A stretch of DNA of 58,896 bases, counting the filler, from Sphacelaria rigidula (Eukaryota): the NCBI GenBank assembly GCA_964200075.2. It is 10 parts of 10 records of this genome, joined end to end, with 100 filler letters (N's around TTAATTAATTAA, not from the genome) between each part and the next. Parts side by side here need not be neighbours in the genome. Positions count along the whole stretch, not along the records: positions 53,098 to 58,896 come from CAXNAA020024377.1; 9 more parts are not named here. One strand, given 5' to 3'. Position 1 is the first letter of the stretch; the number at the start of each line of letters is the position of its first letter. Below the pieces are notes generated by a model. The model was not told the DNA's origin. It was given only the letters and a program-made list of their open reading frames with translations, and did no database searches. Positions 1 through 58,896 of the stretch are shown piece by piece. A program made the translations under genes and the position numbers.

Positions 1-104
1 CAGGCTCGCACTCAACCACCAAGTACCAAGTGCCGTGGTGTGTTCGGCGAGTCGCATGAAGGGTGAGGTATATCCTGCTAAGATTGTTCAGCCCGAAGCC
101 TACT
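1..104 (+). repeat. Dispersed repeat fragment, unclassified
   Basis: Colinear with 53892-53996 on another contig (shared gtgttcggcgagt.gcatgaagggtgag and agattgttc.gcccgaagc.tact). Confidence 0.85.
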
Positions 105-1991
105 GATTATTTGGACCAAAAACAGTCAAAAACACCCTCTGTCAACTCAGCCCGTAAGTTCTTCGATATTGGGCGCAGAGACGCTTCTTGTTTCGGAATG
201 TGAAGTGGAACTTAATACTCAGTATCTCCCGATCCCCAAACTTCGCGATCAAACGTTCACTTGAATGAGCAGTGGCGTGCGAACAACTATTGCAAATCGT
301 CCACCACGGAAAAATTACAAAAATCCCCTTGTTCAGCTGCAAACTACTATACAGCAGTAGGGCATTACAGCCTTTGGACAGAGTATTGCAGCGTTAGGGC
401 TTTCGCGCGGCAAACTCATTATCACTTCTCACTGCTGCTGCTGCTGCTGCTGCTGTACTACGCTGTACTGGTACGCTGTACGCTGGACAAGTGTACAAGT
501 CTCAGTTACATTTTTCAGAAGAACGTAGTACCGCGTATATAGAATACACAGTAGTGGGACGTTTTTCTGATCAGACCCGCAACAAAATAGAAAGACGAAA
601 CAACAACTATCGAAGTTTGAAGTGTTGAAGCCTGAAAGCTTGTCAGCCCGTCTGGTGACGAGTCACGGCACATGGAGCACTTGCGGGCAGCTGCTAGAGT
701 GGCTGCAGGAAGCGCATAAGAATGCATCTCAACTTTATGAGCGTTTCAAGCACATGATGAGCTTTTCGGAAATTATAAACATATTATAAGATTTTCAAAA
801 ATAAGGTTATTTTTATACTGAAAACCCCCAAATTAATTAAGCAAAACTTCAAGCGCGCATACGGAACAGAAACCTAGCCTTTTTCGAGACGGAAGTATCA
901 CGTTCCGAAATCATTTCCTCGAATCTGTTTCGCTTCTGAACGACCACTTTCGTGTTATGCTCGAGCATCCCGCGTACAGAAAGAACTACCGAAGAAGATC
1001 ATCTGATTCGATGAGTCATACACCGAAGAGGAACGCGGTGAAATTGCGAAGGAAAATTGTCGTTCATGACACGGCTAGAATACAGTATAGCATACTACAG
1101 TTTGTCCTGCCAAAATAATGGGCGAGGCGGGAGACTCGCCACGAGGCGTTCGGCGCAACCACAGTTGTCAGTAAGGGGAAGTCAGAAGGTGCGGCTGGCG
1201 AAATTAGCCCGCTGAGAGCTTTCATGCTCTAAAAATCTTGTGTTTCGTTCCCCCCCCCACCCCGCGGCTTTTCCGACGCACTTCCCCCATTTTTGTTGCG
1301 CCCAGCTTTACTCTTGGCCGGACTATAATGACGGTTTCTCGTGTAATCGTAACGGACAAAAAATTCGTGTTTCTGTAAACTCTCCTGATTTATTTTGTGG
1401 AAGAGCTCATACGATTTCCGGAGCGAGGAAAAATCGCCTGTCTCACGGAAGTCAAGGGAAGAAAGCGGAAAAGTACGCTAGAATACTCTGCTACAGTACA
1501 GTAGGTTTTTCCGAGGTGGTACAGTACACCAAGCCAGTTTTGGGGCAAAGATTCGGCGCTGAATTTGCCAAGAATGCATTTTTAGCAGGTTGTGTTTATA
1601 CCTATGAGATCGTTTCATTCGTTCATTATTTTTTCATGGATTTCTCTGATTCAGCACCTTTGATCCAGTTTTTGGCCCCCAACCAGGGATTATGGTCATC
1701 ACCTGTTCGAGACACTTATCGCCCTACCGAGACAAGTCTAGCAAACTTTTCCGATTCGCTCGGCTCCGAGGTGTAAAAAAATGGTCTTTGAAAAATAATA
1801 CAGCCGGAGATGAAGAAATGCGAGCACGATGTGAAAAATTGAAAAACCACTACAATATTCCTGCAGGCAACGTAATTTTTTCATGTCGAAGTATGTTTTT
1901 GGTCAGAGGCCATTTTTTTAAACCTTGGAGCCAAGCGAATCGGAAAAGTGAGCTCCAGGCTGGGCTGCCCAAGACGCGGACAGGGATGTGA

Positions 1992-2620
1992 ACACGCGAT
2001 TATGCAGCTCAATTTTGCGTCGTTCTCTAAGAAATTTTGACTATGTACAGGACGGATGTACAAAGATTCCATCTTCTGCCCCCTACATTGTTTTTTCGGG
2101 AGTTTTTCACTATTTAGTTTTGGGAAAAAATGTTCTGAAATATTAGGTCGCCGATGAGTCACGGAGAAATAATAAAAAATATAGCGTGCAGAAGATGGGG
2201 TCTTCGCACATATGTCTTGTACATCGTGTCAAAATTTCACAGAAAACGACCGAAAATTGAGCAGCACAATCACGTGTTCGAGTCGAAGACCGGTTCCTAT
2301 GTGGAGATGGACCAGCCACGAAAAAGTGAAGCGCGATTATGCTGTTCAATTTCACGTATTTTCCCACAAATTTTGACACGATGTGCATGGGGTATGTTGT
2401 AAAGACACTGTTGTCCCTCCTTGACTTTTTTTTTTTTTCAATGAGTTGCCAACGCTTTTGTACTAGGAAAAATGTTCCGAAATTTAGATCACCAATAACC
2501 CACGAGAAGAAGAAGAATGAGGGAGAAACGGCAGGGGCTTCATATTTCACACATTCCTCATGTATATCGTGTCAAAATCTCACGGAAAACGACTCGAAAT
2601 TGAGCAACGCAACCGCGCTT
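1992..2620. mobile_element. Foldback/MITE-like region with four alternating copies of a ~60-bp motif
   Basis: Motif catcgtgtcaaaat.tcac.gaaaacgac..gaaattgagca forward at ~2220-2278 and ~2562-2620, reverse at ~1992-2050 and ~2331-2390. Termini not resolved. Confidence 0.6.
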
Positions 2621-5600
2621 TTCTGCTAAGAACTGGTTGACTTGCTTTTAGAGTACAACAACCTCAGCCGAAGCTCTGACGTTCGCTACAAGCTTTCTTC
2701 ACCCACTACTCACCGGTTCGCACACTACTACCAGACGCCTTGGCGCGCCGGAGGCCTCGTCTGCGTGCCATCTCAGACACTGCGCGCCTACAGTACGACT
2801 TGCGTTGTGTACAATCACAACTTGTGCAGCATCACCACTTCGCGGCCGCGGCACAACCGACTGGATCCGAAAATGCGATTTCAGCCGTTTTTTGCCCCAT
2901 GTCCGCCGCACACGCCACCCTCAACTCTCTACACTTCGCAGCTGACTACAGTTTGGTATTTCGTCTGATGAGAACATGTCAGATCGCAGTGCTACGTGGA
3001 GTGAAAGACGCGCGTTGATTTGCAGATCACCACGGCGTGTCATCGTAGGCACAACTCGCGATGCATCGCCAGTTGAAACCGGCTGAAGGAAAGTCCGCTT
3101 CTTAGGCGGCCCAGCCTGTAGACTCCTCTCGGTGGGGTGGTGCAAAGTGTGCAAGACATGTGATGGCGACATTCCCTATTTGGGCCAAAAACTGGGTCAT
3201 ATGTCCACCAACTGAGAAATCCACCCCCAAAAAAGAAAAGGAAGAAACGGTCTGCGAAGCGGCGTAATCGCTTGAGAATTCAATAATATGGAGAATCTTG
3301 TCTTGATACTTTCATTTTTATCGGCATTATTCATGGGGTGTGCAACACGCATGTATAGCGATAAAAAAAAGTGTGTTTTCATGCAGACACTGGTACAAAC
3401 AGAGCAACATGACTTCGACTTCAGCCCCTTGAAGATCTGAATCTTGGTGAGGAACCGAAGTCAAGTGCGTTGCAATCATGAATATTTGACGATGACCTCG
3501 CGTAGGCTTCGAGTACTGCCCTCCGGTTGATCGGTGGTGAGGATATTATGCAACATTTTTAACATATGATATGTCTTGCAGCCCCTGAAGGAGAGTGGTT
3601 CGTTTGTTAGTAAAAGTTAACTCTGCTTGCTGGGGCCTCTACTTTTTTTTCAATTTTTTGTGCTCCACCTTGACAGGGTCGTGTCTCGATTCCGTAGGCA
3701 CCCGACCCATAGAGGGACGCTAGGAGAGCAGCTTTTTGAGGGGCAGGGGAGGGGGGGTCGGAATATGTAATGTGTTTTTGTGTACAAAACGCCTACATAG
3801 ACGAGGCAGTTGCCACGCATGTGCCGCGCGTCATGATTGTTCGTTCGAAGACCACGATTAGCCGCGCTTGGCCGCCTCGAGACAGCAGCAATATAATTGG
3901 GCCAATGATGGTAATATACACGTATGTGGTCAATACGAACAGCTGTTTGGTTGGAACAGCTAACCGGCATCTCGTATTTCGTGCGAGGTGAACGCAGGCA
4001 GTGCGTGTGCGGTTGTGTGGTTAATTTTTTTTTTTTCATGTTGTGCCTGAAGTTCGCGTAAAATTTAGCCAACCCCCCCACAGCCAACTGGGCAGGATGA
4101 GCACAAGTTGACGCACGCACACACATACACAAGCAGCACGCATAAAACCGCCGCGGTTGAGTTTGCCCCCCTCACAACCCCCTGCTAGTGAAAACTGCGC
4201 TGCGGCAGCATTTGGGTCTCCGTCGCTGGATACTTTGCCATCATCTGTGGTGGATAGTGAACGCGTGACGGGGGTAGCTATCGCCGGCGACACTACTGAG
4301 CCTGGCAGTACTCAGCTGATTGATGCACGGGCGGGAGGAAAGGCGCAATTGCCTCGCTCAACCACGGCAAAATGCTTTTGAACCCTTCTTCTTCTCTTTC
4401 TTTTCTTTTCTTTTCTTTTCTTTTCGTCACATTAGCTCGATCTATCGAACCATCATACCCGTAAGTCAGACAGCTCGCAGAGGAAGGCGAGAAATAAAAC
4501 ATCTACACACAAAAAAAGGCACCTACATTACGAAAGATCCGTAAATGATCGATTGGGCTACAGGAGACCTACTGGAAGCTAAAAAGTCCCGGCGTGTGAC
4601 CTCTCCGACTACTTTGCCACGTACGGGTGCCTACTCTGTGTAGTAACAGTGAGTAAGCCGGTAATCGAACTGTCTCATAGAACAGGAACCAATCCCAAAA
4701 TATAACTACTTTCTAGAGTGCCAGTCAAAGAGATCCTCTACAGAGCCCGCGCACTGGAGAATGAACAACGTCATATAAGAAGATCCAAAATACGACAAGA
4801 AGAACAAAAAAGACGAGCTAATGGCAACGAGGAGGGAAAACGAGGACCCAAGTTTTCCCTTGGCTTCTAGTAAAGTAGCATCGTCATATGAACACAACAG
4901 AAAGGGCGTGTCTAGCCCACACACGACATGCGCTGTCAGCATAATACGTGACCTGTTCAGAGTGTACTACATTCCACGATGGAAACATGGGGCACCATCT
5001 GCATGTAGTTACCACAGCAAAACAACTATATCAACCGCCCTCAACAAAATTCGCCGCCCTGCTCTGCTCTTCTCCGCTGCAAGATCCTCCTCGATGTTGA
5101 CCTCCTCACGCTCCCGTCTGTCTTCACCAGCGTCCATGGCCAACGCAACCACCCGTCCTTGCCAGCGTCCATGGTCCCACGCGTTCTCGTTATTCTTCAT
5201 AGTCAGTGCCCCCCCCCATGCCTACTTTGGTGTGAGACACTTCCTCCTTCGTGATGCACTCCGGCTCTGGTCTTGAAGTGTCTCGTTCAGGAGGCACAAC
5301 CAGACCTCACACGTCCGTCGACGACCGCTTCTCCTCCACCCTTGTCGCCGAAATCAGCGTATAGTACACATCGGCACACGCTCCCTTGTATCAAGGGTGC
5401 GCGTGCCAGCTTTCGACAGCAGTGTCTGTTGCCTCCGCGCGCACACCGAATTCCAAACATGCCCGCACTCAAGGTGTTGACACATTACATTGTGTAACAT
5501 GAGAAATCCCCGCACTCAGGGCCTTAGCATAGTATACTGTATTATAAGAGGGGTGGATGTGCCTGGTGGATACCGCGCTGACCCAACTCTACCGTCACAC

Positions 5601-5749
5601 CACGTATCGTGTTGAGGAGAGTGGTACGAACGGGCTCTCCATACACCGTAAACCCTCAGTTGGTGATACTCTGATCGACTCTTGAAAAGAGGCAATGCCA
5701 GTTCGAGACGTTTTCTAACTCTGGCTTAGCCTCAAGGGCCCCCTCCCGA

Positions 5750-5800
<51 letters not shown>

Positions 5801-5900
5801 NNNNNNNNNNNNNNNNNNNNNNNNNNNNNNNNNNNNNNNNNNNNTTAATTAATTAANNNNNNNNNNNNNNNNNNNNNNNNNNNNNNNNNNNNNNNNNNNN
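5801..5900. other. Artificial contig-joining linker (N44-TTAATTAATTAA-N44), first of nine
   Basis: Identical 100-nt linkers with six-frame stops at 5801-5900, 11701-11800, 17601-17700, 23501-23600, 29401-29500, 35301-35400, 41200-41299, 47099-47198, 52998-53097. Contigs between them are 5800 or 5799 bp in decreasing order. Confidence 0.98.
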
Positions 5901-5953
5901 CTTTTTGTTGGTTCCTGCCTTGATTCTGTCCCCCCCGCCCCCCGCCCCCCGTC

Positions 5954-5984
<31 letters not shown>

Positions 5985-6615
5985 CGTTTGGCAACATACT
6001 TCCACCACTTGAACATACGATTTGGAGAAAATCACCAGGACGTGAACAACGTAACGTTCTTGCAGAGAAAGGTGATGCTTGCAAAAGTGGAACTGTCATG
6101 TCCATGTTTGTTTTTCCAATGCAAATACCGAAACCGCGGTCGAACGAAAACATGCATGAAAAAAACAGTGCAGGCGTCACATGAGGACACCGCAAAAGCC
6201 GCGTTTAGTGGCTCCTCGGATCTCTAGATGTTGCATACACACCTTAGCAAGGTCAGGCAAACTAGTGCAAGAACTAGTGCTTGTGTGAAATGCTCTACAT
6301 GACGTGGGGTCGGTGGGAAAGGATGCACGAGGCATGTAGGCCATCATTCGCAGAGGGGCGGGGCGGGAGGTGTACTCATGATCATGCAGGGGGGGCGCGG
6401 GTTCGTAAATGGAATGCAGTTGCTCAGCGGCGTCGTTGGTGTCACTGCTGTTGAACGTTAGCCGTCGATATTTCAGTTTTCAACAAGGACGTCTAACGTT
6501 CAAAGTGGAGCGCATAATCAGTATCCACGAGAAAAAATAGACGTTACTCATTCAGGCTTTCATGCTGTCATGTCTTGCTCCGCACCTCGTGCACCCTCAG
6601 TAAAACGATTCTTAC

Positions 6616-9400
6616 CTCGCCCCCCGGATGAGCGTACTTGCGCGCGATTTCCGTGGCTTCCTTGAGGGCCATTTGCGGCGTTTTGGGCTTGGAAGACCCC
6701 TCGTCTCCTGGCTCCGGCCGCGGGACACACAGGCCCAACTTCGCCGCCGTCATGAGCGCGGTCTGGGGACAGGCCAAAACAAGATGAGAAACAAACAAGA
6801 TGGGAAGCTGGATCAAGATGCGATGCGGTAGCATGCCAAATACGTTATTTTTCGTGAGTGGGTACATAGATGTGAGCGGGAACGGCGCAAGGGGTTCTAA
6901 TTAGGCGTTGGTACAGCGACAAACCGAGAGTTTGAACGGAGTCTGAACACTGCAAACGGACAAAAAGAAAAATTGTAAGCATAACAAGACACGACCATGA
7001 AAAAGTGTAAGCTGCAGTATAAAATAGCGATTTTGTCATTAACTTGACGGTAGTACGAATATTAAGAGCGATGGATGGCAATCGAACTGCCGACAGGATA
7101 CTCGAAACTTAGAACAGGAAGTGGTGATGAATAAACGGCCCTCTTGAGGTTCGGGAAACACGCAATTTTCTCGAGTGCCTGTCGCTATTTGCTGGTGATA
7201 GCGCGCCAGAAGAACCTCACTTGCAACAGGCAAGAAATAAAGTTCGATCAAACAGGAACAAGATACAGAGAAGAGCAGCTGCCGCTTTAGGAAGCTTCCA
7301 CACCAGAAATCGGAATGAGAGAAAAAAAAGCCGCCACCGCACACCGGTGGTATAATGGTGTGACAGTCACCCTTAGTTTTAGCGAACTGCCATATGATGG
7401 TGGATTCCTGCCAGATGAACTATTAATACGTGTTTTTCTTCTCAAATATCCGATTTCCACCGTCGAAAGCGGGCGTACGTGAGTACACAAAAAGTGCTTG
7501 ACTTGAGTTTGTTTGACGAGAGTTGACGCAGAGCGGGAGTGCTTACCCAATCCGCCATACCAAAATGCAAGGCGTGTACCAGGGAGAGATCGGATGATCA
7601 CTGGAGACCACCAACTGGTCTCGGGGACGAGAAGGGGTGCAAAGTGTGACAAAAAGAAATGTACACCAACGCACCGCCTTCATCCGCTCCAGCGGATCCG
7701 TCGACTTCAGCCCCTTGGCCGCAATCGCCATAGCCGCCTTCGTCAGATTTTCCTTCTTCGCCGCGATTGCCGCCTCGCTCTCCTCCCCCTCGTCTGCCCC
7801 GGCCTCCGCCTTGTCCTTGCCCCCACCCAAAAGCTCCGACGGATCTCGCAATCCTTGCTCGATCTCGTACTGCCGCTTCTCCATCGACCGCATCTGGGTA
7901 ACAGGTGTGAAGGGGATAAGTCGGGGTGAGTTGGAGAGATGAGCGGGGGGAAAGGATGGTTAGGTTGGTGATCGCGGACACGGCAACGATTTATTGTCGT
8001 CTACAGAGGCGAACATACGCACCAAAAGTTTTCCACTCATGGATATATGGATTTCAAGGGCATGTCGGGTACGGTATACTCAAGATTTCGGTGCTTTAAA
8101 AAGTCACACGCCAACGGCACAAGTCAGTCACAATAACTTGTATGGGCCTTCGAGAAGGTAACAACAGCGCTGACGGGCTGCTGCGCCATGGCCTGGGTCG
8201 GATCTCCGCTTCACAGAATACCAAAATATCGAGTATACTCTAATCGACCTGCTTTTGATGGATTCATTTATTCGCTGCGAAGTCAATCACGTTACCGTAA
8301 CTGTTTTTCACAACCATGCGCAAATCACCAACTGCGCACATACCGTCTATGCCGCGCGCAGGTACCCTCCCACAGTGATATCGAATATCCGAGGTGAGCG
8401 AGGGAAACGGGGACTGGCGGGGGGGGACGAGAAAGAGCGCAAGCACAGCCAACAACAGAAATAATTGGACCCAAGCCAAGGCCACGAACCATGATCGAAG
8501 GACATTTGAAGAAGGGGGAACACACACACATTTACACACCCGGAGATCTCCCAAAAACCATGATATCAACAATTTGTAGGACAAAAACGTCTCACCTGTT
8601 GCGATTCGCTCTGTTCCGTGTCGTCGAACGTAAAACCCTTCCCAGCGAAGCCGCTGCTCGCGTACCTGGCCTCTCCTTTTTCCACCTTGCTTTTGAAGTC
8701 ATCCGCCATCTTCACCAGCTCTGCCGGTATCTACCTCGAATAAACCATCAAAGTTTGGTGTCATCACAAAACCAGAACAACAAGGCATTCGGGATGTCAT
8801 GGGGGGGGGGGGGATCAGGCCTCACACGAACGTTCTCGAACGACGGTCACCCACGTGAGCAAAGCAACGGAGATCGAATCGCACGCCATCGGCTTGCATC
8901 CCTCTCGCCAGCCTTCCATGGCAATCTTGTGCACCCACGGAGGACTGACCAACTACAGCGGGTGATATCAGTACTCTGGCTTGAGGGACGATGATCGTGG
9001 ATGTACAGTAGTAGTGTGGACTTCAAACCGGTTGCCATCACTAGTCTCATAGAACGTGTGTCTCTCCTTGGGCACCGTCCACACAGCTAGCAAGTGACTG
9101 TTGTTAAGGAATGACTTCTCGTGGATGTTGTCTAGAGGACCAGAATAGCAAACAGTCAGGAACGTTATCTCCATCCGTACGAACACACACAAAAAGAAAC
9201 GAGTACGCACCTTCTGTTTGGACTGGGTGAGGGCCTTGATGAGCGTCGGGGCGTGCTGCTCCTCTTCTGCGCTGATGAACGTGTAGGCAGTACCCTTCCT
9301 ACCAGCCCTCCCCGTTCGTCCCACTCGGTGCACATAGTCCTCCAGGTGATTGGGGCACGAGTAGTTGATCACGCACACGAGATCCGGTACGTCCAGACCC
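6616..9400 (-). CDS. DDX46: DEAD-box RNA helicase DDX46/Prp5, C-terminal exons (partial gene)
   Basis: GT-AG exons 9400-9211 ([41 protein letters not shown], motifs V-VI), 8730-8596 ([12 protein letters not shown], typical of DDX46/Prp5), 7893-7675 and 6762-6616, all in one frame. Confidence 0.88.
7339..7660 (+). mobile_element. tRNA-derived SINE, family B (in DDX46 intron)
   Basis: A-box-like ccggtggtataatggt and degenerate B box; body colinear with 41565-41996 (-) (gatttccaccgt.gaaagcg, tgagtttgtttgacg.gagttgacgc, ggcgtgtacc); A-rich 3' end. Confidence 0.75.
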
Positions 9401-10971
9401 CTGCTCGACCAAAAGATATAAAACATGGAAGGGAAAAACGAAACATGAACCAAATGAATAAGGTCGAACGAAAAAATCACGAAATCCATCATGTTCAGAC
9501 CCCGGGTATTCAGGCGTCTTATTAGAGGTATCTCGAACTCGGGGATCCTGGTATATTGGACGAATACTTCAGAAAGTCCTGCATTTCAAGTTTGAGATAA
9601 CTCAACGGAGATCCCGAAATGAAATCGAGGACTCTCCAAATGGGTCTTTGAGGAAGATCCTTCCCGGTTCATGACGTGGAGGGGAACCAAGAACGCTAGA
9701 GAACTGTTAAGAACGACTTCCATTTTCACAGTTTCACCAACTATTAGTATAATGCGCATGGCCACGTCACGTTTTCGATCCTTGTGGTTGAAAGTTGGAA
9801 ATAACTTTGCGACGTTTCCTAGAAGGAAAAAAAAAGTTGATGTTCCGCGAGTCATCCCTACAGAAAGATTCGGGAATTTTCAGCTGGATCTTCGATGAAG
9901 ATCCATCCTTGTTTAGAGAATCCTGTCATTTAGCTCGAAGCAATCATAAACGAGGATTTTTGTCACTGTCGTTGGGGCCTACGCTTCGGGGTATGCAGTC
10001 ACGACATACCATCGTATACACCCAAGGCTCCGCTGCGTTCGTGACATGGGGGACGAGAGTGAAAACAGTTGTCGTGCCTCCCACAAGAAGGAAGCATATT
10101 TCTCAGCGCTGCCGCTTGCGTACATACACATGTAGTAGCCCAAGGTAACAAGTACAGACGACTTCACAGTGACTGAATTATACTCTCCTCTTCGTCTGTT
10201 GTGTTGATTAGTTTGGCACCGCCATGTTCGCCGTACCGTGTGTCTACAGCCTTCGTCCGCCACGAGATGAGCTTGTACCTCTGGATGTGTGATCCAGATG
10301 TACTACCAATCTGATCGCTCCATTTCGCTTGGGAATCGCCAGGGGAGTTGTCAAAATCCTAGTGTTCGTGCGGTCTAATCTCGTAGCGTTCCAACAAAAC
10401 ACAGAATCATAAAAAGTACAGTATAGTACTCCTAACACAATACAGTACGGGCCCCACCGCGCAACACCAGCTGAAGTGTCACAGTAACGGAAAGCGCGCT
10501 GTTCATATTACGGAAGACGATGCAGCCAACACACCCATAAAGTTTTCATCAGTGTGCAGCAACCACCGCGTGCCGACTAACTTTGCTTCCTGCGGAGATG
10601 AACACAATGACAATATCGCAGCTCGCATGCAATCCAACCCGTCTTCGCACGGCCTTAACACACCACGACAGTACAGGCAGTTGAAGCTCGAAGACATTAG
10701 GAGGGCTTGAGTGTTTTTGCTGCGGTACAGTTGTGAACAGAACATGTCCCAAGTTCTAGTCCCCCGTCTGATTTTGGAGAGGTCCTCAATTCTGGGCCAG
10801 TGCCGAGTTTCAACGCGCGGCCATAGTCCGGCTTCTTTCGATTCACCTTGGGTTATCCTCATCTCTGTGTGGGAAGTTTGGCTTGTGATAAGGCTTCGCC
10901 CGCTAATTTCATCAAGCAGATTCTGTCCCGGTACGTCTTCAGTTCGTCCACGTTTTGGGGCTAGTCAATCT

Positions 10972-11322
10972 TTTGACCGCGAGGGTATAGGTCACCTTTT
11001 GAATCCGCTTTAATTTCACTTGAAAAAAGTATGTATCTTCCATATGGACTGTCCGCATCGTGGTCCAAGGGTTCACCGGCGTTGGGCTACAAATGTTCAT
11101 GGTTGACATATTTTACAAGTATTGCTAACCCTAACCCTAACCCAACTCAACGCATACCGAGAACCCTCGGGCAATACGGGCAGTACATATATTCCCTACG
11201 CAAAGGGCGACCTTCGTAGACCCCAGATCGATGCCCGTGGCGCCGATTTGAACGAAAACGCATTTTGAGCAGGGGAGGAGCACACTGGACTGTCAGCCCT
11301 ACTAAATATCCGATTCTCGTTG
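10972..11322 (+). mobile_element. Dispersed repeat with internal (CCCTAA)n tract
   Basis: (CTAACC)3 at 11125-11142 followed by gcataccgagaaccctcgggc...ggactgtcagccc, as at 46216-46430 and 33852-34000; the 5' part matches 29090-29190. Confidence 0.75.
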
Positions 11323-12686
11323 TACACCAGTCCTGCGCCAAGAGAAAATAAAACAATCCAGTACCGACATGCCTGCATAGAAGAACCATTTGACAAGCAT
11401 TCGGCTGATATCAGCCGTGAAGTAGACACACTTCACACGAGCGGCGGGCCCGGCACAAGGCAGCATCGGCCCAGCGCGTGGCATTGGTGGCAAGCTTTGC
11501 TCAAGGCGGGATCTTCGGTGTAGATTCTTGGCTGAAAAAGTGATGCTATCCCGCGTGGGGTGGTGTGAATAGTGTTGCTCTTCATTGGTGCATCTCGTGC
11601 ACGATGCAACGCCGATAGGCGGCGACCACGGTCAGGGCACGAGGCCAAAAGGACGCGTGCCGGCTAGTGCACGATGTAGTCAGCCTTCGTGAAAAAGAAA
11701 NNNNNNNNNNNNNNNNNNNNNNNNNNNNNNNNNNNNNNNNNNNNTTAATTAATTAANNNNNNNNNNNNNNNNNNNNNNNNNNNNNNNNNNNNNNNNNNNN
11801 GGCGCTCATTACTTTCCTTCCGTAGCTCATTACGTTTCTTCCATATATTACACAAGAACCTCTCACATATCTTATAGGGGGGGGAGGGGAGGGGCGTGGG
11901 TGCAGAAAGATTGAAGGCAAACGAGAAAAGGAGGGAAGCGTGGACGATAGTTCATGAGACGAACAAAAATGGCAAAGAACGAAACATATATTTTCTCGTT
12001 TTGGTCGATTCTTGGGGGGGGGGGGGGGGCTTATGGACCAGCACCTTGTGGGAAATCCATTGCTTCAAATTGTCCTCACCGGTTGGGGTCTTGCCGTGAT
12101 GAATTTATATTGTCATGTTTCGCACAGGCACTGGACGTGTGGGTGATTTCCTAACGTTGACTATTGTGGCGTACAACGAACGAGGATAGTTCTGGGAACT
12201 GCTGGTGTCTTTGTCGTGGTGTAATTTGATCCATTTCTTTTCTCGTATTCACTAACCCGCCGACAATCCAGCCGCGCTCACGAAGCACGAAGTCTTTCTC
12301 CTACAATAATGCTGCCTTGGGTAACAAAATCATTTTCCAGTTATCTTGCCGGGTGATGGATCATTCTCGGAACGATTTGCCTTACTTTCTTTCACCAAAA
12401 CGTCGACCGACGCCCGAAACACACCACCCATCCTCCCAAAAGCTTCGACATGCATTGAACATTCCCGGAGATTTTGAGCATTGCCCGCGGCTTCCTACTG
12501 TTCAGCATAAACGGATGAAAAAGTTTGGTTAGCGACAAGGTGTGTTTTGCTCTCTCATCTTTTGGAGGCGGGAAGACAGAATACACACGGCGGTCCTCAA
12601 AAGATAGATGGCAATACTGCGCGGGCCAGACCTCGCATTTCCGGCGGGGTACTTCCATCTCATTTCAACATTTTCACGAGGGAGTG

Positions 12687-12993
12687 CTCCCCGGTGGCGC
12701 AAGTTGCAGTGTACTGTAGTGTAGTTTGCATCCGACAACCATTAGGCCAGAGTAGGGGCTTCGATTTCCACCTGATACAATACTACACCATTCTTCCCTC
12801 GGAAGCATCTGATTTCCGACGTTGAAGACGTGAGAACTCCACTAGCAAAGGAAATTTGACAAAAGTCGACGTGATGCGGGAGTGCGGATCCTATCGGCAA
12901 TACCAGAATATCAAGCATGCACCGGGGGAAAGATTGGTTGATCCCTTCAGACAACGTATTCGTCCCGATTCGGGAGGGGGGGTAAAGTATGAC
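12687..12993 (+). mobile_element. tRNA-derived SINE, family B, diverged copy
   Basis: Head ccccggtggcgcaagttg...ggcttcgatttcc; body gatttccgacgttgaagacgtgagaac and gcgggagtgc...gcaccgggggaaagattggttgatc align with the other B copies. Confidence 0.65.
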
Positions 12994-13685
12994 GCTTCCC
13001 CGGAAAGGAGCTGCGACGGAGGAGAACGGGCTACGCCTCCGTCGACTTGCACGGGTTAAGCGAGGTGCTCGAGTCGTTAGGCATAGTGCGGAGGTGGAGG
13101 ACGAGGTCAGCTTTCAAGGCTTGGAAGAAAACAGGCTTGGACACGCGACGAACCATGTCGACAGAAGACCAGAGCACAGGCTAACCACCGTTTCTCTTGC
13201 ATAACCCGTTTCCCTCACAGAATTTCAAGTCAAGCACAGTCGGGGCCTGGTGTGAAAATTGGGAATTTATTCTCCGAGGCCCACCATCAGTTCATGATCC
13301 AAGCTGTATTTTCCACTGCGTTGAGCGTTGGTCGTCAACTGTTGATAGTATCGTTCCGGAGCGTATCGCTTCCACGTTGGACGTTTCTTTTTTGCTACCG
13401 GCGCCGAACCCGCTTCCGGCCGGTCCCCCTTCAGGATGGAACAGGAACGGCGCCAACGCCACGCTCCGAGCCTTCATGTGTAGTGTTACTCCCACGATAT
13501 GGCCTACAACACTGCACGAGCCAGTCGTTCACTTTTCGCGGTATAGTTTCACTTTGATTGCACATGCTTGAATGTGTACACTGTTATCGAAACGTCTATG
13601 CATCTCCTTCAAGTATGTCATCAATTTTTAGTAGCACTATTCAAATAGTGCGCATAGTAGTAGTACGTGTCGTCGGTATGATATG

Positions 13686-14047
13686 TGTCGGTTGGTATGC
13701 AACGATGTAACGTATGCGAAAGGTGTAGCGTATGCGGAGGCATCACACTGTAGCGTATCTATTGTTGAAGGATGCTCGACATCACTCCTTTGTGTATCTC
13801 TCTGAGTTGCCTGCGTGTCTTGGATAAGATAATCAACATACCTGGATTACCAGCAGTCTTTGTGAGTATATCTGTCTGTATTGGTCGAAAGCGACGTGTT
13901 GAAGCATTGAGCAATTGTCTTCAGCACTGAAGCACCGCTGTACTTCTTCTGCTGCTGTAAGTTCTCCTAGCTATCACAACCGACTAAAGTCGGTAGACGT
14001 GAGCCTTTGCCACATCAGAGTGGATGCACACAACAAAATCCATAATA
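13686..14047 (+). mobile_element. Putative 5' LTR of copia element 1
   Basis: Begins TGTCGG, ends ATAATA (likely mutated ACA), followed directly by GGTTATGATCC at 14048, resembling the GGTTATGGGCCC tRNA-Met-fragment primer site of copia; lies upstream of gag. No second LTR to confirm. Confidence 0.5.
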
Positions 14048-17000
14048 GGTTATGATCCTCGAGCGAGGCGTCTGCCTAGTTTCGTGGAGTGCTACCTTTG
14101 TGCGGCCTACGTGCGCACAGCTGTACTGCCGAAACTGGGCTCTCGGCTGGAGGTGTACGCTTAGTCAACCCGCTCGCTGTTTGGGCCCAGACTGATCACC
14201 TGGAGTTCACGGCTGCATATTCGGTACGATAGTCCTTGTGAAAAATCCTCTGGGATCATAATCCTAGGGGTAGATTCCGGTCAGCGAATAGAATTGTGCA
14301 TTATAATGGTTAGTTCCGCGTACTGGGTACCGCCTGTACTAATCGACGTGTGTAACTGCCGTCATAACCGCCTTCGCATGCGCGTAGTTCTCGCAAGACG
14401 CAGTCCGTCCAAGATATATCTATCTAGACATCTTCCGCGTGCTGAGTGCCGTCTCATTGCGAGAGGAGGTCGAGGGTCTGATTCGGTTAGGAGCAATTAT
14501 TGCTGCAGGCTCATAGTAGACTGACGTCAAAGCCTGCGCGTAGTTTCCGCAAGGCGAAGTCTGCCCAAGATACCTTCCGCGTGCCGAACTTTATCGCCGG
14601 TGTGTGAAAAGGCTGAGGATCTAACAAGACTGAGAAGCGTCCGCTGCTTCAACACTGCACTCAAAGACGCGCGGTAAGTCCGAGCAGCATACCTGACCCG
14701 TGTGCTTGCAGGACGTGGCCGGGGTTGGCTACTCTGACGCCACAGCACCGAAGATTAGCCATCTGCGGTAGGTTTTGCTGTGGATTGTGGGTCTCCGGAC
14801 TGTAATCTGTAGGATGTGAGCTTCCGGGTTGCACCAAAATCGTTCAGCATTGTTCTTGCGCGTCGAGCTTTCACGTGCTCGGGGCGCTATAGTGGGAACT
14901 CTTTTGCCCTTCGTGCTTTGCGAGTAGACGTGGCGGAATTATCCTTTTCTTCTCTAGACCGCACCCTTGACTCCATGACCAAATCCCAGGGTCAAAACCG
15001 TACCGCGAGTAGAGGTTTAATATTCGCCAAGCAATTGGGTTCCATGCCCCGGACGTACTGCGAGTTCTGGACGGGGATCCTTGCCCTACTGCGATCGGCT
15101 CCACGACTGCGGAGGTAGCCGCATGGAAGAAGGCGAACAGAAAATTCTCCTCTCTGCTTTTCTTCGCGACTAAAGACTCCGCTAAAGTCACAATGAGGCC
15201 ACACGAAGGAGTGCAGAGGGCTCTCTGGTTGACGGAGCAACGGCTTGGGAAGCCCTCGCGGCCCGCTCCGATGAACGAAAGAAACCCATCGCGCGTGCAG
15301 AGGAAAGCTTTTATCCCCTGTGTTGATGTGCGGAGGCGATCTCTTGGATTTTCTGTCGACAATGAACGACCTGCGGCTCCGTCTCAAGGACATGAGGGAG
15401 GAAATTACACATGGGAGTTACCAGAATGTGCTTCTTCGCGCCCTCTCGAAGGAGTACGATTTCGTCCGACGAATCAATCTCCGGGATCGTCCCTTCGGCT
15501 TGCCGGAATTCCAGATCCCCGTGGTTAACATGTGCATAGACGAGCTACGAAGAAGATCGTCGGCTCCGTCTATCTCGGGATGTGGAGCAGCGATGGCCGT
15601 TGCGTCCAGCAGTGATCAATGCCGTCGGTGCAAGGCATTCGGTCGTTATCAGCGTGAATGCCCAGAGCGGGTGACAAAGAGACGGCGCAGCGGGAGAAAA
15701 TGAAGGGAAAGAAAGGCGAAGGGTCGCCTCCACCGTCTTTCTTACCCTTCACCTTCCCTCGTTTGCGTCGTTCCTTTTTCACACGCTCTGGACACTCACG
15801 CTGATAACGACCGAATGCCTTGCACCTACGGCATTGATCACTGCTGGACGCGGCCGCCATCGCTGCTCCGCATTCCGAGATAGACAAGGCCAATGATCTT
15901 CTTCATGATCGTCTATGCACATGTTGACCACGGTGATTCGGAATTCCGGGAAGCCGAAGGGGCGATCCCGGTGACTGGTTCGTCGGACGAAATTGTACTC
16001 CTTTGGGAGGGCGCGAAGAAGTACATCCTCGTAACTCTCATCTGTAATTCTCTCCCTCATGTCCTTGAGGCGGAGCCGCAGGTCGTCCATTGATGAAGGG
16101 TAAGAAAGGCGGTGGAGACGACCCTTCGCCTAAGTGGTGTTCTTACCGCAGGGACAATACACATAACGACGCTGAATGTCACTAGGATGGGAGATAACTA
16201 AACTTCACATGGCGGCGCTCTCAAACCCTGATCAAGCATAGTACACCAATATCGGGAGCGCTCACCTGACGCAGACTCCCGAGCCCGAATATCCAATGTT
16301 CGATTACTCCTTTAGCGCCATCTGGGATTCTCTAGCTGAAGTAACCCGCGTCAGCTATCACCTTTGAACCACAACCCGTCGCCTCTATCTCTATCCCCGA
16401 GACAGATGGGACACTTGCTATTCACCTAGGATCAATTCCTTCGGAGCAGCTGAAGCAGGAACGAGAGACTTCCCCAGGAGTGTTCGGAGCGTTCATGGCA
16501 ATAGCCACAGCTCCGCCAAGTGCAAGCTCCTATTCTGATGGACTTTTTATCACGATGGTGGTGAATAGCAGAACATGTGAGTACTACCTCGACCCGTATC
16601 TCATTCCTAACTTGCAGGATGACATGAGCGACTGCACCATTCTCAACGTTCCAAACACCGTAGTCACTGCTGGTCAGCATATTCTTGAAAAATTTGAAAC
16701 AAGTACTGTGGCGCCGTCATTGATGACCGTGGGCACAACAGACCGATCTCTTTCCCCACTGTCGTGGTACCAGGTCTGGGTGCAAACCTGTTATCTGTTG
16801 CTGCATGCGCGAACAAGGGGGATGTTACGATTTTTGACCCTACCAAACCAAGGTCGAACCTAGGCCAACTCGCCCTGCAGTCCCAGCGGTTAAGGAATGT
16901 TGAACTGCTATACTCCTTCGCTATGCACCTTGTTGGTGACTCAGGCGATGTTGCCTTGCGGGTCGAGTCTGCCGATCTATGGCGCCGTCGCATGGAACAC

Positions 17001-17216
17001 ATCAATCGCAACAGCATCAGCGTCCTGCGGGAGGTGCAGGGCAATGGAATCGAGTACGACGGGGACATGAAATTATGCCATGTCTGTGCTGTTGGAAAGA
17101 CCGCACAGCAAGCTCGTCCACAGGAGGCATCTCACGATGTTTGTCGATCTTTCCAGCTCGTCACCGCCGACCTCATGGGGCCCACTTCACCTCCACCCTT
17201 GGGTAGTTGGATGTAA
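14048..17216 (+). mobile_element. Decayed Ty1/copia LTR retrotransposon 1 (gag, protease, GAG-pre-integrase, integrase start), 3'-truncated
   Basis: Gag 15320-15703 with degenerate knuckle CRRCKAFGRYQREC; protease MVVNSRTCEYYLD (16555 region) and VPGLGANLLSV; ADLWRRRMEHIN, CHVCAVGK, FQLVTADLMGP. Frameshifts and stops throughout. Confidence 0.9.
15714..16092 (-). repeat. Inverted duplication of copia gag segment
   Basis: Reverse complement of 15360-15718; encodes MDDLRLRLKDMRERITDESYEDVLLRALPKEY versus MNDLRLRLKDMREEITHGSYQNVLLRALSKEY on +. Confidence 0.95.
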
Positions 17217-17513
17217 TCGACGAGGCGGAGAAGAAAATATCGAAGGTGGCTAGCATCAGGGAAGGAGGCGATGATGATGACAAGTGGCGCGTGGGTCCCT
17301 TCTGGGAAAGTAAGATCTTCCAGGAAGGCGGGTGAGAGACGACGCTCTTGTATCGCTGTTGTCGTTGACGTTGTCGACGTTGTTGATGTTGTTGCAATCC
17401 CTCCTCTCTCATCCCCGCACCTCACCCTTCATGCGACACGCCGAACACACCGCGGCGCTTTGCGTTTGGTGGCTGAGTGCGAGCCTGGTCCGGCTAAAAC
17501 CCGATGTGATCCG

Positions 17514-17600
17514 TTCCGGCTTTGAAGGAATGCGAAGTCAATGGTCTTATGACTATGGCGTGTAAGATCATGCCCCCCCCCCCCGATTCCCGGCTTTGTA
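17514..17600 (+). mobile_element. Poly(C)-tailed short repeat, diverged copy at contig end
   Basis: gaaggaatgcgaagtcaatggtcttatgactatggc...C12 aligns with gaaagggatgcgtggtcaatggtcacacgactaaggc (29357-29393); the head ccggctttg recurs after the C run. Confidence 0.6.
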
Positions 17601-17779
17601 NNNNNNNNNNNNNNNNNNNNNNNNNNNNNNNNNNNNNNNNNNNNTTAATTAATTAANNNNNNNNNNNNNNNNNNNNNNNNNNNNNNNNNNNNNNNNNNNN
17701 ACAAATGTACCGCGCAGATATCGGAACGGCTTTTAATGTGAAGACAACAACAACAACAACAATTTACATGCCATGCTGC

Positions 17780-18160
17780 ACACAACGGCTGCCGAAAATG
17801 ATCTCAACAACGTGCAGTGCAGACAGTACAAGGCTTGCACTACCGCATTCAACAGTACAGGATCAAACAGCATATGTTAGTTTGCCAGTAGTGTACGACA
17901 GATGCAATAACTATGGCGTGGACAACGTGCAGTACAGACAAAACTAAGCAGTACGGTACTGTCTGTACTGCCGCATTCGGCAGTATACATGCACAAGTGT
18001 CAGGTTGCAGACGGTAATATACAACGGCTGCACAAAAATTGATGCAGAGGAGTGCGGTACAGACAGTACGAGACAGTACTACTGTCTGTACTGCCGCATA
18101 CGAGATACGGCAGAATAGGATGAAGCTGTCAGTTTGCGCACAGTACGAGCTGGGCCAGCA
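17780..18160 (+). repeat. Degenerate ~120-bp tandem repeat
   Basis: Three recurrences of gtgc.gt.cagaca.../ctgccgcat-type motifs; the terminal gtacgagctgggccagc recurs at 22941-22957. Confidence 0.55.
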
Positions 18161-18453
18161 GTGATCGGGGGAGGTCTATGTTTCACACCTTCTTACACCT
18201 ATACAGGACGCTTGGCAGGGCGAAGTCTTCAGGTCTTTGTACCTCGCCTTGGCGTGCACACCCCATTAAAATCCGCTGACCGTACTTTTGGTACTTCCCC
18301 GCTCTTTTGGTACCCCACACCCCTCGGGAATACATCTGGAACCGTACGGCAGGGTCAACATCTCTCGTTGTATTTTCCCCCTCATATTTTTTCTTCGTGA
18401 TTGTTTGCGAAATACGATGGGAAAAAAAACAGAAAACGAACCGGAAGGAACGG

Positions 18454-18939
18454 CCTTAGGCCACCCCGTATAGCGATCAAAAATTAAGTCCTGTAAAGTT
18501 GCTTCTTTTTTTTCTGCACTTGTTCGTTGTTTTACGCCCTGAAGAGAGCTAGGCGGAGTTTGACACCTTGGAATGACTTGCTCTACTCGTTTAGGCGGTT
18601 CCAGGACATCTTCGCGTTTTCCGGTGTCCGCAGTTTTTATTCTGGCCAAACAGGCATTTTTGTCTATAGACAGTCAAATCCAGAGAAAAATGGCAGTTTT
18701 CCCTAAATTTGACAGTTCTTGACCGTTCTCGGACGAAATTTCAAGTTTGGCCAAAATAAAAACTGCGGCCACCGGACACCGCGGAGATGTCCGAGAACCA
18801 TCTCGACGAGTAGAGCAAGTCATTTCGAGGTGTCAAACTCCGCCTAGCTCTCATTTAGGGCGTAAAACGACGAAAAAGGACCACAGAAGCACTTTTACAG
18901 GACTTTCATTTTGTTTCCTGTAAGGAGCGGCACTAGGAG
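18454..18939. mobile_element. Foldback element/MITE with ~190-bp inverted arms
   Basis: gagctaggcggagtttgacacct..gaatgacttgctctactcgt (18546-18590) is the reverse complement of acgagtagagcaagtcatttc.aggtgtcaaactccgcctagctc (~18806-18850); similarity extends over both arms. Confidence 0.85.
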
Positions 18940-19530
18940 CTGAAATTTTGACACGAGATTCATATCAATACGCGGAAAGTAGCGGGAGAAGCCACGAAAA
19001 AGAAATTAGAAACTTAGAGCGATTTGAAATTTACGAGAAGAGCAAAAGACGTCATAGCTCCATCAAAGAAAACTTTGACTGCTTCCGCGAGAAAGTTTCA
19101 AGTCGCGTGTAGAGACCTTTGTCAAAATTCAAGTTCACAGCTCTTAAAATTGGGCAGGGCATTTCACCTTTTGTGTGACACCGCTCCACCCGATTGTATA
19201 CTTGGTACACAAAACTTCAGTCACGTCGAAAGGTCACATGGTACGCGCATTGATTTCTATTGCGTTTGTCCCTCCTTACAGACCCAGCTCGCTACTCAGA
19301 AACACTATTTTCGGCCCAGGTCCAACCCGTATTTCTTAGCCTCACCTAAAAATATTAATGTGTGATATCGAACATGTAGGAATTGCGAGGTATGGGACCG
19401 GTAGATGAGCCAGGGTCCTTTGCCTCCCTTTCTCACCAGCCCGGAAAGTTTAGGTTGACTTTCTTCACTCGAGTGATTCTTAATCGAGCACCGATTTTGG
19501 ATTTTCCTTGGGAAACAAGCTTCAACTCAC

Positions 19531-21241
19531 CGCACTAGGCTCCTCGGCACCATAAAACCTATCGAGCAGACCGTCATCGTTCGCCGAGTCTGACTCTGCA
19601 TCCTTTTCGTTTTTTTCAGCTTTTTTATCCTTGTCTTCGAGATCTGCGAGCGCCTTCAACATTTTCTTTCGCTCGTCCTTTCGCTTCTGGAGGCTGAAAC
19701 AAAAGCAACAAGCACACGACGATACACAGATCGCGTACATCTGCCATCGTCTAATACCCTTTCTTCCTTCATCATGTTCTTTTGACACACCATACTCTAC
19801 TCTCTTTCTGCAACCTGCCAAAAACCCCAGACCGAAAAAAAAAAAAAACTTTGCAACAACGCACATCCCGCATTAGTACAACCAAGCACACCAGTGTGAC
19901 AAAGGCATCTTCTTGTCCTACATATTCTGTATCTTGGAAAACACACGATGAACGAAGTTCACATGATTGATTGATTGATTGATTGATTGTCGCACTTGAA
20001 CTGACCTCCGTGGTCTCATGATAGACGTACCCAAGGAAAACGAAACTGAAACATGCTCTGAGAAAAACATACTTCGTCTGTCCCATAAGTAAAGGTACCA
20101 ATATTTGTAAGGGCCCTTAACGATGTCCGATCGTTTTTTTTTAAATGGACTCTACGGTGTTTTTTAGGTTAAAAAATGTGTTTAAAATTTGCAGCTCGTG
20201 CTTGAACCATGCCGCCGAACGGCTGAAAAAAAAGTAGTCGGCCCAAAAAAGGCCGTTTTTTGTCCTTTCCGCGGGGAAAAAAAGTGTCGATTTTGTTTTT
20301 GAATTTTTGAATCGCCCCCGTCGTCATTGGGGCTTTTGCTGCCAGGAAGTCTCACGCGATTAAAAAAATCATTCGACACTTTTTTCCCCCTCGAAAAGGG
20401 GCAAAAAACGGCTATTTTGGGCCGATTACTTTTTTTGCAGCCGTTCGGCGGCATGGTTCAAGCACGAGCTGCAAATTTCAAACACATTTCCTTGACCCAA
20501 AAAACACCGTGGAGTTCATGAAAAACAAACAAACGATCGGACATCGTCAAGGGCCCGTACAAATTTAGGTACCTTTACTTATGGGACAGAGGAAGTATGT
20601 TTTGCAGCGTTTCCCCTCGGGTTCCGATTTTCGATGTTTCCGGTACGCTACGGTTACACCCTCGATACGTCCGCTTTTTCGAAACCGGAGTAAGGAACGG
20701 GCTGGTCACGCCTTGAAATACCGAGGCAACAGACGATGGGATATCTCCGCACACGACGGCCGTTACAGCTACGTGGTGCACCGCGAGTACATTATGCAGG
20801 TAGACGCTGCCAAGAGCACCACGAACAGGTGGATCAAAACAGTGCTCCGAATATCTGCCGAGCACTTAGCACGCACTCAGCAACCTCGGAGGATCCAGCG
20901 CGGGGGTAAACACCGCAAAAGAGTCTTGTTGCCTACAGTACTCGGTTGACATGATGGATACCAATTTGTCGTGTGTTTTCACGGGCATCGCGAGCACTTG
21001 ACACACGAAAAGGGGAAGACGACAGTATCCTACAGTGAGTTTGCGGATAACAGCTATATTAGCTACCGCGTGAATGTTCAAGCCGGGAATAAAAAAAACA
21101 CCCTTGGGAATCCGTACCCGTCAGCTGCTTTTAGATCCGCTCGTTGCACCGCTGTTAATTCATCCTCGTCGCCATTAACGAAGCACAGCTCGTAGTCGCC
21201 AGACTTGGTGGCCTCTGCCAAAAACACAGCTTCAGCCGCAC
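19531..21241 (-). CDS. Partial gene: GOLD/p24(emp24)-like exon plus a charged exon
   Basis: Exon 21241-21118 (cag|...|gtacgg) reads AEAVFLAEATKSGDYELCFVN, matching the GOLD-domain GxYxxCFxN motif. Exon ~19690-19531 (KRKDERKKMLKALADLE...|gtgagt). That both belong to one gene is inferred. Confidence 0.45.
19965..20060 (-). mobile_element. 3' end of (AATC)n-tailed retroposon
   Basis: Reverse complement reads cttgggtacgtctatcatgagaccacgg..gtcagttcaagtgcgac(aatc)n, shared with the copies at 23610, 25776 and 30064. Confidence 0.8.
20072..20595. mobile_element. Stowaway-like (Tc1/mariner) MITE, nearly wholly palindromic
   Basis: TA|cttcgtctgtcccataagtaaaggtacc ... ggtacctttacttatgggacagaggaag|TA; inverted arms of ~220 bp. 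Confidence 0.88.
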
Positions 21242-21242
21242 C

Positions 21243-21305
21243 TGAATCAATGATTGCAATGAATGAATCAATGATTGCAATGAGTGAATCAATGATTGCA
21301 ATGAG
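21243..21305 (+). repeat. 21-bp minisatellite x3 abutting a splice acceptor
   Basis: tgaatcaatgattgcaatga(a/g) three times, directly next to the AG of exon 21241-21118. Confidence 0.9.
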
Positions 21306-23609
21306 ACACAAAAATACGCGCCAACACAGGAAGAGCCACCCGAAAGACATGATTGCCCTCCAAATAGTTGGTAGGCGTTCCTTGGAGGCGACACGCTTAA
21401 CCGTCGGGATTGGGCATCCTTGTTCGTTTTTTCCGAAATAGATGAAAATTGGTGCGATTTTTCATAGTAGACGAACAACAGATCCCAACTGAGCTACGGG
21501 GCGATAAACAACAGCGGCAATATTAGCGACAGCAGCAACAGCAACGGCAACAGCAACAGCAGCAGCAGCAGCAGTAGCAACAACGACGACAGGTGGCGCT
21601 GGCAGCATGACTCAAGCACCAATGCAGCCAGTCTACGCTGCTCGCCGCTCAACACGTGAGGTCTAAGACAAATAAAACACCATCGTACGCGTGCAGCAGT
21701 TTGATCGCTTGCGCAATGGATTCGCCACGTACGTATCGCACCTTGCTTCTTGTAAAAATATTCATCGTCCATCCGCAGAACCACTGCCACATGCTTCTTC
21801 GATACTGGTGTAGTCACCTATCTCACGCCACATGGCAGTATGGAGTATGACATAGTAAAATAGAACACGAACAGCAGCGAACGATACACCGTGTATGACG
21901 AGACCGTGAGGGGCGTCGGCAACAAGAAATTCCAGCATAAAAACGTCACGTGCATCACATCATGAGTAGAATAAACACTGGCGCAAGGATTACAGGCAGT
22001 AAACACATAAACAGCGCGGGAAGAGCGCCGAAAAAGCAAGAATATTTCCTCCTCTGAGTGACAGCGTCACAGCACAATTACATCCGTGCGTCTCGAAATT
22101 TGCTGATGAAAAACAAAACGTAATCTACCCTCCATCAGAACCTCTTCTCGTCGTGAACACGAGACTCACACCCACAACGCTTCTTCCACGTACATAGGAC
22201 CGCAACAGTCAGTACAACTGATCGCTCGTAAAGTGGGGGAAGGGGGGAGAGGGTCCCACCTCAAGAAGGCCGTCTTACAAGCAGGGACACCGTTACAACA
22301 CAAAGAGTACTTGCACATACCGGGTGAAAACACAAAGACGACAGCAGAGGGACCAACATCATCGATAGCTCCATGCCAAACGCAACACCTCACAGAGGGT
22401 ACCGCCATGCCTTGGCAAATCATCAAATCCAAAAACCAGTCTGAGAGGGACCAGAAACAACCAGTCCGTGTAAAGTTCATAGCAAGGAGCAGAGATTCCC
22501 CTTCCACTACGACCTTGAAGTACTGTACAGTATGGTTCATCGGGAATGTTGGGTAGAACTTCCGCAACACCACCAGTTCCCGAGACTTCCAGTATTCTTC
22601 AATAATATGGCTGCGGTATTTTGGGAGATTAGCTGTCCAAGACACAGCGTAACTGGCGTCTGATGGCGCTGAAACTTCACGTATGTATAGGTCAAGACCA
22701 CATGGTGTTGACGCAATACTATCGGCAACCCAATGCGTTTCATGCGTTACGTGGCTTGAAACGATGAATATACACGACGGTGAAACTCCTTTTGGAACAT
22801 CCTTTAAACAGAAAAATGTAGAAAATCACCTTCATAATTTTGAAAGGGACGGCATGGATACGGCTCCTAGAAGAAACACAGCAACAGTACGTACACTATA
22901 TTGTCTGTATACTGCAGCCTTGAACCATAAATCGAAAAGCGTACGAGCTGGGCCAGCTTAAAAGCGGCGAAAAGTTGCTCACATCACAGCTTTCCTAGTT
23001 TCCCGAATAAACCCAATGAAAGCATATCACTGTGAACTACAGACCCACCTGATGACAAAGGATTGCGTCGCTGTCCAATTGGCGTCGTATTGCCGATGAC
23101 GTTATTGTACTGCATAGAGTAGGGGGTGCGCCTCATATCGTTGGGCGATAGCGTGTCGGAGTGTTTTTATTTTTATTTTATGAGGTGGGTTCACGTCATC
23201 AATCACCCCGCACTGGGTGTTGGTGGGGTGCAGCAGCGTCACGCAAAACGTTGCACGCACGGTCCAATTCGACGACTCTTGAGCTGAAATTTCACGAAGA
23301 CTTTCTGCAACCAAGGGAATGAGACATCCCGTAAGCAGCTGTAGATTCTCATTTTTTCCCTTGACTTAGACCCACTTTTATGGCAAGAACGAATCTTGAT
23401 TTTTCCAAATCGGGGGGACAAAATATCGGGGGACACACGGATTTGGACCAAATCGGGGCCGAAAAAATCGGGGGGTCACGATCTCGGAACGATTTCCCCG
23501 NNNNNNNNNNNNNNNNNNNNNNNNNNNNNNNNNNNNNNNNNNNNTTAATTAATTAANNNNNNNNNNNNNNNNNNNNNNNNNNNNNNNNNNNNNNNNNNNN
23601 TTTTTTTTC

Positions 23610-23782
23610 ATGACTTAGTCTGCTATGTCGTTCTGTTCGACCCCTCTTTTTTTTTCTTCTGTTCCTGTTTTTTTTCTTTTTTCCTTGGAGCATGTTTCAG
23701 TTTCGTTTTTCTTGGGTACGTCTATGTTGAGACCACAGCTGGACCCCTGCGAGGTCAGTTCAAGTGCGACAATCAATCAATC
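23610..23782 (+). mobile_element. 3' end of (AATC)n-tailed retroposon
   Basis: gacttagtctgctatgtcgttctgttcg...gagaccacagctggacccc...tcagttcaagtgcgacaatcaatcaatc. Confidence 0.8.
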
Positions 23783-24160
23783 ATGGGTCGATTGTCGCAC
23801 ATGGGGGAATGCGAGATAATCATCTCGTTGTGTTGTTCGTGACGGTGTTTGTGTGAGTTGCTGTTGTTTTTGTTGTTGTCGCTGCTTCCTTCCTTCTCTT
23901 CTTCCTGTGGCTGTTGCTTCTGCCTTTTTTCTGTTCCTTTCCTCCTTTCTTATTCTGCTCTCACTGGCGGGATTGTTGCAATCAGCTAATGTGAGATAAT
24001 CAATCAATCAAACAATCAATCGATCATGAGGTGATCTCACACGGATCCAGGGATCCCGCCTTGGTATGGTCATGATCCAGATGATAAGCGTATCTGGGAT
24101 CCGGGAGAAATTGAAACGCGAACACTCCACAAACTGGGCAGCATGTGGTGCACAGCTGCA

Positions 24161-24940
24161 CACGTCGGACAAATCATGATCGTCTGAAATGACTAATCAA
24201 AGTCCAAAAAGACAAAACATAAAATATGTAACCGCCGAGTCGAAAACGCCAGAGCGTAATCTTTCACGGTTGGGACGAATCATCGCCGACTCGAATCACC
24301 AAATCCACGATTTTTCAGGCCTGATTGCTCGTAAGAAATTAAAACAAAAGTTGAACGCTGTTCAAAAAGGTCTCCACGCAACGTCTGCGCCATTCCACGT
24401 GCTTAGGCTACGCGTACCTGGGTTGCAACGCTGAAAACAAAGCCTAAGGATTGATTCATACGGTACGAATCAATTACACTAAAATCAAGTAATTTTCAGG
24501 GATATACACGTTACACACGTGACACATTTGAACAAATTAGAAAAAATGTAATTTTGAACCATTTAACGCCCCGTAAGGTTCGATTTTTTGGACGGGACAA
24601 ATGTAACGCAACGTGATGTCACGTGTGGGATCTTGAAGCAGCGTCTCTTGGGATTTTTCAGATGTGAAAAAAGGCTGTTTTTGTGAACTTGTAACGTGTC
24701 ACGTGACACGTTACAAATTCACGAAAACAAGCAGAGTTTTCGTCACATTTGGAAAGTAAAACGCGACGTTAGGATTCATTCGAAGGACCACACGTTACAT
24801 TTGCCCCATCTAAAAAATCAAAACTTACGAAGGGTTAAATGACCCGAAGTTACGTTTCTTCGAATGTGTCACGTTAAAGTGTCACGTGTAACGTGTAGAC
24901 CCCTGGTAATTTCAGACGGATCATTGCTTCGTCCGAACGT
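24161..24940. mobile_element. CACGTCGG-TIR MITE carrying a nested hAT MITE
   Basis: Left cacgtcggacaaatcatgatcgtctgaaatgac, right gtaatttcagacggatcattgcttcgtccgaacgt; same TIR family as 42743-43001. Confidence 0.65.
24497..24905. mobile_element. hAT-like MITE
   Basis: TIRs cagggatatacacgttacac / gtgtaacgtgtagacccctg; 8-bp target duplication gtaatttt / gtaatttc; central perfect palindrome ttgtaacgtgtcacgtgacacgttacaa; second copy at 58705. Confidence 0.85.
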
Positions 24941-25775
24941 TGCAACCTTTGCGCTACTCGGCGTCCGACCCTGTGGGGAACAAACATGGAAAACGGATGG
25001 ATCATGATCGGTCCGTAGTTACAACAGGAAAAAAATCATAGCATCATGTATTGTTCTATTATCGGAATAATTCATGTCCAGGGTGTGGAACAGTCACTGA
25101 AAAGGAAATAAAAAATAACAAATCATGAACGTGGAACATAAACCAAACGGTAGACTGGAAGGGAAAAAAAAAAATGAACAAACAGACCGATAGACGAAAT
25201 AAAGAATCCCAAGAAAGAGAGATAAAAGCTGTAATAGACACTCCGAAGAAATTCGTCATAACTTTACACACCCTGTACAACCATCCGTGACACTTGAGCT
25301 TTACTGGCTGATAATGGGCCGGTCAAACTAGATACTTACAACTACTTGAACAACTAAATAGCGCTCAAACCCGCCTGGCTCCCCGTGTGCTGCGCGTGAG
25401 ATGGCGCAGAATTTGCCCCCGTGACTATGGCCCGCGGTCGTATTATCAAGATGTATTATTGTCCCCAGTTGCCAAGTAAATCGAAATTCTAGTTTTAGGA
25501 CACGTGGCGACGCGCGGACAAGCGAGAATCAGACCGCCGTCGCAAGTGAGAGGCTGCTGCGTCGAGGGCTGCCAATCGGAGGATTCCGTCTGCTCATATA
25601 GCTTGTTGATTATGTTCTTAGTCGGTAACTCTGCGGTGCCCATTGGCGTGTCTGTATCTACTACTCAGCTGCCCTGAATCCCTTGAGACTTTTACTCTTG
25701 TTTTTGTTTAAGGTCGGCCATTTAATTCTGTGCTTTGCTTATGTTAACTTTTTCATTGCCCTCTTTTTTTTGTTA

Positions 25776-25916
25776 CGACTTGGTCTGCTATGTCGTTCTG
25801 TTCGTATATATATTTTTCTTCTTCCTGTTCCTTCTTTTTTTCTTGGGTACGTCTATCATGAGACCACGGCTGGACCCCAGGGGTCAGTAAAGTGCTACAA
25901 CCGATCAATCAATCAA
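25776..25916 (+). mobile_element. 3' end of (AATC)n-tailed retroposon
   Basis: gacttggtctgctatgtcgttctgttcg...cttgggtacgtctatcatgagaccacggctggacccc...atcaatcaatcaa. Confidence 0.8.
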
Positions 25917-25977
25917 GTGTATTAGTTGTCACGGATAGTTGTACAGGGTGTGTAGCTTCATGACTGACTATCATAAA

Positions 25978-26245
25978 CCCTTTTGGAACTTTTTGACGAT
26001 ATTTGTTTTTGTGAATCAGCATTCTTTTGACTCGAACGTGACTGAAAATTACCACACCCTGGACAATAGATTATGTTGTAAAAAAATGTACTGCGTACAG
26101 CATGGAATCTATTGCCTATTGCAATAGGCGCAGTAGTCGATACTGTACGCAGTACAATTTTTGACTGTATTCTATGGCCATCATCCAGGGAGTAAAAATT
26201 ACGCCGATTAAAAAAAACAAAAATCGTCAATGGGTTCCAAAAGGG
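25978..26245. mobile_element. piggyBac-like MITE
   Basis: TAAA|cccttttggaac...gttccaaaaggg|TTGA (degenerate TTAA sites); inner inverted repeat gtactgcgtacag / ctgtacgcagtac. Confidence 0.6.
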
Positions 26246-26384
26246 TTGAGCGCTGCTTACCTTCATTGATATTATTTTGACATGATATGATGTGATACGA
26301 TGATACACTATGCGACGTACTGACAACCAACAACATAGCTAATACTGCACTGGACATTATAATACTAAAAACATGAGCAAAGAC

Positions 26385-26865
26385 TCGACGATTTTTTTCC
26401 CACTAATATTGGGGTAAGGAGACAATACATGATGCTATGATGATACAGTCTTAGAAAAGCACCCCCTGCTTTGACAAAAAAATAATAATAATAACAGCGG
26501 AGCAAGAACTCACATGGCCGGTTCAGTAAAGCAATACTGGGATTTTTTTAAACGTTTGTTTTTCTTGACAAAACGTGAAAATGTGACAAGATTGGGTTGG
26601 ATTTCTCCTCTTTAAAAAATCGTGTCGACGATTTTTTCCCCACTAATATTGGGGTAAGAAGACAATACATGATGCTATGATGATACAGTCTTAGAAAAGC
26701 ACCCCCTGCTTTGACAAAAAAATAAAATAAAATAACAGCGGAGCAAGAACTCACATGGCCGATTCAGTAAAGCAATACTGCGATTTTTTTAAACGTTTTT
26801 TTTTCTTGACAAAACGTGAAAATGTGACAAGATTGGGTTGGATTTCTCCACTTTAAAAATCGTGT
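26385..26865 (+). repeat. Near-identical 240-bp tandem duplication
   Basis: Units start tcgacgattttt at 26385 and 26625 and differ by only a few substitutions/indels. Confidence 0.95.
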
Positions 26866-27516
26866 GACAAAACAAATCCATTTCAACAGGTAAAAATAAG
26901 GTGAAATAAAATATGTATCGCTCGTTTCTCTCTCCGACAGATCTGCAGCGCCGTACTCGACACGTTTCTCCGAACGGTTGACTCTTCCCACCAGAACAAC
27001 ACAATACACTATACTAAAACATGTGTATGTCAGGTATCACGTAGAAGCGAAGTTCACATGGGGTGAGCGCCTATCTAGTACGACAGGAGGAATCATATTT
27101 CGGAACAATATCGTCATCAACGAATGCCAGGGCGTGGCGAATCATTTCGGAACAATATCGTCTTGTCCCACCCTCTGTGCCCACTAAAAATACGGTCCAA
27201 CAATCATCACGTGGTTCTACCAAAACTGAGCCTAGTTCCTCCGACAGACGCAACAACAACAAACATCAAGGGAAAAGCGGTGTTGGTGTCAAGCTGAGCC
27301 CAGACAGAAGCCCCCCCCAACAATCAACACAAGAGTACGGATGACTTTCGTGCTCAACATAGAATATACGCCCTCTACTTAGGCCACAGACAGTCGCTCA
27401 TGAGTCACGAGTCTCTCCGTTTGCACGGCCATAGGAACAGACAGACACAGACAGACAGACAGAAACATACGAGTGACCCTCAGCCGAATCAAGGAGCACC
27501 AAAGCTAAAACTTCAC

Positions 27517-28894
27517 CTTGATCCTGAGGATTTTGCAAGCCTCCCTCGCCCACGCTTCAGCCGGCTCTACCATCTTGCGGAGCTCGCCGGCTCCAGGAAT
27601 CACAACGGGGGCCACCCCCCTGCAGCTCCGAACAGCCTGGTAAATCTGCGACATCCTGGGCTTGGGTGGCAAAGAATCGACATCCATACCGCTCGCGGAA
27701 GCAGCGGCGGTCAGATACGGAAACAGCGGCGGAACTGATGCCGCTTCGGAGGCTCCTGACGTGGGGCTTGCAGCCCTCCGGGTAACGGGCATCCTTGGAG
27801 TGTCGGCGACACCTCTGTCTGGTGCGGATGTCGTTGTCGATGCCGGGGAATTTTCACAGGTGTCCGATGGTGCGAGAGTTCCCGCGAGGCAGTCTGATGC
27901 GGGGACTTTCTGGGGAGGTTCTTGTACAAGTAATTCTTTTGTCTCGGGTCGTACCGGGGTACCATTCGGATCTTGGGTCTTCCCTTGGATCTTCCCTTGA
28001 AATCCTGGGATATCCTCCACCCCACGATCCACCAGGCCATCGTCCGTCTTACGGGTACCTTCAGGGACGCTAAGCGGGGACGTTCCGATGTTTCCGTCGG
28101 GCAAGGATGGCTTCTCCGCATTCCGCACGTGTCCCACATCCGCCGACTCACGTCCCACAACACGATCTTCGGCCTTACTGGGATCTCCGGGGGACTCCGG
28201 TAGAACCTCGGTATCCTTCCCGTTACTCGCATCCGTCATGTCCCCCTCGTTTGTGCACAAGGCCTTCGCGTCGGTGTTCCCGGGAACCTCTGCCGTTTCA
28301 GCGGGGAGCACATTCTGTCCTTGCTTCTCTCCGCCGGCCTCGACGCCACCTTTTGCATCGGGCATCTCCCTCTGTCGGGTCTCCTCACAATCCATCCGGT
28401 CCGCGGGTGCCACACCGTCCCCCGCCGTCTTTTCTCCTTCCTGCTCCACCGATCTAATTTCACCGCCTCCCGTGCTGCTGTCGCAACCGCTGGACGTGGC
28501 CCCGCTGCAAATGTCCATGCTCTCCCCCCCACTACCCATATCTTCCGAAAAAAATCTTGCAGCCTTCGCTCCACCCTCTCCACCATGAACAGCCGTGTTT
28601 CCCTCGCTCACCACCCCCTCAGGGGAACCTGATGGGCGACCCTCCAACGCAATCGTGGCGACTGCTTCTGCGGGACAAATTTCTTGTGCGGGGGAATGTT
28701 CGTCTGCGGGGAAATCACCACTTTCACCAGATTTTCGCCGTGGAGGTCGAGCGGGCCGACTGGACGTTAGAGACCGGTTTGATGCCCCGCTGGTCGTTGT
28801 CGTAGCGTCGTGGTACTCGGGCACTTGAACGTCCAGTCCGTGCTTCGATGCTGCGTCCAGGAGGGACCGCACCGTCTTGGCCACTTGCCCCGCC
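27517..28894 (-). CDS. Large internal exon: low-complexity acidic linker flanked by PLU-1-like helices (possible KDM5/JARID1-type protein)
   Basis: Within the 576-aa ORF; cag| at 28894, |gtgaag at 27517. VRSLLDAASKHGLDVQVPEY and VVIPGAGELRKMVEPAEAWAREACKIL resemble PLU-1 repeats. Coding status is well supported, the family is tentative. Confidence 0.6.
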
Positions 28895-29348
28895 CTGACG
28901 GGGGTGGAATTACGGTCGCGAGAGAGAAGGTGAAAATTGGGGACTATCGAGACGTGCAAGTAAGGACATGACCATGTGACCGGTCTGAGATCAGCATCAT
29001 TTTGACTTGAAAAATGATTGAAAATGGATACCGATCCACAAAAACAAGAATCAGCACTCCCTGGGGGTCTAGCTCCCAAAACGTTAACCCTTGGACAGCG
29101 AGAGTAGATCATCTGCTGAATCGACATCAATTTCACTTGAAAAAAGTATGCATAGTCCAGATGGACTACGATCGCGGTCCAAGGGTTGAAGCCAAACGAC
29201 GATTTTGTCAGACAGAAAAACGAACATTTGAACACTTGTCGAACAGCTCATGAGTTACCTGAATACTACTTCTTATTAGTGTACTGATCTGGATCATGAG
29301 CGAGCTCATTTGCCCCCCCCACCCTCTCTCGAAATCGAAATCGAAAGC

Positions 29349-29400
29349 TCCGTCTCGAAAGGGATGCGTGGTCAATGGTCACACGACTAAGGCAAGCAAC
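29349..29400 (+). mobile_element. Poly(C)-tailed short repeat, cut by contig end
   Basis: ccgtctcgaaagggatgcgtggtcaatggtcacacgactaaggcaagcaac, almost identical to 30116-30156. Confidence 0.8.
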
Positions 29401-30063
29401 NNNNNNNNNNNNNNNNNNNNNNNNNNNNNNNNNNNNNNNNNNNNTTAATTAATTAANNNNNNNNNNNNNNNNNNNNNNNNNNNNNNNNNNNNNNNNNNNN
29501 CCCATCGTAGGATGACTCAACAGAAAATGTAGAGCAGAATAACAGCGTAGACTAAGAAAATCATGATAAAAATAAATGAAAGTGAAAGAAAAGGGAATGG
29601 CCGCCGACCTCTGGCACATACGAAGAGCAACCGAGATTATACGCAACGCGCGCACTGAATATGCAGCATGCGGCTCTAAGTTAAGCCCTTCCCATGGCAT
29701 GCATGTGTGTCTTCAGTGTGAGTGTCGTGACTGATGCGATAATTGCGAAGGCGAAAAACATCCGTACCGCGGGGAGCTCTCGAGGGGCGGTGACACGGGG
29801 CGATCATCTCCAAGCAAGCGTAGTCCATTGGATGTTGATTTATGTTTCGTTAAGAAAATGTATTGATGAAACGAAAAGGGTTACTTTCATCACCGTAGAT
29901 TGCCTCGATATTATTCCGGAATTCGGCAAAAATGATGCATGTATACACACACATATATATATATATATATATACAGGGGGGAGATGGGTTGATCCTTTGA
30001 GACCACGGATTATGTTCATCCTATGGAAAAATGAACTCGTGTGGCATTCGTTCGGTATTTTAT

Positions 30064-30293
30064 TTGATTGATTGATTGATTGCCGCACTTCAACTGACCC
30101 CCCAGGAGTCCGAGACGGGATGCGTGGTCAATGGTCAAACGACTAAGGCAAGCAACAAATGAGTACGCCCCCCCCCCCAGGAGTCCAGTCGTGGTCTCAT
30201 AATAAACGTACCCGAGAAAAACAAAACTGAAACATCCGCTGAAGAAAAGAAGGAAGAAGAAAAAAGTCGAACAGGACGACACAGCAGACTAAG
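30064..30293 (-). mobile_element. (AATC)n-tailed retroposon 3' end with a nested 61-bp insertion
   Basis: Same family as 23610; interrupted at 30112-30172 by an insert flanked by duplicated ccccccaggagtcc. Confidence 0.8.
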
Positions 30294-30365
30294 ATGTAAA
30301 ATAAAATAAAATGTCATGCTCCAACACTCGTCCCACCACACACACAACCGTGGTAAGTTTCCTGC

Positions 30366-31090
30366 CTCGAAGTCGATTCCTCCGCTGCCATCCGAGTCGA
30401 AGCCCTGGAAGAACGTCTTGACCTCCGCCTCTCCCAGGCCCAGGCTGAACGTCGACACGGCTTCCCTGAAGTCGTCTAGATCCACCACCTTGTATTTCCG
30501 GCATTTCCGACGTTGTTATAGTGGTCAGGCTTGGCATTCGGTAATACTTCTCGAAGTGTCGTAAATGTTGTGCGATGTCTTGGTTGATGCTGCTTCTCCT
30601 TTGATGTGGATTATTTGGGCAGACACTTTCTACAACAGCTCCCCCCCCTCCCCCGAACCAGCCCAAAACTGTCACGAAGAAAATGGTCATACAGCGCCTG
30701 ATGTTTGGTTTCGGGCTGCATGAAGCGCCTCATATGGGCGACATTGGCGGAAACGAACCCAAGCGTGGGAATTCCGAGCTGCTCGTTGTGCTCGGCTTTT
30801 GTCGTTTCCATTTACGTGTAGATTTTGCCTCCCCAAACCAGGCACTTTTTTTGGGAGGGGCTATCGTAGAAAGTGCCGGCAGTCCCTTCGGATTTCCTGT
30901 ATACCTGCGCCAAGTTACGAGTTCTACATTGTTCAGGGGCAGGAGTTATGACGATAAGGATAGGAAGGGCAGCAGTAATAGTAGTGAAGAGAGCACTTGC
31001 GTTGATGATACCACGACTTTAATAACAATAGTCAAAATATGAATCACAACCACCACAGCAACAACAACAACAACACTAGCAGCAGCAGCA

Positions 31091-31124
<34 letters not shown>

Positions 31125-34100
31125 CGACAATGTCGTGTGTCTCCCGACAAAGCGCGATTTTTCCTCAACGCTACCGTAGGAAGCGTCAACACATCGAAGC
31201 AAGGAAATCCGGCAACATGGACCTTAGTCCGAACACGTTCAACGAACTACTCTAGGTATGTTTATGTGAGACCCAGAAAAGGTATCGCGGTGTAGGCCCG
31301 CACAGCGCGCATGTTTACGGGAGACATAGCGGCAACGAGTTACTGAATATCACTGCTGCTGCTACTGCTGTTGCTGCTACGGTCGCCATCACTACTACTA
31401 CTATTCCAATCACCACCACTACTACCACTAGGCCATCACGTTACAGAAAAACGGAAGATGAAAAGACGGCACATCTGCAGACAGCGTGAAAATGGTATCA
31501 TATGCCGCAGTTGCAGTCAAGGAGCGCAGATGTTGGCCTGGAATAAGACGAGGTAACGCAAGGTACAAACCGGATAAAAGGCTGTATCGTGCAACGTCGA
31601 CCTGAGGTATGAGTATCCGTCTCGGACGTCAACCTGGGATCATAGATCCATTTACGATATCCAACAGGCGTTTGGACGTGTATTTGAGATAACCGTCTCA
31701 AACTTGAACTCCTATCTGAAGCATCCATACTGAATCTCAGGTTTATCTGAAGTTTTCAGGGAATATCGACGTCCATCCAAAAGCTGGTCGCCTCGGTGGC
31801 TCAGTTGGTAACCTCGACCCCTTCTGACGGTTGGGTCGTGGGGTTCGAATCTCGGAGCGATCTGGGATTTTTTCTCATGCCCGACAGTGGAGAGCGACTA
31901 TATCGTGGGTATATAAAATTCGACTTCACGGCCGACGAGGGAAAGAGATTGCTGAAGCCCTCTCGCGAAAAAAATAAAAAGGCAAGCACCGCAGAAGGAA
32001 GGTGGAGCACTAAAACAAAACAAAAACAAAAATATGTGTTGACCTTCCTCCTGTGTGACCGCGACTGATGCGCCCACATATACCGAAAGGTGTAGCCCGG
32101 CGTCCAGAATAGACGGGACGACAAAACACAACACATTTACACGCATCTGGGATTTCCATACCGGATAAAAATCACCCTCGTTCACCTGGGATTTTCACCT
32201 GGGGCTCCGCATCCCTCCGAGATATCTTTTAGTGATCTCATATCCATCTGAGATGTCCATCTAGATGGGAGGTCGACCTTTGTGGATACACAGCCCAGCA
32301 CTCTATCGCTGATCGACGTGTACGCTTTTGCCAGCGTACACTATACGCTGCACCCTATCCAGCGCACAAAATTGCCCACGAGTTTGGGACAGATTTAGGC
32401 CTCAGGTTGAGGTTTTGCGATGGGTAGCGTTATTCGTGGGGACCTTCATCCAACAATAAAACCGCCGACAAAGGCAACCTGGCCCCAGCGCGTGAGACTT
32501 TCAGGGATATGTCCATGTATGTCCGCAAATAGGTGTCTGCCTGGGACATCCCCCGATCCGGATGGACGTTCTGGATGGATGTCCATGTCCCACACGACTT
32601 CCAAGATGGACCTCTTGGATGGATTTCTATGTCCCAGATGGGCACCCCAGATGAATATCGTATGTGGGCGTGCATATCCCAATTGGATGGTTTCAGATTA
32701 ACCTGCGATTCGAGGCAATGTCCTACATGGATATCTGTTGGAGTTGAGATCTCAGATGGACGTCCCAGAAGGATACTCATATCTCAGATGGAGCTGGTAT
32801 GCAAATCTATGGATCTCTTGTCAGGGTTGCGCCGCTTTCGTGATGTGCTACTATCTGGCAGTTTGGCTTTGAAATACAGGGTCGTCGTCTCAAGGGTTTT
32901 GGCTGACATAGTGCATTCTTTGAGGCTTGACAATGGATACTACAGATCCGGCGGTCCGCTTTTGAGAAACGATCCGTGGAAAAAGGGAGGCCCGGATCGT
33001 TGGGACTCCCCCGACGGGCTCTCCATTCAACGGTCGCAGAGAGTAAACTCGATATTCCCAGCACTCTATGACCGAAAACATCATTAGACAAACCCGCAAA
33101 ACCCGATGTCCTCTCAACCCTGTGTGTACCGTTGATTAAGCGGTGTTTATACCAGCGCACTAGAAGCAAGAATTTCATCCAATGAACGCCAGAAATCAGG
33201 ACCGTTCTCTTGGAGTTCGTCCTCGAAGTTAACCCGCTATCTATGTACACGCGATTTGCCATATTTGATTGAATTTACCAGCATGTTTTTCACGATGAGA
33301 ACTTGCGACATGGACTGTTTCTGAAGATATTTTCTTGTGGTCACTCGCCGCAAAACGCTAACGGCCAACATCCGATAAGATATCAGCAATGTTACGGTAG
33401 GGGTTGCACTATTTTTTTCTGGGTCTCTTTTTTGTAGGAGCCCAAATACATGGGGGTTACTGTGCAACGCAAATCTCCGAGGACTGGACTCCCAGAAATA
33501 TGATGTTTGCACGCAGGGGCCTTTTCGTGAAACGGCATCGCATTTCCAGTCTTTTTCAAGTAAAAATGATGCCGATTCTCAAAATGATCCGTCCAACACC
33601 CCGAGCAGCCCCGAGAAATGTTTTAGCTAAACAAATGCAACCAACCCTTATACCGTAGCATTGCTTGTATCGTTTTCAAGAGTAAGCTGTGGCCACTAAA
33701 GGGTTGATTAATCATGCCCGTCTCCGAACTACAGAGCCATTGTTATAGTAGGTCGGGTCAGCACGGCATCATACACGAGGGGACCTGAAGAAATGTTCGT
33801 ACACAATGGTTGATGGGAAACATAATAGGATGCTACAAACTGACACCAACACTAACCTCAACCCTAATCCCGACCCAAGGCGCACGAGATCCTCGGGCAA
33901 GGAGGGTGCATAAATTCCCCTAGGCAAATAGTGTGCATTGGCAGACCTCGAATCGACGCCGCAGGCGCCGATTTCGACAAAAACCCGTTCCGGACGAGCT
34001 GCGTCCACTACTCCCTTGCCCCAAACCATACATTTTCTCAGAACTTTACCAAGTCTGAAATCAAGCAGTCATCCCTGTCAACCATTGTGTACGAACAATT

Positions 34101-34408
34101 CTCAACCCTTAGACCACGGTGCGTGTGGTCACAGTCCTGATACTGCATACTTCTTTCAAGTCAGTATTGATGCCGATTCAGCAGGTGACCTTCATTCGCG
34201 GTCGAAGAGTTCAGGTCTACCGTCACGCACAGGTCCACCCACTGTCCATCCGTCTCACCGTGCCGCGACCTCGATGCATCTTGCGGAAAGCCCTCAGCAG
34301 CTCAAACGGTCCGCCCCCGATGCTCCCCAGAATTTTATTTCGGAGCAGTTTCTCGTTGTCTTCGTGCGTACGCTGCGGCACTTTTTCGGCCGCCTTCTTC
34401 ACCTTCGC
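30366..34408 (-). CDS. EF-hand calcium-binding protein, calcyphosin-like (two internal exons)
   Basis: Exon 34408-34259 (LRNKILGSIGGGPFELLRAFRKMHRGRGT|gtgaga) joins in phase 0 to exon 30488-30366 (VVDLDDFREAVSTFSLGLGEAEVKTFFQGFDSDGSGGIDFE, canonical EF loop). Confidence 0.75.
31595..32790. mobile_element. Degenerate foldback element interrupted by a SINE
   Basis: tatgagtatccgtctcggacgtcaacctgggatc (~31608) is inverted at gatctcagatggacgtcccagaaggatactcata (~32748-32781); gaatctcaggtttatctgaa inverted at ~32692; many gatgtcc/ggacatc motifs. Confidence 0.6.
31786..32145 (+). mobile_element. tRNA-derived SINE, family A
   Basis: A box tggctcagttgg (31797-31808), B box ggttcgaatct (31842-31852); body colinear with 44255-44620; CA-rich tail. 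Confidence 0.88.
33790..34205. mobile_element. Telomeric-seed repeat family, copy with inverted subterminal repeats
   Basis: Degenerate ctaacctcaaccctaatccc at 33852, then the shared body; tgttcgtacacaatggttga (~33795) inverted as tcaaccattgtgtacgaaca (~34078). Confidence 0.65.
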
Positions 34409-37400
34409 CTGCGTATTATTGCAACCCGTTTTCCCATGTACAGGACATCCTCTCAAGAGAAGTGTTTGTCTTTGTCTGCCCCACAAATAGATCGACCCTC
34501 ACTTTGGTACGTTTCGGTAAAATTCAAGGGCATGAGTGAGAATGTTTCGAGTGCAGTACAGTACAGTACAGTACAGTACAGCGCAGCACAGCATCCATGG
34601 ATCAGACAGGTGTCCAATGGAACATAACCCCAAGACGCTGTAAATCGTGTGTGAAAGTTTGACCCCAGATGCTTACGACCGATATGCATTTGGAATAGTA
34701 CCATTGTGCTGGAATAATACACCGCTCCGTCCGCCAGGTCTTGCCGTCGACCGAGACAACGGTTACTCACATTCGGGGAGGACGAGAAACTTCTGTGGAG
34801 CAGTTTTTATGGTTTGCGGCGAGTTTCGACAAAAGGTAGGCAGTACATACTCACCAGGTGATCGTTACTGCTACTTTAGTTACAGGCCGCCTGGTCACCA
34901 TGCGTCTGTAGCCGTGCATCAGGTTAGAGGCGAATAGATCATGCCGTCTTCTGCTTGCAGGCTATCCGACAAACATTGATTCTGTCAGAGCGAAAACCAA
35001 CTGGTGTTGACATTTTGTTGTTCAACGAATGATAAAAAGCAGTACAATCGGAGGCCTTCCAGACTCGGTACGACGACAGTATTCGCTTGCCGGTCTAGCA
35101 AAATAGTTGCAGTAATGCGAACAGAACAGATACCGGTGGGTTCTCGACAATGGGGTTGAAAAAGAAAAAATGATATACAACTCAGAAGCCGTGCTTGCCC
35201 TGACCTAAATTCATGACAAATGACTTTCATATGAACGACCTCATCCCTCCCGACCTCCCTAAAACTATTTCGGGGGATTTCTCGCCTTCCGTTCCCGCAA
35301 NNNNNNNNNNNNNNNNNNNNNNNNNNNNNNNNNNNNNNNNNNNNTTAATTAATTAANNNNNNNNNNNNNNNNNNNNNNNNNNNNNNNNNNNNNNNNNNNN
35401 ATGTCACCAGGGCAAGACCCTGATACTTTCTTGAGCAAAGTGTATCAGCTTCGGGACGAACTGGACAACGTTGGCGAGGCCATTTCCGAAGAAAGGCTGA
35501 CTGACATAGTGATCGAAGGTTTAACAAACGAGTATGACCTCATCAAGTACAATGCGGAGCGTGATCCAGATCTCAGTATTCAGAGCATCGAAGCAACAAT
35601 GCGAAATATGTATGCTAATCGCATGGCGCGGAGATTTACCTCCGGGAAATCGCATGGCCGCGATTCATCACTGCTGGTGACGTCACTGTCGAAATCTTTG
35701 AATCAACCCCAGAAACTCCGTGGAAATTGCTACACCTGCGGGAGACCAGGATATCAGGCAAGAGACTGTCGCTCCCAACTGCAGTAAAAAAATGGGAACA
35801 GGCCTGTAGAATGGTGCAGTTTCCATCACATTGACAAGCATGGCGATACTACGTGTAGATCCCAACAGAACCGCGGGAATGCGACCAATAACGCTGGAAA
35901 CAACAACAATAACCATCATCATCGCAGAAACCCCCGCCATCGAAATATCAATCGTGATAACAGCAGCAACAACAACGGTAGGAGCAACCACAACAGCAAC
36001 ATCGGCAACAGCAACTCCAACGGACATCAACGCCAAGCCAACACAGCCGTCGCCGACCCAGCTTCTACAACCGTACCATCGAACAACAACGGCCTGGAAA
36101 CTTCTTGATCAACAGCTGCGACAGTAATAGATACATCCTCACCACCAAACGGCATGGGATATCTTTTCTTTCTGGTTCACATGTCACTGATGCATCCGAT
36201 CAAATTCATTTTCAGTTGACAGTGGATAGCGGCAGCACCGAATATTTTTTGGATGATCAGTTGCTACCCGATATCGAACGTGAAATGGTCGAGCTGGTCA
36301 AACTCGATCCATCGATGACTATTTTAACAGCGGGACGCCATCTACTACATGGTACAGCAAAAGGAGTTCTGAACACCGTGGTCATTGACTCTGAGGGGTA
36401 CGAACGTTCTGTACGGCTCCCAGCCGAAATTGTCCCGGGTATGGAGAAGCATTTGTTCTCCCCTGTGCAAGCTCTTGCGAAGGGCGCTTCGACTATATTT
36501 TCTCACGAGTCCCATATAGACCTCGGAAATTTTAAAGTGCCAATTAACAGTGCCAGCAACGGAGCGTTACAGTACATCAGCGTGAGAGTTTCTCGGGAAC
36601 CGGGTAATATTAATAACAGCTCAGCATTTACAGCTACAATTATATCAGGAGAATCTATGGGCATAGGGTCAGCCATTGTTGCAGAAGCCATTCACCACGA
36701 CATGCCGGGAATTTCAGCAGCCATGTCTGTCACAGCGGGAGCAGAACCGACAGGTTTGACTACCACAATAGGAGCAGACATTTGGCATAGGCGACTTGGA
36801 CATCCCACGGAGCAGGACATGCGCAGTCTACTGAATATTCCTGAATCAGGTGTGAACTTATAGGGGTCACTGTCACCTTGTGTAACGTGCAAGCTTAATG
36901 AGAGTGTTAGCAGGACCACCCAAAGGCCGTAGACTCCACGAACATTTCGGAACGACTGAAATTGGTCAGCACTGACCTAACAGGGCCGATTACGCATATG
37001 GTTCAGGGCGGCTACCGATACATGACAAAATTTACCAATCACTTCTCGCGTTCCAAGGTAGTCTACTTCATCAAAACGAAGGATGAGACCCTAACTACGC
37101 TCTGCAGATTCATCCAAAGATTTGGCTATTCCTTTAGGACTCCGTGTACACCGTCTGCGGTCAGACCGTGGGGGTGAATGTATCGCGGACTATTTTAAGA
37201 GGTATTGCAAGACGACGGGCATCCACCAAGAGTTCACCAGTCCATATACTCCTCAGCAGAATGGCATCAGTGAAAGAGACGGGCGGAGCATCTTGAACGT
37301 TACTCGTTGTCTCCTGAACAAATCGAATTTGCCGCAATTTCTTCGGGGAGAACTTGCTGCAACTACGGTCTTTTAAATCAATCGCCTACCGCACACGAGC

Positions 37401-38672
37401 ATCGGCGGCGATACACCATATTTCCGGATGTTTCTTAGGCAACCGAAGCTATCATCCTTGCGGACAATCGGCTCGAGGACATTCGTCCACAGGAAGCGTC
37501 ATCAGAGATAAGTTAGAAGAAAAGGCTTGGGAAGGAGTGCTAGAAGGGTATGATTCCGATAGCCCATCGTACCGCATTTACAACCGCTACTCGGGGAAAA
37601 TATCCAGCTCTAGAAACGTCATTTTCATCGAACAAGTAGCAGGAGCTCCTTGCAGTGATGAAGATGTTTCGACTTTGGATATCCAGGAACCCGACGTATC
37701 TGCAGTTGATCAGGAACAGGACCACGACATCAACAACTTCAACATGAATATTTACGATGGTATAGCTTAGCTAGAGGACAGCACCACGGAGGACAATTCA
37801 CCGACTACAGGGCCGCCTATCGCCCAAAGGAGGTGGCGTTCAGCCGGTGATCCCGGTCATCATCCTCCTGGACCCGTTAACAAACGGCAAGCCAGTGAGC
37901 TAAAGCGACTAGCTTTCATGTCTTCTGAGGGTCAACATGCTGCAGCAACACTAGAAATGGTATGTCAGTACATAGGCACTGTCGGAGTTGAACAGGTCGC
38001 TTCATTTTGCAGGTTAGAAAGTCAGCGATTGTTAATGGCAATTGCTACTGCGAAAAATTGGCCTATTTTAGCCCTCGACGTACAAACTGCTTTCTTGAAC
38101 GGCAAGCTACAGGTAACAGTATTCCGGAGACAACCGCCTGGCTGTGAGACGTTCGACCCAACGACAGGAGAACCACAAGCTATGGTAATGCCGGACTTCA
38201 GGGGAAAATGATATCAACACCGGGGACGTTATTTTTTTTGTCTAACGGGCTAGTTAATTTCACTTCGAGCTTACAACGTATAGCAGCCACTTCAACGACA
38301 GAAGCCGAGTTACTTGCCCTTTCGAAATGCGGCAACTTCGGAACGTATCTCTTCAATCTGATACGAGAACTTGGATGGTCATCTATTGAGCCCGGGACTA
38401 TCTACTCGGATTCACAAGGCGCACTCCATCTGTCTTCAAACGCCAACTTCAGCACCAGCTCGAGACACCTGGCGATACGATTATTCAATTTAAAAGATAT
38501 GATTCGAGCCGGACAACTAAGAATAAACTATGCACGGTCTTCGGAACAATTAGCGGATCTTCTCACCAAAAGCTGTGATAGATGCGTACATCAGAGAGTG
38601 CTGAAGGCCAGAACCGAATTTGGGAGATGCCGCATATTAATCTGGCAGGATATTTTTCTTCAGCATCATCAT

Positions 38673-38854
38673 CAACGCTCAACTTCGATCATCATTGCCA
38701 ACGCTCAACCTCGATCATCATCGCCAACGCTCAACTTCGATCATCATCGTCAACGCTCAACCTCGATCATCATCGTCAACGCTCGACTTCGATCATCATT
38801 GTCAACGCTCAACTTCGATCATCATTGTCAACGCTAAACTTCGATCATCATCGT
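38673..38854 (+). repeat. 26-bp minisatellite x7 in copia 3' non-coding region
   Basis: Seven head-to-tail copies of caacgctcaac(t/c)tcgatcatcat(t/c)g(c/t) with no spacers. Confidence 0.97.
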
Positions 38855-39612
38855 CACCGGAGGTTGAGGAACTTGATTTTGTTTGTTTTTTCTGTCAAGA
38901 AATGTGACTGAGTGAAAGAACCCAAGTAGGTGTATGATGTCTGTAATACTCGTACAATATATAGAACGCGCGGCAAGATTACCTGCGTTGGGTGAATTTG
39001 TTTTGATTGCTTTTGTTTTTATTCGAGTGCAGTCTCAAGGTCCAGAGGAGCATGCTAAAACCACAATGTGCAGACTCCTGCATTTATGATACAAGGTCCA
39101 GAAAGCACGCTGTAGGAACAATGCGTGCAACGACCTCTAGGTTTGCGATGTTCTTTCCGTCCTTGCCTACTTTGTCCTTTTTTCTCCCTTTTGGGAAGGG
39201 TGTTTTTTTAGGGGGGAGAGAGAGTCGGGAAACATATTTGGCATCTGTAAGTTTTCGTTGATTACTACATCGTCACATAATGAACAATTACGCGGTTTGA
39301 TGTTCCCGCACAATTGTTTTTGTTTGCTCATTTCTTTTATAGCTCACGGAAATCTGATGCACATGCAAATATATGCGCATGTGAGCGAAGATTTGTAACA
39401 GTGACTAGCTTCTTCCCTCAACTGGTGTTGGTGAAGTCGTTTTTCGATACAGTATAGACACATGAGTTGTACAACAGTCCGAGTGCGTATCTCGACGATT
39501 GACTTTGTGTACTGTCAGTGCTACATAGTTCGACTGATTGTGTTCGCTTGCTACACATAGCTTGAAATGTACACTATTTTCCTTTGAAAGCGACATATCA
39601 ATCACGGGGGAG

Positions 39613-40043
39613 TGTTGCAAATTTAGACAGGGCAGTCTAAGTTCGCTGGTGTGTGATTGAAATTGCCGCTGCAGGATACTGTACAGCATCAGCGGCACGA
39701 ATTGAATGTTATTTGTTACGGTTCAGGTGAAACTGTAAACCACGTATGTGTCGTTTTAAAGATCTTTTGGTTCACGTACAGCATTGGTTTTTGTCCAGAG
39801 AGTGGAAAGTATTGAGGCTCGCTCTCGCTCGCCCATCGCTTCTCACTCTCCCCAGCAACCCAGTTTTGCTTCCACAGCTCTCTCTTGCAAAAGAGGCTGT
39901 TGGATATTTTAGGCCAGAAGTGCCGAACTACACTATCTTGATTTTACTACACTGACTCCTCGCAAGTAGCTTCACCGCTACAGTGTAAGCCTCTGCTTAA
40001 CTGTCCAGTGAGACAGTGCCGTGTCAGCGAATAATTTCCAACA
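39613..40043 (+). mobile_element. 3' LTR of copia element 2 (431 bp)
   Basis: Preceded by polypurine tract gggggag (39606-39612); termini TGTTG...CAACA. Confidence 0.8.
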
Positions 40044-40125
40044 GCCCTTTCACCCCTCTACCCCCTCTTGCTTTGACTCAGCATTTTCGCGCACACAAAA
40101 GCACGCCGGCCACAAGCATGAGGGG

Positions 40126-41054
40126 CAGTACATAATTTGTGATGTCCGCGCCAGATGTTCCCCTGCTTATGGGCTCTGATTAAAATCTGACGCCACGGCA
40201 TCGATTCGTTTCAACTGCTCCACAAGGTTGTCATCCACCCAAAGAGAGAGGTAGGACGTACTTGTGATATCCAGGCAAGATGTCTTCGTCTTCATGCCCC
40301 CTCAATACTATCCATTGCCGTGACACCGCTCTGTTTGTTGATGCCCCATAACATGCACAGTGCTGCCGAGTTAGTGGCTCGCCGGGTTCACGATAGCGCG
40401 GACCGACGACCGAGGTGGATCGATGCAACAAGACGTTGTAGGTACGTGCTCTGAAAATGGGTCAGGTGTAGCGTTTTCGATCCTGACAATATACTACACA
40501 GGAGACCACTGCGCAACCGTACTGATCGGTTCTAATCAGAGGCGCCGCGAGGGGGGTAGCCCATCTGGATCATGTATACTTTTCTTCAAGTATAGTTGAT
40601 GCCGGATCAACAGAGGACCTACTCTCGCCGTCTAAGTGTGCATGCAGACTCGTTTGGTTAGAAAACACATGGTTCCCTCGGCCGAGATGAGAGAGCCACG
40701 CCTCCCTTTTACATGATAAGGAGAGGCGGTACGTAGTTTGTAATGCCCGCGCCAGATGTTCCTCTGCTTTTGGCCTCTGATTAAAACCTGATGCCACGGT
40801 ATCGATATGTTTCATACTGCTCCACAAGTTAGTCATCCACCCGAAGAGAGAGGTGGCACGTACTTATGATGTCCGGTCAAGATGTCTTCGTCTTCACGGC
40901 TCCTCAATATAACCCACTGCCGTGGCACCGCTCTATTCCTCGGTGTCCTATAACATGCACAGTGATGCCGAGTTGGCGGCTCGCCGGGTTCACGATAGCG
41001 CGGACCGACGAGCGAGGCGGATCGATGTCACAAGACGCCGTAGGTATGTGCTCT
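40126..41054 (+). repeat. Two diverged direct copies of a ~330-bp segment
   Basis: 40126-40453 and 40727-41054 share ccgcgccagatgttcc, caagatgtcttcgtcttca and ggctcgccgggttcacgatagcgcggaccgacga. Confidence 0.92.
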
Positions 41055-41061
41055 GTGATGG

Positions 41062-41145
41062 TTTAAGAGACAACAAACTAGACTAGACTACTGACCAGTC
41101 AGCGCTGACTGGTCAGTAGTCTAGTCTAGTTGGTTGTCTCTTAAA
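41062..41145. repeat. 84-bp spacerless palindrome with one mismatch
   Basis: tttaagagacaacaaactagactagactactgaccagtcagc | gctgactggtcagtagtctagtctagttggttgtctcttaaa. Confidence 0.97.
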
Positions 41146-41564
41146 TCGCCACAAAACGTTAGTCGTGGGGGTTCGATCCCCGTCACTTTCACTCCAAGGN
41201 NNNNNNNNNNNNNNNNNNNNNNNNNNNNNNNNNNNNNNNNNNNTTAATTAATTAANNNNNNNNNNNNNNNNNNNNNNNNNNNNNNNNNNNNNNNNNNNNG
41301 GTTTGTTTTTTTTCGTCTCTCGGGACGCCGGGCCGTGTGAATAAGGCCCACCCCTGGGTCCTCCCCCCGGGGGGGGGGGGGGGGTCCGTTAAACTATGAC
41401 AATTAATCAATCAAATCAAATCAAATCAATGATGTTGTGTCAGGGCTGTGTGACCACAGGCGCTTGAGGTCTGGAAAAGAGGTAATGTGATAAACAACAT
41501 GTGTGGCATGATCGCCCGCGTACCCACCAAAACCCAAGGAAGAGATACTTATTTACAATGGTAT

Positions 41565-41996
41565 ATTATTTTATTTTTTTGTCGCACATTGAACCCCTCC
41601 CCTTCCTTGGGACGACGAGTCCGTGGTCCCGAGACATCAACCCATATATACCCCGGTACACGCCCCCTTACATTTTGGTCTCGCGGATTGGGTCGGCACT
41701 CACGCACCGCCTCAACTCGCGTCAAACAAACTCAGTCCCTTTGGTCTCGAGGTATCAACCCATCTCTGCCCCGGTACACGCCTCCTTACCTTTTGGTCTC
41801 GCAGATTGGGTCAGCACTCCCGCACCGCGTCAACTCACATCAAACAAACTCAGTCAACTATTTTTTTTACTAACGTTCTCACGCTTTCCACGGTGGAAAT
41901 CACACACTAGAAAGGAAAACCCCTACGCACCGGGAATCGAACCCTTGTTCTCTCAACCCTAATGGCAACGGACGGACCATCACACCACCGGGGCGC
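41565..41996 (-). mobile_element. tRNA-derived SINE, family B, with internal ~115-bp duplication
   Basis: Minus-strand head cgccccggtggtgtgatggt...gggttcgattcccgg (A and B boxes); duplicated block 41624-41737 / 41742-41856; A-rich tail. Confidence 0.85.
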
Positions 41997-42097
41997 GGTG
42001 GCAAATACTCAACGGCCGATAAGACTCATAAGTTAGGCTGGGACACTGCACGAGGCGGGCGTGGACCTGTTCGCCGAGTGGTCTCTATATTACTCAC

Positions 42098-45000
42098 CGC
42101 CCTGCCTTGATGTATGCGAACATGACATGGTTGTGCGCGACAGTTCGCATCTCGTCGTGCCGCCGCTTCTTCATCTCCGCCATTCTAGCCTTGTTCATGC
42201 TGCTCGCGGTGCGATCGCCGTCAGCATCGCGAGCGCTCCAGCCAAGCTCCCTCTCTCGTCCGGACAATGGCGATACCTCACGCGTTACATCTTGGCCGGT
42301 ATTCTCCAACCCGTCCAGCTCGTCTTCTCCCAAAATAGAGGCTTCCATGGCACCAAGCACCTGCCGGGAAAGGCAATGGATCAATCGGCGGGGCGGGATG
42401 ACATTTTTCGGCATACCAACAAAATCGGGTGGTCGGGTGGATAGACCTCTCCGTGCTTGTGCCTTCAGTATTTGACCACCAAAAGCTGTGTGCGTCTTGT
42501 CAGCCAGCACATTTTTTCTTCCGGAAACGAAGTATTGTACTTCCCCGGATGCCCATCTACCGGCGCGTGAAGGGATAGAAACTTTCAGTCTTCAACATGC
42601 CGGAATCATGTGGATGTATGAGTTGTTGGTTTTTGACAAAGGCCACGCTCTTGTCAAGCCTTCTTCAACCTCCAGACCCTCCGATATCGTGATCTTGGTT
42701 CCTGGTCCTCTTCACTGCTCCTTCTCTCTACCCAATCCGTTTCACGTCGGACAGATCATGATCTGTCTGGAGCAACTAATCAAAGAAGACTCTCGAATTC
42801 GTTGGTCACAGAACACAAAAAATTGTGACCGCGGAGTCAGAAAAGCAAAAGCGCGATATATTTGCGCTACTGGGCGTGCGCGGCGTCCCGCGCTGTCGGG
42901 AGCAAACGTTGAAAAGGGGGGGTCAAACGATCCGGGTCATGATCCAGATCAGTATACCGAGAGGAAGTAATTTTCAAACGGATCATGATCTGCCCGACGT
43001 GTGCAACTCTTACCCTGTAGCACGCGCGAGTGCGGGTGGTATTCAACATCACATCTAACGATACCATCGTCAACATCGCCTGCCCCGACGCAGACCAAAA
43101 TCAACTGCGTATCTGATGGAGCTGAGACCTCCAAACAGACGAGGAGTGAGTACACTTCTATTTGCTCGACACCGTACAGTAGGGTGCACAATATCAGTGC
43201 GGCGGGAAGTACTCTACGCGTGAGTTTTTGAACAAGGTCGCGAGTGAAGATTATGATATGCTCGGACGATGTTCTGTCCAGTAATTTCTTCCGTTATTTT
43301 TTTCATACGTATTTTCAGACAGACGCCTCCGTATTTTCGTCGATGATGACGAATATCTCGGGGTTTCGGGCTGGGCGATACACACTCGACCCCCCACTCC
43401 GTTGGGGGAAACTAGACCACGCTGTGCGTATGACCGGTTGCGAAAACTACTGCAGTGTGTTGCGTAGGACAAGGCTATAGGCTAATCGGCATTTTGAAGC
43501 GATGTGAGGTGGCGTTGGACGATGGAATGTGGAGTTTAGTGACGCTTTGGTGTTTACCACCCCCCACCCGCGGACCAGTCCCATGGTGCTCCGAGGCACT
43601 GCTGCTGTCGTCCGACGTCGCTTCCAACGTCATAAAGGCAGTGCCCATAAGCTTACGGTCGGTGTACTAATGCAGCGCTTTGGTGGGTTTATCTCGACCT
43701 TGTCGACGAAACATTTCAGGTGAAGTCCGGTGCACCCTGCGTGAGTTCTGCGCGATTGTGCTGCAGATACCGGAATAAAAAATGGCGGTTGTGTGTTTGA
43801 AACAATACGTGCGTCTGTAGTACCAGCCTTTGAGGGATATTCCGCGTCAGTATTTTCGATGTGGTGGACAAAACCGGGCCAGCGTCTTCCACAGTTTGGA
43901 GCTCCTCGCCGAGGAAGAGCGAGGGAAAATAGTGAGAGGGTGGCAAAAAGGCTCACATACCACAACTAGCGGTTGCCCCAGAGAGTGGGGACCTTCGATA
44001 CAGGAAGGGAGCCAAATGTCAAAGGCGACGGTAGGGGAGATTCTGCACCTGGGGAACAGTTAGCATCCCTGAAAAAATGGGGCCTTGAATGAAAGCGTTG
44101 TCTTCGGAAGTGTCAGCAAACGCGCGCTGTTCAGCAACAGGATAGAATGCTCAATTTCGTGAGCAGGCAGGAGTCGTCGCTGCTCTTTCCCCCGTACATG
44201 GCTTCAATGTTGGGTCGCAGCAAGTACATCGAAGATATCACTTGGCGTTCCTGTGGTCGCCCCGATGGCTCAGGTGGTAACCTCGAAGGATTGTTGATGG
44301 TTGCGTCACGGGTTCGAATTCATCTCCGTGAAACCACACAATCTGAGAGGGTTTCTCACACCATGCCCATCAGTGGAGAGCGACTATGTCATGAGTACAC
44401 AAAGTTCGACTTCACGGTCGACGAGGGGAGGGGGACCGCTGGGCCTTCTTAACAAGAAAAGTAAGGCAAGCACCGCAAAAGGCAGGTGGGGTACTAAAAA
44501 AACAAAAAAGAAAAAGCCCCTGTGTTGACCTTCCTCCTGTTTGACCCCGGTTGATACCCCCACATATATCGAAAGGTGTAGACAGGCATCCGGGATAGAT
44601 GAGATGACCACACACACAAATATTTCCTGTACTCCCCAGCGACCCTTGACGCCGTTTTTTCGAGTTAGACCCTGGAATTTTGCACACGAGTGCTCTGGGA
44701 TATTTAGAGGGGCTGAATGAATGGGGTCTTTCGATTTGTGTTTTCTTTGCCAGATATTCGGGGTCCGAAGAGACGATGGCAGACACCGTCTCCAGGGTCC
44801 CCGGATATCTGGCGAGAAAAAAAATCGAACAATTCCAGTCATACAGCCCTTCTGAATATCTCAAAACACCCGTATGCAAAAATTCCAGCGTGTAACTCGA
44901 GCAACGGCGTCAGCGATCGCCCTTATGTGCGCTAATTCATATAAACGTGCACGGAATATCCATAATTACTTGATTATAGTATCGACCGGCATTTCCTCGT

Positions 45001-46808
45001 GCGCCTGAGCTTGAATCGATCGTTTGGGATCAGCTTTTCGAGTTGCGCGACGAAACGTTGTACAAACGTTCCTTGGACTACCTCGAGACGAGTTAAATTC
45101 GAAGAAGAAAAATGAAACAATCTGTACCGACCTCTAGCGGACTTCACGCTGGGACATACTGAAACCAGTAGAAAGCGGATAAACTTTGAAATATTAAAGC
45201 AATTTGTTTTCCTCATTCGAAGCACCCACATCAACGAAACTGCCAGTTTGAGGATGATTGAAGCTGTTCCGCGAGAGTTAATAGGGAAAAAGTCAAGAGG
45301 CTTGCTGGGTCTTCGATGAAATTATCAGTGGAAATCCGACGACGCTAAAACCCCATTTCACCGAAATATCACGTTTTGGGGTATAACTCAATCCCTTACA
45401 GAACGTTTCAAATGTGTTCATTGCCTACAAATTGAGTCGGGAATTCGCATCTCCAATTTCAACAATGTGAAGGCCCCTGATTCGCCGAGAAATATTTTCC
45501 TCACCAGCGCCACGGCAAATAACGCAAGGAAAAATCTGACCATGTCACACTATTCGCTTGCTCGTGGGGGTCACTATGATACCAAACATGCTTCTATCGG
45601 GTCAGCCATGCGTTCTGTATCTAGTGGAGAATAAGTCTCGGGCATTTCACCCTGAACCAGCCTGTATGTAGGCTTTTCCCTTCTTTTTAAAGCACTTACT
45701 TGAAGCAACATTCGTCGACTTTGCCTTAATAACTTCCTTGTGCGCCTGAAAGGTACCGGTTGCCTATTGGAACAACAAACGCCGCAGGTCAAGTGCTCGC
45801 TCCTACACCACAATTCGTTGGCACACTCACCATAGGCTTCATAATTGATTTGGAAAACTAAGACCGACGCACGCACCTCCAGGCACTCCTCAGGGTAGCC
45901 CAGGCGACTCATGCCCAGCAGCACCGCGGTCCACGAGGTGATCTCCGCCGTGTCAATGCCCAACTCAGGCATTCTCTTGATTAAAGCCCGGCCGTGAGAT
46001 TTCCAGCAACCCGCCGCCGCTGCTCCCGCCGCAACCTGAACAGAACATGAACGTCACAATCATTATATTAGTACTGCTGCGTTCAAGGGTATCACGTACA
46101 TTTTTCTGATGAGTAGTTCGCCGCGCCCCGCGGTGGTGAACCTGGTTACACCGGAGGTGTGTTCACCACTTGGTCGATGACGAAATTCCTCGGAAAAATC
46201 TTTTTTCAAATAACGCTAACCCTAACCCTAACCCTAACCCCAACCCCACCCCCAACACAAAGCATACCGAGAACCCTCGGGCGAGGGGGGTGTGAAGCGT
46301 TCCCTAGGCAAAGTGTGGCGTTGGCAGACCTCAAAACGCCGCGGTAGGTGACAATCTTGACGAAAACGCCTTCTGCGCACGCGAGGGGCAGTTGGGACTG
46401 TCAGCCCCGCTAAAGATCCGAATATCGGTGCTTACACTCAGAACAAGTTATAAAAATCCGGGAAGATTCTAATCGACCAAGTGGTAAACACTGCTGTTAC
46501 ACCGACTCTTACTTGAGCGAAGTTTCAAGGGGCTCTACGCTTTGGGGCAGAGATGGGGAGAGCGGGGGTTCAAGCTACTGCTTACACAACCAGCCACTTT
46601 TGTAGTGTCTCTGGGGAAGCGAATTGTACCTGTATTACTCTTGGCATCAAAAATGCACTCAACTATGTACATCGCTTGACAACGTTTTCACCCGCAGACA
46701 AGGCCATAACGAGTTCACCCGCAAACACGGCCGCAACGAGTGCGTGAGATCGTGCAACTCACCCATAACCCCCTCCATTTCGTGCAGCAACCGAACACAC
46801 CCTTCCCC
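42098..46808 (-). CDS. Pentatricopeptide-repeat (PPR) protein, internal exons
   Basis: Exons 46808-46719, 46035-45877 (ITSWTAVLLGMSRLGYPEECLE) and 42360-42098 (VLGAMEAS...TVAHNHVMFAYIKAGR) join in frame with GT-AG ends; two PPR-type motif starts. Confidence 0.72.
42743..43001. mobile_element. MITE, CACGTCGG-TIR family
   Basis: cacgtcggacagatcatgatctgtctg ... caaacggatcatgatctgcccgacgtg. Confidence 0.8.
44255..44620 (+). mobile_element. tRNA-derived SINE, family A
   Basis: tggctcaggtgg A box, gggttcgaattc B box; cagtggagagcgactat, ttcgacttcacgg.cgacgaggg and tgtgttgaccttcctcctgt shared with the 31786 copy. Confidence 0.88.
44638..44920. mobile_element. Foldback/MITE
   Basis: gacgccgtt...tcgagtta.ac.ctggaattttgca is inverted at tgcaaaaattccag.gt.taactcga...aacggcgtc; inner gccagatat / atatctggc; ~11-nt loop. 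Confidence 0.8.
46200..46430 (+). mobile_element. Telomeric-seed repeat family copy
   Basis: (CTAACC)4 at 46216-46239 followed by the body shared with 11147-11320. Confidence 0.78.
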
Positions 46809-48722
46809 CTGAGTTTCTGGTGGGATCGTAATCGGGTCGAATCCGCACAGGAAAATACGTATTTCCTTTCCGACTCTCGCCCAGCGGAACCGTGACAAGG
46901 AGAGCTGGCGAAGGAATGTGGTACAGAAAAACAGGCCGCGGGCGCGCTGATCCGAAAGTTTCACTTTATGGCCAGAGGCGAGCACCGAGAGAAAGATGGG
47001 TCGATCTATCGAGACGATAAACTTGTTCTGAGGAGGGGGGGGGGGGGGGGGGGGTCTCTTTTTTTTTCTTTTCTTTATTTTTTGTACCTCGAACCCCCNN
47101 NNNNNNNNNNNNNNNNNNNNNNNNNNNNNNNNNNNNNNNNNNTTAATTAATTAANNNNNNNNNNNNNNNNNNNNNNNNNNNNNNNNNNNNNNNNNNNNGA
47201 CGTGGCGGGCCCAGACCACCGTTCCTCGGCTCCTCGATCCCCCCGTCCTTTCTCCCCCCCCTCCCACTATCGGCCCCCCCCCCCCCCCCCCTGGGCGCCC
47301 TTCACAGCGCAGATTTCTCTGGAGAAGGACGCAATGCTCACGCGGCTTACAGAGGAAGGCCCTCCACTATAGTCTGAACACCCGAGCTCTTATTGATTGA
47401 GTGATGGTCACACATCAAGTAATCCCGTAGAGGTAAAGATATGAATCGGTCCGAAGATAGACGTGAGCAAGGTTAATACAGACGGGAAAGAGCAAATATG
47501 GAGATAGAAAGAGCAAATAGATTAAACTGAAGAGCGAGAAAGCAGAGCAAAAACAAGAACGGAAAATAAGCGCACGGGTATAGACAGAAGATCAAGTGAA
47601 GGAAAGGAACGGGAAAATAACAAACGTCAAAATAGGTCTAATATCGGTCCTCCTGCTGAAAAGAAGATTCGCCGGCCCCTGTCGCATGGCTTCAGGTAAG
47701 AAGGCAAGGGAATACTAGCCAAAAATCACAAAACTACAAAAAAATGAAAAAGGGCGTGGACGCACGTTGCGACTCAACTGTATGGGAACGACGCTATTTG
47801 GACATGAGCTCTCGTCCGCGAATTCTGCAAGCCAGACACAAACAGTGCTCCTCTACACCATTGAAACAAGGCACAAAATAATGTTATGCAGGACAAGGAT
47901 TACGTTTTCCCCGAAGAAAGGACGACCTCTGACAAATAAACAGGACTTGAACCTGGGTTCCTTCGGCGATGCCAAATCCAAGGAAGCCCTTGAGCTAGAC
48001 CCAACAGACGACACCGTTGCTCTATATTGTGGGGGGTGCTTACGCCCTGTAAGAACACGCCAAGGATAAACGCTGCGGGTGGGATCTTCTCCACACAGCA
48101 TTGAGGTGTTTGTCTCCAGGCACAATCACCAATTGTTTGAAACCCCGTGAGTATGCCCGAAAGGTCCAACGTGAGAGAAATGGCAATATCTGATAGAGCA
48201 AGTGCGTGGGTACCCTATTTTGGTACTTTATGCCAGAGTCGTACACCTTGCCTGCTACCACGGGCCCGTGGAAACGTGACCTAGGGATAACAAAGCATTG
48301 CGGTCGTCACCTCTGGCCTCCCGCTGGCGCACACGAGGCACAGTATCGCCCGCAAGAAGGTCTCCGGCGAATTGAACTTGAGTAGGTCTGACGACATCAT
48401 GCGATGGCCGACCTTTTATCAGAGTAAGGTAGCGAAGAAAGTTTCACACGTGCAACACGGCGAAAAACTATCTTCACCTAATAATAGCAACATCAAAACA
48501 AGAAGGGGAAGCACCGTACCACTACCACGGCTCGATGCAACGTTCACGAACCCTACACCGACCTACCTGGATGATGGAGTATTTCGTCTGTGACACGCAG
48601 CAAGTAACACGCTAACAAGTGTGTATGCAACACAAAGTTATTTCACAATTCGGAAATGGGGTCATCCCGATCGACGCCTGAAGTACAACGCGTTGAGAAC
48701 ACCATTGATGATATCTACCTAC

Positions 48723-50607
48723 CTCCTCGTACAGATCCGCCGCCTCCATGTAGCGCCCAGACATACCCAGCGACCGCGCGGCCTGAGGCAATGTACGAAA
48801 TTTCAAATTCGGTAGTTCCCCATAGGGTAGTGATTCACAACGAGTTCGAGTTGTGGTCGACCTTCCCGTTGGCGCGGAAACAAACGTCACGTCGCATGCA
48901 CTATCGATTCACATATTCTCGTGTGGAGCCTGTTACAAGCAGCTTCAACGGAACAGGTCAAGGGGGGTGATTGTTGTGGCTCAAATGGAATCATGAAAAC
49001 AGTACTAGATGAAAGGCTGTGTACACAACATTGCCAACGGCGCGTTGCGCGATCGATGCCGTGTGTCGAGTTGAACGATGATTTTGCAGGTGGTAGACGA
49101 CACAAACCTGGAACAGCCATCGTCAAGAGGCAAGCGGCTAAAAGTGCTGGAAAGTTATAACAACTTTGGCACCACAGTAAGTGTAGATTAAGTCTCACGT
49201 TGAGATGACATCGGTCGGCTGCCACGTCGTAGCACGAATTCACCAAATATAAACCAGCGGCCTTCAAGAAGTGTACGACGGCAAGCGACTGGTTCCTGCT
49301 TCGGAGAGAGAAACAGGAAGCAGGAATGTACTTGTTCATTTTGAAACAAGTTCCACAGTGTTTGCGCGTTAGGTTTAAGTTTGAATGCACTGAGGCAGAG
49401 CTCATATTCTCGTTGTGTGTGCGACAGTGTTCAGTTAGTAAGTATGTAGTACTCATTCACCTTCTCCATTGTATACTGCAGTCCAGTAGTAGGACCTTGT
49501 TCAAGTGCTACTAGATTCATTTCTCGACAGAAGGGGTAATGCGGTGTAAGGAAAGACTCACCTGTCTTTCTCCATGAGTTCTGCAACTTCTAATTCAAGC
49601 CGCGCTGCCGTCGAGAAGCGCCAGATTTGGCAGTACAGGTTGATCGCAGTCAGGTAGCAAGTTGCAGCCTCTGTTACATGTCAAGTGGTGACGTGGAAGG
49701 GACAATGGTTGTACCGACCAGTGGCGAGTTCACATCGGTGTCAGCTACCATATACAAAAACTCCTGCTCTCCAGAACGAGGTCTTTCCTTGCTACGGCCG
49801 TGGCATGCGTACTCGGAATATAGCGCGACCTTCTTCTCGGGGTCTGCCGCTTGCAATTCGTGTTGTTTCACTCCACATAGATTGGTGGCGCTTTGGCCTT
49901 CCAATCTTTTCAGCTAGATGCCATGTATGTCTAGGTCGGCTGCAAATGAACCCTCAGCGGGCTAAATTTGATATCCACACCTTGTGGGTCCTCCTTGCTG
50001 AAGCAAAGGGCGGCTTCGTGATAGAATGAAGCCGCTACCTCCGGTCTCTTCAGCTTTTCCTCCATTCGTCCGCTGCTTTTATATGCAACTCCGGCATCTT
50101 GGACTGAATTAAGAACGATAGTGCGGGAAAATGACGTGGTGACGTTCTGCAATTATGTCCAGAGACAACAGAGGCCTCATGTCAAAGGGCGTGGGGTCGA
50201 CCGATGACGGTTAGAATTTTCCCCAGGTGTGTGGTGTGTTTATAACGTTCAGACTGGAGCCGACGTGGGGTCTGTCGTTGATATTGCACCAGAGTCACCA
50301 TCTCGATGCATTTATTGAATTGATAATAGTGCGCCATTGGCTATTGACAAGTAACTGCCATTCAGCGGGTTCTACTCCTTCCTGGCGTGGCCGCAGCGGC
50401 CAACTTGGCGGCCTTTCTTCGACTGTTTATCCCTTGACGTGCGCAGGGGACCGCGTGCTTTAGCGTGCTTCCATTTGCGCTAAACAACCCACATCGCTTG
50501 GCCACCCGGAAGCATTGAGCTGCCTGTTCTTGGTAGCAAGATGCGTCCTGATACTTGTAGCGCAAGACAACGCTGTCCGTGTACATCCGCCTCTGCGCCA
50601 TTTGAGC
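48723..50607 (-). CDS. Alpha-SNAP-like (soluble NSF attachment protein family) helical-repeat protein, partial
   Basis: Phase-compatible GT-AG exons 50607-50493, 50103-49981, 49670-49562, 49295-49199, 48782-48723 give KYQDASCYQEQAAQCFRVAKRFQDAGVAY...AASFYHEAALCFSKEDPQEAATCYLTAINLYCQIWRFSTAAR...AVVHFLKAAGLY...GRYMEAADLYEE, colinear with alpha-SNAP. Confidence 0.8.
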
Positions 50608-51990
50608 CTGCAGTATCGCAGCATGTGGCATTGTTCGACAAACTAAAAATAAACGAAATACACTCACCGGTGTTTCACGCACATCTGATCATCTCCATTC
50701 CTGTTCCAAAGTCGACTCGAGCCGAGTGCAGTGCAGTGCAGTGCAGTGCACTTCAGTGCAGAGCAGTATAATACAGAAAACACAGCCCAGTCCAGAGATA
50801 CCCTTGGAATAGAATTGGAAACACATACCCCCCCCCCCCTTTCCTCCCCGGAGGGGGGGTGTATCAATTTTGGCTACCGAAAAGTTGAATGTTTCAATAA
50901 TTTCAGTGTCTGTGATAAATAGATGTATGTTTTCCTTGCGTCTCTTTGCATCGCACCGTAGACACCATGCTTCCGTTGCGTGGCACTAGCTATCCTGCCT
51001 GCGGACAAGTTTTCACAAAACATGCTAGTCGAATTCCTGGGTGGTTCATGACTATCTGGGAATATAGGAGTCGGAACGACATGGCAATGCACAAAGAAGC
51101 TCACAACGATGGTCTCGGTTCGTACTGACAGTGGGTTGCTAACCCGCCATGACCGCACCATGTCGAGATTTCGCACGATGCTGGTGTAGCGAAGTTACTT
51201 GATATATTATTATGGTTATCGGACTCGTGAGAAAATATTTTGACCGCACTGCGGTGGGGTCCCTGCTGTGTTGTGGACGCCCACCCCCCGCTGGAGAATC
51301 ACTCACACAATTGATTGAGATTAGGGCGAAATCCCTCGCCGATATCACGCCCCCCCCTCCCAAATCCACCGAATTTCACTCCAGGGGCCTGCATATCTTG
51401 AAAGTTGGGATATGGATACCGCCGTCCGATCCAGTACACAACTCAGTTCGCTTTTCCTGTTGTTTTACGTAGGTTGGGGTGTGTCATGCCTCCACCTCGA
51501 AGAGCTCTCTGTTTTTTGGTAGTTATTGCTTGTTGAGGGCACGTAGCCGCGGTCACTGCATCGGACAGGCAACGTCTCGTCGAAGTAGCCATAGACCATC
51601 TCATCAAGTCCTCACGTCCTCGTCGGGAAAGACGAGCAAGACGTAGACAACTGAGTGTGTGTTCGACAATGGTGACACATTACAGACAGGCAGTACTGCG
51701 TCGTAGCGCATCATAGCAGAACTGTAAGCACGGTCACTGCCTGTTGCACTACTGCAGCACCAACAGACAGACAGGAGAAAAGGGTAGCACGGCAACACCA
51801 CTGAAGGTAGCCAGCGTAATTCTGGTGGCCAACATCTAGCCCACCTGCCGCACCCATCTGTCGGCCTTTTCACGGTAGCTCATGATCATATGATCCGCCA
51901 TACTTCTTCCCCTTTTTCGTACTCGTGCTAGATTCCTTCCGGTGGATATCGACTTGTGTACAGCGAGCACAGCACAACCGCAGAACTTAC

Positions 51991-52618
51991 ATGTACGTCA
52001 TATACAAGAAGGACCCCGAGGATCCAGAAAGAGCGGTGCAATCGAACGGTCAATCGAAATGGATCTGTACACCACGGGTCTGAAAAAGAGTGTTCGGGGC
52101 AACTGTGATGGACGGGGGGGAGTGGAACTACTAAACGACTGAAGACAGTGTCTGGGTAGATGTTCAACGAGGCGGATCTATTGCCGTTGCCGGTGGTGTC
52201 TCCCACTCCTGGAATCGAATCGCCGTCAGGCTTATATCGAGTTCGAAAGGCGAACGAAGATGCAGCACATTCCAGTTCCGCAGAAGGCATAGCGGCTGCG
52301 AGCAGCCAGGCAGACACTAGGGCAGACGCCGCTGCTCCACCCCCTCGGCGGCGAGGTCTGCTCGACAAAAACGCACGTTGCAATGTGGTTGAAGCTTGTG
52401 CTATGGCGGGCGACAACATCGCACTTGCGTTGACCGACGGGCGCCTGTGCCACGGTAATTTATCACGGATTCTGAAACTGGATGCGAAAAGTGTTGATGG
52501 CGATGATCCATTCGAAGGAGGGAGAGCCCGGTCAGGTTGGAGCACGTGGAATTCTAGGCATGGGAAGGTCTTGGAGTTGCATCATTCACCTGCACACGAC
52601 GCGCTCATGACACTCGAG
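51991..52618 (+). CDS. 5' exons of an unknown gene, possibly HPS3-like (BLOC-2) beta-propeller
   Basis: ATG 51991, exon to 52077, tag|ATG at 52160, donor ctcgag|gtagac at 52618. GKVLELHHSPAHDALMTLE resembles the HPS3 N-terminal GRVLRLAYSEAGDYLVAIE as I recall it. Confidence 0.4.
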
Positions 52619-53891
52619 GTAGACACTGGCGATTTGATTAGTTGTCGTTGTCTCTCATGATAACTCACCCCGCATGTTTCTGTAGATTGAGCATCAAGCG
52701 CTTGTTCAACTTGCACCTGTCCATTTGAACGCGCTTGGATTCTGTTCCGAGGTTTGGTCGCAGGTGTTCCGCCGACGTGAAGATCACCTTACTTACCACC
52801 CCCGAAAGAAGCAAGACAAGATGGAGTCAAAGAATTTAATCTGGTATGTAATCACCAATATGCGAAAACAAATAGAGACTAGTTGAAGGTAACTTCTCAT
52901 CGAAGAGTGATGCCGCGACAGCCTTCCCCCCCCCCCCCCTCCCCCGCCCCCCTAGCACTCCACCGAGTGTCCGCCCGACCCGCACCCCCACAGGAACNNN
53001 NNNNNNNNNNNNNNNNNNNNNNNNNNNNNNNNNNNNNNNNNTTAATTAATTAANNNNNNNNNNNNNNNNNNNNNNNNNNNNNNNNNNNNNNNNNNNNGAC
53101 GGCGGAGCCCGAGCGGGGAAATGAGGTGTTTTTCAGTTTTTCGTTTTTTTTCCCTCATTTTTTTTTTTTTTTTGGGGGGGGGGGTTGGGACAGTTTTCAG
53201 GAGAAATGAACCCTGCTCTTCGGCCTAATCTCAATTTTTAGATTTGTGATTTGAAACGAAGCATGGAGAACCAGAGGTATCAAAAGAAAGGGACCCCGAA
53301 TTGTTTTTTTCAAAGGCTCGAGCGCTCTCGTGAAAAAATGGTCGTCACCACACCAAGCGCCCTAAACCAGTAAAAATGAATAAAACCAACTTCACCCACA
53401 TTGTTTTGTTGATTATGCCCAAGCCATGGCCTCACAAAACACAAAGTATCAATACACAGACACCAAACGTGGGCCGGTGAGTCGCCTGCAAAATACTGTT
53501 CCGCATTTGTACCGATCCTGTTACTAAACGACCCACTTGTCGGCCATTATTCAGAGTCGGAACCTAACATTTGGTATGGACAATGAACAGGGCATAGTAA
53601 AACAAATTACCACTGTACATACAGTTTTTTCTTCCATGAGTTAAGGGGAATGATCAGTCTTCAGGTATCATTAAAATGCCCTCAATTTATGAGGGGAAAA
53701 AAAAAACTTGTGTGCAGTTTTTCTTTTCTTCGTTGTGCCCTGTTTACTGTCCATAACAAATTTTGGGGTCCAACTCTAAATATTGGCCGATAAATAGGCC
53801 TGCAAACTATAAATTCGCTTCTAGACTGGCCCAGCTCGTAGTCAGAAGATCATTGCCATCGCATCCCTACAAAGCCGGGTTTTCGCCGGTC

Positions 53892-53996
53892 GAGGCTCGC
53901 AGTCGATTACCAAGCACGAAGCGCCGTGATGTGTTCGGCGAGTTGCATGAAGGGTGAGCTGCATTCTGCCGAGATTGTTCGGCCCGAAGCATACTC
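53892..53996 (+). repeat. Dispersed repeat fragment (copy of 1-104)
   Basis: Colinear with window positions 1-104. Confidence 0.85.
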
Positions 53997-54185
53997 GTCA
54001 TCTTGGCAGTTGGATGACAGCCTACAATGAGTTTGCTTCATTTTCTGGTATCGTCACTTTCAGAGACAGCCAAAGTAGGGGGGGGGGGGGGGGGGGCGTC
54101 CTCTTTTTTTTCTTTCCTTAGTTTTGGGACCCTCCACCACCCTGTGGGGGGGGGTGTGCTTGTTTTAGGGATTCCNNNNNNNNNN

Positions 54186-54270
54186 TCCTTTCGAAACGGC
54201 GGGGGGGGGGGGGGGGGGGGGGTGGCCGGGGCGTACTCATTTGTTGCTTGCCTTAGTCGTGTGACCATCT
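54186..54270 (-). mobile_element. Poly(C)-tailed short repeat next to an assembly gap
   Basis: Minus strand reads atggtcacacgactaaggcaagcaacaaatgagtacgcccc, a long C run, then gccgtttcgaaagga (head motif again). Confidence 0.8.
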
Positions 54271-54625
54271 ACCAACCTGTCGGGGAGGATGTGCATGATT
54301 TAGGGATTCACACTCCATGATTGGCGTTGGCCACGACGTAGCACCTGGCGTTTGCAAGCTTCGATTGCATCACCGATAGATACCACGGCGATCCATGCAC
54401 ACACTAAAGTCGCCTTTGCACAAATCCTTAACAGTGTAGTGTGTCGGGTACTTGAGGTAACACCCGCCGTATCATGACCAGCCATTGCAAATGCCAAACT
54501 ACAGGTAACCTTGCGATTCATCTCTTCCGATACGCGAAATGAACGTTTTACGGTGTCGATCTGCGGGAAATATGAATTTACACAGTAGATACATTCCATT
54601 TTTTGAGCGGATGCACGACACTCAC

Positions 54626-57600
54626 CTGAGGGTCCTTCACGATGCCGAGTGCCAGGCCACTGTTGGCCTTGTCGTGGATATGCTGCAGGTAGCTCACGAA
54701 AACGAAGGCTATCGGGAGGACGAAGAAGGGGCTCAGATTCAACCTGCCACCTCAAATCAAGATTCGCAACGGTGCAGTGGACAAAGAAGTTATCACACAC
54801 GCACGCAATGCACAAAAAGTTGCAGTCAAGATGGCAGTCGTATGTGCATTCGATACAAAGCTTTTGATCGGTCAAAATTCTTCAGCTCGGCGTTGCCACA
54901 CAGTACAGTATCGTACACGCGACACGGTGCAGCCTCATGAAACCGTGAAGCAGCGATGGCACAGGGAGCCACAGCAGTATATTGAACAATGACGGCAATT
55001 GGATAAAAACAAGTTCGGAGGCTAATTCACTACTTCAGTCGCAGCGCTGGTCGAGTCCAGTGTCGTTTTTCCGCGCGGTGTTCACGAGATATCTGGATAC
55101 ACGCTGTAGTCTCACCACGCCACGAGGAAGGGCAAAATGCTGAGGGGCATGTACCATATTGGACCAAAGTTCCACACGTTGTAGGTGGTGTTGAGCGATC
55201 GAAGTTTGTCCCTCGAGCTTGGTTGAGAGGCAACTCGCTGCGACCTGCCCTTGGGCGGCTGATCATGCATGTACAATAAGTAAGGTAACGTCACAACAAG
55301 CACAGAGCAGAAACACAGAACGAACAGACGGTTTCAGCACGATGCAGTGTGTTTCTTGAAGGCGTGCGTGAACTATATCGCAACGCATGAGAGGCTTGCA
55401 CAGAAAATGACCACCGACCGAAAAAAGAGGCACCGACGTACAGGATGATGAAGACAAGCGGCCCAGCTGCAGCCTGTAATATGAGCCAACTCGCATCGCC
55501 AATCATCACTCACAACCCTAGTAGCCAGCCCTCGCCATCAGTAGAGCTTATCATCTACACTCTTCTCCCCTCTCGGGAGATTTTTTGAACGCTGGCAACA
55601 CCAGATTCATTAGACTCAACAGAAAAAATGAATATACCTCACGGTTCAGTGTCAAAAGCAAGAGAGGCGTAACACGGTATCACCTCATCATTTTACGGTG
55701 TGAAAATACGAGGTTTGATAGTTTGAACGTATTTCAAAACGATGAATCTTACCGCGTGGCCTGCAGCTCTCCTGCGGAAATCTTCCCTTCCTTTTTTCTC
55801 TTCCACAGCCGCCTCGTCCTGTGCGTCGCGGATCGACTTCGGGACTTTGTCGGCTGCGCCGACCACGAGAATCCTGAGCAGCAGCAGAACATGCTCTACT
55901 ACCAACACCAGCATCACCTGCACACGCAAGTTCATCGTTTTTCAATCGGACCGTTCGTTGTCAGGGAATTCTCGAGCCACCGTATTTGAGAATGCCACCA
56001 AGTCCATCAGACCCTGTACTGCTGCTCTTCAGAATTCAAAGGTTTGACTCAACATCGTATCAGACGATCATACCATCAGCACAGACGCAAATCAAGCTGG
56101 TTGCTGAGGAGTGTACAACAATCTCAAGCCGGGGAACGACCACAACAAATAAACGTGCTTCGGCTCGTGAACCAGCATGTGAAGGCCTTCCCATACGCAA
56201 TTCGCATCCACAAAATCCAGTATATCGATCTACCGTTCACCTGCCCCTGCGTGGATCCCATGTGTACGGACAATTTTTCCGGCACGTAAGACGACACGTT
56301 ATCAGACATTACCACCATGAGGAGATTGGTGAGGCACGCAACAACGGCGATGATTTCCAGGCACAGCTGCCACGCTCCGATGGATGACTCAGCGTGCGCC
56401 TGGATGAGGGCGAAAATAAACAGAAAAACAAGCAAAGAGGGGCACGAGTTAGATCGCACGACCAACGCGAGTTGTCAAGGTACAGTCATTTCTCTCACGT
56501 CGATTTCTTCAAACATGAGTAACGTCCACTCATGCTAGTGATTTACAGCAAGCAGAGCGGTCTACTAACCGTGCAGAGGACGACTGTTCGGAGTTGCCGA
56601 GCTTCGATGGAAACAACTGTACAGGTGGGTCCGAAAAAGCGCGTCGAAATCACCGCAATGATAGCACTGTAGAACCACCCCCAAACGTTCAAGATTACCA
56701 AAAAAACACATCGGAGAGCTGAATGGAGGAACACCTGTCCAAGAGGAACGCGCACGCCCGAGTCGGTAGAGAACATGACACCCTCATCACGTCACAAAAC
56801 GACGATCGACCCCCCGAATCAAGCAAAACCAGACCATACCGAGATCATCAACCGTCGACCACGGCAAAAAGGCCTCGCCTACGGTGCTCTGTTCATCATA
56901 CTCTGTTAGGGCGGTACGTCAACAAAATGTAAGTTTTTCAACAAGAACATTGACCGAACACTTTTGAGCTGAGAAGAGTCATCCATCATCTACCTGTGCT
57001 ACCTACTCGGGTTTTACAGGGTCCACACTTCAGTACCATGACCATAACCAACGAAAGGCGAGAAAACACACCGGAGGGCGCTTGGTCTTGAGGAGCATAC
57101 TGAGGTCGAGCCGGACCTCCCAGATGTTGTTAAGCATGGCGAATAGGGGCGCCAGGGGGAACACGGAGCCGAACATGGCGAGGTATCCGAACTGAAGCAC
57201 CATCTCTAGGTAGTCTGACTCCACGCTGGCAGGGTCCATCTTGAGCTCGTCGAACACATCTTCGGCACTCACGGTGCCAGTGTGCTTCACGATGTAGCGC
57301 GGCTCCATGGGGGGCTGTCGAAGGGTGGCGAATTGAACAAAAAAATAGAAAGAGAGAGATTCAAATTGTTGACTCACGTGAGCAAGTGAGAACAATTTCA
57401 CAGTACGCACCATGGGAAGGAGAAAGGTGCATTCATCAATTAAACGAAGACGGCTAGCGTGCACGGTGAGAACAAGCTTTTTTTGCGACGATCAGGAACA
57501 CCAACATCGCCACGGTATCAGCCGGGGAGCACATTCACTTACGGTGAGTCCAGAGAGACGACGTCCACACTCCTGCAAGCCAAGAGTGGAGTACAATTGT

Positions 57601-58278
57601 GATTGGAACTAATGCAGCAAGATGATAATCTCACGAGCACGGCTCACACAACCTTTCAAAGGATACAAGACATGGCACAGCAGGGAAAGGCGTGAGCGTG
57701 CGAGCAGGTGTGGATCGACAGCTGGCGAGCGAAAAGACGAACGTGACTGACACCAAAAGGGTGAAACCCCGGTATTGGTTGATCCCGCTTTTGTATCTTC
57801 TCACGTTTTTTTTTTCCTTGCGGTCCTTGAGCTTGCGCATCACCACCGGCTGGTACTTCTCCACGAGCTGCGCGATGAACTGCTTCACCATCAGCATGGT
57901 CGTGAGCAGAGACCGCAGACGGTTCAGGTCCTTGAGCCAGAAGGCCACGTAGAAGAGAGCGCAGTACGAGTTTATGAACTGGAACGCGAACATCTGAACG
58001 GCGACAAAGAAACCAAGCACGAAATGCAAACGAAGCGATCAAGTATGATGGGTGCGCAACCGTGGAAATGGAAAACATACCCGTGTGACATCACACCGTA
58101 CGACTCGTGCGTCCTGTACCTTTATGACGAGCATATTCTTCTTGCGGACGTCCGTGGAGTGTTCCTCGAAATTGTTGAGAGCCTTCGCCAGAACGCCGTA
58201 CAGAGCACCGTTCACAATCGGAACGATGCTGTACGCGAGCAGAGGAATGTACTGCCGGTACGAGTCCTGCCCGTACAC
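54626..58278 (-). CDS. Anoctamin/TMEM16-family protein (ANO10/TMEM16K-like) with C-terminal membrane-hairpin extension, partial
   Basis: GT-AG exons 58278-58120, 57993-57805 (FAFQFINSYCALFYVAF), 57572-57543, 57314-57072 (DYLEMVLQFGYLAMFGSVFPLAPLFAMLNNIWEVRLD), 56399-56241 (SIGAWQ), 55917-55753 (VVEHVLLLL), 55258-55116, 54743-54626; all phases compatible. Confidence 0.92.
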
Positions 58279-58704
58279 CTGTCATCAAACACGACCAAAC
58301 GCGACGAGGCATGTCGCGCGAGGCAAGAGACAAACGAGCTAGAGTTTTGCACGCGTACATCGGAGAGCTGAGTTGGACCTTACAGCTCATACGCACGCAC
58401 CCAGCGAGGGTTGAGGATTAGAGCAACCGCACTAAGAACGAAAAGTATGGTACTGCTGTCATCTATCCTGAGACATCGCCACGGGAACACCCAACACCAT
58501 ACTGTACCATGTGGGCGAAGCACAAAAGAAACCTAGGTGGATGAAAACACCGTTGGATGCAACACCTGAAAAACGTAATTCACGTGTGAACATCTGACCT
58601 CTCCACCGCTGACGACCATTTACGCTACAATAGCCGTGCAACTTTCTTAGTCGGATAGGCGACATGTTCAGGTGAAGCAGCAGTCATGCCTGGGTCAAAA
58701 TAAG

Positions 58705-58896
58705 CAGGGAGGGATACGTGACCCACGTGACACATTTGGGCCATTTAGCGCTACGTGAGGTTTGATTTTTGGACGGGGCAAATGCAACGTAACGTAATGT
58801 AACATGTCGACCTTGAAGCAGTGTCTCTTGGTGTTTTCCACATGTAAAAAAAAACTGTTTTTGTGATTTTTTTAACATGACACGTGACACGTAACA
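58705..58896 (+). mobile_element. hAT-like MITE, left half (cut by window end)
   Basis: caggga...cacgtgacacatttg...ttggacggg.caaatg.aacg.aacgt...cttgaagcag.gtctcttgg, colinear with 24497-24713. Confidence 0.85.

What the first reader, a model, noticed from the sequence alone, without database searches (positions are those of the whole stretch)
54626..55917. Anoctamin appears fused to an extended-synaptotagmin-like module (predicted scramblase plus SMP lipid-transfer fusion)
Seen: after the last anoctamin helix (VVEHVLLLL...) the frame does not stop; it splices in compatible phases (0, then TG|G) into exons 55258-55116 and 54743-54626, giving NFGPIWYMPLSILPFLVAWLNLSPFFVLPIAFVFVSYLQHIHDKANSGLALGIVKDPQ followed by another donor (cag|gtgagt). 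Known: TMEM16K/ANO10 are ER lipid scramblases; extended synaptotagmins/tricalbins begin with a hydrophobic hairpin and an amphipathic linker just before the LPxW..D.E..W.N start of the SMP domain. Inference: this hairpin-linker has that pattern, so the protein may carry an SMP (and C2) module, covalently coupling lipid transfer at a contact site to scrambling, a pairing usually made by separate proteins (ATG2-ATG9, VPS13A-XK). The SMP domain is not in this contig. I recall similar architectures in oomycete predictions but cannot verify that.
Basis: partly seen in the sequence, partly recalled or inferred. Interest (0 to 1): 0.8.

Follow-up and report, generated by a model that had tools for sequence, protein, structure and literature searches.

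The report
Scramblase fused to lipid-transfer protein
In a brown alga, RNA shows that a TMEM16-type lipid scramblase gene is spliced in frame onto the membrane hairpin of an extended-synaptotagmin-like lipid-transfer protein, so the two activities that cells normally pair through separate proteins appear to be joined in a single chain.

Summary

- **Splicing:** RNA-like contigs from three runs splice the last anoctamin helix exon (55917-55753) to 55258-55116 and then to 54743-54626, in frame. They leave the genome at the predicted donor and run on for 1575-2966 nt found nowhere in the window.
- **Next residues:** the first ten residues beyond the donor (VLKMVTNFLP) match the conserved lead-in to the SMP domain in relatives.
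- **Relatives:** the 392-aa spliced model aligns end to end with proteins carrying Anoctamin, hairpin, SMP_LBD and C2. Named examples come from Tribonema minus, T. gayanum and Epipyxis.
- **Hairpin homology:** a profile of 16 relatives' hairpin regions scores the window's two exons at 62 bits, against at most 5.8 for shuffles.
- **Tree:** the window's anoctamin sits inside the SMP-bearing clade.
- **Closest solved structures:** TMEM16K and E-Syt2.
- **Not seen:** the alga's own SMP and C2 sequence.
- **Literature:** ten full-text searches found no description of this fusion.

The deposited gene model is truncated and partly wrong.

The parts
58120..58278 (-). Anoctamin exon. By alignment it is the TM4 region; the helix number is recalled. 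The contig's upstream exon is not in the window.
   Evidence: RNA joint 58120/57993 and a loose end at 58280. Aligns to TMEM16K from residue 358.
57805..57993 (-). Anoctamin exon covering TM5-TM6. It includes the Glu that aligns with TMEM16K E448.
   Evidence: RNA joints 58120/57993 and 57805/57314; alignment.
57072..57314 (-). Anoctamin exon covering TM7-TM8. The acidic Ca2+-site positions are kept: DYLE and NNIWEVRLD align with TMEM16A E702, E705, E734 and D738.
   Evidence: RNA joints; alignments to 5oc9, 6bgi and 5nl2; 100% identical to P0001, which carries PF04547.
56241..56399 (-). Anoctamin exon, TM9 region.
   Evidence: RNA joints 57072/56399 and 56241/55917 (cut +1 and cut +4); tblastn hits from the fused relatives.
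55753..55917 (-). Last anoctamin exon: TM10 (VVEHVLLLL...) plus a charged cytosolic tail. There is no stop; it ends at a GT donor in phase 0.
   Evidence: Translation. It lies on the same RNA contig as the two hairpin exons in X1, X2 and X3 (table 8).
55116..55258 (-). Linker plus the first hydrophobic half of the hairpin (FGPIWYMPLSILPFLVAW). It ends in a split codon TG|G.
   Evidence: Translation; joints 55753/55258 and 55116/54743; profile score and hydropathy.
54626..54743 (-). Second half of the hairpin plus the amphipathic linker ending GIVKDPQ. A GT donor follows at 54625-54624.
   Evidence: Translation. Contigs leave the genome here and run on for 185, 1575 and 2966 nt (tables 7 and 8). 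Aligns to the pre-SMP linker of 16 relatives.
53874..54455 (.). High-copy repeat with a 10-N scaffold gap (54176-54185), lying in the intron after the last visible exon. This is probably why the assembly loses the rest of the gene.
   Evidence: Summed contig depth is 10^3-10^5 here against about 65 for single-copy DNA in X5 (table 2). A degenerate 97-nt duplication flanks the gap.

Best explanation
The contig 53098-58896 holds the 3' half of the membrane domain of a TMEM16K-like anoctamin gene of Sphacelaria rigidula. It does not end after TM10.

Its mRNA is spliced in frame to two further exons. These encode a roughly 45-residue cytosolic linker, a proline-containing hydrophobic hairpin made of two stretches of about 16 residues, and an amphipathic linker. 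The mRNA then goes on into sequence missing from this contig. By homology that sequence is an E-Syt/tricalbin-type SMP lipid-transfer domain followed by one or two C2 domains.

Proposed mechanism (inferred, not shown):
- The protein sits in the ER as a TMEM16 dimer.
- The hairpin returns the chain to the cytosolic face.
- The C2 domain(s) bind another membrane, and Ca2+ would act on them.
- The SMP domain carries glycerophospholipids to or from the cytosolic ER leaflet.
- The covalently attached scramblase, whose TM6-8 Ca2+ site is kept, re-equilibrates the two ER leaflets at that same spot.
- TM10 forms the TMEM16 dimer interface (recalled from published structures). The two C-terminal tails would therefore emerge side by side, which should favour the dimerisation that SMP domains need.
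For: Shown:
- One RNA contig in each of three runs links 30 nt of exon 56241-56399, the TM10 exon and both hairpin exons, with GT..AG joints that are absent from the DNA run.
- The frame is open over 392 codons.
- The contigs continue 1575 nt (X1) and 2966 nt (X2) past the last exon. Relatives need about 530-550 residues there.
- The first 10 codons of the continuation read VLKMVTNFLP. All 16 relatives aligned have a hydrophobic-[EKD]-x-P-x-W lead-in to the SMP domain at that place.
- The model aligns end to end with P0007 (E 6e-76), P0010, P0015 and P0012, and from model residue 124 to 391 with P0063. Each alignment stops 18-20 residues before that protein's SMP_LBD.
- The hairpin exons score 62.0 bits against the relatives' profile, versus at most 5.8 for shuffles.
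- In a tree of 109 anoctamin rows, a branch with 99% SH-aLRT groups the window with 14 SMP-bearing rows and 2 others.
- The closest solved structures are TMEM16K (5oc9, E 1e-25 for the window's protein) and, for the C-terminal half of relative P0007, E-Syt2 SMP-C2 (4p42, E 1.7e-41).
- The acidic Ca2+-site positions of TM6-8 are conserved.
- P0168 from a Tribonema gayanum transcriptome is a Trinity ORF with the same fusion, which is independent transcript-level support in a relative.

Inferred: ER location, lipid transfer, scrambling, Ca2+ control and dimer templating. These follow from what is known of TMEM16K, E-Syts and Ist2-Osh6 (PMC12617493 and PMC13286939: abstracts and passages read).
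Against: - The alga's own SMP and C2 sequence was never seen. Only 30 nt beyond the hairpin are known.
- X1-X3 are labelled RNA only as a guess. They belong to one study and are k-mer contigs, not reads.
- The link between exon 56241-56399 and the TM10 exon rests on 22-30 nt.
- An in-frame ATG lies in the intron 10 nt upstream of exon 55258 (55270-55268). A separate hairpin-SMP transcript from an internal start therefore cannot be excluded.
- Reading through the 55753 donor would stop after 20 codons, giving a plain anoctamin.
- In the clade, 2 of the 16 other rows (P0025, P0125) have no SMP. The most similar hit over TM7-10, P0006 from Phaeothamnion, ends 29 residues after TM10. These may be truncated models or truly unfused genes.
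- The tree used the quick method, and the window's branch is long (1.19).
- No function was tested.
Confidence: 0.85

Rival explanations
1. There are two neighbouring genes, an anoctamin and an E-Syt-like gene. They are sometimes joined by read-through transcription and splicing, but the working proteins are separate.
For: An in-frame ATG lies just upstream of exon 55258 in the intron. The hairpin-SMP-C2 part on its own has the layout of a complete E-Syt or tricalbin. The upstream and downstream RNA contigs have different depth figures, although the tool states that such figures cannot rank parts of a gene.
Against: The RNA contigs join across the intron, with no contig starting inside it. The same collinear fusion is predicted in many relatives, including a Trinity transcript. 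It defines a distinct anoctamin clade, which would not be expected from occasional read-through. The frame is kept across three junctions.
Confidence: 0.07
2. The anoctamin merely carries a C-terminal hairpin extension. What follows in this species is untranslated or degenerate rather than a working SMP-C2 module.
For: Only 10 residues beyond the hairpin were seen. P0012 and P0171 have SMP but no C2 hit, so the module varies between relatives.
Against: The 10 residues match the conserved SMP lead-in. The contig runs on for 2966 nt. The linker ending GIVKDPQ is conserved with proteins that all continue into SMP.
Confidence: 0.05
3. The joined RNA contigs are assembly chimeras of two transcripts that share short words.
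For: The contigs come from a k-mer assembler. The runs belong to a single study.
Against: The same joints occur in three runs, with 118-145 nt on the shorter side and canonical GT..AG ends. They reproduce exactly the domain order seen in relatives.
Confidence: 0.03

Closest known systems
Human TMEM16K / anoctamin-10 (PDB 5oc9), an ER lipid scramblase
   Same: It is the best solved match to the window's anoctamin part (E 1.1e-25) and to relative P0007 (E 4.6e-56). The acidic positions that align with E448, D497, E500, E529 and D533 are kept. Their role as Ca2+ ligands is recalled.
   Different: TMEM16K ends with a cytosolic helix after TM10. Here the chain goes on into a membrane hairpin and, by homology, an SMP-C2 module.
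Extended synaptotagmins and yeast tricalbins (E-Syt2, PDB 4p42)
   Same: The layout is the same: hydrophobic hairpin, short amphipathic linker, SMP domain, then C2 domain(s). P0007 residues 882-1210 match E-Syt2 SMP-C2A (E 1.7e-41). After the fused proteins, fungal tricalbins are the next best hits.
   Different: E-Syts and tricalbins start at the hairpin. Here the hairpin follows a ten-helix scramblase. Only 1-2 C2 domains are detected in relatives, against 3-5 in E-Syts (abstract of PMC4922586).
Yeast Ist2 with Osh6/7
   Same: A TMEM16-family ER scramblase is physically coupled to a shuttle-type lipid-transfer protein at ER-plasma-membrane contacts, and scrambling supports transfer (PMC12617493 abstract and passages; PMC8282664 abstract).
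   Different: In yeast the coupling is non-covalent, through a motif in a long disordered tail, and the transfer protein is an ORP, not an SMP protein. Here the link is a peptide bond.
ATG2-ATG9 and VPS13A-XK pairs (recalled, not checked here)
   Same: A lipid-transfer protein is paired with a scramblase in the membrane it serves.
   Different: Those are bridge-type transfer proteins bound to separate scramblases of unrelated folds.
Predicted proteins with the same fusion: Tribonema minus KAG5191948.1 (P0169), Tribonema gayanum P0168, Epipyxis sp. P0010 and unnamed records P0007, P0063, P0164-P0167
   Same: They share the domain order, the hairpin and the linker motifs, and the anoctamin clade.
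   Different: They are only 30-39% identical to the window's model. Where they are named at all, it is only as 'calcium-activated chloride channel-domain-containing protein'.

Membership tests
TMEM16 / anoctamin (PF04547) | Match to the Anoctamin domain profile | tested here: met
   P0001, the deposited protein of this contig, is 100% identical to exon 57072-57314 and carries PF04547. The model aligns to TMEM16K at E 1e-25.
TMEM16 / anoctamin (PF04547) | Acidic Ca2+-site residues on TM6, TM7 and TM8 | tested here: met
   Glu, Asp, Glu, Glu and Asp align with TMEM16K E448, D497, E500, E529 and D533, and with TMEM16A E702, E705, E734 and D738. The role of these residues is recalled.
TMEM16 / anoctamin (PF04547) | Complete ten-helix domain with the N-terminal cytosolic domain | not testable with these tools
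   The contig starts inside the gene. The upstream exon is a loose end at 58280.
TMEM16 / anoctamin (PF04547) | Lipid scrambling or ion conduction | not testable with these tools
   This needs reconstitution assays.
Extended synaptotagmin / tricalbin | Hydrophobic hairpin anchor just before the SMP domain | tested here: met
   Two hydrophobic stretches of about 16 residues are separated by a turn at N-L-S-P, with hydropathy peaks of 2.3 and 2.9. They align with the relatives' hairpins.
Extended synaptotagmin / tricalbin | SMP (TULIP) lipid-binding domain | tested here: inconclusive
   It is not in the window. Only the 10-residue lead-in was seen in RNA. It is present in 14 of the 16 other clade members.
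Extended synaptotagmin / tricalbin | One or more C2 domains after the SMP domain | not testable with these tools
   The sequence lies outside the contig. Present in 6 of 7 and 10 of 11 fused relatives.
Anoctamin-hairpin-SMP-C2 fusion clade | Single transcript and single reading frame across the TM10-to-hairpin junction | tested here: met
   RNA joints in three runs; 392 codons with no stop.
Anoctamin-hairpin-SMP-C2 fusion clade | Collinear homology through the hairpin and linker to fused proteins | tested here: met
   End-to-end blastp alignments; 62.0 bits against the hairpin profile versus at most 5.8 for shuffles.
Anoctamin-hairpin-SMP-C2 fusion clade | Anoctamin part groups with fused proteins in a tree | tested here: met
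   A 99% SH-aLRT branch encloses the window, 14 SMP rows and 2 others out of 109 rows. The quick method was used and the window's branch is long.

The most novel reading that the evidence does not exclude
This is a natural 'Rosetta stone' fusion. In a clade of ochrophyte algae, and perhaps independently in the lineage of P0062, an ER TMEM16K-type scramblase and an E-Syt-type SMP-C2 shuttle form one Ca2+-controlled machine, with the scramblase dimer holding the SMP dimer in place. That would mean shuttle-type SMP transfer needs local scrambling just as bridge-type transfer does. It would also predict a direct TMEM16K-E-Syt partnership in animals and an Ist2-tricalbin partnership in fungi.
Probability: 0.45. 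Interest if true: 0.85.

Novelty: new variant of a known kind. Interest (0 to 1): 0.72.

Why it matters
Current work holds that lipid-transfer proteins act on the cytosolic leaflet and therefore need scramblases to keep bilayers balanced. The known pairings (ATG2-ATG9, VPS13A-XK, Ist2-Osh6) are between separate proteins. For SMP-domain shuttles such as E-Syts and tricalbins, none of the papers seen here names a scramblase partner.

A conserved covalent fusion of a TMEM16K-like scramblase to an E-Syt-like module would be strong comparative evidence that these two activities belong together. It also offers a single polypeptide in which the coupling, its stoichiometry and its Ca2+ control can be tested directly. 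It points to testable partnerships in animals and fungi.

On the practical side, the deposited gene model for this contig is truncated and includes intron sequence.

Tried and rejected
- **Whole-genome search:** none is possible, because no genome is held for this window.
- **Earlier notes of this scan:** none found.
- **RNA holders:** The look-up of sequencing runs listed no holder on record as RNA. X1-X4 are RNA only as a guess. I treated X1-X3 as RNA because they carry GT..AG joints and have no cover over introns that a contig joins across.
- **Continuation in the window:** the 30-nt continuation gave 0 matches with up to 3 mismatches.
- **Hairpin exon 1 as query:** the 47-aa query against longer proteins gave 3 candidates, none scoring.
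- **81-aa anoctamin exon as query:** this found only the contig's own deposited protein among 176 candidates. The word index was too coarse, so I switched to the full HMMER scan.
- **Pfam on minus-strand frames:** I scanned 123 of the 192 frames listed. There was no SMP or C2; the only real hits were alpha-SNAP pieces on another contig of the window.
- **Rfam on 53098-54700:** nothing found, so the high-copy repeat is not a known RNA family.
- **My own candidate mini-exon at about 57573-57544:** rejected, because the RNA joins 57805 directly to 57314.
- **Candidate next exon at about 54566-54516 (IDTVKRSF...):** rejected, because the contigs lie on nothing below 54624 in this stretch.
- **Intron cover:** no RNA contig covers intron 55259-55752 or starts inside it. 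This is a blank, not proof that an internal start is absent.
- **Literature:** ten full-text searches found no paper describing an anoctamin-SMP fusion. Subscription journals and supplements were not searched.
- **Not run:** structure prediction and complex prediction, because the tools return no inter-domain geometry and the window holds no SMP sequence.

Full report
**What the window is.** The window is ten pieces of about 5.8 kb joined by artificial spacers (44 N, TTAATTAATTAA, 44 N) every 5900 bases. The finding lies in the last piece, 53098-58896. That is 5799 nt, the same length as the contig on record for the only database protein matching it: P0001, 'unnamed protein product, partial [Sphacelaria rigidula]', a brown alga. 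The other pieces are therefore probably unrelated contigs, and 'this contig' means 53098-58896. No whole genome is held.

**The observation.** On the minus strand, exon 55917-55753 encodes the last anoctamin helix and a charged tail without a stop.

I laid contigs of three RNA-like runs (X1-X3) and one DNA run (X5) on the contig. X1-X3 show joints with GT..AG ends, on the minus strand, at:
- 58120/57993
- 57805/57314
- 57072/56399
- 56241/55917
- 55753/55258
- 55116/54743

X5 shows none of them, and a single 4494-nt contig spans 54241-58734. In each RNA run one contig carries 22-30 nt of exon 56241-56399, the TM10 exon and both hairpin exons.

A model spliced from these coordinates is an open frame of 392 codons.

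**What follows the last exon.** At 54626/54624 the contigs leave the genome and continue for 185 nt (X3), 1575 nt (X1) and 2966 nt (X2) that lie on nothing in 53098-54623. The 30 nt shown are absent from the whole window. They read VLKMVTNFLP in frame.

Downstream of the exon lies a very high-copy repeat (53874-54455) with a 10-N gap and a degraded 97-nt duplication. This probably broke the assembly. No SMP or C2 signal was found in 123 minus-strand frames, nor by tblastn with 11 fused relatives over the whole window.

**Relatives.** A full HMMER scan with P0001 gave 3712 hits at E up to 0.001.
- Of 27 long or top-ranked hits scanned with Pfam, 7 carry Anoctamin plus SMP_LBD, and 6 of these also carry C2.
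- A local SMP profile, built from those seven, finds SMP in 8 of the 150 listed representatives, at ranks 3, 6, 8, 11, 13, 34, 58 and 59.
- A search with the TM10-hairpin-SMP-C2 part of P0007 returned 27 proteins. Eleven have Anoctamin plus an SMP family, and 10 of those also have C2. The remaining 16 are tricalbins and other C2 proteins.
- Named members are Tribonema minus KAG5191948.1, a Tribonema gayanum Trinity ORF, Epipyxis sp. PR26KG, an entry in a Bolivina argentea transcriptome set, and Clim_evm6s164.

**Does the window's gene belong with them?**
- The spliced model aligns end to end with P0007 (426-866, E 6e-76), P0010, P0015 and P0012, and from model residue 124 to 391 with P0063. 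Each alignment ends 18-20 residues before that protein's SMP_LBD start.
- A profile of the hairpin-linker region of 16 fused proteins, built without the window, scores the window's 87 residues at 62.0 bits. The best of 1000 shuffles (995 scored) reaches 5.8 bits.
- All 16 continue after the G-I/V-x-D motif with a short amphipathic stretch ending in P-x-W and then the SMP start. The window's RNA continuation fits this.
- I built a tree of 109 anoctamin rows. Before building it I excluded P0001-P0005 and dropped 10 near-identical cluster members. A 99% SH-aLRT branch groups the window with 14 SMP-bearing rows plus P0025 and P0125.
- The fifteenth SMP row, P0062, lies elsewhere on a long branch. 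The method was 'quick' and the window's own branch is long, so the placement is good but not final.

**What the two halves are.**
- The window's anoctamin part is closest to human TMEM16K (5oc9, E 1.1e-25). It keeps the acidic positions aligned with TMEM16K E448, D497, E500, E529 and D533 and with TMEM16A E702, E705, E734 and D738. Their role as Ca2+ ligands is recalled.
- In relative P0007 the C-terminal half matches the E-Syt2 SMP-C2 crystal structure (4p42, E 1.7e-41).
- The hairpin is two hydrophobic stretches of about 16 residues with prolines and a tight turn. That is too short for two full spans and resembles the E-Syt and tricalbin anchor.
- Because the end of TM10 is cytosolic, a hairpin puts the SMP domain back in the cytosol, so the topology is coherent. 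This is an inference.

**Mechanism.** The single transcript and frame, the homology, and the conserved Ca2+-site residues are shown. The rest is inferred:
- an ER-resident dimeric scramblase;
- its C-terminal tails carrying an SMP dimer and C2 domain(s) to a partner membrane;
- the SMP moving lipid at the cytosolic leaflet while the attached scramblase rebalances the ER bilayer, both under Ca2+ control.

The nearest functional precedent is yeast Ist2, a TMEM16 scramblase that recruits Osh6/7 and whose scrambling supports transfer (PMC12617493 and PMC13286939: abstracts and passages read; PMC8282664: abstract). Neither PMC12617493 nor PMC13286939 mentions a natural TMEM16-SMP fusion in the passages I searched.

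**Against, and open.**
- The alga's SMP and C2 sequence was not seen.
- The runs are RNA only as a guess, belong to one study and are contigs.
- An in-frame ATG at 55270-55268 could serve an internal start.
- Read-through at 55753 would stop after 20 codons.
- Two clade members and the Phaeothamnion hit P0006 lack SMP in their models.

**Novelty.** The fusion sits in public protein sets under generic names. Ten full-text searches found no paper describing it. Subscription journals and supplements were not covered. I rate it a new variant of a known kind: known domains and a known functional pairing, here joined covalently and conserved in a clade.

**Annotation.** The deposited model P0001 reads 54 residues of intron between 57805 and 57314, and it stops before TM9, TM10 and the hairpin.

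Noticed in passing
window 5801-5900 and every 5900 bases thereafter, e.g. 52998-53097: The window is ten pieces of about 5.8 kb joined by an artificial spacer (44 N, TTAATTAATTAA, 44 N). Neighbouring pieces are probably unrelated contigs of a fragmented assembly.
   Followed up: partly
window 57315-57804 and 56399-54626: The deposited protein P0001 translates 54 residues of intron (LVLTVHAS...ATLRQ) that the RNA splices out. It ends at ...KTKRP and so misses TM9, TM10 and the hairpin exons.
   Followed up: yes
window 53874-54455: A very high-copy element: summed contig depth is 10^3-10^5 in both RNA-like and DNA runs, against about 65 for single-copy DNA. It holds poly-G/C runs, a 10-N gap and a degraded 97-nt duplication. 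There is no Rfam match.
   Followed up: partly
window 48284-50688, minus strand (another piece): Four frames match the alpha-SNAP family PF14938 in profile order (best E 4e-6). This is a multi-exon SNAP gene on a different contig.
   Followed up: no
window 55270-55268, minus strand: An ATG in frame with exon 55258-55116 lies in the intron just before the acceptor. It is a possible alternative start for a stand-alone hairpin-SMP protein, but no RNA contig was seen starting there.
   Followed up: partly
P0062 (Clim_evm6s164), protein: It carries Anoctamin, SMP and C2 but lies outside the main fused clade on a long branch, and its hairpin aligns poorly. It may be an independent fusion or a misplaced row.
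   Followed up: no
window 52160-52660, plus strand (another piece): A 166-codon open frame starting with ATG, with no family assigned. It was not examined further.
   Followed up: no
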